From Thalia democratica (taxonomy: Eukaryota), in assembly GCA_965202585.1 (NCBI GenBank), contig OZ241833.1, positions 23,002,001-23,066,000 on the forward strand: DNA of 64,000 nucleotides, written 5' to 3'. Positions 1-64,000 of the stretch are shown in pieces. The translations under genes were made by a program, and so were the position numbers. Each line of letters opens with the position of its first letter. Within the stretch, counting starts at the first letter, position 1. The notes beneath the pieces were generated by a model. The model was not told the DNA's origin. It saw only the letters and a program-made list of their open reading frames with translations, and searched no databases.

Positions 1-1424
1 TATTGAAGACAGTTTTTATACAAATTTGTCATTATTTATTAAAGAGGAATAATAAAAAACGAAATTATTACTAAACCAAGGGAACTTTTTTTATTTTTGA
101 TAAATAAAGGTAATTAATCTTATGCTATTAATAATTTGAACGTAATTACTTTAGGCTTGCAGTAAAAATATTTTGTTTATTATAAGTATGTGTGTAAAAT
201 GAAACTTGGTTTAATTTTGAACAGTAATATAACTGAGACAATTTTGTTTAAACTCATGTGCTATGTGGTATTTGATTACTTAAAGTTTAGTCATATCATA
301 CTAAAGCTTTTAAATTTATTTGGTATTTTTAAATTCTGCACTTGTTCCGACAAACAAAGTTAATTGAAAGAATAATAGAAATTGATAAATATTATTTATT
401 CTAAAAACTTGTTATCAAAAAAAAAGTAAACGTATTTTATTTTTAAACTTCAAACATTTTTTTTTTAATGTTGGTAAATTAAAAAGAAAATCAACAAACA
501 ATTACATAAAAATTAAACTTTATTTAGCGAAAATGAATGTGCAAAGTAAAAATAAAGTAAACAATTAGGCAGGGTAGTAAAAAAAAGAACAAAAACGTAA
601 TTTCACTTTGCCTTAAAAATGCTTTTAAAGATGAAAAAATACATGCAAAAGAAAACTTTTATAATTCTTTTTACATATAAGCTACAAAGATATAATTTTT
701 TAAATGCATTGTTTCAAAATGGTAAGGTAAAAAATACTAAATAGTAAGTAAAAAAATACTGATTAAATTTTATGTGTTGATAAATACTGTAGTATCTATA
801 GCACGATGTGATGATGGGAAAAAATAACTCTGATTCTGTAGAAGAAAAATCATAAAAAACCTTTTTAATATAAAGTTATAAATAAATTTCTGCATTTTTA
901 AAATTGTTCGTAAACTGTTTGAAGTGTAAAAATTGTTTTGTTTTTTTAAAAACTTTTTAGTAATAGAACTAACTGAGTTTTTAACTGTACAACTATTGTA
1001 CCATGTTACAAGTAATATTTGAATTTCTAAAATTATTAATGAAAATTTTTCACGAATAGCTCATATAATCAAAAGTAGTAAAATTTTTATTTATTTATTT
1101 GCATTTAAAGTTCGCTATTATAATTCCTAAGGATTTTTAAGTAGAAATCAATAAAACCTAAGTAAACAAATATATGACGTTGACAGAAAACTTGAACTAA
1201 TTTTTCGTTAAAATTTCAACTTTTTTTATTCTTATTTTTCAGTTACTTTATCTGGGTGCAAAAACAAAAGGCAGGCTAAGTTTTTTGAACAGTGCCATGA
1301 CTTTAAATGCTTAACTAAACATAGACAAGAAAAAAAGTGTAGGCAATGTGAAAAAAAAACAAGAAAATACTCACCTATCCTTAAAACAATTCTTTCCATG
1401 CTTAACTAATGTTCACAAAAAAGT

Positions 1425-4400
1425 TCACGAATTTTTCGAAAAAAATATAAAGGATATAAAAGAAAATACAAGCATTTTAAATGATAACTGGTTCGATCCT
1501 TCTGATGAGTTGGGTTTTTGGGTTTTATTTTTTAAAGCACCTGATTTTTCTTCAGTTTCGTTTCTATGACCTAAAAAGTATTGTCATATTATGTTTCAAA
1601 CTAAAATGTAAACGAAAAAAGTGTATTTAATGCAGAAGTATTATAGTAAGCACGTATAAAAATGTACAAATGTGTATCTTAGTATAATAAGTAGAATATT
1701 TTAATTGGATTATTATTGAATAAAATATTTTAATTCTAAACTTCTTACCACATAATTTTCATAGTTTATCAGTAGTTTTTGTATGATTTTTTAAAGGTTT
1801 TGTTCTTTGTAATTTCAAAAATAGCTTAAAACAGAACTTAACACTTTAAAAGCCTTTTTAAAGCAAGTTTTTATTGTTACTAAATAAGTTATGTAGTATT
1901 TATTTATTTTTGACAAAACATTAAATGTGTGACGGATGGTTTTTAGTTGTATTAGAGCAGATATTTTTTATTTATTTTATACATTATTAAGCTAAAATAC
2001 ATTTAATTATTTATTATAACTAATATTTTTCAGTTTTTCATTAATATTTTAGTAAATTTATTCTCGACAATTAAAAGCTTAACTTTTCACTTTTGGTTAA
2101 ACGTGTTTCTGTAAAATACTAAAACAAGTTACATTACTATTTTAAATTTAGTTTGTATGTATAAAGTAATTTCAAGGAAAAGTTGTTGTTACAAAAAAAT
2201 ATTGAAACTTAAAATTACCATAAACTTAACTTTTTTGTATATTGGATTGAAAAGTTCTTAAGCTCTTAAGCTTGTAATCAAGAAAATTATTCATCTTTAT
2301 TAATTTAGAGAAATAGTGCTTTGTGTAATACATAGTTTAATTGAACTTCTGCAAAAGTAAAAAAAATAGACATTTTATTAATTATGTTATATAGCTGCAA
2401 TGCAACGAATCGGATTATATTATATTAAATTGATATGTATAAACTTAAAACTCTATTAACTGTTGGAGTGTAGGAATACTTACTCGAAATTGAGAAAAAG
2501 TTTACTCATCTATGTTTTTGTAAGTAAAATTACTTTTAAAACAAACTAAGTTTTGAAATGCAAAAAACATATTGAAAAAACTATAAGTCTAACAAAAGTT
2601 TCAAATTTAAAAAACTTAATAAAATATTGACGAAACATTCAAACTAAATATATATCTCTCACGTATTTTCAGCCTAAAAGATTTTTAATTAAATGCTTTC
2701 AAATGACTTATAAAAATCCTAAAATAAGTTTAGCTAAACAGTTTAGTAAGCAATAGTTAAAGGTTTTTTAAACCAATTAACTAAAAATGTGGTGCACTTA
2801 ATTTAAGCTTATACTGTTAAGCTTAGTTGTGATAGTTTAGTCTTTTTAAACAAAGTTTTGTAGTCAAACTTTAGATTATATTATAAACTATTTGATAGTT
2901 TTTTTTTCTCTAGAACAATCTTTTATCTACCATTACTAAACTATATTTAAGTTTTCGTAGAACTATATTTTCGAATTTAACAATTTTTTTGTTTTACATT
3001 GATTTTTCGTGAAACCCTTCTTTAAAAACGGTATTAACAGTAATCACTACTAAAAAGGTCATCATGGAAAGTGTTTAGTATTAGCTATAACAGTTTCAAT
3101 TTTACATAAGTATCAGTCGTTGGAATATTTATTGCCTTAAAAATTTCAATTTAAAAGTTGATTTTAATTTTTAAAGGTAAATTTATAATTAAGCATTGCT
3201 TAAATTTTAATAACTTTATAGTAAAAAAACGATCAAAAAGATAAAAGGTTTTACTTTATCTAACTGTATTAAGACACTTTATAAGGTATTTACTATTGAC
3301 ATATAAAAAATATTGTTTTACCAAATAAAAAAACAGTTTAAAAGTGAAAAAAAAAAAAAGAACACAACTGTTAATTTTGTGTAAGAGCTTTACACAACCT
3401 GTATTTAGTATTGACAGATGCAAAATATTGCGGTAAATAAAAAATGTTAATCATTCTTTTTAGTACCATACATCTTTTGTATGGTCTACTTAAATTAAGA
3501 AACAAATTAGCTTTTTTACTTTAGATAACAGATTATTTTTTTATGTTCAAATTGCAGATATACCTTGTTGTTTTAGCTTACTCAACATTTTTTTTACTTA
3601 AGTTTAAAACGTAAACAAACAAATGATAAAATATAGAAAGTTATGTCTATAGGTAGCTTACCATTTTAAACTTTTATCTTCAAAATACTTTTGTAACAAC
3701 TATAAAATGTTTATTTTTTATGTAATAAACAAGATAAACCAAATTTTTTATGTTTTTTTACTGAACTCATACTATCAACTTAACTTAAAATTAAAAAAAT
3801 GAAACAAAACTATTTTGTTTGAACTTTTTAAGTAGACCTACAATTAATGTGTTGGCTTCTTTAAGTTTTAGCTTTTTTCTGCTTCTGTTTTACGCTTTCC
3901 GTTTCAAAACTGTTCTATTTTTTTTAATGAATGCGCAAACAGATTTATAAAAAAAAAACTTTTAATGTGAACATAAACTATCTTAGTTAACATTATTACC
4001 AGCATCAATGTTGGGGAAGAATTTGTTCCAGAAGCTGCAGTGGGTGATCAGCCGGGAATACTGGGGGCTGTTGAGCGTTGACATGGTGAGGGCCGACGAA
4101 GTTGGACCAATCACGTTGATGCATCTGTCATCTTTCGTGTACTTCTTCCACTCTTCCGCGTCTCCTTCAGGCGTTTTGTCGGAGTTAGGATTGCTGAAAC
4201 AAGATAGTTTATGGTATTTGTGCAAATATTGTTGTATTAAAAGTTTCCACAGGTTTAGTTTAGGTTACTGTACCTATCAAAGTAGAATATTTTTGTACGA
4301 TGTTATAATGAACATATTTTCGCGCAAAAACAAGATTTAAGTTTTAATCTTAAAAAAATTAGCTTTAAAATACGACATGATTGACATAATTACCAACAAT

Positions 4401-5232
4401 AACATTTTATATCAATTAAACTACTCAAACTTTTTCATTTCTTACCCCGTCCTGGCAAAGTTTGCCCACAATTTCATAATGTTCCGCGACAGCTCCACTT
4501 CGTGGGCCGTGTAATTCAAACTTTTGTCCAATGGCAGCCCGAACACGAACTCGATCTCGTACCCGTGCATCACCCCCATCCACTCCGGCCACGGGTTCTG
4601 CGAGCTCCTCTGCACAAAGTGGTAGAAGTAAACCTCCCCGCTGCCGCCAGCCTCGCTCCTCTGGTCGGCCAGGCTCAGCAGCGGGCACACCACCGCCGTG
4701 TCGCCGACCATGTCGTCCAGCCGGTCCCGGTAGAACGTCTCGGGGCTTTCTGACGGGAGGGCGTGCGTCACCGGCTTGTTTTCGCAACTTTTCGCGCCGT
4801 CCTCGCGCAGGCAGCTTGACTTGTACTGCAGGTCTTCCGGCTTCCTGCCGTGCGTGTACAGGAAGTCCGAAAACTCGATGGTGGTCTGCCGCAAAAGCTC
4901 GGAGGCGTCGTCCCCGACCGGGTTGTAGATTCCCAGGTCGAGCCCCTTGCGAAAATCGGTGTAGTTGATCTTGCACTGCTTGCCCATGTCCCATTCTTCG
5001 GTGTAGATGAGGAAATAGTTGCCTTCGTTCATGTTGTAGCCGAGCAGCAGGTTTTTGTCGCTCGACTCGTTCAGGGGCTTCTTCTTCGGGTCGAAACTCA
5101 CAAAGTCGTTGCTGGGAACGGGGGCGTTTGAAAACCTGAAGACTCCCTTGGTTGCCCAATCTTTGTTGACGATGGTTTCGGCGTCGATGTTTTGAAAACA
5201 CTCTATCGTTGCTTCTTTAATGCTGCGTGGAT
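1425..5232 (-). pseudogene. ACHE: Duplicated 3' part of AChE (exons 5-7: 5232-4446, 4193-4000, 1570-1425), without promoter, signal peptide or catalytic Ser
   Basis: Copy of the exons at +5351; splice sites intact; exons 1-4 lie outside the duplicated unit. Confidence 0.85.
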
Positions 5233-6775
5233 CTGTTTGAGTACATTTGTATGTATTAGTATAAAAAAACGTATTAAAGGTTGTAAGGTTGTGATTTTTT
5301 TTCTGCAATTTAAGTGGGCAATAAATAAATTACTTTGTGTTTAAATAAATATTTTCGAGTTTTTTATAACAACGAGTTTCACCTCTATGCTGTTTTAATC
5401 TTGCTGATAATATAGCTTTAATTCAAATTATTACGAGCTTTTTATTATATTAAATTATTACTAATTAATCTTATGCTATTAATAATTTGAACGTAATTAC
5501 TTTAGGCTTGCAGTAAAAATATTTTGTTTATTATAAGTATGTGTGTAAAATGAAACTTGGTTTAATTTTGAACAGTAATATAACTGAGACAATTTTGTTT
5601 AAACTCATGTGCTATGTGGTATTTGATTACTTAAAGTTTAGTCATATCATACTAAAGCTTTTAAATTTATTTGGTATTTTTAAATTCTGCACTTGTTCCG
5701 ACAAACAAAGTTAATTGAAAGAATAATAGAAATTGATAAATATTATTTATTCTAAAAACTTGTTATCAAAAAAAAAGTAAACGTATTTTATTTTTAAACT
5801 TCAAACATTTTTTTTTTAATGTTGGTAAATTAAAAAGAAAATCAACAAACAATTACATAAAAATTAAACTTTATTTAGCGAAAATGAATGTGCAAAGTAA
5901 AAATAAAGTAAACAATTAGGCAGGGTAGTAAAAAAAAGAACAAAAACGTAATTTCACTTTGCCTTAAAAATGCTTTTAAAGATGAAAAAATACATGCAAA
6001 AGAAAACTTTTATAATTCTTTTTACATATAAGCTACAAAGATATAATTTTTTAAATGCATTGTTTCAAAATGGTAAGGTAAAAAATACTAAATAGTAAGT
6101 AAAAAAATACTGATTAAATTTTATGTGTTGATAAATACTGTAGTATCTATAGCACGATGTGATGATGGGAAAAAATAACTCTGATTCTGTAGAAGAAAAA
6201 TCATAAAAAACCTTTTTAATATAAAGTTATAAATAAATTTCTGCATTTTTAAAATTGTTCGTAAACTGTTTGAAGTGTAAAAATTGTTTTGTTTTTTTAA
6301 AAACTTTTTAGTAATAGAACTAACTGAGTTTTTAACTGTACAACTATTGTACCATGTTACAAGTAATATTTGAATTTCTAAAATTATTAATGAAAATTTT
6401 TCACGAATAGCTCATATAATCAAAAGTAGTAAAATTTTTATTTATTTATTTGCATTTAAAGTTCGCTATTATAATTCCTAAGGATTTTTAAGTAGAAATC
6501 AATAAAACCTAAGTAAACAAATATATGACGTTGACAGAAAACTTGAACTAATTTTTCGTTAAAATTTCAACTTTTTTTATTCTTATTTTTCAGTTACTTT
6601 ATCTGGGTGCAAAAACAAAAGGCAGGCTAAGTTTTTTGAACAGTGCCATGACTTTAAATGCTTAACTAAACATAGACAAGAAAAAAAGTGTAGGCAATGT
6701 GAAAAAAAAACAAGAAAATACTCACCTATCCTTAAAACAATTCTTTCCATGCTTAACTAATGTTCACAAAAAAGT

Positions 6776-6921
6776 TCACGAATTTTTCGAAAAAAATATA
6801 AAGGATATAAAAGAAAATACAAGCATTTTAAATGATAACTGGTTCGATCCTTCTGATGAGTTGGGTTTTTGGGTTTTATTTTTTAAAGCACCTGATTTTT
6901 CTTCAGTTTCGTTTCTATGAC
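6776..6921 (-). CDS. ACHE: AChE coding exon 7: hydrophobic, GPI-signal-like C-terminus (not in ORF track)
   Basis: tttttag|GT CAT AGA...; [48 protein letters not shown]; phase matches exon 6; small-residue cluster, spacer, then hydrophobic tail. Confidence 0.78.
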
Positions 6922-9900
6922 CTAAAAAGTATTGTCATATTATGTTTCAAACTAAAATGTAAACGAAAAAAGTGTATTTAATGCAGAAGTATTATAGTAA
7001 GCACGTATAAAAATGTACAAATGTGTATCTTAGTATAATAAGTAGAATATTTTAATTGGATTATTATTGAATAAAATATTTTAATTCTAAACTTCTTACC
7101 ACATAATTTTCATAGTTTATCAGTAGTTTTTGTATGATTTTTTAAAGGTTTTGTTCTTTGTAATTTCAAAAATAGCTTAAAACAGAACTTAACACTTTAA
7201 AAGCCTTTTTAAAGCAAGTTTTTATTGTTACTAAATAAGTTATGTAGTATTTATTTATTTTTGACAAAACATTAAATGTGTGACGGATGGTTTTTAGTTG
7301 TATTAGAGCAGATATTTTTTATTTATTTTATACATTATTAAGCTAAAATACATTTAATTATTTATTATAACTAATATTTTTCAGTTTTTCATTAATATTT
7401 TAGTAAATTTATTCTCGACAATTAAAAGCTTAACTTTTCACTTTTGGTTAAACGTGTTTCTGTAAAATACTAAAACAAGTTACATTACTATTTTAAATTT
7501 AGTTTGTATGTATAAAGTAATTTCAAGGAAAAGTTGTTGTTACAAAAAAATATTGAAACTTAAAATTACCATAAACTTAACTTTTTTGTATATTGGATTG
7601 AAAAGTTCTTAAGCTCTTAAGCTTGTAATCAAGAAAATTATTCATCTTTATTAATTTAGAGAAATAGTGCTTTGTGTAATACATAGTTTAATTGAACTTC
7701 TGCAAAAGTAAAAAAAATAGACATTTTATTAATTATGTTATATAGCTGCAATGCAACGAATCGGATTATATTATATTAAATTGATATGTATAAACTTAAA
7801 ACTCTATTAACTGTTGGAGTGTAGGAATACTTACTCGAAATTGAGAAAAAGTTTACTCATCTATGTTTTTGTAAGTAAAATTACTTTTAAAACAAACTAA
7901 GTTTTGAAATGCAAAAAACATATTGAAAAAACTATAAGTCTAACAAAAGTTTCAAATTTAAAAAACTTAATAAAATATTGACGAAACATTCAAACTAAAT
8001 ATATATCTCTCACGTATTTTCAGCCTAAAAGATTTTTAATTAAATGCTTTCAAATGACTTATAAAAATCCTAAAATAAGTTTAGCTAAACAGTTTAGTAA
8101 GCAATAGTTAAAGGTTTTTTAAACCAATTAACTAAAAATGTGGTGCACTTAATTTAAGCTTATACTGTTAAGCTTAGTTGTGATAGTTTAGTCTTTTTAA
8201 ACAAAGTTTTGTAGTCAAACTTTAGATTATATTATAAACTATTTGATAGTTTTTTTTTCTCTAGAACAATCTTTTATCTACCATTACTAAACTATATTTA
8301 AGTTTTCGTAGAACTATATTTTCGAATTTAACAATTTTTTTGTTTTACATTGATTTTTCGTGAAACCCTTCTTTAAAAACGGTATTAACAGTAATCACTA
8401 CTAAAAAGGTCATCATGGAAAGTGTTTAGTATTAGCTATAACAGTTTCAATTTTACATAAGTATCAGTCGTTGGAATATTTATTGCCTTAAAAATTTCAA
8501 TTTAAAAGTTGATTTTAATTTTTAAAGGTAAATTTATAATTAAGCATTGCTTAAATTTTAATAACTTTATAGTAAAAAAACGATCAAAAAGATAAAAGGT
8601 TTTACTTTATCTAACTGTATTAAGACACTTTATAAGGTATTTACTATTGACATATAAAAAATATTGTTTTACCAAATAAAAAAACAGTTTAAAAGTGAAA
8701 AAAAAAAAAAGAACACAACTGTTAATTTTGTGTAAGAGCTTTACACAACCTGTATTTAGTATTGACAGATGCAAAATATTGCGGTAAATAAAAAATGTTA
8801 ATCATTCTTTTTAGTACCATACATCTTTTGTATGGTCTACTTAAATTAAGAAACAAATTAGCTTTTTTACTTTAGATAACAGATTATTTTTTTATGTTCA
8901 AATTGCAGATATACCTTGTTGTTTTAGCTTACTCAACATTTTTTTTACTTAAGTTTAAAACGTAAACAAACAAATGATAAAATATAGAAAGTTATGTCTA
9001 TAGGTAGCTTACCATTTTAAACTTTTATCTTCAAAATACTTTTGTAACAACTATAAAATGTTTATTTTTTATGTAATAAACAAGATAAACCAAATTTTTT
9101 ATGTTTTTTTACTGAACTCATACTATCAACTTAACTTAAAATTAAAAAAATGAAACAAAACTATTTTGTTTGAACTTTTTAAGTAGACCTACAATTAATG
9201 TGTTGGCTTCTTTAAGTTTTAGCTTTTTTCTGCTTCTGTTTTACGCTTTCCGTTTCAAAACTGTTCTATTTTTTTTAATGAATGCGCAAACAGATTTATA
9301 AAAAAAAAACTTTTAATGTGAACATAAACTATCTTAGTTAACATTATTACCAGCATCAATGTTGGGGAAGAATTTGTTCCAGAAGCTGCAGTGGGTGATC
9401 AGCCGGGAATACTGGGGGCTGTTGAGCGTTGACATGGTGAGGGCCGACGAAGTTGGACCAATCACGTTGATGCATCTGTCATCTTTCGTGTACTTCTTCC
9501 ACTCTTCCGCGTCTCCTTCAGGCGTTTTGTCGGAGTTAGGATTGCTGAAACAAGATAGTTTATGGTATTTGTGCAAATATTGTTGTATTAAAAGTTTCCA
9601 CAGGTTTAGTTTAGGTTACTGTACCTATCAAAGTAGAATATTTTTGTACGATGTTATAATGAACATATTTTCGCGCAAAAACAAGATTTAAGTTTTAATC
9701 TTAAAAAAATTAGCTTTAAAATACGACATGATTGACATAATTACCAACAATAACATTTTATATCAATTAAACTACTCAAACTTTTTCATTTCTTACCCCG
9801 TCCTGGCAAAGTTTGCCCACAATTTCATAATGTTCCGCGACAGCTCCACTTCGTGGGCCGTGTAATTCAAACTTTTGTCCAATGGCAGCCCGAACACGAA

Positions 9901-12900
9901 CTCGATCTCGTACCCGTGCATCACCCCCATCCACTCCGGCCACGGGTTCTGCGAGCTCCTCTGCACAAAGTGGTAGAAGTAAACCTCCCCGCTGCCGCCA
10001 GCCTCGCTCCTCTGGTCGGCCAGGCTCAGCAGCGGGCACACCACCGCCGTGTCGCCGACCATGTCGTCCAGCCGGTCCCGGTAGAACGTCTCGGGGCTTT
10101 CTGACGGGAGGGCGTGCGTCACCGGCTTGTTTTCGCAACTTTTCGCGCCGTCCTCGCGCAGGCAGCTTGACTTGTACTGCAGGTCTTCCGGCTTCCTGCC
10201 GTGCGTGTACAGGAAGTCCGAAAACTCGATGGTGGTCTGCCGCAAAAGCTCGGAGGCGTCGTCCCCGACCGGGTTGTAGATTCCCAGGTCGAGCCCCTTG
10301 CGAAAATCGGTGTAGTTGATCTTGCACTGCTTGCCCATGTCCCATTCTTCGGTGTAGATGAGGAAATAGTTGCCTTCGTTCATGTTGTAGCCGAGCAGCA
10401 GGTTTTTGTCGCTCGACTCGTTCAGGGGCTTCTTCTTCGGGTCGAAACTCACAAAGTCGTTGCTGGGAACGGGGGCGTTTGAAAACCTGAAGACTCCCTT
10501 GGTTGCCCAATCTTTGTTGACGATGGTTTCGGCGTCGATGTTTTGAAAACACTCTATCGTTGCTTCTTTAATGCTGCGTGGATCTGTTTGAGTACATTTG
10601 TATGTATTAGTATAAAAAAACGTATTAAAGGTTGTAAGGTTGTGATTTTTTTTCTGCAATTTAAGTGGGCAATAAATAAATTACTTTGTGTTTAAATAAA
10701 TATTTTCGAGTTTTTTATAACAACGAGTTTCACCTCTATGCTGTTTTAATCTTGCTGATAATATAGCTTTAATTCAAATTATTACGAGCTACAATTTAAA
10801 TATAACATTGTTAACGCAACTCAACAAAAAAACAAGGCTTTTCTAACTAAATTGGTAAACAAAACAAACCATAGATACCAAAGTTAAAACTTATGAAAAC
10901 ACTGGCAATGTTAGTACTGGAATATTCTTTCAGTAGAAAACATTATTTCCAATACATTCATATCGTAGCGTAGTACTACAACCACGCAAACGAAAGGAAC
11001 TCCGAGCACATTAGCTTTTGGAAGCACATTAAAAGCACTTCTTATATAAGCTGCTGCTTGCGCGCGCGGGCCACGACACTGCTTGACTTCTTCGCGAAGT
11101 TTCGTTGTTTTCTTATTGATCTGCGGCAGTTTCTCTTTCGCGCTTGCCCTCGCTCGCTGCCACTACTTGGTTTTTCGCGATTTAAGCCAGCTCATAATAA
11201 ATCGATTCCACACACAGCCCACATAAGCGATTTAAAGTGGAAACAAACTTTTTTTTTGCTTCATTTCAAAGGCAACAGTTTCCTTTTCATGTTTCCGCTC
11301 CTTAAGCAGGGAATTACGCGCGGTTTATCCGTGTGAGCGTTACAGCATCGGATGTAACACTTTGAATGCAGCGCAATAATTTCGCTTACAACCTGCTTAT
11401 TCTAGTATTTAGCCTTTAATAATTTAAAGTTGAGCGAGAAAAAGTCATTATTTTTATTATGGTTTTGGGTTGGGTAATTACTAAAATTAAGTTAATTATG
11501 GTTTGTTGTTTTCAAAATACTACAAACAAAGGTCAAAGCTATCAAACCTGTGTTGTTCTTTGGTGGATACAAAACACTGCAGTTTAGATCTTTTGCCAGA
11601 ACTTGTGATCTTCGCTGTGCTTCATCGACACTTATCATTGCCCAAGGACTTAGCAACGAGCCACTTTGAGCTATTGCATTTCTGAACAGGCGTTATAAAC
11701 TTATTAACGAAACCCAAATACATAAAAACTTTTAATTTTTTTGTAGTTAAAAAACAAATGTTACTCCTAAATTATAATTAAATATATTTGTAAGAAAAAG
11801 AAAACATGTTTTTTAAGTTTGAATTTTTTTTAGTAAATGTTAAACCTTTCTTTAATCAATGAAATGAACTCTGTGAGAAACAGCTTATAAGAATTATTCA
11901 TGTAGTTTTAGTTGTTAATTTTTATACATTTTATTAATTTTGTATTCTAATAGTATAAATTATTGTAACTGAAGAATGGAATACTATCAAAAGTTAAAAC
12001 TGAGTGTTGAAATACTTTTTGTTAAGAATAAATACAACAACAAAATTAGTTTGTTTATTTCTATTTAATTTTTGAACTTTTTTATTATACTTATTGGTAT
12101 ATTTAAGCATAAATTCAAATTAGACGTTTTTATAAAACTTTATTTATTATACGACCAAATAAGTCAGACACTTTAAATGTTTGAAGTTTTGCTAAATGTT
12201 TCAAATTTTGAAATTTTATGACCAAAACTTATAATTTTAAAAATATGTTTATCAAAAACAATTGCTTGAACTTTATCTTTAAAACTTATTCAGATACAGT
12301 ATGCAAATATTTATAAGGCATTCTTTGTATTGTTACTGATAACAAACGCCTTTTACACATTTAATCCAAATGTTTTCCATATGCCATAGGCGTATATTTG
12401 TTTTTATTGAAAAATACCTGTCAAATTTAATATGAAACCTACGCAACTTTGAGCAGATAAAATGAATTACTTTCCACTGAAAAACTCTGACCGTAAAGTG
12501 AAATTTTAATTTACATCCAAGATAAAAGGTCTTAAAACTTGAACTTTTTTATACACATCGACACTCAATTTTACCGCTTGTCAATGATAAAAAAATATTT
12601 GTTTTTTAACTTACAAAGATTAGAACTTTTATATGTGTAAGAAAGCTTTTGAATATACGAAAACAATGTTTTATTTTTATTTGAAAAAAAAAGTAGACAT
12701 AGCCAATGTCTTATGATGAGTTTTATTTTTAGAATTTTAATCAACATTTTTTGTTAAAGTAAAATATATAGAATTATTGTCACAAAATAAATATTAGTTT
12801 TCAACTAGAGTTTTAGTTTTTATATAATAACACACTTTTTATTTTTTAATAAGGTTAAATAGCGAAACTTTACAAAAAATACATAATTAAACAAATTTAA

Positions 12901-15900
12901 ATTAAGATAGCAACATTCTTTAAACTCAACTATCAATTAAAATGACTAAAAAAAATTTATATATTCTAATTTATAAAAAAAATATTACAAAATTATTTAC
13001 AACTACTCTAAAATAAAAACAAACCATGTAACTCATAACCAAACTGCGCAACAAAACTTCACACGTTTTCTTTAAAGCACAAAAATGCAAACTCACTTGA
13101 ACAGGTGGTGCGACTGGGCGGAATACAGGTGGTAGCTCACCGACGCCCCGCCCGCGCTCTCCCCGAACAGCGTCACCTGCTGCGGGTCGCCGCCGAACTG
13201 CGCCACGTTCTCCTGCACCCACTCCAGCGCCATCCGCTGGTCGTACAAGCCCGCGTTTCCCGTCACTTGCTCGTCGTCGTACGCCAGAAAGCCCAGAGCT
13301 GCCACCCGGTAATTGATCGAGACCACCACAACCTGCGCGGGTTGTTTTAAATTGCTTTAGATTATGAGTAAAGGAGCGTTTAGTAGTAATTTGGAGCAAT
13401 TTATTAGGCTAACAGCTTTCGTTCAGCTGAGCCCTTATTAGAAACCGCAGTATCGGAAAGGTTTAGCGAGCAGTTGGCTGCAGCGCGCGTCTAACAAGAC
13501 GCATGCTAACCAACAAGCAATTAACTCGAGCCGCGTGCCAAACGAACGACCTTTGTTTCTGTTACGTCACAACACGCGCCGCCTTATATCGAGGTTAACA
13601 CTCAAAAGTGAGCAGAGTTCTTTTGATTGTGTGATGAAAATGCCAACGTAACAAAAGAAATGCGACGCAACGCCGAAGCGTGAGTTTGCGTTGATTTACG
13701 TCATCGTTCATCAATTCGTTACTGACGTAATTTATTTTCGTCGTGGAAGTTTCTTGCAGTTATTGTTGCTGTGAGCGCTGGTAGTTTGGAAAAACAAGAT
13801 TGAAACATTTTGAATGGAATAATAAAAGTTTGTACTTATTACTAATATCAGCACCAATTAAATTTAAAGCTAAATTAGAACTTTAACTATTATCTATACC
13901 AATAATAGTTTATCTTTATTTAAAAGAAAAATGTTTCAAACAGTGAAAGGATATAATACTAAAAAAGTTAACCATAACCCTAAAAGTAAATAAAGTTTTA
14001 AAAAGCTCAACAAAATTCATATGACAAAAGATTACGTTGGTAAATGTTGCTTAAAATATAATTAAAGTAATAACTTATTGAACAAACGAAAAAATCTTTA
14101 AGTGTATAAAAAATAATTTTACTAACGCAGTAAAACTGAGTGTTTTAATTGCTAAATTTAGTATAATACTGTTTACATTCAAAAGTTTAACACAATTTTT
14201 TATCAGTAAAAACGTTCTAAACACTTTGTAAAAAACATTTTTTAGAAAACAAAGATCAGTTCAATTTTCATAAAATTTCAAGTTTCTTTTCTAGATTGTA
14301 TTTTTTTTAATCTAATTAAGAAATAATAATTTTTAAATAGTTTTTTAGAAATGACAAAGCTATCAAGTTCTAATGATAATTGTTTTGATCAAAGTTGATT
14401 TAGCCAGCAACTTAATTGAAAACTTAGAGAAAAAGTTAACAAACGGAAATTTAAATTAAAGTGGAGCTCAGAATTAAGTGACCTGCCTTATCTTTCACTT
14501 AGCAAATCAATAAACAAAAGATTTAGTAATTTAAAAGGTCATAATTAAAGATTACTTCAGAGCAGGTAAAAAAGATCAAGAAATAAAATCAGTTATACAA
14601 CAAAATTTAAAAAATAATTTTTACCATACATTTATTTTTACTAGTTTCTTAAACTCATATTAGAGTAGTTAAGTATTAAAAAACATAATCATTCAAGTTA
14701 TGCTTAAAATTTCATAAGTATGTTGCTGCATTAAAACGCATTAAGTTCGGGAAATGTAGATTTTCAAAAGCTTTTAAACCCTGAAGATTACAACGTCATA
14801 ACTGCGTAGCGCGTAGTAAACCATAACTTACTAGTACATACATAGTAATTTAAAACATGCTGTCGTATAGTATTTTGTAGTAAGTTTTCAATTGTTTTTT
14901 TTTGTTTTTGGTGTTGTATTTTTTTAAGTATAAACACAAAGTAATATATATATATAAATTTTTTGAAAAAAAAAACAAGTATAGTATTTGTAATAATAAG
15001 TATTTACAAAAGTATTATTTAGAAAGTTTTAACGTTTGGCTTAGAATTTTTTCATTGTAATGTTCAACTAGTCAGGTTTTAAAACTAAAATTGGTGTTTA
15101 AATATTTCTAATGTAATTTTGTGAAAGTGTATATAACTTTTTTTTTTTCAGAGGATCTATGAAAAAGATACAGCTAAAACTTAATTATTTACTTTGACCG
15201 TATTAAACAGGTGAAAAATACTTTGCCATTTTGTTCAAGTTTAGTAAATATACTTTTCTTTCAAACTAAACTTTTAAACCTAGCTCTGTTATAAAATTTT
15301 CTCATAGCGTTTTTTGTTCTTCATAACAACAAAGCTTTCAGAACGTTGATATATTAATAAATATTATGACTTTTAGCTTACGTTTTTTGAATCAAAACTT
15401 AAGTTTCCTACAGCAAACAACATTTGTATACAGTCTATACACTTCATTGGCATTTATAACCTGTTTTTCTGCCCATTTTTAACATCACACTTATGTGTAA
15501 ACTTTGTTTGCCTAAAACCACTGAGGCTTTGACCTTTTCTTAACACCTTGAAAAATTGCAAGACAAAGCAACTGACGTTCTGTGTGGCTGACAGCCACTG
15601 CCCGTTGTAAACGTCGAGGGTGGCGCTGCCGCTGTAGAACCCGCCCCCGTATATCCACACCATGACCGGCAGGTTCCTGTTCTTGAACAGGTCTGTTGCG
15701 GGCGTCCACACGTTCAGGAAGAGGCAGTCCTCGCTCAGCCCCGTGTTCGAGTTCCACATCTCAGTCCCTTTGAACTTGTCTGGAAGGTTTTTGTTCAGTT
15801 TAGTTTCATAGTTTTTTATAAAAATTCAATTCGTAATACTTTGTTAATATTAAAAAAATCAAGTATAGAAAATTAGAAAATATTTTAGTAGGTTAAAAAG

Positions 15901-18900
15901 AATGTTTTTATAATTCATTGAACTTGTCTGGAATTTTTTTGTTTATTTTGGTTTTTTAATAGTTTAAAGAACTTTAGAGTGAACTACTTAAAAAACAACT
16001 AATTTATAAATAAATAAAATATTTTAGTAAATTGAAAACAATGTTTTTCAGTTCCTTTAAACTTGTCTGAAAGTTTTTTGTTTGTTTTGGTCTTTTAGTT
16101 GTTTATTTTATTGATAGATTTTAAAATCATTCTAGAAAAAACGCAATGTTTTTTGAATGTGTGGATTTATGAATTTTTCGGTGCACTATATCTTATTAGT
16201 TTTTGTAAAAAAATCAAAAGTAAATAAAAACCATTTTTAAGTTAAAAGCATTGTTTTTAAGAGTGTGTACATAAAAAACTTCCAAGTTTTGTATGCTTTT
16301 TAAAATGTTATGTTTATTTTAGTCTGCACGGAACAACAATTTTGCTTTCATAGTAAAATTAAAGTTGATAAACAACGTGCAAAATATTCGTACAGTGATA
16401 TTTTAAATCAAAGGAAAATTACTAGGCTGTTTATTGAAAAACCGCAGTTTTTTTTTCTCTGGCAACTAGTTTGCACAACATTGTTTTCTGAAAACCACTG
16501 TTTAAATGTTTTCATTACGTTAAGCAATCCTATGAGCTTGATTAAAAAAATGACTAATTAAAATGTTATCAAGTTATTAAAAAACTTGTTTTATAACTAT
16601 GTATGCTATAATTTAACTATACTTAAAATAATTAAAGTGTGTATAATGAAGCACGTACAAAATATAGCTCAATTTTTCAGAGCTTTTACTCTTAATACTA
16701 AAAATAGAATAATATATCCATAGGTAAACGATACATCTAAAAGTTTTTCACAGTTTTTGCTATATTGTATATATTCAGCCTTATTTTAAAGATAAAGTAA
16801 AGTTTAAAACAAAGATTGTGCTAACAGTTCCATTAAAAGTTTAAAAAAAATCTTTGAAGTTAATCTTTTTAATTTTAAATCTATAAGAACACCGAGCGGT
16901 ATTTATTACGTCATCCTGCAATACTTAAAAGTACTTAGGCAACAATTAATTATACTTTTAATTTTATTTGTATAAAAAAAAAATTCAAAGTTTTATTTCG
17001 ATTTTGCAAGAACCTCGAAACTTGTTATATATTTTTATGCGTATTTGAATTTGATGTATTTTTAAATTTGAAGTATTCGTAAAAAATGACTTTGCTGTTT
17101 TGACAAAAAGACCAAGTACTAGTTTCTATGTATGCATTATTTATGATATTTGATATCGTGGTAAACAGATTATTATTATTTTTTTGTTTTTACATGTTTT
17201 GTAAAACTCAACTAAACAAATGCTTTCTGACTTCAAATAAATTTTTAAGAGACGCTTTATAGATTTTTAAAGTATATATTCTCTGTAACAGGCTCTTTAA
17301 AATTGCTTAAAAAGGGTAAAAGTTATTAAAAAGTATCTTGATATTTTTTTTGATTATCAAAAAAACTTAAAACTTTATACAAATTTAAATACCACTTGCA
17401 ACTTAAAAAGATGTATCTTTTATTTTCAAAAATTTGTAAAACTTAAAGTATTTCGAATCTTATCTCTGATTACTTTTTAAAAGTTAAATGAAATAATTAA
17501 CATGATATCATAACAAGGTTCAAAACTATTTAACATTTAATTTAAGTTTTAAAAAAAAGTCAGAGCTAAGATTCGAAAAGCTTTAAGTTTTACAAATTTT
17601 TGGAAAAGAAAAATACATTTTTATTAAGTTGCAAGTGGTGTTTAACTACAACAAAACTCCTCCTGAAAACAAAATTTAACACAAATATTTTTTTAGATTA
17701 GTTTAATTAATATAAATAAATAATATATAAATGTAAATGTAAATCAAACAGTTATGGTTAGACAGAAACATAAAATTATAATTATTCATACTCATTTAGA
17801 ACTAAAAACTAGTATTTCTAATAATCTAGCTTAATGATTTACAATTTTATCAAGACTCAAAAAAAGTATATATTTGTATATTTTTAAACTCGTTCTGGTA
17901 AAAGTTTTATATTAACATTCTTTTATATTTTAGATAAATTATTTTTTGTATAAATTTTTCTGTTATGAATTAGAAAATAATAATTTACCAATAAACTTTA
18001 AAAAAAATATTAAATGCTTTATAATGTAAAAATCTTAAAAGTGTTTGTAAAAAGTACGAATCTTAGCATTAAACCTTATCTAAACTTAATTTCTAAATGT
18101 TTATGCTAAAACATTTTCAAATGATAACACTTTTCTTACAAAGCTCAAATAAGTTTTGTTTTTAATTAACAGGTGTCTGCAATGTTTGAGTACAAACTTA
18201 AACCTATTACAGTAAGAATTTACTAAGAATGATAAATTAAGCGTATACTTTGAAATTTCATACTAATTAACGATCCCCAAACACATGAAAGGGTGTAATT
18301 AAGCAGTTTTTGCATGCTAAAATTTGGTTTTTTAAACTTCTTGTTTGCTAAACTTACTTGGGACTTAACATTAGTTTTACACACGATACATAAATGAAAC
18401 CAAGACTGAACAGTTTTTATAGGTTTATAGAATATTTAAAACAAAATCTTGTGCCTAAACGTTTTTGTGGCATATTGTTTTACGTTTTGAACTTGCTATA
18501 CGAAAATATAAAAGTATTTATCTAAAACTGTAACAGATGTATTTTTATTTGTTTGTTACATGGAACTGTGTTTATTCAAAGAATAGACGAACAAATACAA
18601 ATTAAATATACTGTGTGTATATTCAAACTTGGCAAGATGTACTACTCAGAACTCATTTTATGAAATAAATTACCTTCTATTTGTTAACTTATTTCAAGAT
18701 TAAGTAGATAATCTTATATTTTAGGTTAAAAATCTAAGCCTATGCTTATTGAATTTAATAGCTGTTGTGTTTTTTACGCGTATAGAGTTTTAATATGTGT
18801 TTTTGCTCGCTGTGTAAACCGCTAAAGTTCCTTAAAAATTCGATTGGTTTAAGTTTTTGGCTTAAAGCAGATTTTCGCTGGTCTCACAATGTTTGTTTGA

Positions 18901-20482
18901 TATGACAACTTTAATGAGCAGTCTTCCCTTCATCTTTAGACTGGAAAAGTTAACCACACTTACCTTACCACCCACCATGAAAATTACATTTATAAAGTTT
19001 TAAATAGAACTTTTCAAAACAATACACTACCAAGTTTAAAATTATTTTAGAATTAAATTTAGGAAATAAAATACGACATAGGCATTTTTAAATAGTTAGT
19101 AAATTTTATTTACTAAAAAGCTTCTTGCTGGAAAAAGGCAATGAATGTGTAATACTTTTTGATTTGACACTTTAAAATTTATAATAACTTGTTTGGCTTA
19201 TTTAGATTCTTCTAAATCTGCAATTTTGTCTACTCTAAATCACTTTTTCGATTGTTTAATTTATTGTAGAATTTTTAAGTATAAAAGTAGTACTATGCAA
19301 TCATTGATTAAAAACACTAAAAGTATTTTTGGAATTTAAATATATACAGAGTTCTTAGCAGTAATAAATTATTTAAAAAATAATTAAGTTATAAACATTC
19401 TAAAAAAATTACTCAGTTCAAAAACTTTATCGTTCTAGGTTTTTGTCATTTACTATATACATTTTATACTTTTTCACTTATATAATTAGATTTGTTTTTT
19501 ATTCTAAAACTTAACCAACTGAAACTTGTTTGTTTTATGAAGAAAATCAAAGTCATGATGTATGATACATATTTGCATATAAAATTATTCTTTAAACTAT
19601 ACAACAGGAAATGACCTACTGAACTAACTCAATAAGTAAGAGAAAGTATTTTAGCGAAAGTATTTTAGTGAAAGTGTAAAAACTAAAAGTATTTGACAAG
19701 AGTACTCATTACTAAATTACAATACTAAATATATGTTTTTCTTGTTTTTTTTAGTGTATAACTAGCAAGATATGTCATTCAGGTCCAAAATTTACTTTTT
19801 ACATAAAAACTAAAACTGTTTTAAAAGACACTTATAAATTTAACCTTTCTGCTTACTAAATTCTATAGTAATATACTTAAATACAGCCAACTCTCTTACC
19901 TCCATAATCATCTTTGAAAGTATTGTCCACTATTTGGTAACAATTCGGCTTGAGCTTGGTGGCGTCTTCGACTCCGGACCACTTTTTCGCCTTCACCGGT
20001 TTCTTGTACCTCATCTTTCCGAGGGGAGCTTCCGCGAACCGGACGCCGAGGAAGGCGGATATCTGCTCGCTCTCGCCCTTCTTCGAGCTCACGTTCAAAA
20101 GCTTCCCTCTCAGCTTGCCGCTTTTCGTTTCAACGACGACCGTCTTCCATTCTTCGGACCCTTTCGTCATTTTCGGCTTCCCCGTCGTGGTTTCCGTTGT
20201 GACCGTTGTTTTAGAAGTCTTCGCCAAAGTCTCCATTACCCTGGTTGTTGTTTTCAAATCGACCCCGGGTGCGGGCTCTGTTGAATGCGTCGCGTTTTTA
20301 CTGGAAGCTTCTGCGCTCATCTGGTTTTGCGGTTCGTTCACGTCCGGTACGTGGCTCTTTTCGCTGTGACGGCCGTGATTCCTGTGTCTCGACTTGCCGT
20401 GAGCCGTCTGAATTAAATACAGAACCAGAAGAAAAAATAGCAATGAAAAGCTTGCGAGCTTTTTGACCCGAATTCCAACCAT
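6776..20482 (-). CDS. ACHE: Acetylcholinesterase, complete 7-exon gene, 760 aa, predicted signal peptide and GPI-type C-terminus
   Basis: Exons joined by hand with GT-AG sites and consistent phases: 20482-19900, 15779-15577, 13332-13097, 11681-11548, 10583-9797, 9544-9351, 6921-6776 (2283 nt = 760 aa + stop). Motifs: GTEMWN (choline-site Trp), [20 protein letters not shown] (oxyanion hole), FGESAGGAS (catalytic Ser), NEGNYF (Glu), [15 protein letters not shown] (His), acyl pocket FRF. 13 of the 14 Torpedo gorge aromatic positions are aromatic (Y70 position is Ile), supporting AChE rather than BChE or a generic carboxylesterase. Confidence 0.93.
9351..9544 (-). CDS. ACHE: AChE coding exon 6
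   Basis: tttcag|C AAT CCT = GNPN...EWKKYT...[13 protein letters not shown]; donor G|GTAATA, phase 1, at the position where vertebrate AChE splices to alternative C-terminal exons. Confidence 0.9.
9797..10583 (-). CDS. ACHE: AChE coding exon 5 (catalytic Glu and His)
   Basis: aaacag|AT CCA...; [63 protein letters not shown]; donor GTAAGA, phase 2. Confidence 0.96.
11548..11681 (-). CDS. ACHE: AChE coding exon 4 (not in ORF track)
   Basis: ttcag|A AAT GCA ATA GCT CAA AGT GGC = (K)[34 protein letters not shown], equivalent to the RAILQSG..PW..LGC segment; phases 2 and 1 match both neighbours; donor GTTTGA. Confidence 0.92.
13097..13332 (-). CDS. ACHE: AChE coding exon 3 (catalytic Ser)
   Basis: cgcag|[16 protein letters not shown]...[15 protein letters not shown]...[18 protein letters not shown]; donor GTGAGT, phase 2. 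Confidence 0.96.
13400..13780. promoter_or_regulatory. Candidate intronic enhancer in AChE intron 2 (CRE-like cluster plus E-box)
   Basis: GC/CpG-richer non-coding island; TGACGTAA three times (13562-13569 and 13696-13703 reverse, 13723-13730 forward); CAGCTG at 13424-13429. Confidence 0.45.
15577..15779 (-). CDS. ACHE: AChE coding exon 2
   Basis: ttccag|AC AAG TTC...; [25 protein letters not shown]...[20 protein letters not shown]; donor GTCAGT, phase 0. Confidence 0.95.
15760..16110 (-). repeat. Degenerate local triplication (about 140-150 bp period) of the AChE intron 1 acceptor plus the start of exon 2
   Basis: Minus-strand copies ttccag|ACAAGTTCAAAGGGACTGAG (AG 15780-15781), ttccag|ACAAGTTCAATGAA (15928-15929), tttcag|ACAAGTTTAAAGGAACTGAA (16067-16068). 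Confidence 0.8.
17389..17641. mobile_element. Palindromic (foldback) MITE flanked by TTAA, in AChE intron 1
   Basis: Arms of about 100 bp: left ataccacttgcaactta...aaaaatttgtaaaacttaaag..ttcgaatctta, right arm its approximate reverse complement; TTAA at 17385-17388 and 17642-17645. Confidence 0.7.
19900..20482 (-). CDS. ACHE: AChE coding exon 1: signal peptide, Thr/Ser-rich extension, first beta strands
   Basis: [29 protein letters not shown] signal-like; [12 protein letters not shown]...[17 protein letters not shown]...CYQIVD cholinesterase N-terminus; donor G|GTAAGA, phase 1. Confidence 0.92.
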
Positions 20483-23039
20483 AGTGTGCTTCTATTCGAT
20501 TTAACGACTAAAGCAACATTTAGTGGATTTTAACTCTGTTGAAAAAAGTTTTTGTTTTCAAAAAAAAAAGTTTCAAAGTATTGTTATTAAAAGTAAAAGC
20601 AGATTAAACGTAAAAAAGTTGAACGAAAACCATTACTAATACTTCTTTCAAAAACAAAATAAAACGGATAAACCTCAATAAAAGCAATCAACATGTTAAA
20701 TTTTTTTAGCTTTAGAATTTAGAACTATTGTTTAATTTTTTATAAGAAATATCAAAATATTAAAGATTAGAAACAAAACTTTCTTTACACTAGGCTACCG
20801 CGCTGGTTGAATACTTCAATGAATTGTTTTATAACAAAACTGTCTGAATAAAAGTTTATTTTGTAAGATAAAAACTTTAATTTGATTTTCTAGCTTACGG
20901 TTTTCAATTGGTATGTTAAAATTCTTTTTTAAAAACATAGTAAATTAGCTTAAGTGAAAGCTTTTATATAGTAGATTACAATACCAACTTTGTATAGTAT
21001 ATTTGAATTTAAAGCTTCGTCTCGCAAAACGTATGTCTTGATTAAGCTTGTTTCCTGTTTTATTCTTTATCTCAAAAAAAGTTTAAATACGTTTTAAAAC
21101 AAGCTAACATTTTTTTTTGTTTTACATTCATTTTACCATACGTATTATATTCACATATTTTCTCTCAAGTGTGGAAATCTTAAAATTGTGACAAATCAAA
21201 TTCTAATAAATCTACGTAACGATAGAATATGGCTTTTCTATAATTTTTCTCTTTTACTAAGTGTTCTTTTTTAGGTTTTTTCAAATATAGTAGTGCTTAA
21301 AAAAAAAAAAGTTTTAATTTTTGAATTACAAGCCTTACTATGGCCACTTAAAAACTTATTTTTTGAATTTTGGATTTTATTGTATCATGTTATCATCAGA
21401 ATTCTGTTCAACTGCATCAACAATTGAATTTTTTTTTTATATTATTTAGTAAACTTTGAAATAATAGTTAAGAAAATACATCTTAAACCAAATAAACTGT
21501 ATAAAACCTGTTTACGTAAACATTTTTGAGTACTCACAATAAAAACATGTCATTTTTAGTATACGACAACGATACTATCGACTTTGTTCTATCAAATCCA
21601 ACTCGTGATCAATAAAAAGATTCTAAAGCTTCTCTTATTTTCTGCTCATCAAATACATTTTATAATCAAAGAAGTTTTTTTTTAACTGTTAGATATTTCA
21701 CAGACAAACATGAGATACTAGCTGGCTTTTTGGCAGCTTTCAGCAACAAAAGCAAATGAACGGAGTAAAAAAAGAAAACAGATCGATTGGATAAATAGTT
21801 TTTGCCCATTTCATCAACAAACTTGTTTCAAACTTAAAATAAGTTTTGTCTATTTGTATTAGTTCAATAAGGTCAATAGCTGAAATTATTTTTAAAGTAG
21901 TTCTTCAAACAAGTTTAACTGTAATGTTAGTTTTTTATGAGTTCGCAGGTAAAATCTAGTGTTAAAGAGTTGTTTTATTTTAAAGAAATGTTGTGATAAG
22001 TAAACGTACAAAAATTTTCTTCTATGTTTTCAGTTTTGTAGCTGTACTTTTTAGTCCTTTCCATTTTTTTTTACTTAAATCCCTTACTTTATTAAATTTT
22101 ATTTAAAGAAATAAAAGCGTTTATAGTTGTAAATAAAATACCTGTTATATATTTAAACTTTAAGCTATTATTAAGCTAAATTATTACGACAACTAGGGAA
22201 GATTGTTGTATCCTTAAAAAAAAAATTAATGTTTTTATGTTAAAAAACTTTGTAAATATTTATATCTAAGAGATCAAGTATATTAATAAAAAGCTTAGCC
22301 TAAGCTTTTTTTTTTATAAAATTTAACCAAAAGTTACTTTATTGAAATTAGAATTGATTATAGAGCTCTTGATTATAAATAAACTTATGAAAATTAATAT
22401 AAACTATAAAAGTCAAATTATTTTTCACTAATTTAATTTTTGTTGTGCTATAACTCTAAAAAAGTAAGCAGAAAATCTAAACTATGCTGAACTTGCTTTA
22501 AATACACTTTAATAATTTAAAAATTGATTTTTAAGCGTTCCGCTTTTAGCACGGCATTTTGTACTTTATATTACAACTATTTTATCATTCCTATATAAGA
22601 TTTGTTTAGAATGTAGAATAATTTTAACCATGAAATGTTTTAATGAACGGTTTTATTACCATTTGATAGATTATTTATACAACTAAAAGTTAAGTAAATA
22701 TAATAATTTTTTGTCTTTAATTTTTTCTAATTAAGTCTTTTAACTAATTTGTATTTAAACTCGTATAAGAGTTGTTAAGTATTTTTATTAAATATTTTTT
22801 TGCTTGAATTCTAAGCTTATTGCTTTTTATATCTTTAAAATTTTTGAGAAAATTTTTATTAAAAGTATTCCCATAGAAATTCTAAAAAAAACTTTTCCAA
22901 GAAACTCTGAAAATCGAAACTCTCTGTTTACAACAAAAACTCACAAACAAGTTCAGTGGAAAGCGGTTGAAACATACTTTTTCCTACAAAATATCTAAAA
23001 TGAATTTCAAACAAAACACTTTTTTAGTTGTAAAAAAGC

Positions 23040-23400
23040 ACACATTACGGTTAATCGAATTAATGAAACCTCCTTTGTCCTTTAACTTTTGTTCAAAACC
23101 CTAACTCGCCTGATCGCAACGCAAATAATTTTTGCAAATGCTTTGTACGCGGCTGGTTGTTTTTCTGCGTGCAGCCTCTCTCCTTTGAAGTTCTTTTCTC
23201 GCGAGCTTGTAAGCCTGATCTGTTGAAATCTTCTTGGAAAAACGTTTAATCTCCCTCATGCAAATCGAACGCCCTTGTCAGCTTCAAGTTTAAAAGTGTC
23301 TTCGAAGTTTTTGACGCGATCACAGAAAAAAAATAGTGAGATTGCAACTTTAGCATGCGTTCTTTGCAGTTCGTAAATCGAAGCATTCATATTGCTTGGT
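23040..23400 (-). promoter_or_regulatory. Candidate AChE promoter or 5'-UTR exon island
   Basis: GC-richer island 2.6 kb upstream of the AChE ATG; possible donor GTAATG near 23048 and an acceptor tttag at 20508-20509, 25 nt before the ATG. Confidence 0.35.
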
Positions 23401-26400
23401 TAAAATTTAAAAATTTTTGCACCAAAATAATCACCTTTTAAGAAAACCAAAACTTATATAAAATAAATTTTCAATAAAAATTAGCTAAATTCTTAGCTTC
23501 CCAAATTTACTTGCTTATGGATTTTCACTGTAAATTAATAATAACATTGTTTTAAACATTCAAGTATTGTTTACAGTTTTTAAGTGTTTTTTCCAGTGCA
23601 GTATACAAAAGTCAAGTATCGTAATTAATATTTAATTTAAATAGAAATAATACTAGAAAAATATTAGTACATCTTATATTCAACGATAAACATAAAAAAA
23701 TTTCAGATTTTATGTTTGAAAATTTGTCATATTAATATGGTCAGTTTTTATTTTGGTAAACCTAAATGATTCAAAGTTGACTAGAATTAATAAAATTGCT
23801 TATAAAACTCCTTATGAGCAAAACAAAACCTTTTTACCTGACTTTTTAATTTAAAGTAGACTGCTATCAAGTTGTTTTTATACTTTCTGTACACTTTACC
23901 AAGTTTCATTCATTATGCTTTGGATAACAAATGTAAGTAAATATTTTTGTATTATAGTTTGTTTAAAAATAAAACTATTTGTTCTATATGATGATTGCGA
24001 TATTGACACAGCTGTAAAGAAATCACGTCTATTTGTTTTAAAACATTCAAGCAAAAGAAGAATGAATTTTTTAATATCAAAGATTAATGTCAAATGTGGC
24101 ATAAAATACTCCGTAAAACAACCTGTTGATATTGTAAATATTATCCGATTTTTTACCATAATTTTAGTGTTAAAAAAACATTCAAAGATGCTGCATGTTT
24201 CTCAATGAATTAAGCTAAGTTTCAATGGCTTAATGAAGCAAATAATTTATATATATTAATTATAACATAATTAAAAAGACACTTTTTTAGTCAAAACATG
24301 TTTTTGTTTTAATTTTATAAATCTAAATTTAAAGATAAAATGAGATAAATAAAATTTTGTTATTTTTAATTTTTCTAGTATGTAGTAATTCTCAACTTTA
24401 ATTGTTATTTTTTATCTAATGTATGTTGATTTTATGTAAAACTTTCTAAAACGAATACAGACAAATATATAGTCTTAATTAATCTTATGAATGTTATGTT
24501 TTTTGAACCTGCTTTTTAACTTTCTATAAAAGTATAAAATGTAAGTAAAGTGCATTTTATGAAGCTAAAAATAATAATAAAATCAATTTGTTTTTATTAA
24601 TTTGGAAAACTGTCAAACAAACATAAATTATTAGTCGTTGAAAGCTTGGAGTAAACAAAAAATATTAAGAAAAAAAAAAGCACTTTAACCTTTCCAAAAG
24701 GAAGTACTTTTAAAGAAAGTTTAAACAGAGCGCATTTTTGCCTGTAATTTTTTTTTGTTTTGTTATAGAGAATGCTTTGAAAAAAATTGACGCTACTTCA
24801 TTAAGATTTTCTTGAAAATATACGCTGCACAGTTTTAAAAATTAGACAAGTGAACTATAATGTATATTTTTAAATACCATTATATAAAAAAAAGAAAATT
24901 TCAAACGTTTCTACTTTATCATAAATGACCATTAATTTTGAATAAAGTTATAAAAAGTATTGTTCTACATTTCTATTTAAGATATATACTCAGAGTACTT
25001 CAATATCTTGTAAGAGTAAGCTTGTACGTAAATACAGTTCACTAAAATTGTTATAAAAAGTTCTGTCAATGCTGTTTTTTTTTTTTTTGTAAGGTTTAAT
25101 AAAAACTTTTAATTGAGTATTTGCTGTCACACAAAATAAGTAAATAAAAAAGGAATTTGAATTGTTAGAAAATTATACCAAATATTGATATCATATGTTA
25201 AAATAAAATTAACGTTGCGTAGTGTTAAAAAACTTATTGTAACTTCATTCTACCTAAATTTTTTAAATGTACAATGTTTTAATAGTTTTTAATTCATTCA
25301 TAGTTGTGTTAAGCTTAGAAATTTTGTAAATGAAAATTAATTCAAAAATTTTTTGATAACTTTCAATTTTTTATAGAATTTTTACGTGTAAAGATTGTAC
25401 AAAACTTTAACATTAATGACTAATGATAGACTTCTGATTTATAAATAAAAGCTTAAAACAAGTTAGGTCGTGGCGTTAATTAAAAAGTACTGCTTAGCAT
25501 ACTTTTATCTTTATAAAATAATTTTAAGTAATTTAACTCAGCTACTTAAAACCTAGTCAAGATACTACAAAAACTTGCATAATTAAATTCTTTCAAATTC
25601 CTAACAGCTGTCCGCAGTAATACAAACAACAGTAATCAAATACTTACTGCACGAAAATAGGACAGGCCGCGAGTAGCTAACATTTCTAATTGATAGGCAT
25701 TAAATGACTGCTTGAGCAAATATCAATGAAGCTAGTTATGCGAACATCGAAAAAACGTTTGTGATGTGCTTTACTGATGATAGGCAATTGTCAACTCCTT
25801 AATTAACTTTGTAGCTTTTAGTTGGATTATTTGGATCTTTTAAGACTTTTTTTAAATTTTTAACTTCAGTTAAACGAATTATCAAAACTATATTTGTCTA
25901 TAAAATATTTGTATTAGTGGAGTTTTATAAAAAAAATTATTATTTGTACTGAGAATTACATTGAAGATCTAAAAGTTTTAAAAGATTTTTAGTATTTTTT
26001 CGTTAAAGAATACAGAAAAAAGGTTAAGTAACCGTTTTTAACGAGCCTATAAGATTTTTAAATATTGAGAAAAATTGCTTGTACTTAATGTTGTTTACTT
26101 AGCAATGACACCTAACGATTAAACTTCAAAAATTATTAAAAAGTTAAACTAATTGTGGTTGGATTGCACAAGTACGACATTTCTAACTTTAAGTCAACAA
26201 ATAAAAGAATTGAATTTTGTGTAAAAAATTTACTTAACTTTTTTTTCAAATTTAAGCAAAATCTAATCACAAACAGAAACCTTTTCTAAATTTGAATTTG
26301 TTAACCAGCTTATGTTAATCTTTCGCTTCATTCCTGCCAAACACTTTTTATTCGAACTTTGTGTGGCATGATTATAGAATAAATAAGTTCAACAGTTTTA

Positions 26401-28153
26401 GAGATCTTTTACAAATTTTCTTTTTTTAATAGTTTTATTTTTTCAGCAGTTTTTCAATCAAGCAAAGTTTAACTTTTTTAAAAATATATTTATTTAGAAA
26501 AATGCAACTTTTCTCCGTTGCAAAGCTTTATTAAATCATTTAACAACACACATTACATAAGAAAAAAGTTATTGTAAAGATCTTTCGACTATGACTTTTC
26601 AATAGAAATATCTTAGTAAAAGTAAACTAAAACAAAGTACTTAAATTACGAAAATATAGATAAACTTATAGAATATACAATGACGTAATAATCAAGCGTA
26701 CAGTTTGAGTTTAAAATTAACAAAGGGCTAAAAAACATTTACTGCATACTTTTAAAACCTTTTAGACTAAAAATTAAAAATCAAACTAAATTAAAACAAC
26801 GATAAAATTACAGCACTAAAATTTATGTATTAAAATGTTTATGAAAACTATTATTAAACAAATATTAAAAATAAAGATTTTAAAAAGGGTAGTATGACCG
26901 AAAAGTTTTTTCGTACACCAGGTCCTTAAACAAAGCTTTTCAAGCATTTTTTATATCGTTTAATAAACAATATATATGTAACAAACGAACTTATTCTGTT
27001 TATATAACTGAGCTTTAACGATTGTATGCATAAAGCTTCTAAAATATGTAAAAAATATTAACTTGCAATAAAATAAAAGTTCTCTCCTTGTATTTATAAG
27101 TACACTTACGATTGTCAACTGAGTGCTTGCCAATTCCAGAAAAATAACTCACCTTAGGTTTTTATGATAGACCCTTAAATTAATTTTTCAAGGTTTTTGT
27201 CACATGCTAGTTAATTTGTAAGTGAAATATTTTTAAAGTTTTTTCCACGTAGTCACTAACATGGTATACCACAGTGACAACTAAATTTATAAGCTATGTT
27301 GCTTTTTTATTTGGTAGATAAAACGTCCTTGTGAATTCCACTTAGAGGTAGATTAGTGCAGTGGTCTTCATGGTATTCACGAAGATCACCTTCGGATGCA
27401 CGAAATTTATTCTGAAACTTCAACTAAATACAAGCTTTAAAGTGAACAACAAAAAATGTTAAGTTTTGAGCTTGGAGTGCACATATTTTTCTTTTCAGTT
27501 TAGTGTGCACTGATTTCAATTAGCGTGAGTTTGACACGTGACAAAAAGTTAATAAAGCTTTTAGAGGTTACACAGATAGATTAGCATACATCAGTTTACA
27601 AAACTCTTAAGCTCATGCAAAAATTTAAACAGTAGCTAAATTTTAACTAGACCTCATTTCAACTAAACTAAATTTTTTTTTTTTTTTTAATACTTTCAAA
27701 AATTGTAAATCGTAAATTTAAAAAAGCTTGAAAAATTTAAAAACTCAACTTCAGTAAAAGTTAGTTTGGAAAAGCATGATTTTTTTTTATAAAACAATAA
27801 GGATTATTCCATTAGAACTAATAAAAAAAAACAGCACTAAAGTTATTTAAATTTCATTTTAAACACTTTATCATAATAAAAAAAACTCCCGTATCAACTT
27901 TTGTAACATAAATTATGCCTTTCAAGCATCTCGTTTTATAAAAAAAATTAAATATTCATCCTTAACAATTGCAATATAAAAAGTTTAGTGGATCTTAAAT
28001 CAACTATAAAAATAGGTTGTCGTCTATAAAAGTAAAAAACCGTTGAAAACAAAAGACTTTTATGTTTCCAGTTATTTTTATATGTTTTGGTTTTAAGAAA
28101 ACAAATAGAGAGATCTCAACTGCTGGAGGAGAAGTAATGTATTTATTCTTTTA

Positions 28154-28212
28154 AAAATTTATTTTGCAAACTAAGTTTTGGTCAAAGACCTCGTCAGTGC
28201 TTAAATAAATCT
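28154..28212 (-). ncRNA. Hammerhead ribozyme copy with G12-to-A core mutation (probably inactive)
   Basis: Minus strand gcaCTGACGAGGTCTTTGACC-AAAAC-TTAGTTtgc; the conserved GAAA reads AAAA (position 28179). Confidence 0.7.
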
Positions 28213-29154
28213 AAAAAAAGATATGTGACAGTCATGGAAAATAGCATTTAAACAATTAAATTAAAATAAAAACAAATTATTACTGAAAATTTTTTACTTA
28301 AGAAACTAAACAAATCAAATTTTAATATTAAGACTGAGTTTTAGTAGAAGTTTAAATTTTTAGCTAAGTTTTAAAATCAATATAACAACAATAATAATAA
28401 TAATCATCAAAGCTGTATGTAGCTTTCTTTTTTCTTCTAGATAATTTACAGACTAAACATTGCTTAAGCAAAAGTGTAGTTAATGAAATGAGCTTAAAAT
28501 TTAATCGAAAATGGTGTAGCTTATTTTAATCGTGACGTAATTATTGAAAATTTGAACAATCTTGTGCTTTTAATCGTTATTAAAATTAAAATTCCCGCTC
28601 AAATGCTTTATATGAAAGCTTACAGTTAAAACAAATTTTTACCTTAAAACAAAACAAGTTAAATTATGGTGCTAAGTTTGAATTTTTGGCAAAGTTTAAA
28701 TTCTAGTTAAATTTAAAAATCAAAGAACAACACAAATAAATAAGAATAAGGTTAATAATAATAAGTGGGCTTAAGTTAAGATGCATTTTAATCAAGCTAA
28801 ATTTTATTGTGACTTGAATATTGTAAATTTAAGTAGTTTTGTGCTTGTAATAGTTACCAAAATTTGAAAATTTTGCTTGGATAATTTAGAAAAAAAAAAA
28901 AATTAACTTTAAGAAAATTATAGTTACAAAAATTAAAAAGCATGCATAAAACCTGTATTACGAGTAATTTAAGTTTTGAAGTGGAGTTTTCGGAAGTGCG
29001 GGCAGGAATAAAAGAGTTCGTACCGTTTGTTTAGATTATCCCTTCTGTCTGCTTTAGCGATCGCGACCTTTTCTAATATGCAAGTAATAATTTGTTTTTA
29101 TTTTAATTTAATTGTTTAAATGATATTTTCCATGACTGTCACATATCTTTTTTT

Positions 29155-29213
29155 AGATTTATTTATGCACTGACGAGGTCTTTGACCGAAACTTAGTTTG
29201 CAAAATAAATTTT
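29155..29213 (+). ncRNA. Minimal type I hammerhead ribozyme
   Basis: CTGACGA (29170-29176), stem II GGTC-TTT-GACC, GAAA (29188-29191), minimal stem III AC-TTA-GT, cleavage triplet GUU (after 29198), stem I ...atttatttatgca / tgcaaaataaat with one bulge. Confidence 0.8.
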
Positions 29214-32200
29214 TAAAAGAATAAATACATGTTTCCAGTTATTTTAAAAAACTTTTTTTAAAGAAAGTAAAATCATTGTATGTGATAATAACTTCAAAAA
29301 GAAATTTTTTTGATATTGTGCCTGTATTTGTAAAACTTTTTATAACAAAGTATTTAAAGAAATAAATATTTAGTACAAAAGTAATTAACAATAAACTAAA
29401 AAAATATTTTTTATTTGATGCTGAAACTTGCTTTTTCTTAACCTTAAAATTAAAAAATTATACGTGGTTCAAAAAAAAATTAAATACAATTTATAAAACT
29501 TACAACTTCCTTTATTTTGGTGTCTATTATGAAAAAATCTAACATATACAGCAATTTAGAATTTGTTACTTTTTAATGTTAATGTATTTATACAATGTGT
29601 AAAATCTTTTGAAAATAAGCAACTAAGTGATTATTAGAAATAAATGCTTTTATTAAGTAATAAGTTACTAAAAAAAATAAATTTCTTAAAATCTATAAAC
29701 ATAGATAATTTTGAAACTCATTGTTAAAATTTTAAAAGCTTTTCTTTTTGAAAATCAATATATATGATTATAGATTTCAAGAAATTTCTTTTTCTTAGTA
29801 ACTCATTACTTAATAAAAGCATCTATTTATAATAATCACTTATTTGCTCAAAACTTTTTATGTTTTGTACAGTTATACTTGATTTTTCTGCCAAAACTAA
29901 AAAAAACAAGTATTTCTTTATTTTAGTTGTTATTAACTAGAGAACAACTCATGTTTATTTTCATATTAGACTCGATTTTATTTGTTGAATATATACATAT
30001 TTTAAGATTACTTTGAAATAAAGATTTGTTTAAAAAAAAAACGGTATTTGTTTTAGATATTTTGTTTATTAAGCTAGCGAATCTATAATACTTTTTTTAC
30101 AATGGTAATTTTCACATTTTTTAACTATGTTTTAGGTGATTCATTACTTGGAGCTACTATTATTGTTTAACTTTTATAAAATAAACTCGTTTATTATAAA
30201 CTTTTTAACATTTAATCTTTTATAGTCAATAAGCTTTTTACTATTAGTACTAGTATAATTCTTACTGATTTAAAAGACATGTGGTATATTTTGTGAAAAA
30301 AATTTACTTCTTTTAATATATAATTTTAACTTAGAAAAATTATCAGCTGTAGTCTGCTTTTTCGTTTTTTTTTTTAAACTAATTAAATAATTTTAGGGTA
30401 ATATTATAATATACTACTATATTTAAAATAAATATCACAATAATTAAAAAGTACAGTTTTTAAACCTTAAATATAAATATAATAAAATTACTTATAATTA
30501 CAGTTAAACAATACATTTTTTGCATACAAAAAAAAACTTTTGATTTAGTTTTGAGTACTTTAAAATACATAAAAACAGTCGTAGTTATTTTCTGAACGTT
30601 TTTTGATTTTATTTTCCTGACAATTTTTCCACTTTGCAGTGATTTAAGTTGAAATTTGCATATCTAGAGAGAACAATAATATATAAATATTTTATACATT
30701 GTTTTTATTTTTTATTTTTTTGAATTTAACTTTGCTAACATCTAAATATATTTAAGTTCCTAAAAACCTGTAAATTTTTTAGATAAAAAGATAATTACAA
30801 AGGGTTTTTTTAAATTAATAAATTTATTTTTATTAGTGATAACGAAGCACGATGAGAAATATAAATAGGTTTTTCACAAGCTTTCCGTTAATAGCTTATT
30901 GTCTGATTGTCATTGAGATTTTGATATCTTGAATGGCAGATAAGTAGCTAAAATTGCACATAGTTTTCACAGTGATGACTTGTGCGTTAAAAAAAATATT
31001 TTTAATGCAGTTAAATCGACCATTCAAGTAGGTAACCAGGTTTGTCAGTTTCAACGTCAATCAGAATTTTCTTGCTTGCCTTTTTACGTCATTTATTTTT
31101 GTGTTTTGTTTGATAAGCCAACGAAAATTCTCACGTAGATTTACCTCTTTAATCTTCAGATAGTTCGTAAACAGTTGCTGAAATATCAAAAACTTTATTT
31201 AAAACTTTATTTAAAAGAAAATTTAACTTTCCATTATGTTTTTATCAATAACTTTAAGTACTGTCGAATGAGATGACTTAGTTTGTAGCTGTAACAATAT
31301 ATCTTAATAAAATTTTTACTTTAAAAATTTCGTAAAAACTTTGAAATAAATTATTTAAATAATTTTTTTTAATAAATTTATCATTAAGTTGTTTTGGTTA
31401 AATAATAAATTATTTAATTTTTTTTGTTTCGTTTTTTAGTTACGATGAAATAATTTTTTTAAATGTTTATTTCTATTCTTTCATAATCCTTAAATATGAC
31501 CGACTGGTACATTTTTTAAAATTAATTTTTTAAGGTATATTGCTTATACCGCCACAGAATTTAAGATTTACCATAATATTTAACTTGTCTGCATTATTAT
31601 TATTTTTTTTAAATAAATGCAGTTAACAAAAAGTATTTCTTTTGATAACAATTAGTTCTTTTAAAATTTTGAATTGATGCTAAAACTTTTGTGCACCAAA
31701 ATTAAAACAAACTTTTTTTGCTTATTATACAAATGCTTTATTTACTCGTAAATACCTTTAAGAATAAAACTAAACTTATATATGTGTTTAAATATGTATT
31801 ACTTTTAAACTTATAAGCCTTTTGATTATTTTTAATTTTTGCTTGAGTAAAGCACAAACAATTTTTTACAAACAGGCTTAAAACTATACTTTCTCACCAA
31901 AACGACTGAAAAAAGATAACTTAACATTTTTTAGGTATAATATTGTTTTGTGTTTAAGATAAAAACTATAAGCATCAAGTTCATAGTTTAGGATAGTTCG
32001 AATAAATGTCTTGTAATACTTAACATTATGGCTAAAAAAATTGTTTAAACAGTTATAAAGTTTTTAATAGCCGCTGGTTGTAAACTAATTATCTTTTATT
32101 AATTGTTTTATACCCAATAAACTTCTTTTTTTGTACTAATTTTAAACTTCATGATTTATTCATAAAAATCTCCGCAGAACTCATTGCATTTTTTCTTGCA

Positions 32201-32281
32201 GTCTTTTTTCTACTTTTAACACTAAATCTTAAAACCTTGTGCACAGTTTTTATACGAGTTTCTTCGGTTGCACCACAAAAC

Positions 32282-33124
32282 ATGAACGGGACAAACTCAA
32301 CTGAATACACTGCAGACAGCAGCTGCTGCTCAAAGTTTTACTTCATCGGCATATCCACGGCTTGTTGTGTGGTGACTGCAGTGCAGTTTGCACTTGAAAA
32401 GGAACTGAAAGACGTCAAACGAAACTACTTTCTGCACTCCTTCATAACCGTGCTGGAATGCGTGTTGATCTTCGTTTTCAACGAGCACCTGATGCAGTCC
32501 ACCTTGTACGAAAAAATCCTGATCTGCACCATTTGGACTTTGCACGCCGCCCTGAAAGCTTCCTCCTTCCTGCTGTTCTGGGTGCAGAGGAAGCTGTTCT
32601 ACAGGCGCACCGCCCTCGTCAACAACAGCCCCTCCAACGTGAAGACGGTCGAAACGGTCATCGCGGTGTGCTCGATAACCACCGACGCGTTCAAGTGCGG
32701 GGCGAACGTCCTGCAGGTGGCCAACAGCGAGCACTTGGGGTCGGGAAGCTGCGACGTCGTCACTTCCGACAAGTGGAACTTCGTCTTCATCTCCTGGTCG
32801 TACCTGCTGCGCACCCTCCTACTGGCGGTCATGTTCGAGCCCATCGTCTCGCACTGGAACCGGCTGGCGTCCTCCACCCAGGCCAACTTCGACTTCCGCA
32901 TGAAGGTCAAGGTGGCGCAGCCGGCCCTGCTCTCGTTTTTGTACTTTTGCGCGAACGCCACAAACGTGGTGAGCTTCATGCAGTACAGGGAGCGCCCCTG
33001 CGACCACATATTCGGCAAGAAGTTCGTCTACGTGCAGATCATGCCCATCTTTTATCTGGTGGCAGTCACCGTTCCGTACGATCGGATTCTGCAGTTCCTG
33101 CTGAAAAGTTGCGAAAGAGCTTAA
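32282..33124 (+). CDS. Single-coding-exon orphan multi-pass membrane protein, about 7 TM segments (GPCR/chemoreceptor-like), 280 aa
   Basis: First ATG at 32282 (the ORF track starts at a TTG); N-terminal NGT and NST glycosylation sequons; seven hydrophobic stretches; GC-rich codon usage like other real exons; no DRY or NPxxY motif recognised. Confidence 0.75.
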   Translation: MNGTNSTEYTADSSCCSKFYFIGISTACCVVTAVQFALEKELKDVKRNYFLHSFITVLECVLIFVFNEHLMQSTLYEKILICTIWTLHAALKASSFLLFWVQRKLFYRRTALVNNSPSNVKTVETVIAVCSITTDAFKCGANVLQVANSEHLGSGSCDVVTSDKWNFVFISWSYLLRTLLLAVMFEPIVSHWNRLASSTQANFDFRMKVKVAQPALLSFLYFCANATNVVSFMQYRERPCDHIFGKKFVYVQIMPIFYLVAVTVPYDRILQFLLKSCERA

Positions 33125-33273
33125 CCGGTTTTCGTTTGGTTTGTTTGAAATTCAGTGTCAGTGTGTGTTTGGTAATAGTTTTTTGTAAACGTTTTGTCGA
33201 ATAACAAAAAACGTATAAAGATATTTTTGTTTTTATTATTTCAAAAAAAATCTCTGCGTTAACGTTAAGAAAG

Positions 33274-33696
33274 GGGTGCACGACTATTCAAACTTGGACA
33301 ACTCAAATTCCGACAATTCAAATTCTTTAAAAAAAAATTGAAAGGGCAACTACTAAAAAAGTAATGTATATTTGTCAAATGTAAAAAATACGTATGTAGG
33401 TCTTATTAATATCTGCAAGCCATTTTTTTTATTTTTGCAAAACATTAAATATTTATTGAGATATAGCTTAAATAAAGTATAAAACATTGTTATTTTTAGT
33501 AATTTTAAAATATCTTGAAAAATATTTAACATTTTGCAAAAAAGAAAAAAGTGGCTTGTAGATACCAATAAGATCTACATATGTATAATTTTTTTTTTAA
33601 TTTATATTAATTATTGAGATATAGTTTTTCAAATACTTTTTTAAGATTTTGAATTGTCGGAATTTGAGTTGTCCGAATTTGAATTGTCATGTAACC
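33274..33696. mobile_element. Merlin-like MITE, 423 bp, with perfect 8-bp TSD
   Basis: TSD taagaaag at 33266-33273 and 33697-33704; GG...CC termini; about 55-bp TIRs built of GACAATTCAAAT-like subrepeats; interior also inverted. Confidence 0.8.
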
Positions 33697-36600
33697 TAAG
33701 AAAGACTGCTTGCTTTCATAACGCTCTAGAATAAAATTGTTTGTTTGCACATATTCTTTTCATTAACATTTATATTTAGTTTGTAAAAACTCACTCACAA
33801 TTATGGTTCTAAAATTAAACTAGTTTGATAAATCTTAGCATTAAAACTAATTTTTTTGTGTGTAAAATTGATTTCAGTTAATTATTTTTTATTTAATTGG
33901 TAAAAAATTTAAGTACTGTTTAATAGTTATGTTCCATTTATACTATGAAAAAAAAAAGTTTTAATGCTTTTTCGTCCAATAAATTATGCATGAAAAGTTT
34001 ATTCAGTTTTTGAAGTGCAGAACTTTAAAGATTTACCTAATAAAGTTAATAAGTGGATTAGATTTTTAATATTGTAGTGTTTTTTTTTTAAATTAGAGAT
34101 TTGAATTTTAACATTTATTTAACCATTAATTTTTTTTTTATTGTTTCAAAACTGAATATTTATTAATAACTTATATATTATTACACGTACATACTCCGAA
34201 AAGTCTAGTTTAAAAACAATTTTACGGTTGCGGAAATTTTTAGTACTAATTATTACGAAATAATGAGCAAGAAATTTTCTTAAGATAATAACTGTTCCAT
34301 ACTATATTTTCTACATAACATCTCATTTTAAGCTCGTTTATATATTCATTTGTTTAAACTAATATTTAAAATTAAACATAAAATGTAATTTTAAGAATCA
34401 ACTTTTACAGATGCGAAACTTTCTAATTTAAGTAAATCTAGTTAACATAAACGTTGTAGTATGCTTTTCTTCAAAAAAGTAACATAACCGTTTAGTGTAA
34501 AACCAAGGAAAATCATTTAAAACTTACTAAAGTTAATTTAATTTTTACCAAACTAGGTTATCAAAAACTAAACCTACAAAAATTTACATACTAGTGACTA
34601 AAATTTTATTTAAAAAATGTTTTTATTATAAAATGTGTGTTTAGACTGGTTTTCCTAAACCGTGCTACCCCTGAGAAAAAGAATAAAGTCTTAGAATAAT
34701 TACTAAAAAATATATTTAACCAGAAACAATATGCTTACTTGTTTGTACTTTTTTTTATATATAGTTTTAAATAATAAATGTTGAAGTCACAACATGTAAA
34801 CATTAGAATATTAGTTTCATATTCTGCTGATCAGATACTAGAAATAAGCCGTTGTTAGTTTTAATTTAAGAACTAGTTGTGATGTCATAATGAATTAATA
34901 ACTATTGAGAGCCTAGTTGTACTATAAAACTTTTACTGAAATACATAATTTTCAATGCACTGTTTTTGACTAGAAACTGCTGTTTTACATCAATGATTAT
35001 TATTTATAGTTTAACTACATCCAATTGTAGATGATGAACTGACGTGAGACAACTACTTATTTATATCAATAACAAAGCATTTAATATTGATTTTTATTAA
35101 ATTAGATTCACGCACGTCTTTTAATATGATGTTTTTCATTTATATTTGCTTATAACTTACTAAAAACTGCTCATGCCATTTTAACTAGTCAAACACGAAG
35201 TAAGAATAGTAACATTTAAAACTTTTCTTCAGAACAGCATGTAAATAAAAATAACTAATGTTGTTTTATCTTTCAAAAATGCTCTAAGTTGTTTGTTAAA
35301 ATTTAATATGAAATTAAAACCATTGACATTTTATGGTGACATTTTAACTTTTAGAAATGAAGAGGAAACTAAATAGTTTTTGTTACAAAAGGTATTTGAG
35401 TTGTAAAGAGTGTATTAACTTTAAAATTTCCAACCAAAAAGTATATTTAAATGTTTTAAAATTTTTAACTGTTATGTTATAAGAAATAGATTTTAATACA
35501 AGTTAATAATGTATTACTTTAATAGTAGATTACTTAATTTAATAGTTTAACAAAATGACCAAAATATTTGATTAAAAAAAAACTTAGTTCTACCAGAAAT
35601 AAACAGTTTTATAAATTTAAAAACTATTGTTATTATAATTTGTTTGTATTAACTGTCATGGTTTAGGCCAAACTTTTAAACAAGTATCCTATATATCAAA
35701 AACACAATAATTCTAAAGTAGAATATAAGACTATGTGTAATTTATATTAGAACAATTTTATCTGATAATAATATAACTCATATTTAGTTTGCAAAGTTAT
35801 TCTGTTTCTATTTCTTATACAAGATTTAATTTTAACAACAGAATAATAAGTTAAATCACAGACGAATCTTGTTTAAAAGTATATAAGTAAATTAACCTAC
35901 AAAAAAGTTAACGGATAAAGTTAAGCCAAGAAGATTCAACAACAGCTGGTTTTAAAGTAAAAGATGATTAATAGCTATCAAAAATACTGTTAAAAGTATA
36001 AATAAAAAAATGTTTTATTAATTTATCATTATATTTTTTAATACGTACGTGTTTAATACTACGAAAAACAAATGCTGTAATATGATAGTAAAACCTTACT
36101 TCATTTTCTGAAAGGTTTTATTTTAATTACCATATAAAATACTCTATTGTTATAATTAAAATAAGTTACCCTATCTAAAAAAAGGCTAGACCCACCCCTG
36201 ATATGAACGTGATAAAAATAGATTTAATCTTATTTTGTCTATAAAAAATTATATTTAGCATTCAAATGGTACACATTACATAAAAAATTTACTTTTTAAT
36301 TGTTCTTTTTTACTTTTGTTGTTGACTTCTGGATAAACTCATGAGAAAACCTTACTGATATTTAAAGCTCTATTAAGATATTTAACTCTGTTATGAAACA
36401 AAAAAAAAGCTTTGTTCAAAGGCTTGGTGCATGAAAAAACTTTTCGGTTATCGAGTCATACACCGTTATGGTACAGTTTAATGTTTTGTCCAGGACAAAA
36501 TAAATAAAAGAAATAAATATTTTTCAAAATATGGTACCTGTTTTACATTATTAAAAGTCTCCAAAACCTGATAATGCAGCAGCTCTAAAATTGATAGAAA

Positions 36601-37577
36601 ACACGATGATACTCTAAGATGATAAGTATTTTTTTATTGTGTGACACACTAAGTCACAACCTGTGTAGCTAGTATACTTACAGTAGTTAAATCAGTATTA
36701 TACTTATACACTTTTGAGTACTCTTTGAATCAGTACAAAAGTTGTGCTGTTTATTATTAAGTTAAAGTATTTGAAAAGAAAACGTCAAATAAGCTCAAAA
36801 TTAAACAAATAATAAATTTATCGAGTACTTTTAGTATAAAAACTGCTTTATAACTTAACAGGGTTAATAAACTAGTTACTTATGTTCACCAACCACTTAA
36901 AGGTATTAAATAAATATTGTTTTTGATACATAAAAAATAGAAAACGTCTGTTTTTTTACATTGTATATACTAAAAAAAGCTATTTAAAAGTTTGAAATAT
37001 AAAATAAGTCTTTAGAACTGATAACAAATATCTCAACTGTTCTTTGGTATTTAAGTCTTTTTGATGTCTTAAAAATTGAGAGCCTTGCATTTAGCCTGTA
37101 TAAAGTCTTTTGTATCTCTAAAAGTAAAACCGTAGTTACAATAAATGAACATGGTACAAAACAAAAACTTTCTTTAACACAGCAAATTAGTTTATCAATT
37201 ACACATTAAAACTTTTCAATTTCATCCTAGAAATTATTTAGTCTACTTGACTATTTTTCTATATTTTATTTTGAAATGCTTAGAATAGATTATGTTAATG
37301 TATATTGTATAAAACATTTTATGTTAATATATTTTACTAGTTCTGTAAAAGTTTTTGTCTTGTCTTCAAAGATGTGTAAATGTAACAATTATTTACAATG
37401 TTTTATGTTATAAGACAGGGGTCGGAGGGCATTTAGTGGTTGCAGGTCAAATTTCAAAAACAATAAAACCCACAGTTTTGACTTTAGGTTTTACTTTTCA
37501 TAGCAATCCCAAAATATGTAGTTTAAATGTCGAAAAAATATGTTTACTCATGACCTTTTTTTGCTTTTTATCTAGTT

Positions 37578-37877
37578 CAGTGGTCTTCCACCTTTTCAAA
37601 AGTAGTACACACTAAATTACTTCAAAATAAATTCTGTGCCCACTTGACTATAAAAAACATGTAATTATCATTAAAAATATAATCTTTAATGTTTTGAGTG
37701 CCTTAATGTATAAATAACGGTTTAAGTAAGTTTATGTTATAATTAGCTTTTTCCCATATCAAGTAACAAAATAATTGTCATTTAGAAAATAATTTATCAC
37801 CCTACTAAATTTTCTGTGTACAGTAAATAACTTCTATGCACATTGTTGTGCACATGTGCACACTTTTAAGACCACTG
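37578..37877. mobile_element. hAT (Charlie/Buster-like) MITE, 300 bp
   Basis: TIR CAGTGGTCTT / AAGACCACTG; flanks atctagtt and atctagtg (7/8 TSD match, TCTAG-centred target typical of Charlie-type hATs). Confidence 0.75.
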
Positions 37878-37996
37878 ATCTAGTGTAAGTTTCGAAAGAT
37901 TTTTTTAGCGGATCGAAAAAAATAATTTTAAACACATTTAAATTATTTCCACTCTTTTTTTTATTCCAGTGTATTAAACAAAATCACACAATTACG

Positions 37997-39154
37997 AGTG
38001 ATGTATCGGACTCATTATCTGGGTCCGCATCCGGCCGGATATTGCCATTTTTGCCTGATAACCGGATCCGGCCGGATCTTGATATGAAAAAAAATCCGGA
38101 TCCGGCCGATTCGGATCTAGTTAGTGAAAAAGAGCATACAAATAAGTTTTTTTTTCAAAAAAAAATCCTGTGTAAATTAAAAAGAGTCATTTTCGTCAGT
38201 TAAAATTAAACACCTACCGTGATTGACTCATTTTGTACATGTGACTAATTTACATTTGTTTACATTTAAACTATGAAATAAACATTTCAGAAATTCAACT
38301 CTTTACATATGTTGTAAAATTATAAACTTTTCTACCAAATTGTCAACCTTATGGCTAGCTGTTCTACTGACTATTAGATTTAAGTAATTTTTTCAGTTTT
38401 AGAAACCTCATTCTGACTCAGGCTAGTTTATACTCACTCTAGCTAATTTTTTTTGACTTAAACAGTGGTAATTCTGCTAGTTTGAAATTTTTTGGGAACT
38501 TTTGAAAATCTTAGGCTGCCTCAGGCTAGTTTAGTTTTTTATAAAAACTCAGGCTAGTTATAAGATTTTTTGAAAAACTCAGTCTAGTTTTTTTTTAGAT
38601 TTTAAATGAGTTTAAGCTGATCCAGTTTTCAATATTTTGTGATTTTCTAGTTAATTTTGTTCAAGAACTTGATTTCAGATTGTTAATTGTAAATATTATC
38701 TAAAATAAACAATCCCTTGGGCTAGCTGTTCTACTTATTATTAGATTAAAGTTTTTTTAGTTTTTAAAAACCTCATTCTGACTCAGGCTAGTTTATACTT
38801 ACTTTACAGGGTTCCCATATCCCTAGATTTCTCTAGATAACCCTAAATTTTTGCAATTATCTTCAAAAAAAAAAAAACCTAAATATCCCTAAATAAAATT
38901 GAAAAAATCATTAATTTCTCTAGATTTCTCTAGATTTTACTTTTTTTTAGTGCTGGACCAATTTTTATGATTTATATATAATATAACATAATTGACATAA
39001 TATGACTCACTATCCGGATTCGGCCGGATATTGCCATTTATGTCTGATATCCGGATCCGGCCGAATCCTAATTTGAAAAAAAAATCCGGATCTAGTTCTG
39101 GCCGGATTCTAATTTGAAAAAAAATTCCCGAAATTGTGGGTCCGGTACATCACT
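37997..39154. mobile_element. hAT-like element with TCCGGATCCGGCCG subterminal repeats and nested repeat fragments
   Basis: Ends AGTGATGTATCGGA and TCCGGTACATCACT are inverted (13/14); CCGGAT-rich blocks at 38010-38120 and 39005-39145; internal direct repeats 38353-38438 / 38720-38803; CAGGGTTCCCA terminus-like fragment at 38807; TSD only 5/8. Confidence 0.6.
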
Positions 39155-41124
39155 TACAACTTTGTTTAGATTAAAAGATTCATAGTGTGATCTAAAATAG
39201 AGGTCTGTATTGCTAGTGTACATAGATTTTATTGATTACTGACTTCATAAGATTTTTTTAGTTGGTTGTTATGTGTATCAATAAACTTATGTTGTAAAAA
39301 GTACAGTTAGTTCTCCAAGTAGCTCTGATCAACACCATTCAACCCAAATATGATAAAACACTAAAAACTTGTTTTGAATAGTTTTTACTTATGTACTATT
39401 GTGTTTTTAAAAAAATTCTCATTTTATTAGATAGCAAGACAATTTTCTAACTTTAATTTCAAACAGTAAACGAGTCTTAAATTTTCAATTAGAGCTTCTA
39501 AAATTTAAAAACAAAGTTATAATTATAAGATAAAGCGTAGTTTTTTTTTTAATTTGATTAATGTAATTATCTATTTTTTAGGTTTACAACATCTCTGATT
39601 TTTTTTAGATTCATTTAAGTAATTTTTAGTAAAGATTAGTATGTATAAATACTTTTTGTTAAAGGGGGTTAATTTTTAAAGACCAAGACAGTTTTACAGA
39701 TTTTTTCAATTAAAAACTATGATTTTAGAATTTTAGTGAAAATTCGACATGCAAAACAAACATTCAAAAAATTGTTTATTTGAATAAATAAATAAAGTCT
39801 CGTAAGTTATATCTACACAAATTTAAAACTCTAAATGTTTAATTTAAGACTAAAAGTGTAAAATTAGAATTGGAAAAAAAATAGTTTTAGGGATAACAAC
39901 TTCTACTTATTTAATGGTCTGACTGATTACAATTACGTGCTGATCAAACAAGAGTAATGTTTGGCTATAAATTCAGGCAATGAGTCAAATTTTAAAAGGA
40001 AGCTTTTGATATCAGCTTGCGATAGTAACTGGTCAAACAATTACTATGATATCATGTTAATGATGATTTATTAAACAGTTCTGACTTTTTTAAGTTGGTT
40101 ATATTCATAGTGGTATCTAAAAAAAAGTTTTTGTCTTGGCGTTAAAAAGTGTATTAAGTACAATAAACTCAAAAAGTTCGGAATTTGTATTTCAAACAAT
40201 GCAAACAAAACAACATAAAAAAATGTTTAATAGTTTTTTTAGTATAGAAGTTAGAAGTTATAACAGTAAAATTTAGGCAGACATAAAAAGTTTAAACTCA
40301 AGTTATTGTCAATGAAGTGTATTAGGCACTATAAATGATTAAAAAATTGACAACTTAAGCATTTTTAAACAAGCGGCTGAAAATTTGAAGATGAATCTAA
40401 CTTTTATTAGTTATTAAAGAAAATTTTTGTCAGAGTTAAAGTAAAAGTTGTTTAGTTGTTCAAAACAGGTTACTCACTGTTTTATATTATCAGTGTTAAT
40501 TTAAACCTGTTACTCGAAATTTAAATAAGATAAAAGCAATGTAATAAATATTAATTAAAAAAAGTTGTGGTAAGTAAGCATTTTGTCAGGAATTTAAACT
40601 TTTGTGTTTTGAAAGTAATTGATTTAAACAAAAGTATCGGAAAGCTATAAAATAAAAGTTTAAGACAACAAATTTTAAAAAGCAAACTAAAAAGGTATTA
40701 TCATAGTTTGATCAAAAAATCATCAAATATTAAACTAAGCACAAACGTTAGTATATCGTACTAAAATGTCTAAAAATATTTAATAACGGCACAATTTTAT
40801 ATTTACATCTTATATCTTCATTTTACATGAAGTACCCTAAAAAACAAACAGAAATCTTAAAAAAGCCCGTCCAGCGTGCAAAGATAAAAATTATTAAAAA
40901 AAAAACTTAATAGCTATACATTTGCAGAATAAAAAAGGTGCAACAGTTGTTGAGAAAAAATTAAAGACAAAAACTTTCCAAAAATTTCCGAAAAGATTAC
41001 AAGCTTGGCTTTTTGCAACAAGAGCTTTCAAACAGTCTTCTTCTACAAAACAGAAAACTCCCGCCATTTGAAAGAAACTTCACTGCCGCTCTCGACACGC
41101 TCTCACTCACTTTAAGATTCAACT

Positions 41125-41787
41125 TCACACGATTCCGCTGTCGCCGCTCAGCAGCGGGCTGTTCTGCATCACGACAATGGAGGAGTGTTCGTTGCGGGGC
41201 GAGTTGCGGAACGACCTCGGAGACTGCCTCGGCGAGTTCTGGTAGTGGACCGCCCTTTGCACATGGCTCGGAGGCTGGAAGCTCTGCTGGGGTTCGTCGT
41301 TGAAGGTGGGCGAGCAGCTTGCCTGTATTCTCGACCTGTGCCGCTGCAAAGTCGTCATTCCGGCTTCGAGCCGGCGCCTGTGCTCCGCTGTCACGATGCC
41401 GAGGCGTTCCAGATCGCTGAAAATTTAAATATTTCAGAGCAATGCAAGTTTTTAACATCAAGTTTTTAGATTTTAAATTTATAAATGCGCCTAAGTCTAT
41501 ATCTATGTAAAGCGTAAAAGTGCTGTACAAATAAATTTTTAACAAAAAAATTATTTTTAATCTCAAAAAAAAGTAATTTCATACAAAACTAAAGTTACCT
41601 GGCAGTTATTTCAGCGAGTTTGTCGATTCGGTTGAGCTGTTCCTGAGGCTGAGCGTTGGTGTTCTCAACTTTTTCCACCATGTCCAACCACTCTTCCAAT
41701 GAAGTGGCCTCGTTCGCACTCATGTGACTGTACTTGTTCTCTTCTTCGTATGAACGATCGTTTTTACTGCTTGCCAGCAAATGCTGC
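41125..41787 (-). CDS. EPH: Eph exons 20-21: divergent SAM domain and long tail ending in a PDZ-binding-like motif
   Basis: SLEEWLDMV...[24 protein letters not shown]; tail ends SGDSGIV*. Confidence 0.85.
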
Positions 41788-44700
41788 CTGTTTTTTATAA
41801 AAAACTTTTACACTGAGGTTTGCATGTAATTTGTTTTAAATTTAAAACGCATAATAAAAGAATTATAACTGAGCTAAAAAGTTTCATTGAAGCAAAATGA
41901 GTATGCTATGTTATTTTTTTCTCTTTAAAATGTTTAAAGCTGAAAAACTTACAAAGAACTCGATGATGAATCCTCAGATGGTTCGAACAAAGTCGGTTTT
42001 ATCGGCGTAGGAAGCCTTTCGTTTACTCGGGTCAACGTGGTCTTTGCAATTTTCGCTTCCCTCATCAGCGAGTTGTTTTTGAGGAAGCCGCCGAGTATTT
42101 TGCAAATTGTGCTGAAGTCAGGTCTTTTGGACGGGTCGGCGCTCCAGCAGCTTTTCATCAGTTCGTGCAAAACTTGAGGACAACCCTAATAAAGTATTTC
42201 GTTATAAGGTACTTTAGATTTTTTCTAACCTGATTATTATGATTTTTTGAAACTTTTGCAACAGTTAGTTCCACGTAAAATTTTAATGTTATAGAAAAAA
42301 TATGTTTCTTATAAAAATCTTATCACATTTTGAATTTTGCCTAACGTTTTACATTAAAACTTTCATCAAGATTTACTCACTTGTGGACAGGGAAGCCGCT
42401 GACCGCCGACGATGTTCCTCTGCACCGCCTCGTTGTCCATGTCCCAGTAGGGCTTCTCCCCGTACGACGTGATCTCCCACGTCACAATGCCGAAGCTCCA
42501 CACGTCGCTCGCCGTCGTGAAAGTCCTGTCGATGATGCACTCCGGCGCGGTCCAACGCACTGCAATCTTACCTCCCTAAATAGGTAAAACATATACGTTA
42601 TAAAAAAAATATTATTTTTGTATTTGTTTTTTTTTTCATTCAGTAAAAAACTGTTTTTTAAGTTTTTTTTTACTTACTTGCGTCGTGTAGGTGGCGTTGG
42701 GGTCGTTGTCGATGGTGCGGCTCAACCCGAAGTCCGATACCTTGCAGACCATGTTTTGGTCGACCAGAATGTTCCTCGCAGCCAGATCGCGGTGGATGTA
42801 GCTCATGTTGGCCAGGTACTTCATCCCGCACGCAATCCCGTGCATCATTTTTAGCATAACCGACATCTCGAGTTGATTTTTGTTATTCTGTTATTAATAA
42901 AAAAGTTACCTAGATTCATAAAAGGTTCTAATTTACAAGTTAAAAAATTTGCTTACTCTCAGGTATTTATCAAGAGACCCATTCTTCATAAACTCACTGA
43001 TTATCATCGCTGGTTGCTCTGAAATTATAAAATGTTTTAAACAACTAGATCAAGTGTTTTTTAATTGGTTAAAACACAAAAACCAACGTTTAGTAACAAC
43101 TCCTTTCAACTGTACTATGTTCGGATGATCGAACTGAGCCATGGTGCAAGCTTCTCGCAGAAAGTTTGAGTGATCAACAATCGTTGCATCTTTCTTCAAA
43201 CGCTTGATAGCGACATCCAGAGGACGCTTTTTCTTTCTACTCAAGGTGCCTTTCCACACTTCACCGAATTCACCTTTGAATATTGTGGTTGTTGAGTATT
43301 TTGAATTGTACTACAGTTCATAAATAATATTAAACTATTTTATGTATGCTTGTATGCAAAGGTTGTTTAAATTTTAACACTATTAAAAGTACCTTGTCCG
43401 ATTATTCTTTCCATTTTTATCAACTTTCTATCTATCTCATTAGCAATTTCTTGAATGCCCTTGTGTGGATCTCGGTAGTCTACATATGTAATTGTTGACA
43501 GGTTACGTGACCCTAAAGTATTTATTAAAATAAAATAATTGAATTACGCCTCAAAAACAAACAACAAATATAAAACATACTTGGAGTTCTCAACGGCTTT
43601 TGTTCGGCAAAGCCGCTGTTCACTTTTTTGCGCGTCTGTCTTTTGTTGCTGCTGCGTTTTCGGTACAAAACGAAGATAATTACACCTGCCAGCACGGCGA
43701 CAACAACGACTACGGCCAGTATAAGCCCGATGCTTCCGTTGCTTTGCTCTTCTTCTGAAATTATAAGAATGTTGTTAGACTTTTACACTATACTTATAGC
43801 TTAACTCTTTGTGTTCAAACAACCTGGTAGGGTGGAAAATGTTTTCCAGTCGCTGTAAATTCCCCTCCCAATTGCACTTCTGGCTCGCATTCTCACTCGG
43901 TATCTTGTTTCAGGTTCCAGACCGTATATAGTGCTGTGGTTCTTTTCGATCTGTTTGGTAAAAGGTTAATAATTTTAAAATTGTTTTTTTTTTTAATTGT
44001 TTATTTACATCTGTAAGTTGATTTTATGTGTTAAACAATCTGTTGACTTATTTTTTCTTCCAAGTACAGTTATAAAAACTCACTTTAAAGAAGAGCGCTG
44101 GTTTTGACGTGCTGCCGTCTTCAGCTACCGCGGTCAGCTCAGCCTCGTAGTCGATGACAACTGAGTTGTGGTGCTCCGGAGCCAACCAGGTCAAGTTGAA
44201 GCTCCTGGCCTTGATGTCTGAACTTTTGACGTCTCGTACAGCGGAAGGAACTGATAAAGAACATATTTTACATTGTGGTGTTATTTCAAGGCAGTTAAAA
44301 TTATAAATGACACTAACATTTTTCTTCAAGTTTGAATATTAAAGTTGTACATATTTGTTATAAAAATATAAATTTAACTTAATATAGAAGTTACAAGCAT
44401 TATATTTATTTTATATGCAACGCTGCATATCTGCAGCTTAATAAGTTCAACTGAACTTTGTATCGTCCTTAGTTTTTCTAGTTGTGCTTGTTTTCTGGTT
44501 ACAAAGATAAACATTAACAGTCGTATTTACTAACTACGCTGATTCAGCATTATGTGTAATAAAGTTTTGCATAGATAAGCAATTGTAAGACAAAGTCATA
44601 ATGTATTTTTCAAGTCGTTTTAGAAAAAAAAAAATTTTATTTACTACTGTTTAGTTTTTTAATTTAGTAGTTATTTAAACTGCTGTACCTTATGTTTTTT

Positions 44701-47700
44701 ATAGGTTTTCAAATGTTTTTTTAAGTTGCGATCAACAAACCTGTTTCACTAGTTGCTACTTTCAAATAATAATGTTTGGGAGTTTCGTCCGAAATTGCAG
44801 AAACGCCATTGTATGAAGATATCTGTTTGTTGTTTCACTATTTATAATTTTCTTACCACAAAAAAATAAAAAACTTTAAAAAAAAATAATTAAAAACCAA
44901 TCGAATAAACGAAAATCCATTTAGTTTTTAAACATTTTAGAAATTTGTAAAAGATCTTCAAACTATATTAACAAGCTCACTTTAATTTTGTAATGCGAAA
45001 ACTGGTCTAGTCCACTTATCAGAATATTCGTAGCCTCAAACTTCTTATTGTTGCTCGGATAAAACTGAATGTCTGCTGGGCACGATTTCTCGCAACTTTC
45101 ATAAGTTTCATCGTCGCAAATGTTGCAGTCCGCACTGTAATCAAAAAATGTTACTCAAACTTCAATTACTGTCTTTTGTTTAAATTTTCCTATTAAAAAT
45201 TATAAAAGTTGTTTAATCACTGGATCTTCATATTTAAACCCTAACATTTATAATTCTTTCTAGTTTTAAATTAGTGATAAAGGTTATATCTTTAATAATC
45301 TTTTTGTTTGTTTTTTATCATATTTATTAAGTTTGATGCTTTTTAGTAGTTAACCTGTAAAACAAATCTTTCCGGCCTCCATTGTCTTTCGGTTTCTGCC
45401 AGTTGATGTGAAGACCATTCTTGTCTAAAGTGTATTCGACGGCATGCGGTTCTGATGGTATTCCTAATAAAATTGAAAAAATTATTAAAAAAATTACAGC
45501 AAGACTTTGTAATAGTTATTCTCAGTTTGTCTATTTTTATCATACTTTCAATTCTGCCACTGTTTTCTTATTTAAAGTTTTTCATTTGAAAACTCATAAA
45601 CCCTATCAGCTTACTTCAGTTAATAGGTGAATGTTTATAATGATACATTTTACAACATACTGCTGCAGTTTTTAATTATCAAGGTATTAAAAATTATTTG
45701 AGCTTTATGAAGGATCACTGAAAGTTCATTGATTGAAAGTTAGCAACAACTTACTTGTGCAAGGCTGGTGAGCATCTTCATCTATTGACCTGAAGTACCC
45801 GTTGTCACAGGTGCATGTTGAGGTGCCGGTCTTGAAAGTGTGGCTGTTGGCCGGGCAGTCCCTGCAAGTGCCGTTGCCGGTCGCCCATTTGTACTTGTGA
45901 GGCGCTGGACAAGCTGTCATTAAATTCAGTTTGTTATATAAAAGTAGTTTTTTAAAAGCAAAGTCAAAAAAATATTTTAATCAAAAACTTAATCATGTGA
46001 AATACGTCAAAGCTATGTTTCGAAACCTTTTCGCATTCATCTTTTTTTAATATAAACACAGTTTAAACAAAAACTTTAGAGAAATTAGTTTCCCTGTCAT
46101 TCTTCTCAAAAATACATTAAATTCACCTTTGAGTGTGAAACTTCAATTGGCTCATGGTACATTAAGCAGTAATTTAAATTTAAAAGCATCAGCAAGTGCT
46201 TCTATTTCACATCAGTCATTTGAAAAAAAAAATTGACTGCCCCTTTCAGGCTTGAAAGGGTTTTGTTACACCGACGACGTATTCGGTTACTGCAGTACGC
46301 TGCATAATCACTTATTTTTAGCAAAAAAAAAGATGATTAGCCACGCAAACAACGGCGCGCATGCTTGTATTCTGCGGCCTAAAGTTGTTTGCGATACAGC
46401 CCTGTGATTGACGGTGCAACAGTTTATACTGCAGTAAACTGTTGCAGTGAAAGTTAATTTATGTCTAAAACGATGTTTACAGTGGTGTGATTTATTTGAC
46501 GTGAACTTTAGTCTGCATTTTTTAAGTATATGCTTTATCAGTTTTCGATAATGCACTGTTCTCTATGTATCAAACTGATTAGGTCTACTTTTAAATAGTA
46601 AAGCAAAATTTAAACTAACATAGTTACAAAGCTTTTAACAACAATAAAAAAACAATAATTCGCTCGAATTCATTCAGCGAACGAACACAACTTATTAGTA
46701 ATTTGCTTTTTTATTGAATTAGCCCTAATCAAAAGCGACAACGGCACGGCCTGAAACAACAAGAGGCCACTCCAGCCGCACTACAAAGTCAGCTAAATCA
46801 CATAAATAATGGCACAACAGAACACAAGTATGCCAGCAATTCGTTTCAAGTCTTGCTTTCGACATTTTTGTCACTTCGAAATTATTGATTTTGCGACTTT
46901 TTTCATCCAATGGTCAAAGTCAAAATCGGATGTGTGTTTAAGTGCAACAATGGAGTTTTGTGATAATGTTGTGTTTTTTGCCAACATCAAACTTTGGAAA
47001 ATTGTTTCAACCCCAAATAACAAAAAGTCGAACGTCACGAGAGTGTATGATATCATAATGCCGAGTTCACGCTTAATAAATTCAAAGAAAACGCGCACGC
47101 ATTTAGCTTTTGAACTATTTTTATCGATTCACACAATAAAAGAAAGTTTAAGGAGCGGATATGTTAGTTTCAATTAAGTTTTTTTTTTGGTTTTCAATCT
47201 GAACTATTCAACTTTTTGCGCGTTGTAATTATAAAAGTTAACCTTTTTATGACAAGCAAGTTCAAAGCTCTCTATGTTTTACTAAAGGTAAACTGTAAAA
47301 CATTTTGGTTAAAGTTTACTGCGAGGGCAGTAAACTTTTTAAAACCTAATTGCAAAAACATTACTATAATGCGTTATAATAATGTTTTTCATAACTATTT
47401 AGGTACATTAAAATCAGCGAAACTATTTCAAATAAAACTTCGTTCTCATGGTGCTTAACCTTCACTTAAAATTTCATTCGCAGTTTATCTTTGAACGCAT
47501 TAAACGACACTCAGATTTAAAAGCTACACTTTATCTCACCTCAAATTAGCGCCAGCAATCGCAACGCGAATGGTAATGACCGTCATCAGACGAAAACGCT
47601 CGAGATACGAAAACGCGCGATGCCTTTTCACATAAACACTGGCTGCAAATTAGAAGTTCTGCGAAAAGCCAGCGCAAAGCAGTGAGAAAATTATTTTTCC

Positions 47701-50700
47701 AGACACCGAAATGGCACTTTTGAGTTTTGCATCAATACATTAACGACGAAAAGTTGAAAGCAATTGGAGCCGACGCGCAATCGCAATTCGTTAGACCGTC
47801 GTCGCCAGCTATTGCGTCACAATGAAAAATATTACAATGGAGAGAAATGATTTTAGTGTTTACGCTTGGAGAATAACTATTTACCTGTGCAAGTTCCGCC
47901 TTCTGAATGGGCGAAGTAGCCTCGGTCGCAGACGCAGCCTCCGCTGAAAGCAGTCCATTCTCCATCGGCATTACAGTAATACCTCATATCTGTGTATTAA
48001 CAATATAGATGACACTGGTATAAATAAATGTGTTAACGTTCTAATTTTTTTTCAAAACTTTTGGTTTGTTATAAGCTTTTTTTCTTCAATAGTATACATT
48101 TATATGAACTTACTGTCAATTGTATTAAAACATTTTTAAAATTTTTTTGTAAATTTTTGTTTATGGTAAGATGTATTTTTTATTTATTGATTTTTTTTGA
48201 AATCAATCTGTTAATTTTCTTTTACCTCCTCTCGTGTTTATAGCGTTGTCAACACACGTCCCCTTCACTTCTACCAACGACGAAATTTTCGACCCGGCCG
48301 ACGTCCTTTTGAAGACGGTCCGGTCCCTGACTGTCTCGGGGCAGTAGTTGTACTCCAGCTTCAGCCTCAGTATGGAGATGCAGGTCGGCCCCTTTGTTTG
48401 TATAGCGACGTACAGCCCTTTCCTGTTTCAAGTAAAAATAATTTTCGCGTGACTTGACGTGTGGTGATAAAATAACATTTGTATGAAAAACAGCTGTTTT
48501 GTTTCTTTGTGTGCGTGCGTTGGGCAATAAAAAACACGAACGGTTATTGCCTGTGTTTGTTGTGTATGGAGTTCGTAGCCTTGTAATTCACCGCAGAAAT
48601 TCCAAAGGTATGTATTTTATCGTGTTTACACGGTAAAACAATGTTCAAACAAACGTGACCTACGTTGTTTGCTACTGTAAAAAAATGAAGCAACAAACAT
48701 TTGGCTTATTAACAGTCAAGCCTTTTTTCTGAAGTTTTCCGTCTTTTTAAAAAGGGCTTTGCCGGTTTTATCAACTGTAAGCTCAGATCTTGCGTGAACA
48801 CAAATAGCTTTATCTATATTTGCTTTAATAAGTTTAAATCAGGTTTGGGAGTGAACTAAACTTCGGCTAAAGTTTAGGCAAGCTGTGATAAGAAAGAATG
48901 CTATTAAAAGGGGGAGTTCATATTAAGATTATAGTTTAAGTGACATGGCTAATCTAAAAAATTCAAAAGAGACGTTCGCGATAAAGAAATTTACGAAAGA
49001 ATAATCTTTATCTTGTTTACTCAGATAAGCGGCAAACGAGCTCGTTTTAAATCTCAGAATAATGTTTAAGGTAAATTAATTTTTGAAATTTGACAATGTA
49101 AAACGCTCACTAAAGGGATTTGTACTTCAGGGTTTTTAAGCACGTTAATGAGAAGCGTGCAGTGATTGCATAAACAAAAGCGGCAAGTAGAGCAGCGTCG
49201 TCTTTAGTAATTAAAACCCCATAAGCAAACAAAATTAACATTCATAAAAAAATTTCAAACCAGACTCTTTGATAGATAGCTGAAAAATTTCAGATTATCG
49301 AAAACAGATAATTTTCAATAAATACTAAAACTTTCTAAGTTTTGTTAATATCAGGAAAAATTTAATTTTTAGCTTTAACTAAAATATTTTTTTTTTATAA
49401 AATTACTACAAGTACTTTACAATCAATATGCAATAATTTGACAACTTTTTATATATAATATCAATTTTTATACACTTTTTGTTCAAACAACTCACTTTCC
49501 GTTCAAGCTGATCGAGTACACCTTGTTCTCCTGGTTGTTGGTGTTCCCGTGCTCCCCGTTGAAGTTCTCGTGGGCGGCCAGCGTGTCTATCTGCTGGTAC
49601 AGTCCCTCCCGCCACTGGGGGAAGTGGGGTGTTGCCTCGTCGTAGTCGGCGTGGTAGGTGTACAGGGTGAACGTCTCCTTGCAGTTGTCGCACCCCCATA
49701 TCGAGAAGTCGATTTCCAGGTGCAATCGGTTCGCAGACCTGTGAAGTATTTTGAGTTTGAATGCGGAGTGTTTTTTACAGTCTTAGTATAAACCTTTAGC
49801 AGAAATCAGAATAAAACTGCGTAGAAAAAACCGGTAATAACGCAATTTAATACTGAAAATTTATCCACTTACACTGTGTTTCATGCACGAAGCAATGATC
49901 ACAATTATAAGCATTAGAACTCTAACAGTATACAACTCTTTTTTTTTCAAACATTTTAAGTGTTAATTGTGTTATAATCAAATTAGTATAACAAAGTTAA
50001 GTACATTGCTGGTTTTAACACATTCTGAAATACTCGTGCCGCAATCTAGAGCACAATTAAGTTTCAACTGGTATGTTTTGCGTTTGTAACCACAACAGCG
50101 CGCAGCTGTTGGGATTATGACGTGAAAAAATCCTAATTTCCGGTATTCGTTCAACGCTCACATCAAACGTTCAATAACTCTGCAATCACAACATTTTCAC
50201 AGTCGTACCAACAATTAACTGTATAAACTGTGTGTGTGTGCCGCTCTATCTTAACTGACAAGTGCTAAAGCTAATTTGAGCGCTTTGTTTGTATCACCCA
50301 CTCGAAAGCGTTGTCAGGGCAACGTGGCTCAGGTTAGCGGGATTTGAAACACGTAAAGGGCTTTGGCCAAACTTTTGTCGAAAGTTAATTAACATGAAAG
50401 TGCACCGGTCACTTTGAGTGCTTTTAAGTTAAAAATTTTCTCCCTTGTAAGCCTCTACCAACCAGCCTATTTTCGTTGTAGCCATTGTTGAATGTTTAGT
50501 TTCCTTTCGCATTTCTTTTGTTGCGCGTTTTGTTTTTCCAACAGCACTTACGAAGTTGTCGTTCTTTTATTTGCAGCTTTTTCAATGATCGACTTGAAAG
50601 CCATCAGTACATTTTAATAAGGGCGCAGTGCTCGAAGAAAAGAAATAAAATACTTTCAGCCTTTGGACTTTGAGGAATTTCAGTTGGAACTTTTTTTAAT

Positions 50701-53202
50701 GAGAAAAATTGCCATCTCAAAAGGAATTAAAAAATAATTGAATGCTGTAAACAAAATACTTGTAGTTTTTTTGATTAACCGAAAACTTTTAATGTTTTTT
50801 GGCATGAACTTTTAGCAGCGATTTAAGAAAACAATTAATTATCTTGTTAACTTATTACCTTTCAAATTAAAAAGCAATCAAAATATTATTTGACGTTATT
50901 TTATAAAATGTTATTGATTAGTGTTTTTTGCCCTAATTAAAACAGACTTAAGTTTAATCTTGTTTTAATGCTTCATTTTTTTCTTGCTGTTCTTAAACTC
51001 AGGAAAAAACACAACCTAGTGTATTAAAGTTTACTAACATGAAATAACTTAACTTAACCGCAGCATTTATCTATGTTCACACAAGTTTGAATTTATTAAA
51101 CTACCAAATATTTGAAACCAACTTTGCGTGTATGTAGGGGCTCCTATACCAGTGCTCGGCGTTCTTGTCCCATTCGTCCTTATTACAAATTTCAATCGTC
51201 CTCACCATCTGGCCTTGGAACATGCCGCTCACGTCGGAAAACTAATTAAATTTATTATTTTCACTACATTAAGTTGATGATGTTTGTGTTAAGTTTCAAA
51301 GTGTATAAAGATATGATTAACCTGTTGTATTTTTATTAATTTTCAACTAAAGAAACATCGAAAAATTACACAAATTTACAAAGTAAGATGTTATTGTTAT
51401 ATAAATTTCTCTAAAAAAGTTTTGAATCGCAACGTAGACTAAAATAACTAGTAAACATTCTTATTAATTTTAAGCTATTTCCGTATTACAAATTTTTGTA
51501 AAATCAATAAAAAGCTAGTTGCGAAATATTTAATTGATGCTTTTTATTACCTCATGATTTTGAGAAATGTATTTAAAGGCAGAACCAACATTGTTGAGAA
51601 AAAAAAATATTATTTGTTATAGCTGTTGCCAATAACAGCATTGCCCAAATGAGCAAATGTAAATTTAGATAATTGTTTGTAATTAAAACCCTTAACAAGT
51701 TAATCCCATTAATTAAAATAACTGAAGTTTTTGTTGAAAGTTTTGGTTTTTTGAACAACAAATTACTGATGTTTCGTGATAAGAATTTTCAGTTTGTCCT
51801 GTGACGTTTCGTGTTCGAGTTAATTATTTACAAAAGAATTAACAACAAACCACAATGACGGAAATCGTAAAACTGTATATTCATAAACTTGTTCAAACAA
51901 CGAGAATTTATTTACTCTTACTTTGTTTCATAATAGGATTAGACGTTTAAAGTTTTTCAATTTATTACTGATTGGTTGTAAACTTTTTACGATTTTGGAA
52001 TATTTATGAATGGAAAATAAAATATTTATTTTGTTGAGTTCAATAAACCAAAATAATAAACAAGTTAATTAAGAAGAAAGTTTATAAAACAAAGCAGAAA
52101 AATTTAAAGTTATATTGACATGCAGTAATTTATAGGCTTAACGAAACAGTAATGTTTGATAAACAAATTCATCAAAACTTTCTTTCTGATTTTTAACGTT
52201 TGTTTCTAATTTATCAGTAAAATTTCAAACCTCATCGTCATTAGGAGGCGACTTCCATCCCAAATCGCTCGACATTCTCGCCGTGTTGTATATTTCGTCT
52301 GCAAAAAGTTTTTGTTGCAAAAATACCATTAATGAAACATGTAATTTTTAAGTAGCTATTTGCTATTTATATCGGTCTAATACCCTCGTTTCGAGTTTAT
52401 TGTCAACACAATTAAAGTGAAATCGCAAGAAAACTAATAATACACACGATGTATTAAACAAAACTAATATTGCTGAGGGCTATACTCAATCTACTGTGTG
52501 TACTACCAGTTCATCTCCACCAACTTGTCTTTACTTTGTCTATCGGTGAACTTGAAATTATAAACGATATTTTTTAATTTTGTGATAAATTAATGCGATT
52601 TTTAAAGAACTGGATATTGTTAAGTAACAGTTGAGAAACGAAAATATTCGTAATACACGCACTACTTTCTCATTTGCATTGAGCAAGAAGGCGAGGTCGC
52701 GTATTTGAATTGTGCACTCATTGTTATGTATCAAAACACGGAAATAACTGACAATTTTTATGTAAACCTTTGTTAAACAAACACAAATGTAACTTTCTTG
52801 TTTTTCTCTTCAAACTGGATCAAGTTTATTTATAACTTCAATTTTTTTGAAGATAGCATCAAAAAAAAAACTTGCAATCCGCCCAAGATTACTATAACTC
52901 GCAGAAAACGAGCGCGCAGAGGGTTCGCATCTAATTACCCTTAGAGTTGGCTGCCATGCCAACAAGATAACCCGAAAAGGGCCCCGCAACATTTCGCTGC
53001 CAGCTAATTACACGGCTAATCCGACCGAAGATTAAATGCTAACCTCTGCAGCGCGGGGGCAAGTTCAGAAGTAATTTCAAACTTCTCAAACTTAATAATG
53101 ATGAATTTGCAAATTAATTATTTCTCGCTCACCCGAGTCCCCGTGCGCGGAGTTGATTTTGAGCAGCAGCGCGAAGACGACGACACAAAAGTTTGAATTC
53201 AT
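41125..53202 (-). CDS. EPH: Eph receptor tyrosine kinase, complete 21-exon gene, 1086 aa
   Basis: Exons: 53202-53133, 52298-52231, 51241-51123, 49738-49496, 48422-48226, 47989-47885, 45913-45755, 45463-45355, 45134-44981, 44822-44741, 44250-44084, 43950-43824, 43754-43581, 43512-43393, 43273-43088, 43018-42957, 42887-42678, 42575-42381, 42185-41953, 41787-41599, 41416-41125. All GT-AG and phase-consistent; 3261 nt. Signal peptide, ephrin-binding domain, Cys-rich region, two FN3, TM, kinase, SAM, C-terminal GIV. A or B subclass not assignable by eye. Confidence 0.93.
41953..43754 (-). CDS. EPH: Eph exons 13-19: TM helix, juxtamembrane region and tyrosine kinase domain
   Basis: [26 protein letters not shown]; [84 protein letters not shown]. 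Confidence 0.96.
43824..47989 (-). CDS. EPH: Eph exons 6-12: sushi/EGF-like Cys-rich region and two FN3 domains
   Basis: YYCNADGEW...GCVCDRGY; CRDCPANS...CTCDNGYFR; PSEP...[15 protein letters not shown]; [11 protein letters not shown]; LTWLAP; [21 protein letters not shown]. Confidence 0.9.
48226..53202 (-). CDS. EPH: Eph exons 1-5: signal peptide and ephrin ligand-binding domain
   Basis: [21 protein letters not shown]; DLGWKSPP; RTIEICN; HWYRSPYI; [10 protein letters not shown]; CKETFTLY; [27 protein letters not shown]; [12 protein letters not shown]. Confidence 0.9.
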
Positions 53203-56200
53203 TCCTCCTCAGTTCAAAGTTTTTCTTGTGTTTGAAAGGTTGTACGTGTTGTAGTGGTTTTTAAGTTAAGTTTAATTAGTAATATCTGTAAATAAAAACA
53301 CTTGAAGTTATTTTCTGTAAAATGTTTATGAGAAGCAAGCGTTGGAAATTACTTAAGTTTGTGTTTACAATTTGGCTGTGAGAGTTATTTAAAACTTAAA
53401 TTGAAATTGGTGCACTTTGAGAAAATAGTCGGCATTTTTCGGCGAATATAACAGTTCTCACTTTGAGGTACCGACTTAAAGCTGTAAAAAGCATCGGAAA
53501 GCGACAAGTCTGAAGATAAAAATTTAATCGTCAACCTACATGCACTAATATTATTTTTAATGAAAATTCTTACACTGAAATGCCATCACGGCTTAAACTT
53601 AATTAATTTAATAGCACCACTAACTAACTAAAGGAATTTGGTTTTTTAACTAAATTACAATATTTTATTTACAATTCATTTTTTAATACAACGCATATAA
53701 AACGTCTATAACATGAGAAAAAATATTATAAAATAAAAATAATCACTTCTTTTGCACAAGCTAAATCAGAATAAGTTAGTGCACTGAACGTTGTTGAACA
53801 CAACAAAAACAAACAAACATTGAAAGTGACTCGCACGTCATCACGCAACTGTTTGGTAAACAAAACACAACAAACTGCAAGGAACCTGTAAAAAGTTGAT
53901 AAAAAATAACTATTCTAAAGCTAAACTAACAAAGCTTAGTTTTTAAAATTCAAAAAAAAAAAAACTGTCCACACACGCAGATGTGAAATATCCAGCATTG
54001 TACTGAAAGCCCTTGATTCAAGTGGTCGGCTTTTCATCAGCACGTTTTTAACTCTCCTCAACAAATTAAAAAACAAAAAAAAAATCTAACTGAACGAACT
54101 TTTTCTGATGAAAGACAAACAGGGCTGGCAGCAACTTAGCCAATTTAAATGGGTTTGTTCGAAGTTAAACAAACAGCACGCTGTTGTGATTTGCCTTCTT
54201 TTGTAACACAGCCTTTATAAATGAAAAGCATTAGCGTTGAAATGTTATTACGAAAGTTTATTGTGTTGAGAAGCTAGATGGTGGTAGTAGCGATTAAACA
54301 AATGTGATCAAAGTTTGTTTTGGATTTTTGCTTGTCATGCAGATTAACGGTGTTGTGAAAGATTTGGGCTTTTATCTGGGTTTAATTAAACACTGTATGT
54401 TTGAGTTAACTGTTAACTGCTTAAGCTGGCGTTGTGAAACTTTCATAAAGAAAGATAAAAATGATAGTAAGTTATATAGATACATATCAAAACAATTTGA
54501 AATTAAAAAAAAACAAAAATAAATTTTAGTTCAACAACAAAGCTTCGCTTTTCGAGTTCCGAAACAAATAACTACTTATTTTGACATAAACTAGTTTAAA
54601 TGATAAAAATAAAAAAAGGTTTTAAAAATAACTTCTGGCCGGCAACAAAAAACTTTTTGATGAATCGAACCATTTATTTGTTCCTGTCCTGCACGTACCA
54701 TATGACATGACTAAACAAGACTCATCAAAATATTTACATTAAAAAAAGTTCGGCTGCCGACCGCTACCTTGATAAAATAAAACACTGCAGCAGCACTAAA
54801 TTGTGAAGAAGCTTTTGAAGACAGAAAAAAAACGAGAGAGATGCGATAAACGAGAGAGACGAAAAAGCGCTAATGCTGCCCTCGCTGCCTTACAAAACCG
54901 CTCATGTGTGACGCAGAAATAAATGAACATCAGTTAGTTGCCTGATTAAAACGGACTCGCGGAAAATACAATGCGCCGACGAAAGCAGCGGGCTGGCTAT
55001 GGGAAGTAAAACATTCGTTTGTTTTCACGCACCGCTGGCTTTGATCGATACTCTTAAACTTGTACCCAGGATCAAGCCGAACATAATAGGTTGCATTTTG
55101 AAGATGTATTCGGCAAAGTTCAACTTTTATCCCGTAGCCGGTTGTTTTAATGCATAAAACGCTTCATTGTTCGGACGATTTGAATTTTAAATTATACTCG
55201 TTCAGTTTAATGCACGAGCGTTAATCAGTTTAAGTTTTGACATTATCATGCTAAATCTGATAGAATAATTACTTATCAAAGCAGCTTGTAACGTATGCAA
55301 TTTGCAACATTGTGTACGTTTTTACTTGTACAACTCGCTTGTTATTCGTTAGTTTTTATATTATACCTTAAAATATGAGTAATACTATTTAAACGTAGCT
55401 TGCATATACAAGTAACAATTTGCCTACTTAATATTTTTTAAGTCTAATGTCAACAGCTGTTGGCAAATATCAGCATTGAAAAAAGTTGTTTTTTTATATA
55501 ATTACACTTTTAAAAATTGTACTTAGAATTCTAAAAAGTTTAACAAAGTTTTAATAAAATATTCTAAAATTTAAGATACATTCTTTTAAGCAATTAAATA
55601 AATTATTAAAGTTAAAGTTTCAATTTTTAACTTAATTGACTTCAAGTGCTCAAGCTCCGAAAATGCGCTCATTGAAAAAAAAATAAATTTTTCAGAGAAA
55701 TCCAAAAATAACTTAGTTTCAACGACACACTCAAAAGCAAATATGCACAATTGTGACGTCACATTTGCTGTGATGAATCACTATCTTTTGTCTCGATGCA
55801 TATTACGGATCTGTTGCTACGAAGTGATTGATCGCGTTGCCATGGTGTGTGCGGCTTGCGTGAAGAATCGCTGTCACGGAAGCTGTCAACTGTTCAAATG
55901 TTTAATTTCTGTGCGCGCCGAACTTTTTCTAACATTTCTTGTTTAATTTCAACTTTCCGAAATCTCAATGCAAACAGTGGCATCTGAGCAAAGTTAAATA
56001 AACCTTTTTTTTTCTAATACCTATGTTTGACAAAAACGTTTCACTCACGTACGTTAGGTTTGATCAATTGCTCGACTAAGTTGAAAAACGTTATAGTGTA
56101 GGTAAAAATAACTATTGTAATGTGATCACTTAAATACGTTAACAATATTGAGCTTGTAAAGTAAACGCGATGAAAAATTTATGAAGAACACTTCATACAA

Positions 56201-58399
56201 CCTAATACGAGTCACAAACATTAAGCGGAAAATTGTTTGAAATTGTGACAATTGGGTGCAAAGAGGCGAAAAAGAGAAAAATGTTGATGGATTCTCCAAA
56301 CAATTGTACTATTCAGTTACTGAATTATTAAAGCAGATAAAAAACTGTTATGAATGCGTTTGTAAATGACCGAAAACGAGCAAAGTACGAAACTCATCTT
56401 TTACTAAAGACATCTGCTCGTTTAGTGCTTTTAATATAAAAAGTTTTTAACTGATCTTCAGAACAGATCTAAAGTCAAGCGCAAAAATACGTTATTGGCT
56501 AAATTAAATTTTAAACATTGTGTGTTTACGTGATAATATCTACAGTGGATATCACATCGATTTGTTAGGCCAAGTCGTATATTTTAAAAGTATTTCTGTT
56601 TTGACAAAATCACAATGAATACAAAGCACAAAAAAGAATATTCTTATCGCGTATGCTTTTAACTTTACTTGACCAAATAAAAGTTATAAGTATTTTTAAC
56701 ACACTGACGTAAGTATTTATTTAATATTTTTACATGTTAAAGCGGTAATCCTTTTAATTTTTGGCTCTATTTTTGCAGCTGAAGTTATCTTAATTAAATA
56801 TCCTATTACTAATGAATATGGCTTAAAAGTAACAAGTAGGAAATAAAAACTTATTTGTGAATTTCGACCTTTAAAACGTAATGTTTTGCAAACAATGTAT
56901 TGACACAAAGATTAATATACAACCAATGTAGATACATTTTATTTAATAATAATTAAATACATTATATACATCATTACAGATATTACTCATGGAACATAGC
57001 AAGTGTATTCGTGTTTTAATATCAATAATACTTTGTCACCTTTTTTAGTTTAAAGTGATTTTGAATGGTATATTTATAACGAAAAACAAGTGTTATTACT
57101 TTAGATAATACTGTTAGTTTTTTTAAACTGACACTAACTTAAAAATTGAACACATTTTTTGAACTTATAAAAAACAGTATGCACTATTTGTTTTTTTGAG
57201 AAACAAACTGATTTTACAAATTTATTTCTAATTCTTTTAAATAACAGTCATTTTAAATATTTTGTTAATGGTTTTAAATTACGTTATATAATTTAAAAAA
57301 AATACAAGTATGAATCTATGTTTTGTCTATTTAAGATTTTCGAAGTAAAAAACATATCAGATTTATTCAAAGCATTGTCATATTTTTTTTAACTTAAATC
57401 AATTAAGACTTTGGTTATAAAAACGAAGAAGATGTATGAAAAGCTAAAGTATTTACAGGTAGAAAAAAATTTTAAATAGTATTTTAAGTCCGGAAATTTT
57501 AATCCATATCATGAGTAGTAATAGTACACTTGATTAAAAAAAATATTAGCTTTAATGTTTTTTTTATTGAGTGACGTTTTAATCTAAAATAACTGAATGT
57601 ATAAAAAAATAAAAAAAATTGTATATGAATATACTTTGAACTCTTCAGCTGTTTAACAAAAACCCAAGTTGTTTTACAACTATTTTACAACGAATATTAC
57701 CTTTTAGACAGGTGTGGTAGCTCATTAAAAAAGTTTATTGCATTTTCTGTATCTATAATTAATTTATCTTATCCGGTGATTACACTTAAAGTCTAATGTG
57801 AACTTTTATTGAATAGTAGCTTTCATTAATGCGCCTAAGCGTTTAGCAATAAAGTGTTAAGTGGCTTATATACTTACTGTTAAAATAGTGTAAATATCAT
57901 CTAAATTTTAAATATATTACAACTGATTCAAGGTGTACTTTGTTAACTTGACAAGCAAGAAACTACAATGTTAAAGCTTCTCCTTGGTTTAAAACAGCAT
58001 TTAGTATAACTTAAACGAAAAAGGAAGAAAGTTAGTAATCTACTTTTAAACTTTATTTTAAACTTATTGGCTTTGATTATTTTTAAGCAGGTTTTTAATA
58101 ATGACTTTCTGTAGAGACTACACACCTAATGATAACAGAAACAAAAATAATCATTTTTTGAAACAATTAACATAAAAATATAGAAAAACTTAATCTAAAC
58201 AGGTTTTATAAAGAAATTAGAGATAATATAAAAGTTGTTGAGTTTATTTTAAATTATTATTACGCAACATGTAAGAAAGATTTTCAATACGTTTCAAAAA
58301 CTTATACTGCTGACTTGAATAACTAGCCTTATAGAAGTAATTAAAGACTTACGAAAAACTTAATTTACAAAATTTTACTAATAAAATGCTAAGTGTAAG

Positions 58400-58456
58400 C
58401 TTTTATTAAGTACTGACGAGGTCTTTGACCGAAACTTAGTTTGTAAAATAAATTCT
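58400..58456 (+). ncRNA. Third dispersed hammerhead copy, core intact, stem I weakened
   Basis: CTGACGAGGTCTTTGACCGAAACTTAGTT at 58413-58441, identical to copy 1; flanks gta/tgt instead of gca/tgc; followed by a similar aaagaataaat tail. Confidence 0.7.
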
Positions 58457-61400
58457 TGAAAGAATAAATTCATTAATCATTTATAACAAAAACAAATGTT
58501 AAAGCTTTACTCAAAAACTTTTGTTGTTTCAAGTTTTTTTTAAATGTACATGTAAAATTTAATATAAGTTTGATTGGACACGCTGGTAATATTTTTTATT
58601 TCTTAGTGTTCAAACAACTGTAAACAATTAGCTTTAAAATAAACTCGTTTTTCAATTTTAATTGTTTTGTGAAGATATACCTTTTATAACAAGTTTTTTT
58701 TTTGTTTTACAACTAAAATGAAAAAGTTTATCTAATATGAAAAACACAAATAGAGCACCCTAAACTATTAGTTATTCAAAACATAACTTTAAATTCTAAA
58801 ATTCTTCAGTAAGACTGCAAAATTGTAGAGTGACTAGTGCTAGCAACTAAATGAACACAATATTTAAGCAAATATCGAAAGCTTTGCAAAATAGTTTAGC
58901 TAGCTATATAACAAAAAGCTAAATTTTTCTTAAAAGTTGATTTCTTTATATAATTACGTTATTTTTTTTAAAACATAATTTTGTTTTGCAATTAAAATTA
59001 GGATAATGAAATAAATTCAAGATGTAAACATTGTAATACTAAACATTACAATCGTTTTATTAAACTATCTAATTAGTTAGCAATAGGAAGGTATATAGTT
59101 AAGAATCTACTAGCTAGATAGTTGTTACATACATACTATAAGTTTAAAGTAGTAGCCTATAATTTAAAAGCTTCATACAATCTACGAACTACAAGTGTTT
59201 AAAGTTCTATAAACAAAAATTTGTCTAAAGTGTCAATGACTTTTATACAAATCATTAAACATAATAAAATGATTTTTTTTAAGTAGTATGACAAGAAGTT
59301 GTAAGTTTATTTTTAGTTTTAATGTATTGTAAAGCGTTCTTAACCATTATAAATTAAAACTTTGGCTTTAAAACGCAAAATTGATCAAAACTTTGCGTAA
59401 ACTAATAATAACTTTTTATTTCAAGAAGTAATAGTTTTATACTAGCTTATCTAATCAATAATAGTTTTAGTTCAAAACTCTATTTATCATAAGCTATTAA
59501 AATAAGGCTTGATTTCTACAAAGTCTATTATTTATAAGATGGTGAATAATCCTTTTAAATATTATATTTACTGCTATTGATTTTTAGACATTACCATCTA
59601 TAAAATTGTATTTGAAGTTTTAAATAACTTTAATAATAATTTTTTAAATTCTAGTTGAAGTATAAATAAAAACTTTCATGTGTTTTTTATCATAAGAAAA
59701 CATTTCGATAGATAATTTAATAAGCAGCAGCTATAACATAAAATTGAAATTTAAATAAATAAAAAATTAAGTAAACAAATTTTATATTTTAAAAGAATAA
59801 GTCTTAGTAAAATATTCATCAATTTAAAGCATTGATTTTTGTTACGATTTATGTTATACTCTACCTTGAAGTTTTTATAGTTTTATTTTTCCAATGATAC
59901 TAACTTAATTTCCTTCTCAAACTTAAACATATATTCGATATTAAACGTGTTTTGCAAAGATATGTAGTACTTACAGGTTACATTTATTTCTAAAATCAAT
60001 AGTTCAAGTATATAGCATTCTTATAGCTAGTTTAAATCAATAAAGTTATTTTGCATTTACTAAATACTTTTGTTTAATTTTTATATACATGTTTGAAATA
60101 TATTTTATGTGTCATACTAAAATGATATAGCTAATATTCATGATTACTTTTTAAACAACATCAAACATACTTTTCTATGTTTAAGTTAATTATAGTTTTT
60201 TTAATACTATTAGTTTTTATATCAACTTAAAAATTTTACTAACTAATGCTTAAAGTGCAAATTTTTATAAGTCATTAGCTTTTCATTCATAAACATATTT
60301 TCAGATATTTGATAACCTAAAATTGCATTTATTTATTAGTACGAAAACATAACCCTAAAAAAATGTTTTCTGAAATTTAATTTAGAGTTTGCTTCGATCT
60401 TAATTGTTGTTTGTTGCTAAATAGTCTCAAAGTAACAGTAGCTGAAAGGTTGTTTAGTTTTCTTTAATTGACGAGCTAAATCAGTTTGATTAATGTACTT
60501 TTAATGAGTTTATGCGATAACAATACGATTTTATTAGTGTTTGTAATGAACACAAGTTTAGGGTGTATTAGTTGTTTTGTTTAGTACCGTGGTTTACCTT
60601 TTAACATTTTTATGCCTTTAATAAATTTTTAACAGCTTAGTTTTTCTAGACATCATTTAGTACCAAAAACTCTTTAACTGTTATTTATTTATAACAGATG
60701 TTTTTTAAGAGTTGTAAAAAGCTGCACATTAAGCACATTAAAAAGAAAACTCAAAATTCCCAAAATTACATGTTAAAACATTATTAAGTTGCTTGTTGTA
60801 TTTTCACACCTTTTCGCTGCAGTCGAGTTTTTAAACCATTTTCAAAATTTTTCTCTCATACACAATTTACGGAAATGAAAAAAAAACAGACGCAATAATT
60901 CTAAAATTATACACATTTTAACGGAGTTACGAAAACATGCGAGCTTCAAATTAACAGCGAGTTGTGCGCAACCAAGCGGAACGACACATAATCGAAACCG
61001 GATTACAGAGATAAATGGCCGGGCTACAAGATAATGGACTGAAAAAGGCCGGTTTTTAGGAGACTGGCCGACGCCAAATCATAGTCCCACCGACCAAAAA
61101 AGAAAATACGGAACGAGAATAGCTACAAAGTTTGTTTTAATTCGCGTCTTGCATAAAAAGCCCCCGCCGCGCGTGATGGACAGGACCCAATCAGCTGCGC
61201 ATAATAAGTTTTGATTTTGAATAAATCTTGCATTAGCATTAGAATTTAATCCGTTTTTGTTTGGTTTGAAAGGTAAACACGGGTTTTGAGGTCTTTATGG
61301 GCTCGTGACAACATAATTGTTTGAATTATGCAGTTCAGTTTTGATGGTTTTATAACGAAGTACGAAACCAAGCTTTTATGTTATAGTATTTACTAAAACA

Positions 61401-64000
61401 CGCAAACTTTTTCTTTAAAAAACATTTTGCTGACTTTATAATTTTGGTTTTGTATCAAGTTTAAAGTTATTTAAAAATGAACTTAACATCTTAATTCAAA
61501 ACTTTTAGATATAGATAAATTCTTAAAAAGTAATGGCTTCAATGACAAACGAACTTCATTTGCATTGCATTTACCGCCTTAACCAATTTAAAATGTATTT
61601 TTTACACAAACTATAATGACTTGCAAATTAAAAAAATTGCCTTTTCGATATAATACCCTACCAACTGCAAATAATTTGCATTCATATTTAAAGCAACCTA
61701 CCTACCATGTGTATTTTATCTTGTGAGAAAATCTGCCCCTTCTGATCAGGCGATCAGCAGCTTCGTGAATGAAAAAGCTTCTTGTAGTGTAAACAAAACT
61801 AATCAATAATAAAACGAAATATTTTCAAAACTTTATTTCCAACCGAGCTAGCAGCTTGTATACTTAAATAATTACATTCATTCACTTCCGTATTGAGAGA
61901 TAAGTTAAACTTAGAAGCGTTTCTGAGCACTTGCAAAAGTTGTTATTTGTTTTATTTCCTAACTTGTGATTAGATATGACCAAACACGTGTTCTTGTTAA
62001 AACAAAACTTAAATGTTTTCAAATTTATCAAGTTCAGAGAAATTAATAAAATTAACTATGTTCTTTTTAAATACTTATTTTTTATTATAAATGTTTTTAT
62101 GTCAGTCTATATTAAAAAAACATTAAAAACTTTATATTTATAACTACTAACGGTTTTTTAGTAAAAACTTAATGTGACCTTTTTTTATTAGTTGCAATAT
62201 ACTAATAAAACAACTAGTTACAATAATTTATCAACTTAAACAAACCTATTTGTTACACTACTTTTTCTAGTTTTTAGAATAGCAAATTTAACTTCAACTA
62301 AAAGTAAAGTATGTAACAAAGAAATACTTGCTATTCACATAAGTACTTATGAGTGTAACAGCATAATTAAAAAATGCTAAATATTTTAAGTTGCTAATGA
62401 TTTAATGATATAAATATAAATTTTCAAATAAACTTCGAATTAAAAACAACAGAGCAAAAAAAAGTTTTATATACTTTCATATAACATATTTAAAAATTAA
62501 GAACAGTATTTGTAAACAAAAATGTTTTTCTTTTTTGATTCAGGTTTAAACTGTTTTTTTTTTACTAAACTAGTAGTAATAAGTAATCTTTAGATGACTA
62601 CTATTTCTAATAAATGACTTTTAACAACTACAATCACCAAACTTGTTATTTTTCTACTGAAAACTTACTACTAGTGGTTTATTTTATTTGTTTATATAAA
62701 AGATTCAATAATTGCGTGTGATTTGGTTTAACCTTCGGGCAAGTAAAACAATAAACAAATTTAAATACTTTATATCACCATTGTTTTCACTCATGATAAG
62801 TCACCATGCAAACAGAATAATAAACAAACAGTTTTATATACCTTTACCAAATAATTTTCTACGGTGATTATTAAGTCATGACTAATGTAAATAACTCTAT
62901 GAATAATCAAATCTTTACACAAAACGCACGCTATTGGTTTAATTTAAAGCATTAAGTAGTGTGACATAACCGTACATAATTGTTATCAAAATGTATAAAC
63001 TTATAAAAATTTAATTGATTTACTAATACTTTTTAATTTAGTAAACTACTGTATACAACAAAAAATTAGTAGAAGCATCCACTAATAAGATTTTTGTTTA
63101 GAATTAAATTTATGTCTATTTTTATTTATTTTTCTTATGCTTAGTTTTGAAACAATCGTATTTTTTAAATTATAATATTTTAAAAAGACCATTAAGTTTT
63201 GAAAAGCATTTCAATAACTACTTTTGGTATTTTTAACTTTATCAAAAAGATCAAAATAGACAACTTAATACAGTAAAAGTAAGTTTGAAAATAATAAGCT
63301 AGATGTATAAAATTATAATACTTAAAGCATCCTGCTTTATTTATTATTTTAAAGAGAGCAATATTTTATTTTAAAACAATAACAACACTAAGCATATCTA
63401 CATAATAAAGATTTAGCAAATTTATTTTTATAAAATTTTTCTTAATCTTTTTTGCAGTAACTTATCTTAGACTAAACTGTATTTATTTATAAATAGTTTA
63501 GTAAGTAACACGTTGTTATGTAAAGTAAGTGTTAATAACTTTAACATATTTTTCTTACATCTAAATAGTAATGGTGTACACAACATTTAGTTTATAAAAG
63601 TTAAAATCTCTAATTTTTCTAAGCTATAAAACTTTGCATTTTTTATACAAGCTTATATCAGATTTAAATTTAAAATAAATAGTTTGCTGTAAAATAAAAT
63701 TGATTAATATTTTGGTTTTTTGACAATCATATTTTGTATATAAAAAATAGTGTGTATGTATGTATATGCAAACTTTAAATGTAAGTATATTTATTATTTA
63801 TACAGTGACATAAAAATTACTATTTTCAGTAGTGAACCTTTTTTCAATAGTTTTATAAACACAATGTTTTAATTTGTTGTCATTGTTTAGATATTCTTAT
63901 TCATACTTTACAAAAGTTAAACTTTGTATGATAGTTTTTAAAAACTATGTACTACATAAAAGTTTTTTTTTTAACTTTTCTCACCAAGAGTTATAATTAG

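Follow-up and report, generated by a model that had tools for sequence, protein, structure and literature searches.

The window, a 64,000-nucleotide stretch of the Thalia democratica genome, contains an insert made of two 5'-truncated copies of one retroelement placed head to head, 1,008 bp on the minus strand (28079-29086) and 148 bp on the plus strand (29083-29230), which very probably arose when an autonomous Penelope-like element (PLE) of the Hydra clade inserted once. The insert represents a commonplace incomplete copy of an abundant protein-coding PLE and not a new ORF-less ribozyme element: whereas the initial annotation had proposed an undescribed, non-autonomous family lacking any ORF, it matches, in collinear order, the 3'-most third of an autonomous 3,069-bp unit, of which copies with intact 705-aa ORFs exist. 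The link to Penelope-like elements drawn in the same annotation is borne out by an ORF for reverse transcriptase (RT) and GIY-YIG endonuclease, by Hydra-clade motifs, by the inverted copy and by the tail described below. In itself this textbook-shaped Penelope-like insertion is of little importance; the young and abundant family to which it belongs, with its intact ORFs, could serve for studying the odd shape of PLE insertions.

Structure of the insert and its target site

Features of the insert and of a related fragment are collected in Table 1. Both copies have their 3' ends facing outward, with the 17-bp duplication at either side of the insert. The minus-strand copy, read from its 3' end, consists of the tail, a 3' untranslated region that also holds two diverged internal repeats of about 280-340 bp (in which a check for hammerhead remnants found none), and the end of the ORF. 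When the intact 705-aa ORF was used as a tblastn query, positions 29085-28972 of the minus strand matched residues 668-705 with 100% identity, and collinearity with this match places the stop codon at 28971-28969; these are the last 38 residues of the endonuclease, and the earlier statement that no RT or GIY-YIG remnant could be seen is thereby overturned. As a whole this copy aligns to unit positions 2118-3126 with 95.6% identity, and to another copy of the family (L004) with 98.5%. The 148-bp inverted repeats that had been reported were recovered as two arms, 98% complementary over 148 nt (28137-28284 and 29083-29230), with only three private changes between them and two shared variants, one at position 133 (rare, found once among 22 other copies) and one at position 146 (7 of 22), a pattern in favour of a single event.

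The 17-bp direct repeat, previously called TSD-like, is exact and is a true target-site duplication, because 10 of 12 other family copies examined bear direct repeats of their own, 10-16 bp long and each one different, exactly at their ends. By chance, a shared run of at least 17 nt occurs in 0.15% of random pairs of 52-nt sequences from the window, and one of at least 10 nt in 1.3%. The targets of the family, represented by the 17-mer and by ten different 10-16-mers, are AT-rich unique sequence and not (TA)n. Both flanks of the insert are single-copy in the genome assembly, which accordingly holds no paralogous empty site, and the predicted empty-site 33-mer had no exact match among JGI metagenome contigs.

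Inverted repeats combined with a flanking direct repeat might also describe a DNA transposon or a foldback (MITE-like) element having 148-bp terminal inverted repeats and a 17-bp target-site duplication, a reading that we find scarcely credible. The left arm is not terminal but stops 58 bp short of the duplication, both arms represent a retroelement 3' end, and the interior is the same retroelement running on from one arm; moreover, seven other copies carry a single arm, with a duplication in five (L007, L010, L011, L023 and L028), and the length of the duplication is not fixed, varying between 10 and 17 bp. The anatomy of these other copies refutes a DNA transposon with terminal inverted repeats.

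Table 1. Coordinates within the window of the parts of the head-to-head PLE insert and of a related 3'-end fragment
Feature	Position	Strand	Remarks
Target-site duplication, 17 bp, left copy	28062..28078		Identical to 29229-29245
Tail, 58 bp, 3' end of minus-strand copy	28079..28136	-	Equals the first 58 bp of the unit 5' UTR in tandem arrays
3' UTR (pseudo-LTR region), minus-strand copy	28137..28968	-	Collinear with the unit; includes left arm, 28137-28284
Hammerhead motif, minus-strand copy	28154..28212	-	G12 changed to A (GAAA to AAAA)
ORF remnant, final 38 GIY-YIG endonuclease codons and stop codon	28969..29085	-	tblastn, 705-aa ORF query
Head-to-head junction, AGTA (4 bases) common to both copies	29083..29086		Minus copy reaches 29086; plus copy begins at 29083
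Right arm, inverted 5'-truncated 148-bp copy of the 3' end, no tail	29083..29230	+	Unit positions 2922-3069
Type-I hammerhead motif, intact, short helix III	29155..29213	+	Predicted cleavage after GUU, 29198/29199
Target-site duplication, 17 bp, right copy	29229..29245		First 2 bases ambiguous with element end
3'-end fragment, 75 bp, older, same or sister family	58402..58475	+	92% to unit 2997-3071

The parent family and its protein

A genome-wide search for an autonomous partner encoding RT and GIY-YIG domains had been suggested, and such a partner is present in the same genome. Its full unit of 3,069 bp comprises a 117-bp 5' UTR, one 705-aa ORF and an 834-bp 3' UTR that terminates in a hammerhead motif and AATAAA. 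Some units occur in tandem, among them an array with a 3,069-bp period that follows an inverted truncated copy (L036); head-to-head pairs were found at two loci (L041 and L042), at the first of which the paired ORFs of 705 aa are intact, and several further copies are open. The single RT ORF is thus a feature of the full-length copies of the family and is absent from the copy in the window. Copies are 96-98% alike and, by a first-look count, there are about 1,500 3' ends, a family that is young and abundant in this genome. The initial annotation had inferred a dispersed family from a third copy 29 kb away; the dispersal is confirmed, but the third copy is not a full one, being a 75-bp 3'-end fragment (Table 1) with an intact hammerhead core and no tail. 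No duplication was detectable around this fragment, the longest word shared by its flanks being 7 nt, which is at chance level.

Whether the insert might instead represent a distinct ORF-less hammerhead retroelement family of about 1 kb, with a lineage of its own and mobilised in trans by PLE proteins, can be judged from the 5' ends of other copies. Several of these do start in a narrow stretch of the unit (2107, 2108, 2118, 2122 and 2153), and an origin from PLE pseudo-LTRs has been proposed for animal retrozymes (bioRxiv 10.64898/2026.07.22.740005). Against this, the clustered starts lie a few bases apart and define no single fixed end, the copy in the window is collinear with the ORF-bearing unit without rearrangement and includes 38 ORF codons, and its closest relatives, at 98.5% identity, are longer copies that continue into the ORF. 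Across the family, 5' ends fall at many different unit positions, and the candidate counts, which are first-look figures and therefore rough, climb from 184 (unit region 705-1157) through 483 (1900-2099) and 566 (2130-2329) to 1564 (2922-3069), the two regions flanking the cluster on its upstream and downstream sides (483 versus 566) being just 17% apart. This climb toward the 3' end is the pattern of 5' truncation and not that of a separate short family. We accordingly regard a distinct lineage mobilised in trans as very unlikely, a separate 1-kb subfamily being rejected in view of the collinearity, the variety of 5' ends and the gradient in copy number. There is likewise only a slim chance that the 2107-2153 start cluster and the 834-bp, repeat-bearing 3' UTR reflect a sub-genomic RNA of roughly 1 kb, devoid of an ORF and preferentially copied by the proteins of the element; such an RNA would mark a retrozyme-like, non-autonomous lineage in the act of splitting from its autonomous Hydra-clade parent.

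The domain content of the ORF was assessed from predicted folds and from motifs. An AlphaFold model of all 705 residues (pLDDT 88.6) found its best fold matches among telomerase RTs (TERTs; Foldseek E-values of 1e-9 against the PDB and 4e-10 against Swiss-Prot models), and none of 34 homologues departs from YRDD or the other RT motifs. The model of the C-terminal 146 residues (pLDDT 87.5) best matched the catalytic domain of I-TevI (probability 0.99, TM 0.71 by target), followed by T4 EndoII and UvrC N-terminal GIY-YIG domains; conserved endonuclease residues comprise IY..YxGS, R, H, E and N. In searches of PDB sequences, a profile of the C-terminus also had I-TevI as its best, though weak, match (E 0.19), and a profile of the whole ORF returned only noise. 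Pfam searches with the whole ORF and with the C-terminus gave nothing above threshold, RVT_1 reaching a sub-threshold 25.7 bits and GIY-YIG no score. By its predicted folds and motifs, the ORF would encode a telomerase-like RT with a C-terminal GIY-YIG endonuclease. Checked against the description in section 11 of PMC8557442, it contains the Hydra-clade motifs RLRWK, ADKT, YRDD and CNCRTKNKC (CxCX5C), with CxxC and CxH represented by C666/C669 and C695/H697 around the conserved E and N; by these motifs the element is placed as a putative member of the Hydra clade of PLEs.

Hammerhead motifs

Both arms hold a hammerhead motif followed by AATAAA, as had been claimed, with the qualification that the core in the left arm is altered. 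A core of the form CTGACGAG-GTC-TTT-GAC-CGAAAC occurs on the plus strand at 29170-29192 and again at 58413-58435; the number of core matches expected by chance, from dinucleotide-preserving shuffles, is 0. No conserved core base is missing from the plus-strand motif of the insert, in which a long helix I and a 4-bp helix II accompany a GUU cleavage triplet; its helix III is reduced to 2 bp with a 3-nt loop, in a near-palindromic ACUUAGU. Helices I and II covary across four sister families of the same genome, which together provide natural covariation for the PLE hammerhead. Our call, made at the motif level, combines the core pattern with this covariation. Rfam detected no hammerhead family, either in the whole window at the gathering threshold or in 27500-29800 at E-values up to 10; short-helix-III PLE motifs lie outside the Rfam models.

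In the left arm the motif lies on the minus strand, with GACCAAAAC, and its core G12 has become A. G12 acts as general base in hammerhead catalysis, and GAAA is kept in 28 of 30 sampled copies; judged by its sequence, the left-arm hammerhead is probably inactive. The hammerhead belongs to the RNA of the parent element and has no role at the locus in the window, because this copy has no visible ORF or promoter of its own and the core of its longer arm is mutated.

Two hammerhead motifs about 1 kb apart could also recall a retrozyme-like unit whose transcript cuts itself at both motifs to yield a linear or circular RNA of about 1 kb, which we judge extremely unlikely here. The motifs are on opposite strands, so that no single transcript has both in sense, the left one carries the G12 change, and PLE hammerheads with a helix III as short as this one reportedly depend on a second, same-sense copy and show poor cleavage in vitro (PMC4209133). 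The near-palindrome of helix III would fit this dimer-dependent type. A retrozyme or circular RNA was rejected on anatomy, the sequence being part of a coding unit.

Two-armed insertions and known systems

The 3' ends of the family take two forms, one short and one longer by 58 bp. Fourteen of 30 sampled copies run through 58 identical bp beyond the short 3' end and then diverge, and this tail maps to unit positions 1-58 and 3070-3127. In all eight of the two-armed insertions that could be resolved (8/8), the tail is present on exactly one arm, an arrangement of relevance to the two-start-site model of PLE reverse transcription. Frangieh et al. 2024 (PMC11167929) show that the tail corresponds to the stretch separating two internal sites at which RT starts. 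An inverted upstream copy and a one-ended tail were described by Craig et al. 2021 (PMC8557442), and both, together with a pseudo-LTR hammerhead and variable duplications, are published hallmarks of PLEs.

From published PLE biochemistry and anatomy, we infer a mechanism of two nicks and two primings for the single event that very probably produced the insert. The GIY-YIG endonuclease of the element would make staggered nicks 17 bp apart, and each exposed 3'-OH would serve as primer for reverse transcription close to the 3' end of the element RNA; use of the downstream start site in one priming would give the tail, and use of the upstream start site in the other would give an arm without it. 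Both cDNAs would stop early and then be joined at the 4-base microhomology.

LINE-1 inversions by twin priming share the head-to-head layout, the 5' truncation and the flanking duplication, and are explained by priming from both nicked strands, but the segments of an inverted L1 are different parts of one RNA, whereas here both arms come from the same 3' region, which indicates two separate starts of reverse transcription at the 3' end. Animal non-LTR retrozymes, which are probably mobilised by PLE proteins, resemble the insert in their type-I hammerheads, likewise with a short helix III, and in the PLE-style scars of their insertions; they are short non-coding units, often in tandem, bounded by hammerheads in the same orientation, in contrast to a truncated coding element with motifs in opposite orientation.

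Elements of the Penelope/Poseidon group, including PAc of Anolis, resemble the family in having two alternative 3' ends with a fixed tail interval between them, in agreement with RT starting at two internal sites, and a pseudo-LTR hammerhead (Frangieh et al. 2024, PMC11167929). They form a different clade, the present element having DKT in place of DKG and another pattern of conserved Cys/His residues in its endonuclease region.

Comparison with the C-terminal EN+ PLEs of the Hydra clade (Craig et al. 2021, PMC8557442) reveals some departures: a unit of 3,069 bp as against the typical '<3 kb', a tail of 58 bp as against the 30-40 bp described, and AT-rich unique targets with clear 10-17-bp duplications as against (TA)n in most families, although insertion into (TA)n is a reported tendency of most Hydra families and does not define them. 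Duplications that in many PLE families are hidden in microsatellites are here sharp and unique. The likenesses comprise RWK, DKT, the CxCX5C linker, and CxxC and CxH around E and N; a short unit of about 3 kb, with a hammerhead near its 3' end that has all conserved core bases and, at the level of the motif, lies in the pseudo-LTR as in other EN+ PLEs; and a one-ended tail together with partial tandems (pseudo-LTRs) and an inverted 5'-truncated upstream copy, EN+ features represented by the tandem array with its inverted copy at L036, by the head-to-head pairs at L041 and L042 and by the insert of the window.

Anatomy of the insert and its target site

Inspection of the insert confirmed both the 17-bp direct repeat and the 148-nt inverted arms described in the initial annotation (listed below). 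When 30 loci were oriented and compared, the family consensus upstream of the 148-mer was found to follow the interior of the left, minus-strand copy and not that of the right; because the consensus continues through the left copy only, the insert consists of two head-to-head, 5'-truncated copies with their 3' ends outward, sharing four bases (AGTA) at their junction. The minus-strand copy is collinear with positions 2118-3126 of a 3,069-bp full-length unit and retains the last 38 codons of its endonuclease. An unrelated 42-nt inverted repeat lies approximately 450 bp downstream of the insert.

Features of the insert and associated sequences in the window
Feature	Position	Strand	Description
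17-bp direct repeat	28062-28078 and 29229-29245		exact match between both
Left copy	28079-29086	minus	1,008 bp, 5'-truncated
Right copy	29083-29230	plus	148 bp, 5'-truncated
Inverted arms	28137-28284 and 29083-29230		148 nt, 98% complementary
Last 38 endonuclease codons	29085-28972	minus	100% amino-acid identity
Diverged 3' UTR segments	28287-28873		unit 2338-2919
Hammerhead core pattern	29170-29192 and 58413-58435		CTGANGAG...CGAAAC
Solo 3'-end fragment	58402-58475		75 bp, 92% identical to unit; intact hammerhead core, no tail
Unrelated 42-nt inverted repeat	29666-29707 and 29759-29800		88% complementary, 51-nt spacer

The possibility, raised in the initial annotation, that the 17-mer is part of the repeat consensus fails, since neither flank is repeated elsewhere in the genome. 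Among 12 other copies with both ends inside the loci fetched for comparison, 10 have direct repeats of 10-16 bp exactly at their boundaries, all of different sequence; 10 or more shared bases occur in 1.3% of random 52-nt pairs from the window. These comparisons identify the 17-mer as a real target-site duplication. Two variants relative to the family are common to both arms (position 133, found in 1 of 22 other copies, and position 146, in 7 of 22) and only three private changes separate them, a pattern that fits one event from one source at a young age. No exact match to the predicted empty site occurs in JGI metagenome contigs. About one quarter of the 31-mers sampled from 27600-29700 are present in many marine or seawater metagenome runs from several studies, indicating that marine plankton samples commonly contain the host, its close relatives or, at a minimum, this repeat family.

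The full-length unit and its truncated derivatives

When the longest copies were extended, they ran into a tandem array (L036; G000:C2:48182000-48191999) on another chromosome. It has a 3,069-bp period, its units are 99.9% identical, and an inverted, truncated 2.1-kb copy stands before it; the first unit is open and the second has one stop. Each unit comprises a 117-bp 5' UTR, a 705-codon ORF and an 834-bp 3' UTR ending in a hammerhead and AATAAA. Within this 3' UTR a segment of about 280-340 bp occurs twice in diverged form (74-78%), and in the window its upstream version showed no trace of a hammerhead. At a second locus (L041; G000:C4:91380000-91389000), positions 1328-7651 hold two full-length copies head to head, both with intact 705-aa ORFs and each with a short upstream piece of 3' end (85 and 147 bp), and a whole-genome protein search revealed several further open copies. 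The autonomous partner sought for the insert is thus present in the genome.

The Pfam domain RVT_1 scores 25.7 bits on this ORF, below its cut-off. A confident AlphaFold model of the ORF (pLDDT 88.6, built on 34 homologues) has telomerase reverse transcriptases as its best structural matches, both in PDB and among Swiss-Prot models, and a separate model of the C-terminal 146 residues (pLDDT 87.5) is closest to the GIY-YIG catalytic domains found in I-TevI, T4 EndoII and UvrC; a C-terminal profile compared with PDB sequences also has I-TevI as its top, weak match. A telomerase-like reverse transcriptase with a C-terminal GIY-YIG nuclease defines the EN+ Penelope-like elements (PLEs), and on these models the family is predicted to be one.

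Searching the 802-Mb genome with the 148-mer yielded many further copies (40 scored, 96-98% identical to the query). First-look candidate counts, which are rough figures, were 184 for unit positions 705-1157, 483 for 1900-2099, 566 for 2130-2329 and 1,564 for 2922-3069 (the 148-mer), a rise towards the 3' end that is the pattern expected of 5' truncation. The closest relatives of the minus-strand copy (98.5%) are longer copies extending into the ORF. Very probably, then, the window copy is itself a 5' truncation, and the proposal of an undescribed, ORF-less, non-autonomous retroelement family is not supported; the insert comprises two truncated pieces of an ORF-bearing unit.

The 5' starts of other copies are spread over many unit positions. 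Five independent copies (the window copy, L005, L006, L026 and L028) begin within about 45 bp, at unit 2107-2153 (29040-29086 in the window), adjoining the one stretch of the 3' region that is rich in GC (GGTCGCGATCGC). A subfamily boundary here is the less likely reading, as the starts lie a few bases apart and are not identical, and the candidate counts flanking the cluster are only 17% apart; the cluster may represent a reverse-transcriptase pause site, the preferred reading, or a template-switch hot spot.

The third copy reported in the initial annotation is a solo 3'-end fragment (58402-58475) with no recognisable target-site duplication, an insertion that is either older or derived from a sister family.

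Tail, hammerhead and proposed route of insertion

Sampled 3' ends take two forms, stopping just after AATAAA (16 of 30) or continuing through the same 58 bp before diverging (14 of 30). In the window these 58 bp separate the left arm from the left 17-mer; in tandem arrays the same sequence opens the 5' UTR of the following unit. Exactly one arm bears this extension in all eight resolved two-armed insertions (the window, L003, L013, L018, L026, L041, L042 and the L005/L027 pair). At L041 one outer end is tailed and the other is not, and the inverted copy preceding the L036 array is also tailed. This stretch is the Penelope "tail", an extension often found at one insertion end only (Craig et al. 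PMC8557442), which biochemistry shows to be the interval between two internal reverse-transcription start sites (Frangieh et al. PMC11167929).

From published PLE work we infer a two-nick, two-priming route to this anatomy. The GIY-YIG nuclease would nick both strands, 17 bp apart, and the two exposed 3'-OH groups would each prime cDNA synthesis close to the 3' terminus of the element RNA, one from the downstream start site, yielding the tail, the other from the upstream one, without it; both cDNAs would be incomplete and joined via the 4-base microhomology.

The hammerhead motifs claimed for the arms were also recovered. The core pattern is absent from dinucleotide-preserving shuffles, and on the minus strand the left arm carries a version of this motif in which the core GAAA has become AAAA (G12 to A). 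An Rfam search recognised no hammerhead motif of the window. The motif nonetheless retains every conserved core base. Its helix I is long and interrupted, helix II has 4 bp (GGUC/GACC), helix III consists of 2 bp and a loop of 3 nt, and the cleavage triplet is GUU. Each of four sister families in the genome (58-67% protein identity) carries a hammerhead in the corresponding position close to the 3' end; all share the core and the C-NNN-G-U-H helix III, and the helix I/II sequences are wholly different (GGUC/GACC in the window family, CUCGUUU/AAACGAG, UCCC/GGGA, CUCCUAUA/UAUAGGAG); such between-family covariation of helices I and II speaks for conservation of the RNA structure. In helix III, the 7-nt stretch (ACUUAGU in the window family and ACAUUGU in the others) is palindromic apart from its central U, which fits the dimer-dependent PLE type, described as cleaving poorly in vitro (PMC4209133). 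Since the two motifs of the insert occupy different strands and the one in the longer arm carries the G12-to-A change, the locus cannot yield a hammerhead-delimited RNA.

Relation to known Penelope-like elements

Ten loci (L043-L052; C1, C2, C6, C7, C8, C9 and C10) represent at least three further Hydra-type PLE families at 58-67% protein identity to the window family, several with open frames; in L043 and L044 the hammerhead motif flanks the ORF on both sides, about 2.75 kb apart. Most of the nearest ESM Atlas clusters to the window family have no annotation; where a taxon is recorded, in a few of them, it is cnidarian, and some others are labelled GIY-YIG or RVT_1.

The link to PLEs drawn in the initial annotation is borne out by the predicted folds and by the insertion architecture, and the insert is probably a new member of a known clade, with an architecture that is already published. 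The ORF and its homologues contain RLRWK, ADKT, YRDD, a CxCX5C linker (CNCRTKNKC) and, around the conserved E and N of the endonuclease, CxxC and CxH, the motifs listed for the Hydra clade along with canonical hammerheads and a short unit (Craig et al. PMC8557442); judged by these motifs, the family would belong to that clade. It differs from the clade description in having a tail of 58 bp rather than 30-40 bp, and in targeting unique AT-rich sequence rather than (TA)n.
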